DNA of 62,210 nucleotides, the filler included, from Basidiobolus meristosporus CBS 931.73 (Eukaryota > Fungi > Basidiobolomycota): assembly GCA_002104905.1 (NCBI GenBank). It is 4 parts of 4 records of this genome, joined end to end, with 100 filler letters (N's around TTAATTAATTAA, not from the genome) between each part and the next. Parts side by side here need not be neighbours in the genome. Positions count along the whole stretch, not along the records: positions 1 to 29,052 come from MCFE01000875.1; 3 more parts are not named here. One strand, 5' to 3'. The notes below the pieces were generated by a model that was not told the DNA's origin, searched no databases, and saw only the letters and a list, made by a program, of their open reading frames with translations. The stretch's first letter is position 1; each line of letters begins with the position of its first letter. Below are positions 1 to 62,210 of the stretch, one piece after another. The position numbers were made by a program, and so were the translations under genes.

Positions 1-886
1 TACTGGCTCAGTAATATGGTTGATTATGTGAGAGTTCCCATCAGCTGTTGAGACTGAAGTTGATTTGGTGGGTTCTGAGTTAATTCCAGCTTTCAAAGCA
101 AATTGCTCTGGCATGTACTCACGTGATGCTCCTGAGTCAACCAGGATTTTGGCATCCTTCATGTTACTATGCTCCATGGCCTCAATACGGTTAAAGGTTC
201 TTGATGGCTGTTGTCCACTTCTTCTCTGAGGGCAGTACTTTGCAATATGTCTCTACTGGTGGCAATTGAAGCAAAGTCCTTTCTTCTTACATTCTTCTGA
301 GGTAGGATTCTTCTGCATAGTGTCTATTTTCATTGGTACTGCTTCTGATTGTCTTCTTTCATAGTGATTGTAGCCTCTCTGATTAGTCAATGTGGGCTTC
401 CCAACTCCAAATATAGCTGAGTTATAGTTAATGACAGTCATGATGGCTTCTTCAGTAGTCTGTGGTCCTCAAAAATGCATTTCCTTACCAGTTCTTTCTT
501 ACAGCCCATCAATAGAGTGTTCCATTTGATCCAGAGGGTCCATTCTTTCAATTTGCCCAAGTAGACATCTATATTCATATATGTACTCTTGGACCATTTC
601 TTGCTGTCTGAGTGTCTTCAACATACTTCTTAGTATTGTCCATTGGTGTGTGGGTGCAAAGGCATCCTGAATATCTGACACAAACTCATCCCAGGTAGAG
701 ATTGTAGAGCATCCCATCATGGTGGCTGACCTGATCTTGTTGTGGTACCACTGTAAAGCTGCATCTGCCAGGTAAGAGGCTGTATAATATAACTTGCTTT
801 CTGGAGCAATTCCCTTAGCCTTGAAAGCTTCCTCAATCTGGAAGAGCCAAGTTCCCAGGTTTTCATTGATTCAACCATGGTACCGG

Positions 887-1690
887 TGTGGTAGGGTAAA
901 CATACCTCCCACAGACAAACTTATTCATATAGTCATTATGATATACTTATCCATATTTTATCTTATCAGTATTATCCCATTCTTCTTTTGCCCATATTAT
1001 CAGTATTATCCCCATATGATGTTTACCCTGATTAGTTATTAGCATTAGTTATCCCAGATGTTATTCAGCTTTGAGATCAGTAGATGTATCTATATAAGGT
1101 AAGAACCTGTGTCAGTACCCATGACACATGACCTAGGTCTGTGTTACCATCCCTACCATTTCAATACCATATATGGTATTTCTATGTTGCACAGGTTTCA
1201 GACTACTGATTCCTGATTGGTTGAAAGTGCTGTGCCTTTAAGAACCTTCCAGGACATTCTTGGCATATTTTTAGCTCATAGTGATGTCATCAAGGATTCC
1301 ACTGATACCTAGAATCTTCTAGAACCTTGTCAGTGGTGATCACTTGGCAATCAGGAAAAGTATTTAAGGGAAAGCAATCCCTCATCAATAAATCATCCCT
1401 TCTATCAGGTATACTTCTACCTTATTGATTAGCAGTTGATTACTGCACCTGCCTTCAGCAGTACATCTCAGACCTGGCATCAAGGAGCTTTTCAGGGTAG
1501 TGCACAAGATACACAGAGGCCTTTGGAGACACTTGGAGCACCTAGGAAGCTAGAGAAGAAGGAGCTTTTACCATAATGACATATTGGCAAAGACACCAGC
1601 AGTTTAGACACAGAGGTTATTGCACCCATCAGACACCTCACACACCTTGAGTTGTGTAGCTTCTCCCACAAGTCCCTCTACACCACCATA
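887..1690 (+). repeat. B2 5' LTR (804 bp)
   Basis: Near-identical inverted copy at 4371-5174 and diverged copy at 31157-31961; followed by PBS. Confidence 0.9.
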
Positions 1691-1694
1691 TATT

Positions 1695-1711
1695 TGGCAC
1701 CCAATGTGGGG
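1695..1711 (+). promoter_or_regulatory. Primer-binding site, tRNA-Lys(CUU)-like
   Basis: TGGCACCCAATGTGGGG versus canonical tRNA-Lys1,2 PBS TGGCGCCCAACGTGGGG; both mismatches are CpG transitions; 4 nt after the LTR end. Confidence 0.75.
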
Positions 1712-1764
1712 GGTTTGACTGAACTGCCCCTAGAAGACTTAAGAAAGAACAAATTATCAAGACC

Positions 1765-3621
1765 ATGGATCTACCTTTACCTGGAATGCAAGGAACCCCT
1801 TTCTTTGATGGAACTAAAGTCAAAGCTTGCATCAAGAGGTGGGAGCTTTTCTGCAGAGCACCCAAATAACCTGAGGCCATTATGGCTGAAGAGATGCCCC
1901 CTTACAGCACTGATGAGATCATGCTCTCATTATATGAAAGAAATGATCTGCTGACAAATTGGACCCTCTTGAAGAGCTACTTGATTGATGAATATGGAGA
2001 GAGACAAGTTGACTACACACTTCAAGACTTGGAGAATTTTGCTTATGGCAAGTTTAAGCTGCTACCATTGAAAGAATACTTGAGTGGCCTTGAGCAAATT
2101 GGAGAGTCACTAAAAGCCCAAGGAGTTATCACTGATCTCACTTTATATGCCTATTGTCTCAGAGCACTACCAGAAGACCTGGTGAGAAGGATTGAAAACA
2201 ATCCTACTGTGAAAGCTATGAGTTCACTGCCTGAGTTTCAGTTAGCTAAGCAGATTCTACTTGCCCCTGAAGAAACCTCACAAATCAGAAAGCTTCTTTC
2301 AAGCTCAGCACAAAACCAAGATAGCCAAGACTTACTTAATTCTAGTAATCAAAGCACTCAGAATCAGGAGCTGACACAACAACTAGAGAAACTCTCTTTG
2401 CTACTTGCCAGCAAAGCATATGGTCAGAAGCCAGTAGAGAAAGAAGTCAAATATACATGCATGTGGTGTGACTCTGCCAACCATTCCAAGAGAAATTGCC
2501 AAGAGCTTCAATCATTACTATCTGCAGGTGATGTCCTATATAGTTCTCAGGGATACATAGTTAGTAAGCATGGTGACAAATTATCCACAGCATTTGGACA
2601 AGGAGGAATGAGAGTTCACTACAAGCAAGTCACCGCTCAGACAAGAAAGGTGCATCTCTATGAAGAGGAAGATCCTGACTACTTTGATCCAACTGAAGTT
2701 CTGAACTTTGCCTATGAGGACCCCAGAAAGGTCCAAGATCATATAGCTTCAATTTATGCTTCAAAGAGACACCATCCTGAAAAAATGGCTAGTCTAGGCC
2801 CAGCAGCAAAAGTACCAAGATGTGGGCCAGAAGTTGTGATTGAGAAGTGAGCATCACCCCCATTAATTTTACAAGAGTCTGCCAAGGCCAACAACTACCA
2901 CATGCAGCCTAGAATCAAGCAAAATGGTACCCCAGAGACTCTGACAAGTCATACACTAGGAAACAACATATCAATCAAGGTTGGAGAGCTACTCAGTGTA
3001 TCACCATCTGTAAGAAAGACTCTGGATGAGCACATCAGAATAAGAAAGCATCCAATTGAAGCAACTCAAGGTAACCAGGTCAGGACAATTCAAGGAAGCC
3101 AAGATACCAGTAAGCTGCATCAAAGCCAGAAACACTACTACTTAGTGGCAACTGCAACAACTACAGGAACTGTGCATAATCAAGAAATTGTATGTCATAT
3201 AGACAGTGAATCTGAGATATGTGTGATGCCTTTGGAGGCTTGGAAACAACTACCATGCAAAGACCTATTGCCCATAGACACCAATATCAATTGGAGCATG
3301 AAGGAAGCCAACTCAGGGCAATCAAAGCTTTTAGGAATTATTCACAGCTTCCCTCTGATCATTGAAAGAATACACCATGCAATCCCAGTATTCATTTGTG
3401 CAAAGGCTAACTTTGAGTTACTTCTTGGAAGACCATGGGAGGTAAAAGCAAGAGCAACTGCAGTGAACTACCCAGATGGTACAGCTTGGTATACTATATA
3501 CTCAGAGAGCCCAGGACTAACAGTAACCTTCTGTGGTGTGGACTCAAACAATATCCGATCAATGCCATCATGTAGATTTCTATCTCAAGAAAGGACAGGT
3601 GGCTTCATTGAGGAAGACTGA
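1765..3621 (+). pseudogene. gag: B2 gag-protease, disrupted
   Basis: ATG at 1765 gives MDLPLPGMQGTPFFDG (cf. family B APQFDG), then a frameshift into ORF 1882-2850 with CMWCDSANHSKRNC zinc knuckle. In-frame TGA at 2848 is probably CGA>TGA. PR motif CHIDSESEIC in 2902-3621. Confidence 0.85.
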
Positions 3622-4370
3622 GAGAGCACTTTGTTCTCCAAACTTACAGTGGTTAGCTAAAAAGTTCCCTGAAACTGTACCTCTACACCACCACACTGGT
3701 TCACCTTGATACTAAAGTTGCTCTTGACAGGGTTTTGCTGGCTTTGGGCCATGGTTGTCACTCCTTGATGCTGCTGGGCCAGGATGTTATAATCTGCCAC
3801 TTGAATGTTTAAGTTAGATCAGTTTTTAGTCAAATCATTTAGTTATATGTTTAGGTTATCAGTATACCAGAATTATCTATCAAATCAGTAGCATTAGTCA
3901 GCAAATGAAGCAGCAGGTCCTTATCAGACAGAAATTGATATATTCAATTGGATCTTATTGGGTGATAATGACGCATTCAAATGAGTCATCAGCCACAGCC
4001 TACATTAGGAAATAACATTAGTCAGCAATTGATCTTGCAAAATGTATATAAGGAGTTGCTGGAATCTCAATAAAGAGAAGTTCAAGTTTTAGTCAATACA
4101 ATACTGGCTAAACTCCCTATTTGCCTACAACTCTTATACTAAGACTTGTAGCATTGGTAGCAGTGATAACTGGAAATGTCCATCCTGAAGAAAGAAGAAG
4201 CCTCCCTCAAGATGTCCAAAAATCTCAAATGGAAGAATGTTATGCAACAAATCCTGGCCTAGCAGCAACAGTTACTCCAGATCCTTAGCCAACAGCAACA
4301 AGGAATGACTACCTTGACCCAAAGCCAGCAAAACCCTGTCAAGAGCAACTTTAGTGTCAAGGTCAACGGG

Positions 4371-5174
4371 TGTGGTGGTGTAGAGGTACTCCTGGGAGAA
4401 GCTACACAAATCAAAGTGTGTGAGGTGTCTGATGGGTGCAATAACCTCTGTGTCTAAACTGCTGGTGTCTTTGCCAATATGTCATTATGGTAAAAGCTCC
4501 TTCTTCTCTAGCTTCCTAGGTGCTCCAAGTGGCTCCAAAGACCTCTGTGTGTCTTGTGCACTACCCTGAAAAGCTCCTTGATGCCAGGTCTGAGATGTAC
4601 TGTTGAAGGCAGGTGCAGTGATCAACTGCTAATCAATAAGGTAGAAGTGTACCTGATAGAAGGGATGATTTATTGATGAGGGATTGCTTTCCCTTAAATA
4701 CTTTTCCTGATTGCCAAGTGATTACCAATGACAAGGTTCTAGAAGATTCTAGGTATCAGTGGAATCCTTGATGACATCACTATGAGTTAAAAATATGCCA
4801 AGAATGTCCTGGAAGGTTCTAAAAGGCACAGCACTTTCAACCAAGCAGGAATCACTAGTCAGAAACCTGTGCAACATAGAAGTACCATATATAGTATTGA
4901 AATGGTGGGGATGGTAACACAGACCTAGGTCATGTGTCACGGGTACTGATGCAGGTACTTGCCTTATGTAGATACATATACTGATCACAAAGCTGAATAA
5001 CATCTGGGATAACTAATGCTAATAACTATTCAAGGTAAACAACATATGGGGATAATACTGATAATATAGGCAAAAGAAGAATGGGATGATACTGATAAGA
5101 TAAAATATGGATAAGTATATCATAATGACTATATGAATAAGTTTGTCTGTGGGAGGTATGTTTACCCTACCACA
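4371..5174 (-). mobile_element. B2 solo LTR inside family A gag
   Basis: Inverted copy of 887-1690; flanks CGGG (4367-4370) / CCGG (5175-5178); family A gag resumes in register. Confidence 0.9.
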
Positions 5175-6366
5175 CCGGTACCATGGTTGAATCAATGAAA
5201 ACCTGGGAACTTGGCTCTTCCAGATTGAGGAAGCTTTCAAGGCTAAGGGAATTGATCCAGAAAGCAAGTTATATTATACAGCCTCTTACCTGGCAGATGC
5301 AGCTTTACAGTGGTACAACAACAAGATCAGGTCAGCAACCATGATGGGATGCTCTACAATCTCTACCTGGGATGAGTTTGTGCCAGAAATTTGGGATGCC
5401 TTTGAGCCCCCACACCAACAGACACTACTAAGAAGAAAGTTGAAGACACTCAGACAGAAAGGAATGGTTCAAGAGTACATCTATAAATATAGATATTAAC
5501 TTGGGCAAATTGAAAGAATGGACCCTCTTGATTAAGTTGAATACTTTGTTGATGGGTTGAAAGAAAGAGCTTGTAAGGAAGTGCATTATTGAAGACCTCA
5601 GACTATTGAAGAAGCCATCAAGATTGCCACTGACTATGACTCAGCTTTGTTTGGAGTTGGGAAGCCCACAATGACTAATCAGAGAGGCTACAATTACTAT
5701 GAAAGAAGACAATCAGAAGCAGTGCCAATGGAAATAGACGCTATGCAGAAAAATCCTACCTCAGAACAATGCAAGAAGAAAGGACTTTGCTTCAATTGCC
5801 ACCAGCAGAGACATATTGCAAAGTACTGCCCTCAGAGAAGAAGTGTCATGATCACATGACAACCATGAACACCCATGCCAAGTTTCAGCTTCCTAGCTCA
5901 ATTGCTAAGAGATTCCTTCTGGAACCTTCTACCACCTTCCAGAATGTTCCTGACCATTTCAAGCCATTGTTACACAATGGAACATTCCATGGAAGCTTTC
6001 CATTGTATTTTTCATAGTCTAGTACCATATATGGAAATACCAAGTCAAATGACCTAGTCACATGATCAGTTGACCCAATCCATTTCCCCATCCTGTCTCA
6101 GTGCCGTGTCATCTATGTCATTATCCCCAGCACCATTGCTGTGCCTCACCCCACAACCCCATTAGTATTAGCAAATATCTCTTGGCATCAGTATAGCCAA
6201 AAAATATGTATAGTTCTACCCCCCCTTAAGTATTCCTCAGTCTGATAAATACAGGTCTTGAATAAACAGCCTTGCCTTGAATCCTGCCTTGCCTTGATGG
6301 TCCACATCTAAGTCCTTTCCTGCCGTGCCTAGCTTTTCCTCCTGCCTTGTGTCTATTCACAACAGT

Positions 6367-6377
6367 TTTATCAGACT
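6367..6377 (+). promoter_or_regulatory. Self-priming PBS (Tf1 type)
   Basis: TTTATCAGACT is the exact reverse complement of AGTCTGATAAA at 6239-6249 within the LTR; no TGG-type tRNA PBS is present. Confidence 0.75.
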
Positions 6378-6427
6378 CTCCTGACTTACCTGTGGATCCC
6401 TGCCTTCTGCCCAAAGTTTGAAGAAAA

Positions 6428-6688
6428 CTTGTAAAAGGAATACTCACCGTAAGTATCACCCATCATCTTTCCCTAGTCTTGTCCTATAAAGGCAAAGATA
6501 CTTTATCTTTGTAAACTATTGGTCAAAGCTGCATTCACTTTATTACCCTGCTGGTGGAGTTTACAGTTGTAACAGTATTGGAAGCTTTAGTACAATACTC
6601 TATCAACCGACATTGAAACCAGTACCTTCTGAAGTGATGCTAACTTATTTAAGTTGGGGATTGTGGCTCAATAGTTGTATTCTTGACA
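6428..6688 (+). ncRNA. Candidate structured cis-acting RNA in the family C 5' leader, homologous to B/B' LTR U5
   Basis: Conserved blocks GGAATACTCA, AGGCAAAGATACTT, CTATTGGTCAAAGCTGCATTC, CCCTGYTGGTGGAGTTTACAGTTGT, GGAAGCTTTAGTACA, TAAGTTGGGGATTGT, TCAATAGTT are shared with the minus strand of 15728-15993, 21841-22107 and 24689-24954. Several stems show compensatory changes. Confidence 0.6.
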
Positions 6689-6769
6689 TACTAGTGGCTT
6701 TACAAACCCACAACCTAGTTTAGTATATTCCAGTATTCCTTGCAAGTTCATCTGCCTTCCTCTGCTACC

Positions 6770-7702
6770 ATGTCCAATCTAGAGCTGAACTTTGCCCAGC
6801 TCATGGCTGCCTTTACCCAACTACAGCAAGACCATGCAGACCTCAGAAACACTCTTGATCAGTTCCAGAACCAAAGTGTCCAGCAAACTAGCCATGTCCC
6901 AGTCTACCAAGAACCCAAGTATACTCCTGCTACCAAGTTCAATGGCTCTCAGAATGAATTCCGTGGCTTCATCAACATGATGAAGAACAATCTTGCACTC
7001 TAGCCCAACCGGTACCCCACTGACCAGGCCAAAGTTGGTTTCATCTCCAACCTGCTTACTGGTACAGCTCTCAAGTGGTTCTCCTCATTAGTGGAGACCA
7101 ACTCTCCCCTCCTCAGAGACTACCAAGCTTTTCTCACTGAAATGGAGCTAACATTTGGTAACTTTGACCAAGCCAGAACTGCTGCCAACAAGATCAAGAC
7201 CCTCAAGCAAGGGAACAAGCCAGCATCAGTCTACACCTCAGAATTCTGACAACTCTCCAGTGATCTCAGCTCCTGGGGTCAAGCAGCCTTGATTAGCCAA
7301 TTCCAAGATGGCCTCAATGATGAAGTTTGTGATCTGCTACTCACACTCCCAGATCCAGATACATTGGTTGAAGCTATGGACCAAGCAATCCGGTATGATA
7401 ACAGACTATTCCAGAAGAAGCAAAAGAACCGTCAAAGACACATTCCTGTTGCAGTCCCAGCCCCTCCTGCTTCCCAAGTCACTCCAGAAGATCCCATGCA
7501 GATTGATAGTGCCAAATACAAGAAACTATCAAAGAGTGAAAAGTCCAGACATCAACAAGCTAACCTCTGTCTATACTGTGGCCAACCAGGTAACTTTGCC
7601 AAGTCCTGCCCCAACAAGAAGTCCAGCTTCAAGCTGATGCAGTCCTCCAGTAACCAACCTGATTCAGATCTGCCGGGAAACTCCAATGTCCAGTTGCACT
7701 GA
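6770..7702 (+). pseudogene. gag: Family C gag with two premature stops
   Basis: ATG at 6770; stops at ~7001 (TAG) and ~7248 (TGA); FQDGLNDEV motif and CLYCGQPGNFAKSC knuckle. Confidence 0.85.
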
Positions 7703-7719
7703 CAGGCTTGCAACTGGAC
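7675..7719 (+). promoter_or_regulatory. -1 ribosomal frameshift signal
   Basis: G GGA AAC heptamer (7675-7681) in gag frame; 6-nt spacer; 11-bp perfect stem GTCCAGTTGCA/TGCAACTGGAC (7688-7719); -1 frame is open into pol. Confidence 0.85.
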
Positions 7720-10700
7720 CCACCCATGAAAATCCAGTATATCCAAGAATCTTCCTTTGCCACAAAATCTATCCAGCCCTTGAGAAAGCCTGTCAAAGTC
7801 CAGATCCCTGACTCCAGCCCTGTCCCAGCCCTAGCCCTGATTGATTCCGGTGCTTCATCCTGTTTCATTGACCAAGCCTTTGTCCAGAAGCACTATATTC
7901 CTGTTACCTTGAAATCCTGTCCAGTCCAAGTAGAAGTTATTGATGGAAGATCACTCTCCTCTGGTGCTGTTACCCATGAAACATGCTTACTCCAGCTGTC
8001 CAGTACTGCCCACCAAGAAAGAGTCGCCTTCAACATCATCAACTCACCACACTATCCTGTTGTGCTTGGAAGCTCATTGTTGAGCTACCACAATCCAAGT
8101 ATTGATTGGAAATCCAAGATCCTGTCATTCACCAGATCCCACCAAGTCAACTCCATGAAATCTCCAGACCCTGATAACCGTGAAAAGACTATTGCCAACA
8201 GTTTAACAGCCCAAGATACCTTGCCAGCTGAAGGAGCCCCCTCAGCAAACATACCAGCCAAGTACCAAGAGTTTCCCATGTCTTTGACAAGAAGAAAGCA
8301 GAACTCCTTCCTGACCATTGGCCTTATGACTGCCCTATTGACCTTGAAGATAGAAAAGTCCCTCCATTTGGCCCAATATATAACCTCTCCCAGCCAGAGT
8401 TGAAAGAACTCCATGGTTATATTGAAGAAAACCTCCAGAAGGGTTTTATTCAGCACTCCAAATCACCTGCTGGTGCCCCAATCCTCTTTGTCAAGAAGAA
8501 GGATGGCACACTCAGAATGTGTGTGGACTACCGTGCTTTGAATAAGATCACAGTCAAGAACCGCTACCCCCTGCCCCTGATCAACACACTGTTGGATCAG
8601 CTATCTGCTGCCCAAGTCTTCACCAAGATAGACTTGAGAGGAGCTTACAATCTTGTCAGAATCAAGCCTGGTGATGAATGGAAAACTGCCTTTTGCACAA
8701 GATATGGTCACTTTGAGTACAAAGTAATGCCATTTGGCCTCACCAATGCCCCTGCTGTGTTTCAACACCTCATGAATGACATATTCTGTGAATGCCTTGA
8801 CCAGTTTGTGGTAATCTACCTTGATGATATTCTCATATACTCCAAGAGTCAAGATGAACATGATGAACATGTCAAGAAAGTATTGAGAAAACTAGACTCT
8901 GCCGGTCTCTATGGCAAGTTAGAGAAGTGTGAATTTGACCAGAGAGAAGTGGAATTTCTTGGTTACCTCATCAGCCCTGAGGGGACAAGAATGGACCCAA
9001 AGAAAGTTGACTCAGTCCAGTCTTGGAAAACCCCAAGCTCAGTCAAGCAAGTACAATCCTTCCTGGGATTTGCCAACTTCTATCACAGGTTCATAGCCAA
9101 CTACTCCAAGATAGTCACCCCTCTGACAAAGCTTACCCAGGAGAACACACCTTTTGCCTGGAATGCGGAGCAATCCACCTCATTCAACCAACTCAAGAAA
9201 TCTTTCCTGAAGGCCCCCCTGCTTGCCCACCCTGACCTTGAGAAGCAATTCATAGTTGAGACTGATGCTTCTAATTTTGCCCTTGGTGCCATACTATCCC
9301 AGTATGATGAGGACAATGTGTTGCACCCCATTGCATTCTACTCTTGGAAGTTTTCCCCTGCAGAGATCAACTATGATGTCTATGATAAGGAGTTGCTTGC
9401 CATCATTGTAGCCTTTGAGCAATGGAGACACTACCTGGATGGTGTAAAACACAACATTAAAGTCTTCTGTAACCATAAGAACCTTGAGTACTTTGCAACT
9501 TCCAAAGTACAAATCCAGAGACAAGCCAGATGGTCACTCTTACTGTCCAGCTTTGACTTTACTACCACCTATAGACCTGGTGCAAAGCAAGGAAAGCCTG
9601 ATGCCCTGTCCAGAAAAAAGGAATATGCCCTGGAAGAGGGAGATGATGCCTGTTGGCAAATGGAACACCCATTGCTGAGCAAGAAACATTTTGAGATTGT
9701 TGCCACCCAGTCCTCAAGTCTTGTCATCCCTTCATTCCTGGTAGGGATATCAGAATCCCAAGCCTCTGATATGACTTCCAGCACCATCAAGAAATATCTG
9801 GAATCCCCAGCTGGGCCCCCTCCCAAGTTCCCAAACATCCAGAGCCTGCATTTGGTAAACAACCTCATCTACCACAAGCAGCAGCTTTATGTCCCAGACC
9901 TTGCCACCCATCTAGACGTCATTAAGTCTTGGCATAATTCAATGGCTGCAGGCCACTTTAGTACTGCCAAAGCCTTGAATGCTATCAAAAGAGATTTCTG
10001 GTGGCCTAGAATGATAACTCTTATCAAAGAGTACGTTCTGACTTGTAATATTTGCAACCGTGCAAAACCAGCCAGACACCAGCCCTATGGACTTCTTCAA
10101 CCCCTGCCTATCCCAGAACACCAATGGAGATATATATCTATGGACTTCATTACTGACCTCCCTGAGTCATGTGGCTTCAATGCTATACTTGTAGTGGCTG
10201 ACTGGCTGACCAAGATGGCTCACTTTATCCCTTGCTGTAAGAACACTGATGCAAAAGAAACTGCTGCTTTAGTCCTGACGAATATTTTCCACCTTCATGG
10301 TATCCCCAGAGATATTGTGTCAGATAGAGGCCCACAGTTTGTGTCCAAGTTTTGGAAACACTTCATGCAATACCTTGGTGTTCAAGTCAAGCTCTCTACT
10401 GCCTTCCATCCACAGTCTGATGGCCAGACTAAAAGAATCAGCCAGATTCTAGAGCAATACCTCCGGTGCTATATCAATTACCAGAAAGACAATTGGGTTG
10501 ATCTACTCCCTGTTGCTGAGTTTGCCTACAACAACTCAAGCCATAGTGCAACCAGTTTTACACCATTCTATACAAGCTATGGATTCCACCCTCAGTTTGA
10601 TATCCAGATTCCAACAAACCCAATGAGCCCACATGTGGCTAAACATGCCCAAGCAATCCAGGACATCCAGAATACCCTCAAGGAAGAACAATCCTTAGCT

Positions 10701-11220
10701 CAGGAAAGCTACAAGAAATTTGCCAATCTAAAACGGCATCCCAGCCCTGATCTTAATGAAGGAGATTCTGTATGGCTGCTCAGAAGAAACATCAGCACCA
10801 ACTGCCCTTGTGACAAATTGGATTTCAAGAAACTTGGTCCTTTCAAGATCAAGAAGAAGCTTAGCCCTATAGTATATCAGCTACAGTTACCAGCAAGTAT
10901 GAAAATCCATGATACTTTCCATGTGTCCCTCCTGGAGCCGTATTGTAGGAACACCTTGCCAAACCGGCAAGAAGCAAAGCCCCAAGCTATCCAGGTTGAC
11001 CAACATCAAGAATTTGAAGTTAAACAGATTCTAGACTCTAAGTATATCCGGTCAAAGCTGTACTTCTTAGTAGACTGGATTGGTTATGGCCAAGTGACCA
11101 AACATGGGAACCAGCTACCCATCTCACTAATTGTCAAGAACTAGTTATCTAGTTCCACCAACAATATCTTGCAAAACCTGCCCCAAAGGGAAATAGAGCT
11201 TCGCCTGGAAGAGGAGAATA
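7675..11220 (+). pseudogene. pol: Family C pol (PR-RT-RH-INT-chromodomain), frameshifted
   Basis: [49 protein letters not shown]. Catalytic E appears as K (DGQTKRI). Chromodomain EFEVKQILD...WIGYG/DQTWEP. 1-nt losses near 8275 and 11090. Confidence 0.9.
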
Positions 11221-14200
11221 GTGTCATGATCACATGACAACTATGAACACCTATGCCCAGCTTCAGCTTCCTAGCTCAATTTCTAAGAGATTCCTTCTGG
11301 AACCTTCTACCACCTTCCAAAAAGTTCCTGACCATTTCAAACCATTGTTACACAATGGAACATTCCATGGAAGCTTTCCATTGTATTTTTCATAGTCCAG
11401 TACCATATATGGAAATACCAGGTCACATGACCAAGTCACATGATCAGTTGACCCAATCCATTTCCCCATCCTGTCTCAGTGCCGTGTCATCTATGTCATT
11501 ATCCCCAGCACTATTGCTGTGCCTCACCCCACAACCCCATTAGTATTAGCTAATATCTCTTGGCATCAGTATAGCCAAAAAGTATGTATAGTCCTACCCC
11601 CCTTAAGTATTCCTCAGTCTGATAAACACAGGTCTTGAATAAACAGCCTTGCCTTGAATCCTGCCTTGCCTTGATGGTCCACACCAAAGTCCTTTCCTGC
11701 CGTGCCTAGCTTTTCCTCCTGCCTAGTGTCTATTCACAACAAGAAGTGGACACCAGCCATCAAGAGCCTTTAACCATATTGAGGTCATGGAGCATGGTAA
11801 CATGCAGGATGAACTTGAAGAAGACTCAGAACTCACCTTCCATATGACAGAAGAATACCCATTCCAGATGACCTCAAACTCAGGAAAGCTATTATACTTG
11901 AATGGAGAATTTGATGGAGTACCTTCCAGGATCATGGTTGACTCAGGAGAATCACATGAGTACATGTCAGAGCATATGAGCTACTATCTGCCAGACTGGA
12001 TTTTCACTTGGTCAATTCCAGTGTGCGTGAAACAAGTGAACTTAGCATGACAGATTTCTGTAGAGCACTAAGGAAAGGCACCCAGATGTTTCTCAGGGCA
12101 ATATTACAGGAGGATTTCTCTACTCAAGTACCCCAGAAAATACAGACTCTTTTGCAGGAGTATTCAGACATATTTCCAGAAGAGCTTGTAAGCCTAGCAC
12201 CAGTCAGAGACATGGATCATACCATTGAAATAGGAAATAGCCCTCCAGTCATTAAGACACCTTACAGAATGAGTCCATTGGAGTTGGAAGAGATGAAGAG
12301 ACAAATAGATCAGTTAGTGGAGCAAGGATATATCAGACCCAGCAAGTCACCTTGGGGAGCACCAGTACTTTTTGTGAGTTAGAAGGATGGAACACTCAGA
12401 ATGTGCATTGACTACAGAGCCCTCAAATCATTTACCATGAAGAATAAGTGCCCCCTACCTTGGATTGATGAGCTCTTGGACCAACCCAATGGAGCCACTA
12501 TTTCAGCAAGATTGACCTTGTGTCAGGATACACCCAGATTAGATTGAAGCCAGAAGGCATCCCTAACACAGAATTCAGGACCAGATATGGACATTAAAAT
12601 TACTTAGTCATGAGTTTTGGCCTTACCAATGCCCCTGCAACATTCATGACCCTGATGCAGACTGTCTTCCAGGAGTACTTAGACAAGTATGTTATAATCT
12701 ACCTAAATGATATATTGATATACTGCAAGACAGAAAAGGATCACTTGGTGCACATTGAAAAGGTTTTGAAGAAGCTAAGAGAGAACAAGCTTTATGGCAA
12801 GCTACCCTAGTGTGAATTCTTCAAAGAACATGTCAAATATCTCGGACACATAGTGACTAGCACAGGAGTAAACTTAGACCCTAAGAAGGTTGAAGTTATC
12901 AAGAATCTGAAGCAGCCCCATAGCATATCAGAGCTCAGATCATTTCATGGAATGTCTTCCTATTATTGGAGATTTGTCCAGTCCTTTGCAAGTATACCAG
13001 CCCCTTGAACCAATATCCTCAAGAAAGACAATACCTACAAGTGGGACATAGCTTGTGAGACTGCCTTCCAGATGCTCCAGAATGAACTTGCTAAGCTACC
13101 AAGCCTAAGAATACCTGACTTCAGGAGAAAGTTCACTCTGTGCACAGATGCTTCAGATTTGCAATTGGTAGAGTGCTGAGCCAAGAACATGAGGAAAAGG
13201 ACTACCCTGTTGCCTTCAAATCCAAGAAACTGAACTCAGCAGAACAAGCTATCTAGTACATGAGAAGGAGATGCTTGCTATAATACACTGTTTGAAGACA
13301 TGGAGATGCTATATTGAAGGAGCCAAATGTACTGTGCAGACTGATCATGCCTCCCTCATGTATATACTTACTTAGAAGGTTCTCTTTAGCAGAATGCCAA
13401 GATGGAGTGAATACATTCAGCAATTTGACTTGGAGATTGTCTACTGCCTTGGAAAAAACAATACAGTTGCTGACACCTTATCAAGATTAGATCAAGTTGC
13501 ACAACTCAACTTGGTTCATGAATCAGATTGTCTTAGCCTATCACCAAAGTACTTGGAGGACCAAGCCATTCCTAATGAGGTGGATGAAGATATCAAGAAG
13601 ATAATCAGGGATGAAGCCAGCAAATTTGTAGTTCAGGATGAAATACTCTACTGAATTGTTGATGGAAGCCCTATTGCCTAATGCCCTTGTGTTTCTTGCC
13701 TGAATTTAATTCATAAGCTACACAATGGATATGGACATCTTGGAATTAAAGAAACCCATAGCCTTGTGAAAGCCAGAGCATGGTGGCCCAGAATGAAACA
13801 TGACATTGAGAAGCTAGTGAAAACATGCCCAAGTTGCCAAATCAACCAAGGCCAACCACAGAGAGTTGCTGAACTCTTTCCCTATGAGCCTGTAAGACCA
13901 TTTGAGAGATGGGGAATTGACTTTATTGGAAGACTGCCAACTACCAGAAAATCCAACAGTTGGATCCTAGTAGCAATTGACCATGACACTAAATGACTAG
14001 TGGCTAAAGCTATACCTATAGCCAGTGAACAAGAAGTTGCAAGTTTCATCTACCATGAGATCCTTATGAAGTTTGGATCCCCTGTAGAGACTCTATCTAA
14101 TATAGGTGTAAACTTTATGGCAAAGACATTGGAAGCTTAATGCATGGATGTGATCCAAGAATTCCAAGAGATATCACATACCCAAAGCTTACAGACACCT

Positions 14201-16684
14201 TGGAAGATGAGCTCAGTCAGCCAAGTACACACCAGCAACTGGAACAAAAATACCAAGAGGCACAGATCAAAGTATCTCAATGTGCTGAAAAGATGAAGCA
14301 GAGATTCAATAAGTCTATAGCACCTGAAGCATTGACAATTGGGAACTTTGTGTTCCTGAGAAACAACACTTGGAAGAAGTTTGAGCCACAATGGACAGGA
14401 CCATTCAAGATCATCAGTAAATGTCCATTTGCAACTTACCAACTAGTGGACAAACAAGGCAATATCCAGTAAGACTTAGTGCATAGGGACAGACTCAAGC
14501 TTGCAAGACTTGCTGATACTACTGAGCCATCAAGATATTGGTATCACATGAAAAGAGATTCAGGAGAACCCTCTCAACTATAGCAGGGGAGAATGTCACA
14601 ATATGCCACTGGAATGTTTAAGTTTAATCAGTTTTTAGTCAAATCATTTAGTTATATATTTAGGTTATCAGTATATCAGAATCATCTATCAAATCAGTAG
14701 CATTAGTCAGCAAATGAAGCAGCAGATCCTTATCAGACAGAAATTGATATATTCAATTGGATCTTATTGGGTAATGATGATGAATCAAATGAGTCATCAG
14801 CCACAGCCTACATTAGGAAATACAATTAGTCAGCAATTGATCCGGAAAAATGTACATAAGGAGCTGCTGGAATCTCAATAAAGAGGAGTTCAAGTTTTAG
14901 TGAATTCAATACTAGCTAAACTCCCCATTCCTCTACAACTCTTATACTAAGACTTGTAACATAGATTTGTTGCAAAGCATTCTTCCATTCTTAACTTGTG
15001 GACATCTGGAGAGAGGCTACTTCTTTCTTCAGGAGGGATGTTTCTTGCTATTGCTGCTATCAGTGTACAAGTCTTGTCATAAGAGTTGTAGAGGAATAGG
15101 GAGTTAAGCTAGTATTGTATTCACTAAAACTTGAACTGATCTTTATTGAGGTTCAAGCAGCTCCTTACATACATTTTGCCAGATCAATTGCTGGCTAATT
15201 GTATTTGCTAATGTAGGCTGTGGCTGATGACTCATTTGATTGCATCATCATCACCAAATAAGATCCTACCTAATATATCTATTTCTGTCTGATAAGGATC
15301 TGGCGATTCATTTGCTGACTAATGCTACTGATTTGATAGATAATACTGATATACTGATAGGCTAAAGATATAACTAGTTGATTTGACTAAAAACTGATCT
15401 AACTTAAACATTCAATTGCAGATCATAACAAAGGCACTGTCATAAATACCATCAAAGTAGCCCTTTTTCTTAGTTATTTATTGTGGTTGCTATCAGATAT
15501 ATTGGAAATGACTGCACTACTGATAATGAGTGCAGTACTTCATAGCCTCACATTACTTGGTGAACGGTGTGGTGGTGTATAAGTCCAAAGGGCAAAATAC
15601 GGCCAACACTTCTCAAGTGTGAATGTGTGTGGGGTGTTCACTGGGTGCGATAACCTCTGGCAAAAGCTTGCTAGGAATACTGGGTCTTTTATCTAATCTA
15701 ATGTGATGGGGGATAAAGCCTCAAGCTTGTCAAGGGAAAACTATTGAACTACAATCCCCAACTTAGTTGGCGTCTTAACAAAAGTTTATAATGGCTTCGA
15801 CGTCCTTTGAGATGACAATGTACTAAAGCTTCCAAAGTCAAAACAACTGTAAACTCCACCAACAGGGACTTGATAAGAATGCAGCTTTGACCAATAGTTA
15901 CAAAGACTGAAAAGTATCTTTGCCTGTACAAGAACAAACTTGGGAAAACAAACAATATAATAAAATATACCTACTCTGAGTATTCCTCACAAGTAGTGCC
16001 TCCAAGGTCAGTTGGCTGTCAGCGCGGTTTCCTGGGAGTATCGTCAGGTCTGAGTCAGAAAATAGTGGTAATAGGTAGCGGTGATCTCACTAATCAATAA
16101 GTTGGAATATTGGAAGAGGGATGATTTATTTTAAGGGATAGCCTCCCTTATATACTTTTTTGCTGCTCAATTTCTTGCTAGAAAATACTTTCCGGAAGTT
16201 TCCAGAAGGTAGTAGACAACCAATCATGTCTTTGTGTACTAAAAATAGCGCAAATTCTTGGCGGATTGTTCCATGAGACATAGTAGCACCTAGCCAATCA
16301 GGTAGTGGTAACATGAAACCTCTGCGTCATGTGGTTGCCTCTTATGGTAGTGAGATGGGGGATTATGAAACCAAGATGGTCACGTGACATGGGCACTGTT
16401 GGGGTACTTGCCTTATAAGGTAACTATCTTATCTTGGCATCTCGGCAAGGAATAAGAATAGCTTGTGCAATGGGTTAATAGGGACAAATAGTTTGTCAGG
16501 TTGCATAGTAATAATCACATAGACAAAAATAGGAAATATTGCAAATTTGGGATGATAATAATATAGGCGGGGTAATCCTTTTTAGGGAAGTGAATGCATA
16601 AGAATGAGCACATCTGCCTGTGGGTGTCACTGTGACCCCACTACATCCACCCCCCTCTCAGCTTTGAACTCAGGTCAAAGCAAA

Positions 16685-19600
16685 CTAAATGTGATGTGCG
16701 AAATTCCGGTGCTTAAATAGCTTAAGTCGGTTTCCTGCCACAGGTGCTCTTAGCGGTGTTCCATCAAGTTCAGACAGGTAGTAGCTTCCATTTCCAATCA
16801 CCTTAGAGACAATATATGGGCCAGACCACTTATTGTCAAATTTGCAACTCCACTGCTTGTCTAAAGTGGAATCATAGAGCAGTACTGGATCTCCTTGCAG
16901 TAATGGCTTTGGTCTAAGACTATGTGACTTGTCAAATGGTTCCTTGTTCTGAAGTCTTGTCTCTTTGAGTTTAGCAGCTGCTTGGGTAATATCAAGTTCA
17001 TGGTGATCAAGCTGTTTAATGCGTGTAGTCAGTAGTTCTTCTGTACTCATTGTAGTTCTCCACTCTAGCACATTCCAGGATGCTGAGTCAAGCTCTATGG
17101 GAAGAATGCAATCATGTCCATAAAGCAATTTGAATGGAGATAGACCTGTGCTGCGTTTTGTAGTGATTCTATCTGCCCAGAGTGCTAGATGAAGTTGTGT
17201 AGGCCACTGTAGTGTCATGTTGTTGCAGCTCTTGACTAGGGAGTTAACTAATGGGCCATGGCCTCTTTCAACCATTCCATTGGCCTGTGGGTGATAAGCG
17301 GTGGTGAAAGCAATATGAATCTTGTATTGTGAGCAGAGTTCCTGGATCAAATTTGAAGTCATTTCTCCTCGGTCAGCAACAAACTGGCTGATGCAGCCAA
17401 ATCTGCATATTATATCTTCAAGAATAAATCTCCATATGGTGTGGCTTTTGTTATTGGATAGGGCTTGAGCTTCTACCCACCCACTCAGATCATCTCTGGC
17501 AACAACAAGGTACTTCTTGGTTCCAGCAGTTGGCATGTGGACCAGGTCAATGCCAACCTTCTGCCATAGACAAGGTGTGTAGGTTGGATGGAGCGGCTCC
17601 TCATATCTCTTGGTTGACCTTCTTTGGCAAATGTCACAAGATTCAACAAAGTGTTGGACATCATGATACATATGCTCCCAGTAGTATCTACTGGAAACAA
17701 CATTGTAAGTGGCATCTCTGCCTCTATGACCACCGGGTCTTCCTTCATGAAGGCTTGACATAATAGTCAGTTGTTCTTGGGGCTCAACTATAACTCTTCT
17801 TGGTGTCTGTCCAGGCTTTACTCGTTTGAAGAGGAGGCCATCTTTTATGTAGAAATGATGGGCCTTCTTCCTGAGCTTTCTGAAATCATGTGGGCTCATT
17901 CCTGGTGGCTTCTCTAAGGTTCTCAGATAGTCTTGAATGGTGTTCCACGTAGAGTTGCTGGGCTTCTTCACGTGTAGTTGTCGGATTTCTGCATCAATTA
18001 TGTCATCAAAGTCAGGGTCCATATCTTCAGACAACTGTGGTCCCTTCCTGGAGAGTGCATCAGCCACAACATTTGTCTTGCCAGGGATATGTCTGACCTC
18101 AAAGTCAAACATTTTCAGCCATGCCATCCACCGATTTGTGGCATCATCAGGTAGATCAGGTTTGTTGATCATTCCTATAAGTGGCTTAGCATCTGTCTCC
18201 AGGATGAAATGTGTCATGTAGAGTTGTGACTTCAGCTTTCTCAGCATCTTCACAACTCCTAGTAGCTCTCTCTTAATCTGTGAGTATCTTTGTTCTCTAG
18301 GAGAGAAGAGGCAGCTCTCATATCTGCAGGCATAGCGGTTACCATCTTCATCATCTTGGCCAAGTAGTGCTCCAGCTCCTACAGGGCTTGCATCCACCGT
18401 CAAGATAGGTGGGCATTCAGTGTTCTGATAGTCAAGAGGTCTCAGAACTGGTGGAGATACTAAGGCCTCTTTTAGTAATTGCATGGCTTCTTCTTGCTCT
18501 TCTCCCCAGCTAAATGGGGCATTCTTTCTCTGTAGTCGGTAGATTGGTTCTGCTATCTCAGAAAATCTTGGGATCCAGATCCTAAAGAACCCACAAGCTG
18601 CCACAAAGCCACGAGCTTGTGTTAGATTTGTGGGGGTAGGCCAGTTGCATATCTTTTGTGTCTTGGAGTCTCCGGGTGAACGACCAAAGGTGTTGCATTT
18701 TTGTCCAACAATGGATATCTCTGATACACCAAAGCTGCTTTTCTCACCACTGATGGTGAGTCCAGCTTCTTCAATGGCTCCTAATATGGCATCATTGTCT
18801 GAAATATGGTCATAGACAAACTTTCTTACTCCAGGCATAACTTCGGTTGTGTCCCGGAGTTTTGGTCCTTTGATGCCTATGTCATCAACAAAGACAGCAA
18901 GTTTCTCAGGTATAAACCGGTAGAGCACATTTACCATGCACCGCTGGAACTGAGCCACGGAGTTTGTTGCCCCTTGGCTAAGTCTTGTCATTCTTAACAG
19001 TCCAAATGGTGTCTGGAGTGCAAACATATCTCTTGATGTCTCATCTAGGGGAATCTGGTCATATCCTGAGTAGAGATCATATGTTGAGTAGATGGAGTGA
19101 CCACTAAAGCTTTCTGCAAAGTCATCAATAGACGGAGGTATTGCGGCATCTCTGATAGTGACAGCATTTGCAGGTTGCATGTCTTGAATGAATCGGAGCT
19201 TCCCATTCTTCTTTTTGGTCACAAACCATCTGTTAGCATAAGGTCCATGGCAAGGTTCTAGGATACCAGCTTCAATCTTCTTCTTAAGTAGGTCATGCAC
19301 ATCAGCTTGGAGTCCTCTAGGCAGTGGGTAAGGTTTAAATGACCAGGGTGTGTGGGGCACTGTATGAATTTTGACAGGTTTTTCAACCGATGTCTTTAAG
19401 AGTCCCATCTCCTTGTCGTTATATGAGAAAACCTTATCATGCCTTTTCAGGGTTTCTTCAAATAGTAAGATCTCCTCCGGTGTTAGGTTTCCATCACCAA
19501 TGATAAGTTGCTTAAGTCTCTCAGGTGTAAGTCGTATATCTTCTGATGTTCCTTCTGGTGGTCTGATGTAATCAGCAGGTCGAGACCCATCAGTTAAAGG

Positions 19601-20746
19601 TGTAAGTGATGGTCTAATCTTCTGTTCCACTGTCTTGTATTTTGTGCAAACCATAGCTGACTGCTCCTGTATACCTAATGAGCAGCTCCAACTGTTAGGG
19701 TGTATACTGTCAGGCTCCTCATCTTCTTCTATAACAAGATGTGTCTTCTGGCAAGCGGTATGTGTCCTCTTATTGTTGGGTGTTACCCCACAGAATGTTG
19801 ACTGTAGTCCTGGGTTGGATCCTTGTATAGTGTACCACACTGACCCATCAGAATAGTTGGTAGTTGTAGCCTTAGTACTGGTCTCCCATGGTCTGCCTAA
19901 CAGAAGGTCAAAGTTTGCCTTCTGGCAGATAAAGAGGGGAAGCCAGACCTTGATTCCTTGTACCTCAATAGGGAACTTGTGCACTACACCATAGAGTGGG
20001 CTAGACCCTGAGTTTGCATCAGTCATGTTCCATCCAATATCTCTATCAACAGGCAGTAGCTCCTTGCTTCTAAGTGTCTTCCAGAAGTCTAGCGGCATAA
20101 CACAAATCTCTGAACCACTGTCAATATGGCAGTCAACAGGGTCATCATGTATATACCCTTTCACCACAGCAGTTGCAACTGAGTAAAAGGTCTTATATTT
20201 GGTAGCGTTGTCATCCTTTTTGTGGTCTTCATGGTTTGTCTGGATTATATGGGTGTCCATATGTTCAACAGCTTGTCTTCTTGTTCTAAGCTGCTCATCA
20301 AAGGTCTTCCTAACAGACGGTGATACACTCATGATTTCTCCAACTGACAAAGTGAGGTTCTGCTTCAGTAGTTTCTCAGTAATCAATTGGGGGCTTGAGT
20401 AGCCTGCTATCTTTGAGGTCATCTGAAAGTGAGGTAATGGGTCTTGGGTAGGCAGTGTTCCAGGCCTCTTGTCAATAATAACCTCAGGCTCTTCAAATCG
20501 TGGTCTTCTAAGGATGGGTTTGACAGGTTCTTCAGGAAGGTGTCTCTTAGTAGCAAAGGTGTCTACTTCGTATTTTCTGTTGTCAGGGCTGTTTGGACTC
20601 ACTGTATGAGTCTCAATAGGGGCATCAACAGTAATCTTTCTAGTTGCTGAGTCAGACTTCTGGAAAAGGGCTCTCATTCCGCCTCTTTCGGAAATTAGTG
20701 GGAATCCTTTTTCCTTCCTTATCAGCAAGCATTCCATCAGCATCAA
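16685..20746 (-). CDS. pol: Family B pol polyprotein (PR-RT-RH-INT), open for 1353 codons
   Basis: CHIDSGSEIC, RLSQGATNS, FVDDIGI, VDASPVG, HEGRPGGH..CDIC, GIDLVHM, ADRGE, VERGH and GPY motif. The listed start is not the biological start: the ORF was originally fused to gag. Confidence 0.92.
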   Translation of the reverse strand: MMLMECLLIRKEKGFPLISERGGMRALFQKSDSATRKITVDAPIETHTVSPNSPDNRKYEVDTFATKRHLPEEPVKPILRRPRFEEPEVIIDKRPGTLPTQDPLPHFQMTSKIAGYSSPQLITEKLLKQNLTLSVGEIMSVSPSVRKTFDEQLRTRRQAVEHMDTHIIQTNHEDHKKDDNATKYKTFYSVATAVVKGYIHDDPVDCHIDSGSEICVMPLDFWKTLRSKELLPVDRDIGWNMTDANSGSSPLYGVVHKFPIEVQGIKVWLPLFICQKANFDLLLGRPWETSTKATTTNYSDGSVWYTIQGSNPGLQSTFCGVTPNNKRTHTACQKTHLVIEEDEEPDSIHPNSWSCSLGIQEQSAMVCTKYKTVEQKIRPSLTPLTDGSRPADYIRPPEGTSEDIRLTPERLKQLIIGDGNLTPEEILLFEETLKRHDKVFSYNDKEMGLLKTSVEKPVKIHTVPHTPWSFKPYPLPRGLQADVHDLLKKKIEAGILEPCHGPYANRWFVTKKKNGKLRFIQDMQPANAVTIRDAAIPPSIDDFAESFSGHSIYSTYDLYSGYDQIPLDETSRDMFALQTPFGLLRMTRLSQGATNSVAQFQRCMVNVLYRFIPEKLAVFVDDIGIKGPKLRDTTEVMPGVRKFVYDHISDNDAILGAIEEAGLTISGEKSSFGVSEISIVGQKCNTFGRSPGDSKTQKICNWPTPTNLTQARGFVAACGFFRIWIPRFSEIAEPIYRLQRKNAPFSWGEEQEEAMQLLKEALVSPPVLRPLDYQNTECPPILTVDASPVGAGALLGQDDEDGNRYACRYESCLFSPREQRYSQIKRELLGVVKMLRKLKSQLYMTHFILETDAKPLIGMINKPDLPDDATNRWMAWLKMFDFEVRHIPGKTNVVADALSRKGPQLSEDMDPDFDDIIDAEIRQLHVKKPSNSTWNTIQDYLRTLEKPPGMSPHDFRKLRKKAHHFYIKDGLLFKRVKPGQTPRRVIVEPQEQLTIMSSLHEGRPGGHRGRDATYNVVSSRYYWEHMYHDVQHFVESCDICQRRSTKRYEEPLHPTYTPCLWQKVGIDLVHMPTAGTKKYLVVARDDLSGWVEAQALSNNKSHTIWRFILEDIICRFGCISQFVADRGEMTSNLIQELCSQYKIHIAFTTAYHPQANGMVERGHGPLVNSLVKSCNNMTLQWPTQLHLALWADRITTKRSTGLSPFKLLYGHDCILPIELDSASWNVLEWRTTMSTEELLTTRIKQLDHHELDITQAAAKLKETRLQNKEPFDKSHSLRPKPLLQGDPVLLYDSTLDKQWSCKFDNKWSGPYIVSKVIGNGSYYLSELDGTPLRAPVAGNRLKLFKHRNFAHHI

Positions 20747-21540
20747 ACTGTACTGTTCCTTCTCTAAGTAGCTGGCTAAGCTCTGAGCATTCTCAGTCTG
20801 GCATGCTGAGTAGAGTCACACCAAATGCAGTGTCTAGGCAAAGCTCTTTGGCCCTCAGTAGCTACCTCAGCTGAGCCGTTAACCTTGAGGGCTAGCTTTT
20901 GTAGCTGTTCAGCAAGTTGGTCAATTCTGTCGGTAGTGTAGGTCTGATTGTCAGCAACAGCACTCTTTAGCTCCTTGGTTGGCTGGTCTGGCAGATTAGA
21001 TGTCAGGAGTCTCATAAAGGTAGAAGTTTGCTTTGCCTCTAGGAGTACACGTTTCATCTCTGCAAAGCAAGGAATGCCAGACTTGTCATCCTTGGCTGCA
21101 TGTAGGTCAACTTTCCTTGCCAACTCCTGGGGAAGCCCTTGTGCAAGGTAAAGTGTCACGGTAAACTCAGTTATTGCCTGGGACTCTAGGAGTGGCTTGG
21201 TCATATCTTCATATTGTTGAATGAACTCTTCAATTGGTAGCTTGGAGAGTCCCATCCTCCCAAAGTGTCTGAGGTCTTCAATTCCATAGTATATCTGGGG
21301 TCTGCCATACTTGGTCTGTAGGTAGGTCTTCATTAAGGTCCAGTCAGTCAGAATGTCTCCTTGTCTGAGAAGCTTGGTAGTAATATCATCAGTGCAGTAG
21401 TAGGGGAAGTCTTCAGCCATTTCTTGTTCAGATAGGCTGCACATCTTGCAGAGCTTCTCCCATTTGAATATGAAGCTCTCCACATTCTTTCCATCAAACT
21501 GTGGGGCTCCATGTGAGAGTGGTAACGGCATAGAGTTCAT
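20690..21540 (-). pseudogene. gag: Family B gag with two +1 indels near its 3' end
   Basis: MNSMPLPLSHGAPQFDGKNVESF...; knuckle CIWCDSTQHAR is broken by an extra base near 20795; a second extra base near 20688 relative to B'. Confidence 0.8.
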
Positions 21541-21659
21541 TTTGGGTAGGTAGGTTGGTGTTGTAGTCTTGATAATATTGGTAGTCTTATTTCAATAAAT
21601 GGGTAACAGCTCAAATCTTCAGGTAAATCTTGTTGGGTCCTAGGGAGCTTGTATGAACC

Positions 21660-21676
21660 CCCCACATTGGGTGCCA
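21660..21676 (-). promoter_or_regulatory. Primer-binding site, tRNA-Lys(CUU)-like
   Basis: Minus strand reads TGGCACCCAATGTGGGG, 4 nt after the LTR end. Confidence 0.75.
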
Positions 21677-23029
21677 AATATGTGGTGGTGTATAAGTCCA
21701 AAGGGCAAAATACGGCCAACACTTCTCAAATGTGAATGTGTGTGGGGTGTTCACTGGGTGCAATAACCTCTGGCAAAAGCTTGCTAGGAATACTGGGTCT
21801 TTTATCTAATCTAATGTGATGGGGGATAAAGCCTCAAGCTTGTCAAGGGAAAACTATTGAACTACAATCCCCAACTTAGTTGGCATCTTAACAAAAGTTT
21901 ATAATGGCTTTGACGTCCTTTGAGATGACAATGTACTAAAGCTTCCAAAGTCAAAACAACTGTAAACTCCACCAACAGGGACTTGATAAGAATGCAGCTT
22001 TGACCAATAGTTACAAAGACTGAAAAGTATCTTTGCCTGTACAAGAACAAACTTGGGAAAACAAACAAATATAATAAAATATACCTACTCTGAGTATTCC
22101 TCACAAGTAGTGCCTCCAAGGTCAGTTGGCTGTCAGCGTCGGTTTCCTGGGAGTATTGTCAGGTCTGAGTCAGAAAATAGTGGTAATAGGTAGCGGTGAT
22201 CTCACTAATCAATAAGTTGGAATATTGGAAGAGGGATGATTTATTTTAAGGGATAGCCTCCCTTATATACTTTTTTTTGCTGCTCAAATTCTTGCTAGAA
22301 AATACTTTCCGGAAGTTTCCAGAAGGTAGTAGACAACCAATCATGTCTTTGTGTACTAAAAATAGCGCAAATTCTTGGCGGATTGTTCCATGAGACATAG
22401 TAGCACCTAGCCAATCAGGTAGTGGTAATATGAAACCTCTGTGTCATGTGGTTGCCTCTTATGGTAGTGAGATGGGGGGTTATGAAACCAAGATGGTCAC
22501 GTGACATGGGCACTGTTGGGGTACTTGCCTTATAAGGTAACTATCTTATCTTGGCATCTTGGCAAGGAATAAGAATAGCTTGTGCAATGGGTTAATAGTG
22601 ACAAATAGTTTGTCAGGTTGCATAGTAATAATCACATAGACAAAAATAGGAAATATTGCAAATTTGGGATGATAATAATATAGGCGGGGTAATCCTTTTT
22701 AGGGAAGTGAACGCATAAGAATGAGCACATCTGCCTGTGGGTGTCACTGTGACCCCACTACAGCGGTGTTGTATAAGTCCAAACTGAGCTATAAGAGCTA
22801 CTAGGAGATAAACTTGGGCAACTTAAGTCTGAACTTGCAAAAGATGAATATATAACAGAGAGTATTTTTGTGTCATGTGAACTATATAGATTCAAGACAA
22901 AAAAAGATGTAGTAGAAGCCCATGCAAAAGGTATGCACAAAGATAAACAAAAGCTGTATAGCAATGTTGTTGAACTACTCTCCCAACTGCAGTTGCAACT
23001 GAGTAACAGGTCTTATACCTAGTACCCTC

Positions 23030-25600
23030 ATCATCCTTTTGGTGGTGTTAGTGGCTTGTTGGAATTATATGAGTATCCATGTACTCAATGGCTTGTTGTC
23101 TTGTTCTAAGCTGCTCATTAAAGGTCTTCCTAATAGATGGGGATACACTCATGATCTCTCCAACCAGCAAAGTGAGGTTTTGTTTCAACCACTTCTCAAT
23201 GATCAGATGAGGGCTTGAGTAGCTTGCAATCTTTGAGGTCATCTGAAAGTGAGGTAATGGTTCTTGGGTGGTCAGCATACTGGGCCTCATGTCAATGGCA
23301 ACTTCAGGCTCTTCAGATTGTGGTATTATGAGGATGTGTTTGACAGCTTCTTCAAGAAGGTGTCTTTTGGCAGCAAAGGCATCAACTTCATATTGTCTGT
23401 TGTCAGGACTGCTTGAGCTCACTGTAAGACTCCCAATAGGGGCATCAACTGTAATCTTTCTGGTTGCTGAGTTGGAAATCTGGCAAAGGGCTCTCATACC
23501 TCCTCATTGGAAATTGGTGGGGATCCTTCTTCCTTCCATGTCGGCAAGCATTCCATCAGCATCCAACTGTACAGTTTCTTCTTTGAGCTGTTGACTAAGC
23601 TTAGAGTATTCTCTTTGGGCATGCTGAGTGGAATTACACCTGATGCAGTGTCTGGGCCAAGGTTTTTGGCTCTCAGTAGTTATTTCAACTGAGCCATCAA
23701 TCTTGAGGGCTAGCTTTTGCGGCTGTTTGGCAAGTAGGTGATTCTTTTGGTAGTATAGGTTTGTTTGTCAGCAACAGCACTCCTTCACTCCTTGCTCAGC
23801 TGGTCTGGCAGATTAGACTTCCGGAGTCTCATAAAGATGGACATCTGTTTTGCTTCTAGGAGAACATGTCTCATCTCTGCAAAGCATGGAATGCTGGGCT
23901 TGTCACCCTTGGCTGCATGTATGTCCACTTTTTTTGTCATGTCTTGGGGAAGTCCTTGTGCAAGGTAAAGTGCCATGGTAAACTCAGTAATAGCTTGGGA
24001 ATCTAGGAGTGGCTTGGCCATGTCTTCATACTGCCAAATGAACTCTACATGTGGTTGCTTGGAAAGTCCAGTTCTTCTAAAGTGGCTCAGATCTTCAATT
24101 CCATAGCTTATTGGGGGTCTACCATACTTGGCTTGTAGGTAGATCTTCATTAAGGCCCAGTCAGTGAGTATTTTCCCTGTCTGAGAAGCTTGGTGGTATC
24201 TTTAGTGCAGTGGTAGGGAATTCTTCAACCATTTCTTGTTCAGAGAGGCTGCACATCTTGCAGAGCTTCTCCCACTCAAATAAGAAGCTTTCCACATTCT
24301 TCCCATCAAACTCTGGGGCTCTGTGTGAGTGTGGTAATGGCACAGAATTCATTCTGTGTAGGTAGGTTGGTGTTGTAATCTTGATAATATTGGTAATCTC
24401 CTTACAATAAGTGTGTAATGGCTCAAATCTTGGGGTAAATCTTGTTGGGTCCTAAGGAGCTTGTATGGGCCCCACATGTTGGGTGCTAAATATGTGGTAG
24501 AGTATAGTGTAAAGGAGAAATATCTCATATGTTGTAGAGTATAAGTGTAAAGGAGAAATATCTCCAACACTTCTCAAGAGTTTTGTGTGTGGGGTGTTCA
24601 CTTGGTGCAATAACCTCTGGCAAAAGCTTGCCAGGAATACTTTGGTTCTGTCTCTAATCTAATGTGATGGGGAATAAAGCTACAAGCTTGTCAAGGGAAA
24701 ACTATTGAGCTACAATCTCCATGTTAGTTGGCATCTTAACAAAAGTATTAGCTGGGTTCAGTATCCTTTGAGATGACAGTGTACTAAAGCTTTCAAAGTC
24801 AAAACAGCTGTAAACTCCTCCAGCAGGGACTTTATTAGAATGCAGCTGTAGTCAATAGTTACAAAGACAGAAAAGTATCTTTGCCTGTGCAAGAACAAAC
24901 TCAAGAAAGAATCAAATACAACAAAACATACCTAATCTGAGTATTCCTCACAAGTAGTGCTTCTATGGTCAGTTGGCTGTCAGTGCAGCTTCCTGGGAGT
25001 GTCCTGTAGTCTGGAATTGGAAGTTCAGGTAGCAGTAGGTAGCAGTGATCACACCAATCAACAAGTTAGTATACTAATAATAGGGATGATAATTTATTGT
25101 GGAGGGATTGCCTCCCTTATATACTTTTCTCACTGGTTAGGTGATTACTAATCAAGGTATTCCAGAAGGTTCCAGTGGTCAAATAGAAATATTATTGACA
25201 TCCAAATGAGCTAAGAATGCTCTAAGTAGGTGCCAGAAGGTTCTAAGAGGCACAGCCCCCCAACCAATCAGGGATCAATATATTGGAGCCTGTGTAACAT
25301 AGGAATACCATATATGGTATCAAAATGGTAAGGATAGTGACACAGCTTGATCATGTGTTACAGGTACTGGTTTGGATACCTGCCTAACATAGAAGCACTT
25401 ACATCCAGTAATCTAACTTAAAGTGAGGGACAACTTATGCAATAAGGTAAGCAGGTGTGATAGTCAGCCAGCTTATGGGATAATACTGATCAAGTAAGAC
25501 AAATGGGATAAAACTAATATAAGGGTAGTAGAAAAATAGGGAAGTAGAAACTATGGGAATGAGCACATCTGTCAGTGGATGTCACTGTGACCCCGCTTCA
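23030..25600 (-). mobile_element. Family B' Ty3/gypsy, truncated (5' LTR 24493-25600, PBS, decayed gag)
   Basis: Collinear with 20213-22762 but diverged; multiple stops and frameshifts in gag; no RT or 3' LTR. Confidence 0.85.
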
Positions 25601-25770
25601 ATGTCCTCAACTCATCTGTTAAGCTGTTCCATTGATTAGTCATCTGAGATCTATCCAACTACTTAGCAGTTTCCAAGACATCAGCTGATTATTGAAGCAA
25701 TTTCTCATTTATCTTATGCACCTATGAACACCCCAACATATTCAATGAGTCCAGTCACTTGGTGCTTACT
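25601..25770 (+). repeat. Dispersed ~170-bp repeat, second copy 28881-29052
   Basis: Both start ATGTCCTCAACT and end ...TTGG..CTTACT, with clear collinear similarity; identity unknown. Confidence 0.7.
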
Positions 25771-26129
25771 AATTCAACTTGATCAGAAAAGTATTGATAA
25801 AGTTTACTGAACCTTTTGGTTTAGTGAGTGTCTCAACGAAAACAAGATTGTGCCTCAGCAAAATTAAGAATTCAACAACTCTGGTTTAGTTTCCATCCAA
25901 GTCTAGTATATCTAGCACTCCCAAGAAACCAAGCCTAGCCTACATAGCTAACCAAATCTGTTGCCTTTATAGCCCAGCTTGGCTATATACAAGACTATTA
26001 TTAGACCAGAGCTTCTCTGGTAATATTTCTGTCACTCTTGACAATTGTAAGATTTTACGCTTAGTTGCTACTTAGGCACAGTTAACTCATTCAAGAGTTT
26101 ATTACACTTTTATCTTGGAAACAACAAAG

Positions 26130-28700
26130 TGACCTTCTGAAGCCATTTCAACCAGGAGTACACTGGAAGCATTGGGAATCATATGTAGACCTTATAAGAA
26201 TATTTATCCAGAAGCAGATCACCAATACCAACTTGACACATCCAGAGCTTTTGAGTAAGGAGTCTGTGATGTGATTTTAGTGGCAATACCTCAAATATAA
26301 AGCTGAATGCAGAGATCTCTGCTGCTACTATATCCATTCTCTATTCTATCTTGCTAGGTGTGTAGAGAATACTGGCCATTGCTTCATCTTTTGAGAGTTT
26401 CCTATGGAGCAGATGTGTGGGGAGATCAGTAGACAAGTCAAGTTGCAGGTACTACCATATCCCAATCTCATCACAAAGATACATGGAATTCATTAAGGAA
26501 GACTTAGAAAATACTGAGGAGATATATGCACATGGCAACACCTATACCATGGCAATAAGAAGCTAAGCAGCCGCAATGCCTGGGTAATCAGTTAAGTAAT
26601 GCAAAGTTGAGCTAGCAGCAACTGGCAACTAATTTACATTAGAAACACTCTACCAAAGTATGCAGGGTTTCTCTTGGTTGCAAGCCAGTTTCTACATCAT
26701 TGAATATGAAATTTACACAAACAAGTGGCAGAGCGCACCTTTAAGGGGGACTAGAATCTGGCAGGGAGAAGGAATATATTGGCTCAATTCCAAAAAGCTC
26801 TTTTTGGATATTTGGGAGGAATTCATGGCATCAGTGACAGTAACCAGGCATATGTTTGCAAGATGCATATGTTACCAGCAATACAAGGTCTATGGTAACT
26901 TTTGAAGTACCATATTGAGCAGATACATAGGTAAGGTGATAGAAGTGTGCTAGTTGTAACAGGTGTGCATGTTTGTAGAGGTTAATAAGCAGGAGGCCAT
27001 AGTTTATTTTTTGATTTGAGCTATTTGTGGCATACCCAAGGTAGTGGTGGGTAGGCAAATAAACAGGGGTGATTATACAATGGAATATATTAATTGCATA
27101 TGGGGAGATACATAATAGTAAATTGGTATGGTAGCATTATACAGAGCTAGCTGTAGGCCACCATACTGCTGTAATAATATCATCAGAGGCTTGCAATGAG
27201 GCCATCAAGATACTATCAAGTTTTTTGCCATATATGGCAATGGGATGTACTAGCTGGTTAGATCCACTCAAATAGCTATAAAGTGCAGTAAGACTGCAAT
27301 AATGCTATGCCACCCTTGGCCAAATACCACCCAAACACCATAGTGTATTTGAGCATTGGTTGGCAGTAAAATTGGCCAAACACTGTTGTGATCCCATCTT
27401 AAGACTACATAGAGTGTCATGCATTCTAAGCTACTAGTATAAGTAGTATTCAACAATGACAATGCAAGTACTGGATGCACTGGATATGTATTTGGACAAG
27501 TGGCCTTTATAAGCATTTCTACCCAGAGTACATTGGAAGCATTGGGAGGCATACATTGACATTGTAGGAATAATTATGCCAATGCAGATCACCAATGACA
27601 ACTTGATCATCTGCAGCTTTTATGCAAAGGGCTTGTGACATGATTTGCGTAGCTATACTGCAAGCACAAAGCCAAACATGCAGATCTCTGCAACTACTGC
27701 ATTCATACTCTAATCCATCTTGCTTAATGTGCAGTGAATATTGGACCTTATTTCACCTTTTTGGAGTCTCTTATGGATTGGATGTGTGTGCAGATAGGTA
27801 GACATGTCAACTGGCGACTACTACCAGATCTCAATCTCATTACTAATGTGACCTTCAATTTTTTTATGCGTATGATGAGTTTGCACTTGGAGGACACCCT
27901 GGAAGAGTTGGAATACATTGGGGAGCAATGTGCACATGGAGACACCTATGCCATTGGCATTAAGAAGCTAAGCAGCCCCAATGCATGGTGGAATAGTTAA
28001 GTATTGCAAAGTTGGGTTGGACATAACAAGCAACTAGTTTTTATTGGGAAAACTTTGCCAAAGTATACTGGGCTTCAATTGGGTATAAGCTGATTCTACA
28101 CTATTCAATATTGAACTAATACAAACAAGAACCAGAGTGTACCTGGAAGTGGGAGTTAGATCTAGAAGGGAGAAGGGATATATTGGCCAAGTATGAGAAA
28201 GCTTTATGAGGATATTACACAAGTGTTCATGGCAAAAGTGGTGGCAACCTAGCATACCTTTGCAAGATGAATATGTAACCAGCAATACAAGCTTTATAGC
28301 AACTTTGGAAGTACTATGCTGAACAGATATATAGTTGAGGAGATAAAAGTGTGTCAATTGCAGCAGGTGTGTTCTTATGTTGGGGTTAGTAGGCAGGAGG
28401 CCATATTTGATTTGATTTAAGCTATACATGACATACCCATGGTAGAGTGGGTAAGCAAATAAATTGGGATGATTCTGCAATGGTGTATATGAATGGTGTA
28501 AGGGGAAGTTGCTAATGGAAGTACCATTTGGTAAATTGGTAAAGTAGCATTATACAAAATTGGCTGTAGGCTGCCATACTGCCATTTTAGTAACAATAGA
28601 TGTCTGCAAGAGGGCCATCAAGATACTATCAGTTGTTTTCCATATATTTTAATTGGATGTACTAGCTGGCTGGAACTGCACAAACAAGTATAGGCCAACA
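26130..28700 (+). pseudogene. Two tandem decayed 3' halves of a CACTA/En-Spm (CMC) transposase
   Basis: YYIHSLFYLARCVENTGHCFIF*EFPMEQMCGEISRQVK fits the HL..GP..W.FP.ER.G motif (DUF4218-like); units ~26130-27290 and ~27480-28690. Confidence 0.75.
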
Positions 28701-29052
28701 TGGAACCATGTGTTGTGCATCAACATTTAACACTTAGCCAACTTCACTCCATTACAAAATCTAGTACTCTAACTGATTTTCCCTAACCCAAACATAACTA
28801 ATCCCTGTTATGGTTTATTTTATCACTTCTCAGAAGCTATTTTTTAGCTGTCAAACCTGATCAATTTTTGAGTGGTCATTATGTCCTCAACTGATCTGCT
28901 AAGCCTTTCCAAAGGATTAGTCATCTGATATCTATCCAACCACTTAGTAATTGTCAAGATATTAGCTGATTAATGATGCAATTTCTCATTTATCTCACGC
29001 ACCTATCAACACCCCAACAGATTTCATTTAGTCCAGTCTCTTGGCACTTACT

Positions 29053-29152
29053 NNNNNNNNNNNNNNNNNNNNNNNNNNNNNNNNNNNNNNNNNNNNTTAA
29101 TTAATTAANNNNNNNNNNNNNNNNNNNNNNNNNNNNNNNNNNNNNNNNNNNN
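29053..29152. other. Scaffold gap with TTAATTAATTAA pad
   Basis: 100-bp N run with a central 12-mer that has stops in all six frames. Confidence 0.97.
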
Positions 29153-29860
29153 TGTTACAACAAAGATGCAGTCAGGCAAAGATATGAAAAATTGCCAGGA
29201 GAAGAAATGAAAAACTAATTAACAGAACTACCTTGCTGGTGGATGAGATGGAACCTGTGGGCATACCAACTACTGATGAGGATATGATAGTAACCATCCT
29301 GAACAGCCTGACAGACCAGCTTCAGAGCCTTGTATCAGCCCTAGAGTCCAGAACTGAAGATTTGATCTTATATTATGCATATGGAAGGCTCCTGAATGAA
29401 TAATTAAGAAAATCAGGCACCAATAAAAAGGAAGAAGAAGGTGCTTAAATAAGCAATGATAACCAACAAAGAACATACCCAAGAGCTTGCAAAGGCAATG
29501 TCAACCTGTTTTGCAGCTACTGCAAGAGGAAAGGACACACATCAGACTGGTGCTTGAAAAAGAGAGATAGTCAGCAGAAAAGCCTGAATATGGAAATGCT
29601 GCAACAACTGAAGATAGACTATTCATATTTGCACTAAATACGACCACAAACAAGGATTCTCAGATGTGGTATACTGACTCTGGAGTATCTCAACACTGCA
29701 CACACCAAAAGAACTTTTTACCTAATGTTAAGAAATTCCAATTAAGAAGGTTCTCTTAGGTGACAATAGAACACCTGATGCAGTGGGAGAAGGAACTATC
29801 CAAGTAAACCTTAGAAGCAGTAAAGGGAGCCATACACTCACCTTTATAGAAGTACACTAT

Positions 29861-30593
29861 AGTCTTGTTCTGTTGGATAGTGCCACATTGAGCTATGAGT
29901 GCTAAATGATGCGATACTGTGCCAGAGAGGCCAAACAAGCCTATACTTGGCCACAGAGAGTGAAACAAAGATCTGCATCTTCATGCAAAGCAGCCCCTGT
30001 GCTTCACCTATGATGCAGGAGAAAATCCATCTTTTGACGTTTTTTTGTGGATCAATATTGTGCAGGATGTGTAAGAGCACTAAAGGATTGAAGATTTACA
30101 TCTGGTACTCAATACCCATGGCACTCTGAATCTAGCTCCTGTGGCTTGTAACATATCACAAAAATGCATGGCACTATCTTGGTCCGCTGGTACTATCTGG
30201 CACTATATTTAATTATTAGCCCTAAAATAAGATCAATACAAAGCACTTATAGTGCCAGATAGTACCAGTGGACCAAGATAGTGCCATGCATTTTTGTGAC
30301 ATGTTGCAAGCCACAGAATCTAGACTCAGAGTGCCAGCAGTATTGAGCACCAGATGCATATCTTCAATCCTTTTGTGCACTTGCACATCCTGTACAACAT
30401 TCACCTAAAAAAAAGGTCAAAAAATGGATTTTCTCCATCACAATGAGTGGAACACAGGGGCTGCTTTGCATGAAGATGCAGCACTGTGCTGCACACTCTG
30501 TGGCCAAGTGTAGGCTCACTTGGCCTCCCTGGCACACTATGGCATCATTTGGCACTCATGGCTCAATGTGGCACTATCCAATGGAACAAGTCT
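29861..30593. mobile_element. Foldback/MITE-like element with ~346-bp inverted arms
   Basis: Arms 29861-30207 and 30248-30593; 40-bp spacer; termini AGTCTTG...CAAGTCT; 3-bp TSD TAT restores the copia frame; repeated GATAGTGCC motifs. Confidence 0.88.
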
Positions 30594-31156
30594 TATGTAT
30601 CAGAAATGGCCAAGAACCTATTCTCAGCAAGCAGGGCCACAGCATAAGGACTCAGCTTCAGTTTTGGCAATTCTGGATGCAGGATCACTGATCAAAATAA
30701 TGCTCATATGGATTTTGACACCAGAGGTCAGAATCTATCTAGGTTGGCTTATATTACATTGTATCTAGAAGCTAATATATAACTTGAATGAAGAAACATC
30801 AATGCCTTGGCATAAGAAATTTGGACACATCAATTTTGATTATTTGCGCATGATGATCAAAGATCAGCTAATTTCCAGAGTAAAATTTGATCCCCCAGCT
30901 AATTTGAAGCACTATGAAGCCTGCATATATGGGAACCAAGTCAGACAGCTGTTCAAGAGCTCTGGGCTAATGAAAACTTAGAAAAAATTAGATCTAACTC
31001 ACTTGGATCTGTGTGGACCTATGCAAAATTTATACTATGGCTGGAAGAGGTATTTAATCACTTTTATTGATGATTACTCAAGATACACATGAGTCTACTT
31101 CATGGAGAGAAAGGAAGAAGCTCTGTCTAAGCTCAGGGAGCTTAAAGCCATGGTGG

Positions 31157-31961
31157 TGTGGTGGTGTAGAGGTACTCCTGGGAGAAGCTACACAACTCAA
31201 GGTGTGTGAGGTGTTTGATGGGTGCAATAACCTCTTTGTATAAACTGCTGGTGTCTTTGTCAATATGTCACTATGGTAAAACCTCCTGCTTCTCTAGCTT
31301 CCTAGAAGCTCCAAGTGTCTTCAAAGGCCTCTGTGTGTCTTGTGCACTACCCTGAAGAGCTCCTTGATGGCAAGTCTGAGGTGTAACTGTTAAAGGTAGG
31401 TGCAGTGATCAACTGCTAATCAATAAGGGAGAAGTGTTACTGATAGAGGGGATGATTTATTGATGAGGGATTGCTTTCCCTTAAATACTTTTCCTGATTG
31501 CCAAGTGAATACTAATGACAAGGCTCTAAAAGATGCTAGGCATTAGTGGAATTCTTGATGACATCACTATGAGCTAAAAATACGCAAAGAATGTCCTGGA
31601 TGGTTCTAAAAGGCACAGCACATCCAACCAATCAGGGATCAGTAGTCTGAAACCTGTGCAATATAGAAATACCATATATGGTATTGAAATAGTAGGGATG
31701 GTAACACAGACCTAGGTCATGTATCACAGGTACTGATGTGGGTTCTTGCCTTTTGTAGATACATATACTGATCACAAAGCTGAATAACATCCGGGATAAC
31801 TAATGCTAATAACTATTCAGGGTAAGCATAATATGGGGACAATACTGATAATATGGGCACAAGAAGAATGCAATAATACTGATAAGATAAAATATGGATG
31901 AGTATATCATAATGGCTGTATGAATAAGCTTGCCTATGGGTGGTATGCTTATCCCACCACA
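31157..31961 (-). mobile_element. B2 solo LTR inside copia integrase
   Basis: Homologous to 4371-5174; TSD GTGG (31153-31156) / GCGG (31962-31965). Confidence 0.9.
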
Positions 31962-32983
31962 GCGGAGAGAGAAACTGGTAAAAGAATCAAGAAAATATGC
32001 ACTGACAATGGTGGAGAATATTCCTCAAACTCTTCATCCACTTCTGCAAAATTCATGGGAAAAAGCAAGAGACTACTGTACCATACTTCCCACAACAAAA
32101 TGGAGAAAGCAGAATTGCAAACAGATCAATAATTGATATGGCAAGATCTCTGATCTGTGATCACAAAGTATCCTATGACTTTTGGGTGGAATCAGTTGCC
32201 ACAGCTTTATACCTCAAAATAGGGGTTACAACATAATACACTGTGATTGTACTCTATATGAAGCATGACATGGATGCAGATCAAGTGCACAACATCTAAG
32301 AATATTTGAGTATAGAGCATATGCCAAGAAACTGCCCAGAAATCATGCAAAATCTGAGCCAAAAAGCTTATAATGCATATTTTTAAGCTACCGCAATGAG
32401 AGTTAAAGCATACAAGCTCTACAGTACCAAGGCAAAGAAGCTACTCAAGTCCAGGGATGTTTTTTTTGATGGAAATTCAAGTTGTCACAAAAAGTGACAT
32501 CAAATGATGACAAAATTTGATCTTTGATCCTCCAATTGTCAGGATTGAATCAGTGCAAAACAGTAAGGGTTTTTCACTCCAGAGGACAGTACAACTGTGG
32601 TTCAGCCTGAAGGAGTGCTAGGAATATCCCAGAAGTGATAATTCCAGTATCAAATGCCTGGTAAACCAACCAGGCAAGAAATAGCCCAAATTACTACATC
32701 AATGTAGGTACACATTAGCCTATGCCTATTCAATCCATATTGATGAGCCTCAGACTGTAAAGAAAGCCATAAATGGCTTGCAGAAGAAGTTTTGGAGATC
32801 TGCGCTGACTGAGGAATAGCAGGCTTTAATTGAAAATCAATCATGTGGCTTGGTCAATTAAACAATCATCCAAAAATAAATTGGATGCAAATGGATCTTT
32901 AGGACAAAATATAAGGCTGATTGTACAATGAATGATACAAAGCAAGACTTGTGGCCAAAGAAAACTCTGAAACAATAGGACTT

Positions 32984-35900
32984 TGTTATGATCTGCCGCT
33001 TGAATGTTTAAGTTAGATCAGTTTTTAGTCAAATCAATTAGTATATGTTTAGGTTATCAGTATATCAGTATTATCTATGAAATCAGTAGCATTAGTCAGC
33101 AAATGAATCAGCAGATCCTTATCAGACAGAAATAGATATATTAAGTAGGATCTTATTGGGTGATGATGATGCAATCAAATGAGTCATCAGCCACAACCTA
33201 CATTAGGAAATACAATTAGTCAGCAATTGATCTGGCAAAATGTATATAAGGAGCTGCTGGAACCTCAATAAAAATCAGTTCAAGTTTTAGTGAATACAAT
33301 ACTAGCTAAACTCCCTATTCCTCTACAACTCTTATACCAAGACTTGTAACATTGGTAGCAGCGATAACCAGAAACCTCCCTCCTGAAGAAAGAAGAAAAC
33401 ACCCTCAAGATGTCGGACAATCAAGAATGGAAGAATGCCATGCAGCAAATCCTGGCCCAACAGCAACAGCTACTCCAGATCCTCAGCCAACAGCAACAAG
33501 GAATGACTACCATGGCTCAGAGCCAGCAAAGCCCTGTCAAGAGCAACTTTAGTGTGAAGGTCAACCGGTACCATGGCAGAGTCAATGAAAACCTGGGAAC
33601 TTGGCTCTTTCAGATTGAAGAAGCTTTTAAAGCTAAAGGAATTGCTCCAGAGAGCAAGTTGCATTATGCAGCTTCTTACCTGGCAGATGCAGCTTTACAG
33701 TGGTACCACAACAAGATCAGGTCAGCTACTATGATGGGATGCACTACAATCTCTACCTGGGATGAGTTTGTGTCGGAAATTCAGGATGCTTTTGAACCTC
33801 CACACCAGCAGACACTACTAAGAAGGAAGTTAAAGACACTCAGACAGAAAGGAATGGTGCAAGAGTACATCTATGAGTACAGATGTCTACTTGGACAAAT
33901 TGAAAGAATGGACCCCTTGGATCAAGTTGAATACTTTATTGATGGGTTGAAAGAAAGAACTCGCAAGGAAGTCAATTACCGAAGACCTCAGACTATTGAA
34001 GAAGCCATCAAGATTGCCATTGACTATGACTCAGCTATGTTTGGAGTTGGGAAGCCTACAGTGACAAGTCAGAAAGGCTATAATCATTATGAAAGAAGAC
34101 AATCAGAAGCAGTACCAATGGAAATAGACGCTATGCAGAAGAATCCCTCCTCAGAAGAATGCAAGAAGAGAGGACTTTGCTTCAATTGCCACCAGCAGGG
34201 ACATATTGCAAAGTACTGCCCTCAGAGAAGAAATGGACACCAGCCAACAAGAACCTTCAACCATATTGAGTCCCATGAACACAGTAATGTGGAAGATGAG
34301 CTTGAAGAAGACTCGGAACTCACCTTCCATATGACAGAAGAGTACTTGTCCCAAATGACTTCAAACTCAGGGAAGTTATTGTACCTGAATGGAGCAATCA
34401 ATGGAGTACCTGCCAAGATCATGATTGACTCAGGAGCATCGCATGAGTACATGTCAGAGCAATTTGCTTTGAAAGCTGGAATCAACTCGGAACCTACCAA
34501 ATCAACTTCAGTTTCCACAGCTGATGGGAACTCCCACATAATCAACCGTATTACCCAGCCAGTAAGAATGAAGATCAATGACTATGAAGAAGACCTACAG
34601 GCTTATATATTTGGGAACTGCAAGTTTGACCTTGTACTTGGAAAAACCTGGCTATTTTGTCGTAATCCATCAATCAACTGGAGAACCCATGCTACTCAGA
34701 TCCAAAAAGACAACAAGACCTATGAGCTATTACCTGCCAGGCTGGATTTCAACTTGGTCAATTCCAGTGTGTGTGAGATAAGTGAACTTAGCAAGACCCA
34801 GTTCTGTAGAGCACTTAGAAAAGGTACCCAGATGTTCCTCATGGCGGTATTACAGGAGGATTCCTCTACCCCAGCACCCCAGCAGGTCCAGACTCTCTTG
34901 AAGAAATACTCAGATGTGTTTCCAGATGAGCTTGTAAGCCTACCACCAGTCAGAGACGTGGATCATGCCATTGACACAGGAGATAGCCCTCCAGTAAGCA
35001 AGACACCTTACAGAATGAGTCCATTGGAATTGGAGGAAATGAAGAGACAAATTGATCAGCTATTGGAGCAAGGATACATCAGGCCCAGCAAGTCACCCTG
35101 GGGAGCACCAGTGCTTTTTGTGAAAAAGAAGGATGGAACACTTAGGATGTGCATTGACTACAGAGCCCTGAACTCAGTTACCGTCAAGAATAAGTACCCC
35201 ATACCTCGGATTGATGAGCTTTTAGACCAACTTAATGGAGCCACTATTTTCAGCAAGATTGACCTCATGTCAGGATACAACCAGATTAGGGTAAAACCAG
35301 AAGATATCCCTAAGACAGCATTCAGGACCAGATATGGACATTACGAGTACTTAGTCATGAGTTTTGGCCTCACTAATGCCCCTGCAACATTCATGACGCT
35401 GATGCAGACTGTCTTTCAGGAGTACTTAGACAAGTTTGTGATAATCTACCTGGATGACATATTGATATACAGCAAGACAGAAAAGGATCACTTGGTGCAC
35501 ATTGAAAAGGTCTTGAAGAAACTAAGAGAGAACAAGCTATACGGCAAGCTAGCCAAGTGTGAATTCTTCAAGGAACACGTAGAATATCTGGGACACATAG
35601 TGACTAGCACAGGAGTAACCTTAGACCCCAAGAAGGTGGAAGTAATCAAGAATTTGAAGCAGCCCCATAGCATATCAGAACTCAGATCCTTCCTTGGAAT
35701 GGTTTCCTATTATCGGATATTTGTCAAGTCATTTGCAAGTATTGCAGCCCCTTTAACTGATATCCTCAAGAAAGACAATACCTACAAGTGGGACATAGGT
35801 TGTGAGACTGCCTTCCAGACGCTAAAGAATGAACTTGCTAAGTTGCCAAGCTTAAGAATACCAGACTTCAGAAAGGAGTTCACTCTATGCACAGATGCTT

Positions 35901-37921
35901 CAGATTATGCAATTGGTGGAGTGCTGAGCCAAGAACACGAGGGAAAGGACTACCCTGTTGCCTTTGAATCCAAGAAACTGAACTCAGCAGAACAAAACTA
36001 TCCAGTTCATGAGAAGGAGATGCTTGCTATAATACACTGTTTGAAGACATGGAGATGCTATATTGAAGGAGTCAAATGCACTGTGAAGACTGATCATGCC
36101 TCCCTCAAGTATATATTTACTCAGAAGGTACTCTCTAGAAGAATGACAAGATGGAGTGAATACATTCAGCAATTTGACCTGGAGATTGTCTACTGTCCTG
36201 GAAAAAACAACACGGTTGCTGATGCCTTATCAAGATTAGATCAAGTTGCACAACTCAACTTGGTGCATGAATCAGATTGGCCTAGCCTATTACCAAAGTA
36301 CTTGGAGGACCAAGCCATTCCTAATGAGGTGGATGAAGATATCAAGAAGATAATCCGTGATGAGGCCAGCAAATTTGTTGTACAGAATGAAACACTCTAC
36401 CAAATTGTTGATGGAAGCCCTATTGCCTATTGTCCTTATGTTGCTCGCCTGGATTTAATACATAAGCTACACAATGGATATGGACATCTTGGGATTGAAG
36501 GAACCTATAGCCTTGTAAAAGCCAGAGCATGGTGGCCCAGAATGAAACAAGACATTGAGAAGCTAGTAAAAACATGCCCAAACTGCCAAATCAATCAAGG
36601 CCAGCCACAAAGAATTGCCAAACTCTTCCCTTTGGAGCCTGTCAGACCATTTGAGAGATGGGGAATTGACTTTATTGGAAGACTGCCAACTACCAGGAAA
36701 TGTAACCGTTGGATCCTAGTAGCTATTGACCATGCCACTAAATGGCCAGTTGCTAAAGCCGTACCAATAGCCAGTGAACAAGAAGTTGCAAGTTTCATTT
36801 ACCATGAGATCCTGATGAAGTTTGGATGCCCTGTGGAGATCTTATCCGATAGAGGTGCAAACTTTATGGCAAAGACATTAGAGGCTTACCTGGAAATGCA
36901 GCAGATCAGACACTTGAAAACCTCGGCATATCACCCCAGAACTAATGGAGTCACTGAGCGGTTTAATGGATTATTTGGAAAAATGCTGACTAAGTATGCA
37001 AATGGAGTTGTCAGTAGATGGGATGAGTATATAGACCAAGCACTCTTTGCATGCAGAGTCAGAGTACACAACACCACCCAGCAATCACCATTTTACTTAG
37101 TTTATGGATGTGAACCTAGGATTCCAGGAGATCTCACACAACCCAAGCTTACAGATGCCTTAGAAGATGAACTTAGTCAGCCAAGTAGACACCAGCAACT
37201 GGAACAAAGACGTCAAGAGGCACAGACCAAAGTATCTCAAAGTGCAGAAAAGATGAAGCAGAGATTTGATAAGACTATAGCACCAGAAGCATTGACAGTT
37301 GGGAACTTTGTATTGCTAAGAAACAACACTCGGAAGAAGTTTGAGCCACAATGGACAGGACCATTCAAGATCATCAGAGAATGTCCATTTGCAACTTACC
37401 AACTGGTGGACAAGCAAGGTAATATCCGGGAAGACTTAGTGCATAGGGACAGACTCAAGCTTGCAAGACTTGCTGATAATACTGAACCATCAAGATATTG
37501 GTATCACAAGAAAAGAGATTCAGGAGAACCCACTCAACTTTAGTAGGGGAGAATGTTATGATCTGCCGCTTGAATGTTTAAGTTAGATCAGTTTTTAGTC
37601 AAATCAATTAGTATATGTTTAGGTTATCAGTATATCAGTATTATCTATGAAATCAGTAGCATTAGTCAGCAAATGAATCAGCAGATCCTTATCAGACAGA
37701 AATAGATATATTAAGTAGGATCTTATTGGGTGATGATGATGCAATCAAATGAGTCATCAGCCACAACCTACATTAGGAAATACAATTAGTCAGCAATTGA
37801 TCTGGCAAAATGTATATAAGGAGCTGCTGGAACCTCAATAAAAATCAGTTCAAGTTTTAGTGAATACAATACTAGCTAAACTCCCTATTCCTCTACAACT
37901 CTTATACCAAGACTTGTAACA
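32984..37921 (+). mobile_element. Family A Ty3/gypsy, intact
   Basis: 368-bp LTRs 32984-33351 and 37554-37921, identical by eye; TSD ACTT/ACTT; PBS TGGTAGCAGCG (A1:U72 initiator-Met type); PPT TAGGGGAGAA. Confidence 0.97.
33410..37543 (+). CDS. gag-pol: Gag-Pol polyprotein, single ORF, 1377 aa, no chromodomain
   Basis: [71 protein letters not shown]. Confidence 0.96.
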
Positions 37922-38699
37922 ACTTGACTATACTGGGACTTTTGAACTGGTGGCCAAGTCTAATTCCATCAGATCCATATTGGCTATTACTGCCAAATCT
38001 AAGTTTTTTAATTATCCTATGGATGTAAAAGTTGCATTTTTGAGTAGGGAACTTAATGAGGATATGTTTATTGACCAGCTGGATGGGTTTGTGACCAAGA
38101 AAACCCCATTTGATATGCAAGCTTTAAATGTCACTACATGGACTCAAACAATCACAAAGAGCTTAGAATTGCAACTTAGATTCTTATTTAGAACTTTCCA
38201 GTTTCAAAAGGAGTGATGCTGACTATAGTATATACTATAAGCCAGATAGAGCATATCTAGTTCTACTAGCTCTATATGTGGATGAACTCATTATAGTCAC
38301 TAATAACCTTTAAACATTAAAGAGACTAAACCTAGCCTATCTAAAGGGTTCAAGATATACAATCTAGGAGAACTCAGTTACTACTTAGGGATAAAGTTCT
38401 CCATAGACAGAGGTGCCAAGACTATTGCCCTAAGCCCAACCAAGTATATTGAAGATATACTCAAGAAGTACCAGATGGAAGACTGTAAATTGGCAGCTAT
38501 CCTAATAGAGACAATCCTTAACTTGTCAAAACTCAACCAAATCAAGAGAGCTTGGTACCATCTGAAAGCCCTGACTTTCCTTATCAGCATATGATTGGCA
38601 GCCTAGTGTATAGTATGCTTTGAGCACATACCAATATATCATATTCAGTGGGAGTTGTTAGTCAGCATAATTAGAACTAGGGATCTGAACACCTTATGA

Positions 38700-39880
38700 G
38701 AAATATTTTGGCTCAATGGGTGGATCCAATCTGGATCAGCCATCATGATCCCACTTAGAGACCATTGTATTTCCAGCAGCTTGAAATTAGTCACCCTCTT
38801 AACAATCTTATGATGGGATTACAATGGTGTTTTGCTAATTTTACTGCCATATAGAGTGATAAACTTGACAGGATTTGTTTGGTACTGCAACAATAGTTGC
38901 ATGGCATTGTTGCAGTCTTTTTGCACTCTACAACTATTTTAAATGGATTAAACTTGACAGGACATCCGATTGCTTTATATGGCAAAAAAACTTGATGGAT
39001 TTCAACAGCCTCACAGAAAGACTTGGACAGCTTTATAATGGCAGTGTGGTGGCCTACAGTTAGTTCTGTATAATGCTTTCATACCAATATACAAAATGGT
39101 ACCCTTTTCCCACCTCCCCTTGTGCAATTCATATATTCCACCACAGAGTCACCCCTCTTTATTTGCTTACCTGCCACTACCTTGGGTATTCCACACATAG
39201 TTCAAATCACAAAAAACTGTGACCTCCGGCTTACTAACTTCTACAAGTGCGCACAACTGCTGCAATTGACATACTTCTATCACCTCAACTTTATGGCTTT
39301 TTAGTGTGATACTTACAAAGTTGCCATATACCTTGTACTACTGGTAACATATACATCTTGCAAACATATGCTTGGTTGTTGCCACTTCTGCCATGAATAC
39401 CTCCTGAATATCCGCAAAGATCTTCTTGGTACTTAGCCAGTATGTTCCTTCTCCCTGCTGGATTTGAGTCACACTTATTGGTGCACTCTGGCTGTTTTTT
39501 GTGTGAGTTTCATATTGAATGATGTTGAAGTTAGCTTGCAACCAAGAGAAATCCTGCATACCTTCATAGTGTTTTCCTAATAAAATCAGTTGCTTGTAGC
39601 ACCCAATCCAACTTTGCATTACTTAACTGATTACCCATGCATTTGGGCTACTTAGGTTCTTAATGCCATAGGCATGGGTGTCTCCATGTGCACATCTGTC
39701 CTCAGTATTTTCCAACTCTTCCTTGCTATCTTCCCTGTGCCAACTCATCACATCCATGAAGGACTTGAAGGTAATATTCTTGAAGGGATTGCAATATGGT
39801 AGTTACTGCAACATCATTTGACTTCCAATCTCCCCACGCATCTGCTGGGCAAGATGATGCAAGACAAAACAAGCAGACAA
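38700..39880 (-). pseudogene. Decayed CACTA transposase 3' half
   Basis: Minus strand homologous to 26450-27290 (QGEGTYWL, HMFARCICYQ). Confidence 0.72.
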
Positions 39881-39961
39881 AAAACAGAAACTGGAGCAGG
39901 CAAGCCATATAACAACTGATAAACACTTATTTGTAACTGTACAAGAGAGTGGAAGTGACCA

Positions 39962-40061
39962 NNNNNNNNNNNNNNNNNNNNNNNNNNNNNNNNNNNNNNN
40001 NNNNNTTAATTAATTAANNNNNNNNNNNNNNNNNNNNNNNNNNNNNNNNNNNNNNNNNNNN
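39962..40061. other. Scaffold gap with TTAATTAATTAA pad
   Basis: 100-bp N run. Confidence 0.97.
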
Positions 40062-40511
40062 CAAGCGGGCTTCTTTCTTTATCGACTTTTTCTTTGTCGA
40101 CCATCTTACGTGATTCCTCCTGAGCTGCAGCACGTGCCTCTTCTTCCTTTCTTTTTTCATCTGCTACAGTAACTATGTGCCTTTCCAGCTTGAAATCGTA
40201 GGCCGACTGCAACTGCGAAAAAGTTAGATGCTAAGGAAACAACGCTACTACTGCATGGCATTCTTGGTGAGAATCATACCAATTGCTTTAGATGTGGAAG
40301 AGGGGCATATTCGCTCGGAAGTTTGACCTGTCAGCAAGGAAATTAGCCAATGTCACCAAGTGAGTGCAAAGTAAAACCTACCGATTTGGGTAATTTCTTC
40401 TTTAGTGTTGTTGTTAAAGGGACATCCGATAGCGCAGAATACATAAGTGACATTATCGACGAGACTCTCAGCAGCTTTGATTCTTCTCGAGGTGTTTGGG
40501 GGATGTGGCAA
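40062..40511 (-). CDS. Spliced host gene fragment, unknown protein, runs into gap
   Basis: Exons 40511-40382, 40327-40280 and 40212-40062 with GT-AG introns of 54 and 67 nt carrying CTAA branch points. They join in one open frame (...MSLMYSALSDVPLTTTLKKKLPKS-VKLPSEYAPLPHLKQL-LQSAYDFKLERH...). 5' end unresolved. Confidence 0.55.
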
Positions 40512-40874
40512 CTGTGAGTAGGGTGTATGTGCTAGAGATAGACTGGTATGTGGCAAGGAATTCAGATAGAAATTATGTCATGCGATAATCACTCTGACAA
40601 TAGTTAATTCATACTCAGATATCACGCATTTTCCTCACTGCCTTTACGCTACATATTTCCTCAATAATCTGCAAATCAGGTTGAAGCCGATGTAAATCGG
40701 CTAATAAACACAACTGCTGTTCATTGATTTTCAGTAAATCACCCAAAAATATGCATAAATCCCCGATACGTACATACAACTTGACTTTGCTGGCTATGCA
40801 TTGCACATGTGTGTATGGTGGTTGGTGAAATTGAAACATTTATTGGACCTCAATATTCCGACTCCAGCCAAACC

Positions 40875-41171
40875 TTAGAATTCGTAGCGGACACATGTCC
40901 CACTCCCACCGAGTAATCCTTCATAATCTTGCTTACATCTGAACCCTCGGGGGCAAAAGACGCGAGCACTTGGATTGCACCGCACTATAGGGGGGCGCCG
41001 GCGTACACACCTTCCATACCCTCCAGGAAGGCCCCTGCGTTCCGGTTCGCACTCAAAGCCGCGAGGACAAAATAGACGAGCACTCGGGTTGCATCTGAAC
41101 TCCAGCGCTGCCATACCATTCCATAAGGAAGCCACTAAGATGAAGATCAGTAGTCCAGTTCTTGCGTACAT
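40875..41171 (-). CDS. Small secreted cysteine-rich protein, 98 aa, two tandem 4-Cys repeats
   Basis: First ATG at 41171 (the track start is GTG). Hydrophobic signal-like N-terminus; repeats RCNPSARxFCPRGFxC-x13-C; Arg-rich. Confidence 0.8.
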   Translation of the reverse strand: MYARTGLLIFILVASLWNGMAALEFRCNPSARLFCPRGFECEPERRGLPGGYGRCVRRRPPIVRCNPSARVFCPRGFRCKQDYEGLLGGSGTCVRYEF

Positions 41172-41433
41172 ATCAGAGATGTTGGGATATTTGCCTGGTG
41201 ATTGTTTGGCCACTGCATCCTTTTAAATCAAAGATACATACACACTGCTTTGAGCTTAGAGTTGAAACCGGTGAGCTGTGCATTGCAGCTAGAGTCTTTT
41301 AAACTATCAGAATGGGTGACGACTTCCAATCTTGAACTGAAAGATGGTGCTGATTTGTCTACCAGGTTCAGAGCTATTTTAATATCAGTAACTTTGTCAT
41401 AATGTATCCTTTCACCGTTATGCTCTAACATCT

Positions 41434-41609
41434 TCAGTGTATAATTGATGAAAAGATACGCCAGTCATAGTGTTTATCGAATGCTCTACATATTCCACTT
41501 CCATCTTCCTTGTCCGGTTTACATTCGTATCCTCTTGGGCAGAAGACTTGAACATCCACATGCTGTTTGCCGGATGGATGGGTGAACTCCAACCATTTAT
41601 TGTTATATG
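41434..41609 (-). pseudogene. Paralogous exon with FCPRGYEC...GSGIC motif
   Basis: Open frame after a CTAAC...TTTTAG acceptor: YNNKWLEFTHPSGKQHVDVQVFCPRGYECKPDKEDGSGICRAF...; no start exon identified. Confidence 0.5.
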
Positions 41610-41830
41610 CTAAAACTAGGCGTTACAAATGAGTTAGAGCCCTGTTATGGAATTTTGCTGTGACTCGGCTGCATGCTCCTTCCGCAGTCCAACAAATTGG
41701 TGGACGTATTTGATCCATTAGCATTTGCTTTCATTCTCCTGACTATACAATGCTCCTTCTACTTCTGCTCATACATCTGAAAAATGGCCATCGAACGCAT
41801 TGAATCAACTGAATATTTCTAGGGATTTGC

Positions 41831-41909
41831 TCAATCATGGCCATCCTACCTGGTTTACTCAATCATGGCCACCCTATCTAGTTTGATCAATCATGGTCAC
41901 CCTATCTAG
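41831..41909 (+). repeat. 28-bp tandem repeat, 3 copies
   Basis: TCAATCATGGYCAYCCTA units at 41831, 41859 and 41887. Confidence 0.85.
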
Positions 41910-42950
41910 CCACGAGCAAATCATTCCCCAGCCTGCTATCCTCGTCAAGCCACTACTACATCCAAGCATGAAGTTGTCGCTCTCTCTCCTATCGATAGTA
42001 TCGCCCCCGTCATATCGTTTCATTTCCATTTCCAGTTCGTGTACAAGAACCAAAAAAATGTCGCAAATTTAGTGAACTCGGAGGCCATGAGGACTTCCTT
42101 GGCGGAATTGTTAGTGAAGTATCCGCTGATGGCAGGGAGAGCTAGACCTGAGGACAAACGATGGTTTATTGAGAGTAACAACGCAGGTGCTCCTTTTGTT
42201 GTCACTCACTCGGATTTGACTCTCGACGACTCGAACCTCGGGGACTTTGACCAGTATCCTAAAGGACTCCACACGCAATGGACCAATCCAAGTGATCCTA
42301 TAGACTATACAGAATTCCTTGCCAAACTGTCTCATTGTACAGCGAAGTTAATCCATTTTCGAAAGAGGAATTGCTCACTATGAAGAAAGATGTGCACAAT
42401 CCAAGAGACCCAATTACACCTTGGATTAACACAAATGATGCTATATGCTCGCACATGTGGCACCTTATCACCAGAGCTGGATGCTTGCCAGTAGAGGACA
42501 GAACTTCGATGCTACATTATTGTAATGTTCGGAAGATCCGGTAAGTGGCAGTTGCATTGTACAATGCACTATTCGGTATCCATTCCCAGTCGCTCTGTAC
42601 TAACTTCAATGGGATACCAATAGATTACTTTGGCAACGTTTCGGCATGTGGGCACACTGACCAAATGGCAGTAACGGCGTTGTTAACAACACCCCTTTCG
42701 CATGCAGCAGCGTTCTCGCGCCAAACATCAATAGTATCACCCCTATTTATGTCCAATCATTCATAGACTGGATCAGCATAAGCCCTACAGCAAAGCCAGT
42801 GATGGATGTCGCATTTCGCACAGGCGTATTTGAGAATGCCGAGGAGCCGTGATTTGTTGGTAAGGTACCTAAGTCTTCAAGCTTGTGGAGGGCAAGGAGA
42901 AAGGTAGCATATCTATCCAGGCCAATATGCTTCGAACACACATAGACAGG
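41893..42950 (+). pseudogene. BAHD/transferase-family acyltransferase pseudogene
   Basis: LSPID, LLVKYPLMAGR, IESNNAGAPF, WINTNDAICSHMWHLITRA, PIDYFGN. Frameshift near 41950; HxxxD region apparently deleted near 42330; internal stops. Confidence 0.7.
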
Positions 42951-44175
42951 CTACTGGCTGACCCAGATTTACGCATGTACGCACCTGTATGAATTTGCTA
43001 GCTGCTATCATGATCTGTCGAATCAAGAGAGTATTTTATCGCTTAATGAGTGATCTTGCTTGTGTCGGTGTTTGTACCACTGTATAGATATCTGGATGGT
43101 GTGGCTGGTAATTGTTACCTGTTTACTTGGACTACCAAGAGCAAGGCAAAGGTGATGTTGCATGCACCTGTGTTGCATATAGCTATGTCCTTTCCCAACC
43201 ATAAATGCAACTGTTCTACACCTTTCACAACCCGCCATCCAAGGTAAAATGATTCCGCAGATTGTCTCCATTGGTTCTATGCTTGCCAACCAGCTCCAAT
43301 GACCCCAATGACTGGAATTGCCATGGTTTTCCAGCACTCCACTGCATTTTGAACAGTATCACAAATGTGGGGCGGGTTTGAATGTGATTAGTCTATATTA
43401 GCCATATGAGGTTTTCTCGCACCTGGCAGGAATTTCCTAGTTTGAGTGCACCGATTAGCTTCAAATGGGTATGTGCGCACTGCACCAATGTTGTGGTTAA
43501 TGGTGGTAGCTCCTATAAAACTTCAATCTTTTAGGATCCTCGTCACGTAGATAGCCACTTTTCAAGCATGGCCTTCCGCTTACAGTTGGAATCGAGAGCG
43601 GTCTTTGGATTGGATAGACAAGAATGGAAAGAATGCTTATTGGAGACTGTCTAGAAGAGTACATATCAAGCATCCTGCATGACCAATCTAGAAATTCATA
43701 GCCATCCTAGAGGAGCATATAGAGTTGAATATGGAGTATGCTTCATGGCTCAAGTTTGGACTTATCACTGCCTTCAGCTACGGAAAACTCATGATCATAT
43801 GAGCCAGGTCGAAAATCCATGATGCCGGGGTTATGAACATGTATGTGGTGGAAGTAGGATTGCTACTACTAACTATTAAGACGCACTGAACTCATGCCAT
43901 TGCAGACTATCAAGACATTGGATGGCGGTCCGCTTAGTATATTGGTGATTGCCCCTTTCCCGGAAATAAAGCATTTATCAGAGCGCGACCAACTTTATAA
44001 GGCTAATCTACCTTTCAAAAGCCCAAATAAGCAGCCAATTCTATATTTCTACCTAAGTGCCCAAGCAAACATTATATTTCTTCAGCTTGGAATGCTTCCT
44101 ATCTCTGTCCGATAATGACATGTCCCCAATTACACACGCGTTATAAGAGCTGCAGGAGCCGCCAATCCTCCCCAA

Positions 44176-45378
44176 ATGCTGCTATATTGCTTCCTCTACC
44201 TTTTGGCATACCTTGGAAGCACCCACGCGGGTGATTTTGGCTTTAACTGGCATAATAGCCCGGGCTTCTTCACGGACATTCAAAGCATTTACACTAGCTT
44301 CGAAAGCCCAGAAGGGTACGCTCCCCCAGGCACTTACTGGTGTGTTGCTGCTTGGTACAACGGATATTTCGGCGTCCAGAGGGCCGATGATGGGGTCTAC
44401 AATTTCATCACCTCTGTCTGGAATAATGGCGAAAAGTCACCCCGTGTCGAACTAGGGCTTCCTGGAGGTTTAGTTCAGCAATGCGAGAATGCCGAAAACT
44501 GCTATGAAGGAGCCGTTGCCCATGACCTGGTTTTCGGAAAGACCTGGCTACCTGGAGTCAGATATGATTTCCTTGTTCACTGTGAGCGCGATGGAGAGAA
44601 CGAGATCTTTTCTAGTTATGTCCTCAAAGACGATCATTGGATGCTGATCACCAGGTTCATTGGGCCTGGATACAGGCATTACTTGGGAAACTTCATGTAC
44701 CAGTTTCTGGAGAATCCCGATTGGATTCGGGGTGCTCCTACTCCGCAGCGCAGAGGGCTCTACTACAACCAACATATTAAATACGTGGGATCTGAGGAGT
44801 GGCATCCGGCCGAAGTCATCTTTCCGGATGGTGGTTTCAATCCAAATGGCGAGTTCTGGGAGTTCATCCCTATGCCGCTGGACAATGGTGTATTGGTTGT
44901 TGTGGATGGTGGTAATTCTAGCACTCTGACTGCACAATCGAGGCAGTCAATGAGGGTGAATCTGACCAACGTGGAGCCTCCGGTGAACGTGCCTACATCA
45001 GTAAAAGGTAAGCATACAGCAACCGAGGTTTTGACGTATATGTCGTATGGGGCCATTACCGAAAGGGCCACCACCACCACTACCACCCAGCAGCATTGGG
45101 TTACTGATCTTGCGTTGACAACGACCTTAGTGTCGACTACTAAGCAGAAAGTCACGTCGAGAGGAACAAAAACCCGGATGCACACCGTCACCATGCCTAC
45201 ACATAACGTAACCGAGACTGAGGTCCGAGTACAAACGACTACCGTCACCCCTGGAACTAGCTTTAGCACAGTAGACGCGACCACTGTCGAGGACTCCACG
45301 TTGACCTTGTATGAAACTGACCAGCTTACACTTACTGGTCCGGCTGTTACTGTTTATGTCACTAGCATGTTGAAATGA
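44176..45378 (+). CDS. Secreted protein with DUF3472/DUF5077-like domain and Thr-rich tail
   Basis: Signal-like N-terminus; PGTYWCVAAWYNGYFGVQ..TSVW, WLPGVRYDFLV, WMLI, QFLEN and YYNQ match the family pattern as recalled; intronless 400-aa ORF. Confidence 0.7.
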   Translation: MLLYCFLYLLAYLGSTHAGDFGFNWHNSPGFFTDIQSIYTSFESPEGYAPPGTYWCVAAWYNGYFGVQRADDGVYNFITSVWNNGEKSPRVELGLPGGLVQQCENAENCYEGAVAHDLVFGKTWLPGVRYDFLVHCERDGENEIFSSYVLKDDHWMLITRFIGPGYRHYLGNFMYQFLENPDWIRGAPTPQRRGLYYNQHIKYVGSEEWHPAEVIFPDGGFNPNGEFWEFIPMPLDNGVLVVVDGGNSSTLTAQSRQSMRVNLTNVEPPVNVPTSVKGKHTATEVLTYMSYGAITERATTTTTTQQHWVTDLALTTTLVSTTKQKVTSRGTKTRMHTVTMPTHNVTETEVRVQTTTVTPGTSFSTVDATTVEDSTLTLYETDQLTLTGPAVTVYVTSMLK

Positions 45379-45980
45379 ACCATGCTACTTGTTGATTTAA
45401 ATAATTAGCTATTTATCGAAACCACTTTAGAAAAAAAGAAGTGGTAACTACATATCCATAACTAGGGTGGTGTATACAAACATTGACATATATATTATAT
45501 GCTGACCCAATTCAGTAATAAAAAGATGTAGTAGCAATAGAAATTCTTTGTTTGCAGTGGTCACAAGAGCAAAATGCTTATTCACACCTATACGGAGTGC
45601 GTGCTAACAAAGTCCCGCCGGAGATTGTTCATAAGCAGGTTTCTGCTGTTCCGATTGAGTGTAAAGGTGGTAAACTCTCTGACCTAAGCATTGCCTAATA
45701 TTCTGCAGAAAAGTGCACCTAGCTGTTGCCAGATTTGAGGGGTATCGGCGGTGATATGGAGGGCTTGAGAGTAATGTGGAATTATGAGTCAAGGGTAATG
45801 TAAGAGAGAGTGGCCATGCCACTATGGATGTTGTTTACAGCTTCAGCACGACATTGAGGCAGTGTTGAACAGCACCCATGAAACAGATAGTTGAATGGCT
45901 CTACCACTGCCTCTAAATATGGAAAATACTGACCAATTCCAATGATCTAGACCAACACTAAGATCATGTGTGATGGGAGC

Positions 45981-46013
45981 GGTTAATTATGGGTTAATTA
46001 CGGGTTAATTACC
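45981..46013. repeat. Three GGTTAATTA units at 11-bp spacing
   Basis: GGTTAATTATGGGTTAATTACGGGTTAATTACC. Confidence 0.6.
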
Positions 46014-47149
46014 AAATTCACGTCAAGATATACTGGTAGCAGGTTACTGATTATCAAGGCATGGGATAGTGGGAAACCTTGTATGCTATTCAAAAATGTA
46101 GCTATCCCAGACAACCCTCTTCACTTTGGTCACCTGCGCACTGCGCTTGACTCCCCTTCCATATGTATAATAAGATCGGAATGTTTGGGAGAACATGATC
46201 TTTTCTAGTTACACCCTCAAAGATGATCATTAGCTGCTGATCAACTGATTTATTACTCCTGGATATAGCCACTACTTGTGAAGCTAAACATATCAGCTTC
46301 TGAGCACTTGATGCAGTTCCACTAATTTGCAAATACTGCATTTTGTCAGCAGCAAAGAAGCTACCATGTAGGATGGTTCTTAGTGTTGTAAGAGTCTTGG
46401 AGATATTGGAAGTGATTGGGAGAACAAGTAGATTATGTGGTTTTCACATAATGATTTATTGAATGTAAAAGTAGTATTTATACTTTTACCTGGTCTTGGC
46501 ATTACAAACACATAGAATAGGTTAAGGAAGGTCCCAAGAACATGTGTGCAAAGTTTAGGTCTGTTTGGACAACTTTGAGAATTTTCATGTTCTGGGTACC
46601 AGGTATTTTGGTGAAAATATTCTAAGTAAATCCCAACAAGGAATTTGGTCAGTATTCTCTAGGATTTGAGGGTAATGGTCTAAGTGACTAAGTTAGGTGA
46701 ATATTTAGGTGGAAATACAAATTTTCACAACACTCCCACTCAGCCAAATGCTCATACTGACTAGTCCTAATTTTGACCTAAGATATTCAAACTTGTCTCT
46801 AGCTAATGGTTTGGTAAATATGTCTGCAATCATTTCATCTGTAGGACAGTAAACTAAGCTAACTAAGTTTTTCTCTATAGCTTCATGTATGAAATGATGT
46901 CTAATATCTATGTGCTTGGTTCTAGCATGAAAAGTTGGATTTCTACCTAATTGTATACATCCTTGATTATCTTGAAATAAAGTAATAAGCGTTTTTTGAC
47001 ATAGGCCTAAATCTGTAAACAGCTTTCTTAACCACATTGCTTCTTTTGTAGCTTCACAGGCTGCCATATACTGTGCTTCTGTGGTAGAAAGTGCTACGGT
47101 TGGTTGCTTTCTTGAATTCCATGAAATTGCTCCTTTACAGTAAAGAAAG

Positions 47150-50100
47150 TGTTGTAAAAATTCGTATTTTCCACCTAAATATTCACCTAACTTAGTCACT
47201 TAGATCATCATCTTCAAATCCTAGAGAATACTGACCAAATTCCTTGTCGGGATTTACTTAGAATATTTTCACCAAAATACCAGGTACCCAGAACATGAAA
47301 ATTCTCAAAGTTGTCCAAACAGCCCCAAACTTTGCACACATGTTCTTGGGACCTTCCTTAACCTATTCTACGTGTTTGTAGTGCCAAGACCATGTAAAAG
47401 TATAAATACTACTTTTACATTCAATAAATCATTAAGTGAAAACCACATAATCTACTTGTTCTCCAAATCACTTCCAATATCTCCAAGACTCTTACAACAG
47501 GTTATGAGCCCCAAGCTGTCACTCTCTGCAATGTCTACTACTGCTATTACTGGAATTTTTCCCTCTGCTGAAAAGTTGGATGGATCTAACTACCAAGTGT
47601 GGAAGGTGAAGATGAAGATGCTGCTACAAGAAAGAGGCCTTTGGGATATTGTCATGGGAGAAGAATGCCCTCCTAAAAACGTGGGAGAGGAAGCCTTGAA
47701 GTACCAGAAGAAAGAACAAAATGCCTTTAACTGCATTTGCCTTAATGTCAAGGACAAATTGCTAATTCAATGCTCAAGAGCAAAAACGGCAAAGAATGCC
47801 TGGAAGGCATTAGAAGACACCTACCAGTCATGTTCAGCTGCCAAGAAAATGTATCTGAGAAGAAAATTCTTTACTACAAAGATGCTGCCAGGAGAAGAAA
47901 TGAAAAATCTAATTAACAGAATTACCCTGCTGGTAGATGAGATGGAATCTGTGGGCGTACCAACTACTGATGAGGATGTGATAGTTACCATCCTGAATAG
48001 CCTGACAGACGAGTTTCAGGGCCTTGTATCAGCCCTAGAGTCCAGAACTGAAGATTTGACCTTAAATTACGTATATGGAAGGCTCCTGGATGAAGAATTA
48101 AGAAAATCAAGCGCCAATAAGAAGGAAGAAGAAAATGCTTTAATAAGCAATGATAACCAACAAAGGAGGTACCCAAGACCCTACAAAGGCAACAACAACC
48201 TATTTTGCAACTACTGCAAAAGGAAAGGACACACATCAGACCGGTGTTTCAAAAAGAGAGATTATCAGCAAAAGAAGCCTGAATATGGAAATGCTGCAAC
48301 AACTGAAGATAGACTATTCATATCTGCACTAAATATGACCACAAACAAGGATTCTCAGACGTGGTATATTGACTCTGGAGCTTCTCAACACTTTACACAC
48401 CAAAAAGAACTTCTTACCCAATATCAAGAAATTCCAATTAAGAAGGTTTTCATGGGTGACGATAGAACACTTGATGCAGTGGGAGAAGGAACTATCCAAG
48501 TAAACCTTAGAAGCAGTGAAGGAAGCCATACACTGACCTTTAAAGAAGTACTCTATGCACCAGAAATAGCCAAGAACCTACTCTCTGTAAGCAAGGCCAC
48601 AGCAGAAGGACTCAGTTTCAGTTTTGACAATTCTGGATGCAGGATCACTGATCAAAATGGTGCCCATATTGCTTCGGGCATCAGAGATCAGAATCTATAC
48701 AAGTTGACTTATATTCCATCATATCTGGAAGCCAATATAAGTAACTTAAATGAAGAAACACCAATGCTTTGGCACAGGAGATTTGGACACATCAATTTTG
48801 ATTATTTGCGTAAAATGATCAAAGATCAGCTAATTTCTGGAGTGAAAATTGATCCCCCAGCTAATTTGGAGCACTGTGAAGCCTGCATATATGGGAAACA
48901 AGCCAGACAACCGTTCAAGAGCTCTGGGTTAATCAAAACTAAGAAAAAATTAGATCTAATTCACTCAGATCTGTGTGGACCTATGCAAAATTTATCCTTA
49001 GGCGGGATGAAGTATTTAATCACTTTTATTGATGATTATACAAGATACACATGGGTCTACTTCATGGAGAGAAAGGAAGAAGCTCTGTCTAAGCTCAGGG
49101 AGTTCAAAGCCATGGTGGAGAGAGAAACTGGTGAAAAAATCAAGAAAATACGCTCTGACAATGGTGGAGAATATACCTCAAAACTCTTCATCCACTTCTG
49201 CAAAATTCATGGGATAAAGCAAGAGACTACTGTACCATACTCCCCACAGCAAAATGGAGTAGCAGAACGAGCTAACAGATCAATAATTGATATGGCAAGA
49301 TCTATGATCCATGATCAAAAATTATCCTATGATTTTTGGGCGGAATCAGTTGCCACTGCTGTATATCTTAAAAATAGGAGTTATAACAGAATACTTCGTG
49401 ATTCTACTCCATTTGAAGCATGGTATGGATACAGACCAAGTGCAGAACATCTAAGAATATTTGGGTGTACAGTATATGCCAAAAAACTGGCCGGAAATCA
49501 GTCAAAATTTGAGCCAAAAAGTGTAAAATGCATATTTTTGGGCTACTGCAATGAGAGTAAGGCATACAGACTCTACAATACCAAAGCAAAGAAGCTGATC
49601 AAGTCCAGGGATGTGTTGTTTGATGAAAATTCAAAATTTTCACAAAAAATGACATCAGATGATGACGAAAATTTGATCTCAAGTCCACCAATTGTCAGGA
49701 TTGAATCAGAGCAAAACAATGAAAATTTTTTCACTCCAGAGGACTCTACAACCGTGGTTCAGCCAGAATCAGTGCCCAGGAATATCCCAGAAGTGATCAT
49801 TCCAGTATCAAATGCCCGGAGATCCAATCGGACAAGAAATAGCCCAAATTACTATATCAATGAGGGTACAAACTTAGCCTATGCCTATTCAGTCCATGTT
49901 GATGAACCCCAGACTGTAAAAGAGGCCCTAAATAGCCCTCAGACGAAGTTTTGGAGATCTGCAATGACTGAGGAATATCAGGCCCTGATGGAAAATCAAA
50001 CTTGGGACTTAGTCAAATTACCAATCAACCGAAAATCAATTGGATGCAGATGGGTCTTCAAGACAAAATACAAGGCTGATGGTACAATTGAAAGATACAA

Positions 50101-51837
50101 AGCAAGACTTGTAGCCAAAGGATACTCTCAAACAAAAGGACTTGACTATACTGAGACCTTTGCACCGGTAGCCAAGTTTAATTCCATCAGATTAATATTG
50201 GCTATTGCAGCCAAATATAAGTTTTTTATTCATCAAATGGATGTAAAAACTGCATTTTTTGAATGGAGAACTTGATGAGGACGTGTATATGGACCAGCCT
50301 GATGGGTTTGCTGACCAAGATAACCCCCATTTGGTCTGCAAGCTTAAAAAGTCACTATATGGTCTCAAACAATCACCGAGAGCCTGGAATTGCAAGATAG
50401 ATTCTTATTTGGAATCTTTGAGTTTCAAAAGGAGTAATGCTGACTATAGTATATACTATAAGCTAGATAGAGCAAATCCAGTTCTATTAGCTCTATATGT
50501 GGATGATCTTATTATAGCCGCCAATAACCTAGAAACATTGGAAGAGACTAAATCCAGCCTATCTAAGGAGTTCAAGATGTCCGATCTAGGAGAACTTAGT
50601 TACTACTCAGGGATTAAGTTCTCCATAGACAGAAGTACCCAGACTATTACCCTAAGCCAATCCAAGTATATTCAAGATATCCTAAAGAAGTACAAAATGG
50701 AAGACTGTAAACCGGCAGCTACCCCAATGGAGACAAACCTTAACTTGGTCAAAACTCAACCAAATCAAGAGAGCTTGGTGCCATCTGAAAGCCCTGACTT
50801 TCCTTATCAATCTATGGTCGGCAGTCTGATGTATATCATGCTTGGAACACGTCCAGATATCTCATATTCAGTGGGAGTTGTCAGCCAACATAATCAGAAT
50901 TATGGATCTGATCATATTGCAGCAGTTAAGCGGATTTTTAGATACCTAAAAGGAACTGCTGATATCTGTTTAAGATACACTTATAAGGATTCAGAACAGG
51001 ATCTTGTGGGATACTCTGATGCTGATTGGGGACGAAATTTAGAAGACAGAAGATCCACCACAGGATACACCTTTCTTTACTGTAAAGGAGCCATTTCATG
51101 GAATTCAAGAAAGCAACCAACCGTAGCACTTTCTACTACAGAGGCAGAGTATATGGCAGCCTGTGAAGCTACAAAAGAAGCAATGTGGTTAAGAAAGCTC
51201 TTTACAGATTTAGGCCTATGTCAAAAAACGCCTATTACTTTATTTCAAGATAATCAAGGATGTATACAATTAGGTAGAAATCCAACTTTTCATGCTAGAA
51301 CCAAGCACATAGATATTAGACATCATTTCATACGTGAAGCTATAGAGAATAACTTAGTTAGCTTAGTTTACTGTCCTACAGATGAAATGATTGCAGACAT
51401 ATTTACCAAACCATTAGCTAGAGACAAGTTTGAATATCTTAGGTCAAAATTAGGACTAGTCAGTATGAACATTTAGCTGAGTGGGAGTGTTGTAAAAATT
51501 CGTATTTTCCACCTAAATATTCACCTAACTTAGTCACTTAGATCATCATCTTCAAATCCTAGAGAATACTGACCAAATTCCTTGTCGGGATTTACTTAGA
51601 ATATTTTCACCAAAATACCAGGTACCCAGAACATGAAAATTCTCAAAGTTGTCCAAACAGCCCCAAACTTTGCACACATGTTCTTGGGACCTTCCTTAAC
51701 CTATTCTACGTGTTTGTAGTGCCAAGACCATGTAAAAGTATAAATACTACTTTTACATTCAATAAATCATTAAGTGAAAACCACATAATCTACTTGTTCT
51801 CCAAATCACTTCCAATATCTCCAAGACTCTTACAACA
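47150..51837 (+). mobile_element. Family D Ty1/copia, near-intact
   Basis: 350-bp LTRs 47150-47499 and 51488-51837, identical by eye; 5-bp TSD GAAAG; PBS GGTTATGAGCCC (half tRNA-iMet); PPT before 51488. Confidence 0.97.
47504..51476 (+). CDS. gag-pol: Copia Gag-PR-INT-RT-RH polyprotein with one +1 frameshift in RT
   Basis: CNYCKRKGHTSDRC, WYIDSGAS, LWHRRFGH, HSDLCGP, RSDNGGEY, HQMDVKTAF, LYVDDLII, SDADWG. T6 at 50255-50260 versus T5 in the sibling at ~52652. Confidence 0.92.
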
Positions 51838-53222
51838 GAAAGGTGTATCCTGTGGTGGATCTTCTGTCTTCTAAATTTTGTCCCCAATCTGCATCAGAGT
51901 ATCCCACAAGATCCTGTTCTGAATCCTTATAAGTATATCTTAAGCAGATATCAGCAGTTCCTTTTAGGTATCTAAAAATCTACTTAACTGCTGCAATATG
52001 ATCAGATCCATAGTTCTGATTATGTTGGCTTACAACTCCCACTGAATATGAGATATCTGGACGTGTTCCAAGCATGATATACATCAGACTGCTGATCATA
52101 GACTGATAAGGAAAGCCAGGGCTTTCAGATGCACCAAGCTCTCTTGATTTGGTTGAGTTTTGACCAAGTTAAGGTTTGTCTCCATTGGGGTAGCTGCCGG
52201 TTTACAGTCTTCCATTTTGTACTTCTTTAGTATATCTTGAATATACTTGGATTGACTTAGGGTGATAGTCTGGGTACTTCTGTCTATGGAGAACTTAATC
52301 CCTAAGTAGTAACTAAGTTCTCCTAGATTGGACATCTTGAACTCCTTAGATAGGCTGGATTTAGTCTCTTCCAATGTTTCTAGGTTATTGGCAGCTATAA
52401 TAAGATCATCCACATATAGAGCTAATAGAACTGGATTTGCTCTATCTGGCTTATAGTATATACTATAGTCAGCATTACTTCTTTTGAAACTCAAAGATTC
52501 CAAATAAGAATCTATCTTGCAATTCCAGGCTCTTGGTGATTGTTTGAGACCATATAGTGACTTTTTAAGCTTGCAGACCAAATGGGGGTTATCTTGGTCA
52601 ACAAACCCATCAGGCTGGTCCATATACACGTCCTCATCAAGTTCTCCATTCAAAAATGCAGTTTTTACATCCATTTGATGAATAAAAAACTTATATTTGG
52701 CTGCAATAGCCAATATTAATCTGATGGAATTAAACTTGGCTACCGGTGCAAAGGTCTCAGTATAGTCAAGTCCTTTTGTTTGAGAGTATCCTTTGGCTAC
52801 AAGTCTTGCTTTGTATCTTTCAATTGTACCATCAGCCTTGTATTTTGTCTTGAAGACCCATCTGCATCCAATTGATTTTTGGTTGATTGGTAATTTGACT
52901 AAGTCCCAAGTTTGATTTTCCATCAGTGCCTGATATTCCTCAGTCATTGCAGATCTCCAAAACTTTGTCTGAGGGCTATTTAGGGCCTCTTTTACAGTCT
53001 GGGGTTCATCAACATGGACTGAATAGGCATAGGCTAAGTTTGTACCCTCATTGATATAGTAATTTGGGCTATTTCTTGTCAGATTTGATCTCCGGGCATT
53101 TGATACTGGAATGATCACTTCTGGGATATTCCTGGGCACTGATTCTGGCTGAACCATGGTTGTAGAGTCCTCTGGAGTGAAAAAATTTTCATTGTTTTGC
53201 TCTGTTTCAATCCTGACAATTG

Positions 53223-53322
53223 NNNNNNNNNNNNNNNNNNNNNNNNNNNNNNNNNNNNNNNNNNNNTTAATTAATTAANNNNNNNNNNNNNNNNNNNNNN
53301 NNNNNNNNNNNNNNNNNNNNNN
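53223..53322. other. Scaffold gap with TTAATTAATTAA pad
   Basis: 100-bp N run. Confidence 0.97.
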
Positions 53323-54340
53323 GGGTGCTGTAGTAGCAGAGGTATAGTGCCTTCAGCTTTTATGCTTGCAGTATAGCTGCTTGGATCCTGTACAAACACC
53401 TGACATCAAAGCTGGGATGCATCAATTTACCATTGGTGATCCACTTTTAACAATGTTCCTACAGTGTCAACATATGGCTCCCAATGCTTCCAGTGTGCTC
53501 TTGGCAAAAACAGCCTCAGAAGGCCACTGGGATAAATACATTTTCAGTTTATTCAGTCCATGCTTTTGTATTGCCACCTATGCACATGCATATTGATTGA
53601 TGACTGTTTTCCATTTGTGCCATGCACATGGTTAGTTGTATGCCTGAATGCTTTTGGCAATAGGTAGGAGAAAATCCTCAAAGGCCTCATTAGTGATATT
53701 AGTGGTAACAAGCCACTTTTCTAGCCACAACATCATATTATTCACCAGAAAATGAATTACTATGCACACTTGGCTCTACAGAGTATCCTTGGCATTTTTT
53801 TCTTCTGGTTTTGTCTTATTGCATATTGAGATTTTGCCTGGCTCATGCAAGGTACTGATGTGATGGAAGATAGGCTCATAATCTGTCATTGGGCCTTCTA
53901 CTTCCAAGCTATAACTCTGCATGCCATATTCAGAAGGCTGATGTGAGCCTAAAGGTGCCACAAAGTCACCTGACTCAGTTTGCACAAGGTGACAAGTACA
54001 ACTAGGTGTCATTATGGATGTATCAAGCAGATGGCAAGATATTGTTGGTACAGCACTGACCAAAGAATGATCAAGTATGACTTGTGCGGCAAAACATTGT
54101 CCATGTTCCTTATGTTACTTCCTATCCAGTCTGCATGCATTACGGCTGATAGTATTTTACAATAGCTACATGGACATTTTTTGCTTCTCTTATAGCATTG
54201 CATCAAAGTGGTCTTCCCCACAGGGCAAGAAGTTTGAAACTCCACAACATGATGCTGTTATATCATTTTTTTGTCAATACCCCCATGAATTCAAGACTGC
54301 CCCTGTATTTGATATATTTCACCTATATAAGTGTAAAATT
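53323..54340 (-). pseudogene. Internally deleted CACTA transposase copy
   Basis: Minus strand matches 57240-57800, then jumps to the KSTLEALG region. Confidence 0.68.
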
Positions 54341-54444
54341 CAGTGATTACCTGCTACAGTAAGCATTATTAGTAAAGTTGTGGTACCACATACACATGTA
54401 CATGTAACAATAATCCCCCCTTGGTTTGACTCACTTCTATATAT

Positions 54445-55053
54445 ATGCCACCAAAAGATAAAGTAAAGTTGTCTGAAGCTCAACTAAGCCCCACTGTTGA
54501 TAGTAGCAGAAGCACAGTTGGACAACAGCCTATACTGGCAGTTGGTGCAACAATCAGGGCTACATCCAAAAAAGACTGTGTTGACAGTGTGCCTATTGAA
54601 GGTAATAATGTGGACTCCTCAGGCTCTCAGTCAAGTGGGCAAATGAGAATCTCTGTGGAGCTGCAAGCTGAAAATATTGCTCCAGCAGATGAGAGTGTAG
54701 CAAATGCGGTACCCTTGGTTGAAGACATGTATGTGAACATGAAAACATCACCATCACCTGTATTAGCAAGTATATTGTCAGCTTGTATCACAGCAGTAAT
54801 CAGGGTACTAGGTACAGTGGCTGACAGGATAGATGCAATGACCCAGTGAGATCAGGAAAAATACCAGTGACAGGAAGAGTTGATAATACATGTAGAGCAA
54901 TCAATACTCAAAGTAAAGAACAAGGTATCTTTGCTGCAAAGAAGGAACTCTAGTAGCTCAATGTCCCAGCCAATAATTATGCCATTTCTAAGTGTACTAG
55001 CATGTGAAGTCCATACAGTCTTTGAAGCACATGAACAGTGCCTAAATATCAAG
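54445..55053 (+). pseudogene. Decayed ORF of unknown function, cut by a family A LTR
   Basis: Frame continues past TGA stops at 54847 and ~54868, consistent with CGA>TGA; possibly a TE accessory gene. Confidence 0.35.
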
Positions 55054-55345
55054 TGTTACAAGTTTTGATATCAGAGTTGTGGAGGAATAGGGAGTTCAGC
55101 TAGTATTTTGTTGACTAAAACTTGAACTGATTTTTATTCAGGTTCCAACTGCTCCTTATATGCATTTTGCCAGATTAATTGCTGACTAATCCCATTTCCT
55201 AGTGTAGATTGTGGCTAATGAATCTTTTGATTCCATCATCATCACCAAATTAGATCCTACATAATATTTCTATTTCTGTCTGATAAGGATCTGTTAATTC
55301 ATTTGCTGACAAATGCTACAGGGTTAATAGATTACACTGATATAC
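55054..55345 (-). repeat. Partial family A LTR
   Basis: Reverse complement of the family A LTR 3' part, starting TGTTACAAG. Confidence 0.85.
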
Positions 55346-55360
55346 TGTAGAGCTATGTTT

Positions 55361-55462
55361 TGCACTCTGTTGCCAAGTATAGGTTGACCTGGCATCTCTG
55401 GTGCACAATGATATTTTTGGGCACTCATGCCTCATTGTGGCACCATTCAATGGGAAAAGACT
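55361..55462. repeat. Terminal fragment of the foldback family
   Basis: Aligns to 30490-30593 and ends AGACT; a shorter end fragment lies at 61210-61239. Confidence 0.75.
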
Positions 55463-57239
55463 GATAATCAGCAAACTTTCAAACACTAATTTATAGGTAG
55501 ATAAACTGAACTGTATCTGTTGCCTATGTACTACTTCATGTTACACCAATAATTAAGTGGGCTCCTCATTATTTTGAGACTTGAACTGCAAAAATTTAAT
55601 GATTGGCTTAGAAACTTAATGCTAAGATATGTATTTTCAAATGAAATAAACTGGTAGTTAACCATCTTGCCTTTTGAAATAACTAATATTTCAATATATG
55701 TCAAGGCTCACATACAATCTGTATTAACTAGTATATGAGTATACTATTAGAATTTTATTTCAGATAAGATTAATTTCATCCTTAATGCTGATCTCCTACC
55801 CATTTATCTATGAATTAGTGTCATTCATTGATTGGAGTATATTTCCCAGATATGTCATATATCTCAGAATAATACCTGTTGCTTGGTAGCTGTGCCTCTA
55901 GGCTTTCTGCTGGTATGCATTCAAGCATTATCAGCTTATAATTGGCAAATTCAACATGCAGACTTTTACCTGGTAGATTTAGATCATGCAGAGCTTTAGT
56001 ATATTTGTAATTTCAATCAGAGTATTCTCATTATTACTACAATGTTTAAGTTGTTACCTATACTTTCATGCTAATTTCCTACACAGAGCTTCTCCTGTGA
56101 AATGCATTCTTTCCTGTCCAAACTTCTAGTTGGGAATAACTTGCAATGTTTTCACTAAATTGTTTAGTACTTGGGTTAGAGCTTTCTCAAGGTTTTCTAC
56201 AAGACCCCTAACAAATGCTATGAATTTGTTTGCTCTACTTTCACCAAAGTATACTAATTTACTCTAGATCAATATATCTTCAAGTAAATAGCATGTAAGC
56301 CCACTAGTTCCTTTCATTGCTTCAAACACTTCTTAGAATGTTGCTACATTTATGTCCATTATTGGAGCAGTGTAGTAACTTCCCTTATAAATTGTTAAAT
56401 GATATGGTGGGACCAATGCTGGTCAGTATTATGGTTGCTTCATTCTGCACCAGTTAGCACAGTGTTTTCTCTTCTAGCCCAATGCTTTCAGTGATATTTA
56501 GGCTATGTTTTCTTCCTTGCTGATTGCCCACTGAAGCTATGCCATCTGATGTGCACTGCCTTCTACAATTGACCTACCCAGATCATATGTATTCTTTTGA
56601 ACTAGGCCAAACTTTCTTGAACCAATATTTTGGTTACCATAGCTGTAACATACATTTGCAACTTGACAGGTTTGATTTGAAAACATGGAATACCACCACC
56701 AAAGTGATAGCTATTCAACAAGGCTTTATTCTGAGCAGGACATAAATGGCTTACAATATGTGTACTATTGAGCTTATTCAGTACGGTCCAATTTGTTACT
56801 TTCTATAAATTAATAATAACACCTCTATTATACTATTGTTACTTTTGATTAAGTATTCCAGCCAAAAGCTTTGCTGACAGCATTAACAGGCAAGCTCACA
56901 ATCTGCTACTCCTATTACTGCCTTCAGGTTAGGGCTTGGTACCACTGCTCTATTTACAAGCTCAGGTAAATTGACTTCCATTGTTCACCAATATATTTCT
57001 GTGGCATCTGATTTCTACTTTGGTGTGAACAGCTCTGCTGCTGTTGCAAGCAACAATACTCCATTATCCTTGAGTATCACCTATGCACATCATGTCTTGT
57101 CATCAACAGACATTCAGTCTGACTGGAATCTTGTAAGATAGGCCTACAGTAAGTGGCAGGTCATCATTGAATCTTATATTCATGTTGGTGCAATGTCTCA
57201 AATTAACATGAGTTTGGACAAAAAATGATATAAAAGCAT

Positions 57240-59590
57240 TGCATTGTAGAGTGTCAAGATATTTGCCCTATGGACAAAGCTACTCTGATTCTACGCTGTA
57301 AGAGAAGTGAAACAAGACCCTGTGGTTATTGTAGAAAGTCTCTCAGCCATGAAGTATGCCAACAGCATAGGAAGTATTACAAGGATCTTAGCCAGTGTTT
57401 TGCCACACTAGTCATATTTGACTATTCACCAGTCTCTACTGTACCAACAATATCTTGCTGGTCATCCAATACTGATATAACAGCACCTAGCTGTACTTGT
57501 CACCTTGCACAAACTGAGTCTGGTGAGTTTCTGATGCCTTTAGGCTTACACTAGCCTTCTGAATATGGCATGCAGAGTGATAGCTCTGAGAATGCAGTCT
57601 CACTGATGTATTGTGGGCCTATCTTTGCTAACAACAGTACCTTGCATGAGCCTGGCAAAATTCCATTATGCAATAACACAACTCTAGTGAAAAGAGTAAT
57701 TCATCTATTGGGGAATGATGTGATGTTGTGGCTAGAGAAGTGGTGCATTTCCACTAATATCAGTAATGGTGGCTTTGAGGATTTGCTACTACTTCTTACC
57801 AAAATCATCCTAGAATGTAACTCATCTGGTATGAAGTGTGAATGAACAACCATCATGCAACTGGCATTATATGACTCAGATACAGTCCTGATACCCGCAT
57901 GTGTCAACAGTTGCATGGCAATCACTTCAGAAAATGCCACCATTGCAAGGTGTCCAGCTTATCAGGAATCCACCACCATTGGGGGAAAACATTGCTCACA
58001 CTCCAGATATATTCCAGTAATAACCTGTCTACTGAAGCTCTTGCAGTTTAACAAATACTGTGAGGCTATAAAGTACTACACTCAGTATCAATCAAGCACA
58101 AACAAATCCAGTATATATGATGGCAAACACCACAAACAGCTAAGAAGTAAGGGCTACTGTGAAGGTATTTATGATTTGCCTTTGCCTTAGCACTTGATGG
58201 ATACTCATTAGACAAGTACTCTATCAGCAAATCCTGCTGGCCACAGATTTTTATCAACCTGAATCTGCCACAGACCTTACTGTATCATATCAGTAATGGG
58301 GGCTTTAAAGACTTCCTGCCACCTCTTGCCAAAATTATACCAGGATGCAACATACCATGTACATGGTATATATGGACAGCTGTTATGTAGCTGGCAAAAT
58401 ATGACCCAGAGACTGTCCTGATTCCAGCATGAGTAAGCAGTTGCATGTCATTCACATCAAAAAATGCCACCATTGCAAGGAGTCCAGCTTGTCAGTAATC
58501 CACCACTATTGGGGGAAAACATTGTTCACACTTCAGATATATTCTGGTGATACCCCATCTAAACAAGCTCATGCAGTCCAATAATTATTGGGAAGCCATA
58601 AATAACCACACTCAGTATCAATCAAGCGCAAACATACGCAATTTATTTGATGACAAATATTTGGACAAGCTAAAAAGCAAGGTCTACTTTGAAGGTATGT
58701 ACCACTAAGCCTTTTCCTTAACACTTGACAGATTTTCATTAAAGAAGTACTCTACCAGCAAATACTGCTGGCCATTAATACACTTCACCCTGAATCTGCT
58801 GCCTACCTTACAATATTAGAGCAGAAATCTAATAGTAGTCTTGCTGGTTTCTGGGCCTATATTACCATCCAACCTGCATAGTTACTTGTATCCATTGCTA
58901 ACTGAATTTTATATGCTTTGCAGTGGGATAACAGTCAATGGCCATCATGTCAATTGCAAACTATTATCTGCATTGCAGAAGCTCCAGCCATCAGCAAGAT
59001 AGCCATCAGCATGCAATTACCGCAAAGTTAGCACACTATAAGCCATTGGGTGAAATATGGTATTAATTGGAGACTAAGCATACTTTAGATAGAGGGTATC
59101 TGCTATAGCAAATGCTTTCCACTGGGAGCAATCCATAAGCTCTTCAAAAACATCCTTTTACTGATGATTAAGTTGTACAGGGGGCATTTCAAGCTAAATG
59201 AGCTCATTGATATACCAGGAAATTTGAAAGAGTTGTAAAATATTACAGAGTATTCACTACCCTCAGTACTTCTCACAGGCTTCAATCAACATTCATACTC
59301 ATATGCACCAATAAAAGTGTAAGGACTGGATGAACTGAATATGTATTTATTTGAGTTGCCTTGTGAAGCAATTCCTACCAAGAGTACATTGGAAGCATTG
59401 GGAGTCATATGTGGACATTGTAGGAATATTTATCCAGAAGCAGATCACCAATGCCAACTTTATGCATCTACGGCTGTTGTTCAGGGAGCTTGCTACCGGA
59501 TTGGGGCAGCTATACTAGAAACAAAAAGCTGAATGCTTGGCTCTCTGCCATTACTGTACCTATTCTTGATCAAATAGCTGTACCAGTGTA
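57240..59590 (+). pseudogene. Decayed CACTA/En-Spm transposase with internal ~530-bp tandem duplication
   Basis: PACVNSCM..CP (N-terminal Cys motif), LDGYS..CWP..NLNLP and GP.LPSNLHSYLYPLLTEF fit Transposase_21/Tnp2; duplicated units start at 57757 and 58287. Confidence 0.78.
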
Positions 59591-59825
59591 ACAGATGATG
59601 TATACATATGCAGGGTGTTTATTTATAGAGATTCTGTCTCAAATGTATGACAACCTTGATATTGCTTATAACAAAAACTTAGTGATCACTGATTTGCAAT
59701 GGCTTGATTTAGATTGCATAAAAAAATATATTGCTTGGATCATGTCAAATAATAGCAATCCAACTCAATTGCATCATCTTATCCTAGGTTTTTTTTGCAG
59801 GGATTACTACTGAAGCTTTTGGTAA

Positions 59826-61000
59826 TCATTCACTTTGCACACCTAAACTACTTCCTTGCTGACTCTCCTCTTGGCTATTTGTGTAGTTGTAATCAGTATT
59901 TTGCCTCCTAGTTGGTGAGTGCAATGCTGCAGCTTGGCTGTGTGGAATTGCTCCAGATGATGCTACTGAGCTGGCCTTCAATACTATGTGCTGATGCGTT
60001 CTTTTACTTACCAAAGGCTCTAGTGGTGGAGGCCCTCCATATGGGTCATCATCTGTCAGTTCACCAGAAGAAACTTGCTGATGGTTAGGTATAATGGCAA
60101 GTGCAGGTGTAACTTGATGTGCTGGCATGGCCCTTGACTGAGTTTGATATGATGCTGCTTGATGACGCAACTTGGTCTGCTCCAGTGGACTTGTTTCTGA
60201 ATGAGCAGTTTGGCATGTTCTTGTGGTTTTGCTCTGAAGTGTTCACATTGACCCAACATGCAATGACTCAATGCAGGGTGCTCTTGAGAAGGGTGTTGAC
60301 ATAGATTGGACTGATGTGCGTCAGTGTGCTGAAGTTGCAAGGGATGGTAAGGAATCTAGCAAGGAGTGCTGGCACAATCTAGATGCTTTTGCGTGTGGTC
60401 AGTATTTTTCCTCTTGAAGCTCACCTTCTGATTCTGCAAGGTAATCACCTGCTATATGTGTGATACTTCTGAACTGTTGCCTGGATGAGTCCTGAGTATA
60501 TTTCTCTCAGAAGCCACTTAGCACTACTATTTATCATGTAATACATTAGTCACTTGTGGCAAAAACTAATTTAAGATCTCTGTGGTTCCCAAAGTTGAGG
60601 CAAAGACAGATATGTCCTGCCTGTACCTTGCAAATTGTGCGCAAAATTGTTCCTGCACAGCTTCCTCATCAAATCCTCTCACTCTCAGCTCATTCTTAAT
60701 TTCAATACTTGTCTTGTTATATATCTTCCTACATACATCTGCAGGCACATTGATGTAGAACTCATGTCACAGCTTTCTACTCAGGTTCTTCCATCACTGT
60801 TGACTCTCTGAGGTATCTAGTTATGCTAGATTAATGAGTAGTGCCCAAACATCTGTATGAAGGCTCATCATAGACATTTGTGCCATACTAAACTCATTTG
60901 GCAAGAACCCAAACAGATTCAACATCTACTTCTCTGGTCTGGACCCTGCTTGTGAGCTGGGGGATGGGTTTTGTCTGAGTTGTACAGAGGATGAGTTGAA
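59826..61000 (-). pseudogene. Decayed ORF, unknown, possibly a CACTA accessory gene
   Basis: Coding-like frames broken by TAA/TAG/TGA at apparent CAA/CAG/CGA codons. Confidence 0.3.
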
Positions 61001-61239
61001 GCTTGGTACAAGGACCATAGTGACAGATTCAGATACCTATACAACCTGGTCTTATATGAAATATTCATGCTAACTAATGAAATGTTAAGTTTTCCATATA
61101 TTGTGCATGATGCATGTCAGATTGCATTTGTGTGGATTGGATCCCATCAATTGCAGATTTATAGTGCCATAGCGTCCCAGATCAATATGGAACTATAAAC
61201 AGGCTGGCACAATGTGGCACTATCTAACAGAACAAGTCT

Positions 61240-62210
61240 GTTGAATAATGTAGAAGTTGGCTTGCAACCAAGAGAAACTTGGCATACTCTGGTAGAGCTT
61301 TCCGCATAAATATTAGTTACTGCTTGCACCCAACCCAACTTTGAATTACTTAACTGAATACCCACACATTGGGACTGCTTGTCTTCTTAATTCCATTGGC
61401 ATAAGTGACTCCATGTGCACATCTGTCCTCTGTATTTTCCAAGTCTTCCTGGCTGTCCTCCATGAACCAAATCATCACATCCAGCATGGAATTGAAGGTT
61501 ATTTCTTGATGAGAGTGGGATATGGTAGTGCCTGTGACTTGACTTGTCTTCCCATCTCCCCATTCATCTGCTCCATAGCAAATTCCCAAAAGGTGAAGTA
61601 AGGTTCACTATTCTCCGCAAGCCAAGCAAGATGGAGTAGAGAATGGATATAGTAGCAGCAGAGATCTACTTATTCAGCACTATGTTTGTGGTATAGCTGC
61701 GCAAATCCTGTAACAACCGCTTGCACATCAGCTGTAGATGTGTCAAGTTGGCATTGGTGATTGGCTTTGGGATAAATATTCCTACAATGTCCACATATGA
61801 CTCTCAATCCTTCCAATGTACTCTTGGTAGGAATGGTTTCAGAACACAACTTGATTAAGTACATATCCAGTTCATCCAGACTTTGCATTTATATTGTTGC
61901 ATATGAGTATGAATATTGGTTGGAGCCTGTGAGAAGTATTTAGGGTAACAGATACTCTTTAATATCTTGCCAATTCTTTCAATTTCTTCAGGATCTCAAA
62001 GGGCTCATTAAGCTTGAAATGCCCCATTTACAACTTGGTCATTAATACTTGAATATTGTTGAAACACAAATGTATTGCTACCAGTGGCAAACTTTTACTC
62101 CAACAGTTACTCTCTATCTCAAGTATCTCTAGTTTCCAAATGGATTCATTATATTCTAGCCAATGGCTTTTGCTTGCCAACTTTGCTACAATTATGTGCT
62201 GACTACTGTA
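61240..62210 (-). pseudogene. Decayed CACTA transposase C-terminal part
   Basis: YYIHSLLHLAWLAENSEPYFTFWEFAMEQMNGEMGRQVKSQALPYP. Confidence 0.75.

Follow-up and report, generated by a model that had tools for sequence, protein, structure and literature searches.

The predicted untranslated 5' RNAs of two very distantly related LTR retrotransposon families in Basidiobolus meristosporus contain the same stretch of about 325 bases, closed at its ends by a putative helix. We located this cassette in the leader of a chromovirus-like Ty3/gypsy element (element C), in both LTRs of a second element (B), and in the LTR of a truncated relative of the latter (B'), all of which lie in the window, i.e., the whole 62,210-nucleotide stretch of DNA that was analyzed. 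We lean, if narrowly, toward the interpretation that the cassette is an independently folding and selectively maintained leader RNA domain of approximately 325 nt, read in the sense direction and swapped between lineages by template switching, with dimerization or packaging as its most likely role.

The window reads as a nest of LTR retrotransposons. Element C is bounded by TG..CA LTRs that are 96% identical (5' LTR, 5844–6364, plus strand; 3' LTR, 11222–11741), is flanked by the target-site duplication AGAAG (5839–5843 and 11742–11746), and contains a polypurine tract before the 3' LTR. Its Pol comprises PR-RT-RNaseH-integrase together with an SH3 domain of the Tf2 type and the first part of a chromodomain. 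Element B is encoded on the minus strand between LTRs that are 98.9% identical (5' LTR of 1082 nt, 21681–22762; 3' LTR, 15568–16645); it also has a polypurine tract, together with a 1353-aa DUF4100-PR-RT-RNaseH-integrase frame that lacks a chromodomain. The full gag-pol of B is intact, whereas the coding region of C has recently decayed. B' is represented by an LTR at 25600–24530 (minus strand). Given that their Pol proteins share only 23% identity, C and B belong to deeply separated Ty3/gypsy lineages, and their Gag proteins are unrelated. The two elements also differ in their primer sites. That of C, TTTATCAGACT (6367–6377, plus strand), is over 11 nt exactly complementary to AGTCTGATAAA (6239–6249), located in the LTR approximately 30 nt downstream of a TATA-like motif. 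Complementarity between LTR and primer site is the arrangement typical of self-priming in the Tf1/sushi group, and C is probably primed in this way. In contrast, B carries a tRNA-type TGG primer site, TGGCACCC, at about 21676, after its 5' LTR. The deep divergence of the carriers, asserted in a preliminary description of this DNA, is therefore borne out by both Pol identity and primer-site type.

Several further features of this nest were recorded. Element C, with its AGAAG duplication, interrupts the zinc-knuckle part of the gag frame in another Ty3/gypsy element (5647–5843 and 11747–12400), the protease and RT of which resume after 11747; repeats at 3781–4154 and 14590–14962, which are 91–92% identical, may be LTR parts of this interrupted element. 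The truncation point of B' lies in gag at about 22978. Immediately before the B 5' LTR, a 21-nt stretch (22783–22763, minus strand) resembles a B-type LTR end (tttggacttatacaacaccgc compared to tttggacttatacaccaccaca), and B has no clear target-site duplication; these two features suggest that B-type elements recombined here instead of one simply inserting. LTRs of a related type, B2, lie in opposite orientation at 1340–1700 (plus) and 4360–5174 (minus), around gag-like and protease-like frames (1882–2850 and 2902–3621), in a layout unlike that of a simple intact element. Between 26144 and 28640, segments are repeated at a spacing of about 1404 nt with 73–80% identity (26144/27514, 26550/27955, 26690/28094, and 27118/28531), a pattern suggestive of another element that was duplicated long ago, in tandem or nested form; a further pair, 25634–25742 and 28915–29023, is 87% identical.

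We compared the whole of C with the whole of B using blastn. A single match was returned, pairing 6468–6746 with 22060–21780 and with 15947–15667 (72% identity over 291 columns, E 1e-33), and this is the sole nucleotide similarity between the two elements; the B' copy matched C with an E value of 3e-21. An nhmmer profile built from the four copies gave one hit per copy in the window (E 1e-90 to 1e-123), with neither a fifth copy nor a stand-alone one. The complete unit spans 6426–6748 in C (323 nt, plus strand), in the 5' leader between primer site and gag ATG, and, on the minus strand, 21780–22107 in the B 5' LTR, 15667–15993 in the B 3' LTR, and 24627–24954 in the B' LTR. Over the whole unit, identity is 73% between C and B, 69% between C and B', and 85% between B and B'. 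In window coordinates, the two B copies and the B' copy are reverse complements of the C copy and align cleanly plus to minus; a plus/plus alignment of the four copies was discarded as spurious, since the B-type copies run in reverse complement. Because B and B' are encoded on the minus strand, as the B open reading frames confirm, and C on the plus strand, every copy is in the sense orientation of its host element. The preliminary description had reported a segment of about 265 nt common to C, B, and B', always in sense, with the remainder of B and C dissimilar at the nucleotide level, and had placed the two B copies and the B' copy correctly. The shared segment withstood this reanalysis but its length did not: the unit extends over 6426–6748 and ends in inverted repeats that had gone unmentioned. 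The cassette is real and more sharply defined than first described.

An inverted repeat of 15–17 nt is situated exactly at both ends of the cassette in all four copies. In C, the 5' arm is AACTTGTAAAAGGAATACT (6426–6444, plus strand) and the 3' arm AGTATTCCTTGCAAGTT (6732–6748, plus strand), the latter ending 21 nt before the gag ATG at 6770; the corresponding arms in B are CTTGTGAGGAATACT and AGTATTCCTAGCAAG. The helix that these arms form has predicted pair probabilities of 0.8–1.0 in C, B, and B'. Their 9-mer core, AGTATTCCT, occurs 10 times in the window compared to 0.48 expected, and eight of these occurrences are cassette arms. A further AGTATTCCT copy is found at 6229–6237 in the C LTR, directly 5' of AGTCTGATAAA (and likewise in the 11606–11626 region); this third copy could pair with the 5' arm of the cassette (6436–6444) as an alternative to the 3' arm.

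Terminal inverted repeats are also what a nested non-autonomous DNA element (MITE-like) would have, had it entered the C leader and the B LTR in separate insertions. We nevertheless judge this origin very improbable. No target-site duplication was found at the cassette edges in C (gaagaa/AACTTG at the 5' edge and CAAGTT/catctg at the 3' edge) or in B. The B2 LTRs, which we compared over 1340–1690 (plus strand) and in a second copy at 4720–4370 (minus strand), are homologous to B in the TATA region, the LTR end, and the primer site, but contain approximately 76 nt where B contains approximately 330 nt between the homologous flanks. As had been observed before, the cassette is absent from B2, and the difference between B2 and B is a replacement without target-site duplication rather than a clean insertion. 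A search for a vestigial cassette in B2 gave an ambiguous alignment, and its lack of the cassette would be compatible with either gain or loss in the B lineage. Also contrary to the behavior of a mobile DNA element, all copies are in sense relative to the host element and the interior structure is strand-asymmetric and G-U rich. No stand-alone copies were evident among public contigs; of the loose ends inside the cassette, those in the listed minority match B-type cassettes rather than unrelated flanks, which makes this a weak point.

The closing helix could alternatively join the splice sites of a spliceosomal 5' UTR intron that makes up all or most of the cassette. GTAAGT in C (6449–6454) and GTAGGT in B directly follow the 5' arm, TAG/TTAG (6716–6723 in C; ATTAGATTAG in B) just precedes the 3' arm, and CTAAC in C as well as a conserved CTTGAC may serve as branch sites, although these are weak. 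On the other hand, the GT column of the donor is TT in B', where a GTATGT follows 5 nt further on; long invariant blocks and interior structure are not expected of an ordinary intron; and both the length of approximately 270 nt and the distance from branch site to acceptor would be unusual for a small-intron genome. We accordingly attach little credence to a leader intron.

In C, both the LTR end (6364) and the primer site precede the cassette. In B and B', by contrast, the cassette is part of the LTR, after the TATA box but before the primer site. The observation that the two lineages carry it on different sides of the primer site was therefore upheld. The B cassette begins approximately 130 nt downstream of the predicted start (TATA at about 22270) and ends approximately 100 nt before the LTR end (21681), while the predicted start of C lies approximately 190 nt upstream of its cassette. 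The leaders measure approximately 530 nt in C and 700 nt in B, with two upstream ATGs each. An AATAAA is conserved about 25 nt downstream of the TATA box GTATATAAGGGAG in B, B', and B2 (22238–22275, 25095–25135, and 1355–1400). As a polyadenylation signal it would fall at or immediately before the predicted transcription start, which suggests that R is very short and that in B and B' the block probably falls in U5, in which case the cassette would be present once per genomic RNA. We infer that the cassette is transcribed, and where the transcript starts and is polyadenylated, from these TATA and AATAAA motifs. A packaging domain should reside in the transcribed leader upstream of gag and occur once per genomic RNA, and with the transcript ends so predicted this is where the cassette is found.

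The cassette does not behave as a coding sequence. Its indels are of 1, 3, 5, and 9 nt, substitutions are spread evenly over the three codon positions, and B' has stops in all frames; we therefore rejected a protein-coding cassette, and the blockwise conservation with frame-breaking indels reported earlier was reproduced. Between C and B, invariant blocks of 10–15 nt persist despite 27–31% divergence. Between B and B', identity per 60-column window is 78–90% in the cassette (85% overall) and 78–88% in gag, compared to approximately 50% in U3. The Jukes-Cantor distance is 0.33 for the C-B cassette pair and 0.04 for the C LTR pair, indicating that the exchange is old relative to these insertions.

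We modeled the secondary structure with RNAalifold on the four copies, which represent three independent sequences (C, B, and B'). The consensus contains 82 pairs, arranged as the closing helix, a second long-range helix, a hairpin at 6492–6512, a long-range pairing of 6514–6533 with 6662–6676, two intermediate helices, and a hairpin at 6573–6600. The first hairpin pairs GCAAAGAU with AUCUUUGU (6492–6512, plus strand), with an invariant stem and a loop of 5 nt in C (in helix coordinates) and 8 nt in B. The long-range pairing brings the 5' strands AACUAUUGG (6514–6522) and GCUGCA (6528–6533) together with the 3' strands UGUGGC (6662–6667) and UCAAUAGUU (6668–6676), all on the plus strand; within it, a G-U pair of AACUAUUGG/UCAAUAGUU becomes A-U in B'. 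The second hairpin (6573–6600, plus strand) carries three adjacent compensatory stem pairs between C and B beneath an invariant 12-nt loop, GAAGCUUUAGUA (6581–6592). This loop contains the palindrome AAGCUU, although a 6-nt palindrome would arise in a 12-nt loop by chance about once in ten cases. Three pairings proposed in the preliminary description, namely the GCAAAGAU/AUCUUUGU stem, the AACUAUUGG/UCAAUAGUU pairing, and a stem of differing sequence under a near-invariant loop, are thus all present in the model.

Scored on the alignment from which it was derived, the consensus structure pairs in 94.8% of cells, compared to 34–45% when partners are slid by 1–3 columns, and includes 10 pairs with double changes compared to 0–2 in the slid controls. 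We also compared it to column shuffles that keep gap and conservation patterns. In the sense direction, the consensus energy was −59.9 kcal/mol against −32.5 ± 4.2 kcal/mol in the shuffles (z −6.5, reached by none of 100), whereas the reverse complement gave −41.9 against −27.5 ± 4.2 kcal/mol (z −3.4). Such a difference between strands is in keeping with the abundance of G-U pairs and speaks for an RNA that is read in the sense direction. RNAalifold counted nine compensatory pairs compared to 4.1 ± 2.0 in shuffled alignments, a number reached by 3 of 200. Covariation, proposed earlier as a check, hence exceeds the shuffle controls, but its excess is modest and, with three independent sequences, marginal. 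In single-sequence folds, C, B, and B' agree only on the closing stem, and when the consensus structure is imposed on C, its energy is about 35 kcal/mol less favorable than that of the best fold of C itself, partly because MAFFT offsets the C 5' arm by 2 nt. We consider the predicted closing helix to be solid. The AACUAUUGG/UCAAUAGUU pairing and both conserved hairpins are likely, and the remaining interior helices of the model are provisional. A packaging domain should also have conserved secondary structure in the sense strand; the cassette has such structure, with marginal covariation and with interior helices that are not robust in single-sequence folds.

One aligned position (6690–6695; the 21844–21839 region in B; columns ~289–294) reads ACTAGT in C and AAGCTT in B and B', i.e., the letters have changed and self-complementarity has been kept. 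In the consensus model it pairs with 6471–6482, and the kept self-complementarity may simply reflect this helix.

Palindromic hexamers bear on whether the cassette instead acts at the DNA level, as a downstream enhancer or promoter element or as a site for a dimeric factor that controls transcription. AAGCTT is present in all copies, ACTAGT in C stands opposite AAGCTT in B at the position just mentioned, and in both families no more than a few hundred bp separate the TATA box from the cassette downstream of it. The compensatory changes, together with G-U pairs that can form in the sense strand only, speak for RNA instead, and the predicted distance from start site to cassette differs between the families (~190 nt in C and ~130 nt in B). 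A DNA-level regulatory module hence seems quite improbable to us.

Recombination between co-packaged retroelement RNAs is common, and the cassette might accordingly be a functionless relic of one such event, copied once by template switching, with its structure a by-product of the inverted repeat and of base composition. The limited number of lineages (three), the marginal covariation, and the inconsistency of interior helices among single-sequence folds would all agree with a relic. Set against this are the 10–15-nt blocks that remain invariant at 27–31% divergence, the preservation of the B-B' cassette to the same degree as gag while U3 decayed to about 50%, the retention of the cassette by both families in many copies, and the strand-specific consensus energy (z −6.5). 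On this evidence we regard a relic as unlikely and favor an RNA domain under selection.

To place the cassette beyond the window, we considered public contigs aligned to 5600–7400. Many C-family pieces among them pass from the LTR end or from the primer site into the cassette, and no recurrent joint that removes it was found there; the pieces derive from two runs of one sample and one run of another study, and their depth was not used as copy number. Since C-family contigs from two studies carry the cassette, its presence in C is not a one-off capture by a single copy, the outcome that the preliminary description had set against its own proposal. The majority of the C family has the letter of B at 6571 and 6607, from which it follows that the C copy analyzed here carries private changes.

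In line with the preliminary remark that it was not recognized as a known family, Rfam 15 gave no matches in the whole window at the gathering threshold, and permissive scans returned only noise (E 3.5–9.8; 13–15 bits compared to thresholds of 42–88), with no match to a ribozyme (hammerhead, HDV-like, or twister) or to snRNA, snoRNA, SRP, or retroviral cis-element families. No tRNA was found by a tRNA scan. Exact-pattern scans were based on the two most conserved block pairs. The first pair produced no matches in metagenome contigs; the six matches to the second pair in those contigs cover only the pattern itself and were dismissed as chance. Equivalent scans of viral and prokaryotic genome contigs were likewise without matches. 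B gag had no detectable homologue in a protein search. The best Pol homologues, which are mostly metagenomic with a few named sources (an alga, an amoeba, a chytrid, and Smittium), are 55–61% identical for C and 42–45% identical for B, and the cassette was absent from six of their contigs that include upstream sequence. The nearest available relatives consequently lack it, and the suggestion that it is a cassette of retrotransposon lineages in general was not supported; as far as seen, it would for now be peculiar to this genome and those closely related to it. The related proposal of a transferable structured RNA module fared better in part: the sharing, the non-coding nature, and the sense-strand fold agree with it, while the modest covariation and the cassette-free relatives temper it.

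Within the interpretation that we favor, the cassette would have moved between the lineages as a unit, through two template switches by reverse transcriptase between co-packaged heterologous RNAs, with the stable closing helix marking the switch junctions. Such template switching would explain both the replacement without target-site duplication and the differing side of the primer site. The domain would then serve in dimerization or packaging, with the invariant AAGCUU apical loop making loop-loop contacts between two RNAs; by sharing this loop, C and B RNAs could pair and be co-packaged, itself a precondition for exchange. This role is suggested by the leader location, the self-complementary AAGCUU in an invariant loop, and the co-packaging that exchange requires. 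It is weakened by the roughly one-in-ten chance of the palindrome and by the unrelated Gags of C and B, given which one would not readily expect them to share a packaging signal specific to Gag. A role in binding a host factor, for translation or nuclear export, would fit the transferability of the cassette equally well.

A bolder reading, which we think rather doubtful but worth stating, is that the cassette is a portable RNA domain through which unrelated autonomous LTR retrotransposons either pair via the AAGCUU loop or recruit the same host factor. If so, the families would co-package and exploit each other's particles, and the cassette would be a "common currency" leader module that spreads horizontally from one retroelement lineage to another in the same genome, comparable to the swapping of IRES modules between RNA virus families. 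To our knowledge, with Ty1, Ty3, and retroviruses set aside, little is known about the cis-acting leader RNAs of LTR retrotransposons, which are assumed to be lineage-specific. With C and B differing in Pol, Gag, priming strategy, and the side of the primer site on which the cassette lies, the case would show that leader domains are exchangeable as modules. It would also offer a handle on heterologous co-packaging, on recombination between retroelement families, and on selection for leader structure. Were a host factor responsible, it would point to a host dependency common to many elements in a very repeat-rich genome.

Several known systems resemble the cassette in part. Like HIV-1 DIS/Psi, MLV Psi, and the 5' UTR pseudoknot and PAL sequences of Ty1, it is positioned in the leader between transcription start and gag, and forms a predicted sense multi-helix domain, retained across copies, with a 6-nt palindrome in an apical loop. 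Unlike these, it has no sequence or Rfam match; it is common to two autonomous lineages with unrelated Gags, whereas each of the known signals is confined to a single lineage and the parasites of that lineage; and its side of the primer site differs between carriers, upstream in B and B' and downstream in C. Non-autonomous LTR elements share leader sequence with autonomous partners, as in Dasheng/RIRE2 and the LARD and TRIM elements. There, too, dissimilar elements have cis-acting leader or LTR-end sequence in common, presumably for access to the same particles, but both cassette carriers are autonomous with full gag-pol (intact in B, recently decayed in C), and they share a single internal leader domain and not their LTR ends, primer sites, or polypurine tracts. 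Structured 5' UTR modules have been swapped between unrelated RNA viruses, such as the HCV-like IRES of some picornaviruses, and the MPMV CTE and IAP RTE are export elements that bind host factors. These are likewise discrete folded RNA domains moved by recombination, and the parallel would work if the cassette is host-factor-mediated, although they bear no similarity to it, as the negative Rfam scans indicate. Finally, Sirevirus retrotransposons contain highly conserved non-coding motifs despite fast-evolving surroundings, conserved by descent within one lineage (PMC2829016). The cassette similarly represents conserved non-coding sequence of LTR retrotransposons, but it crosses lineages and is a single contiguous, helix-closed unit. 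It would thus be kin to known cis-acting leader domains of retroelements and to known cases of modular recombination, and what appears to set it apart is its crossing of two autonomous lineages.
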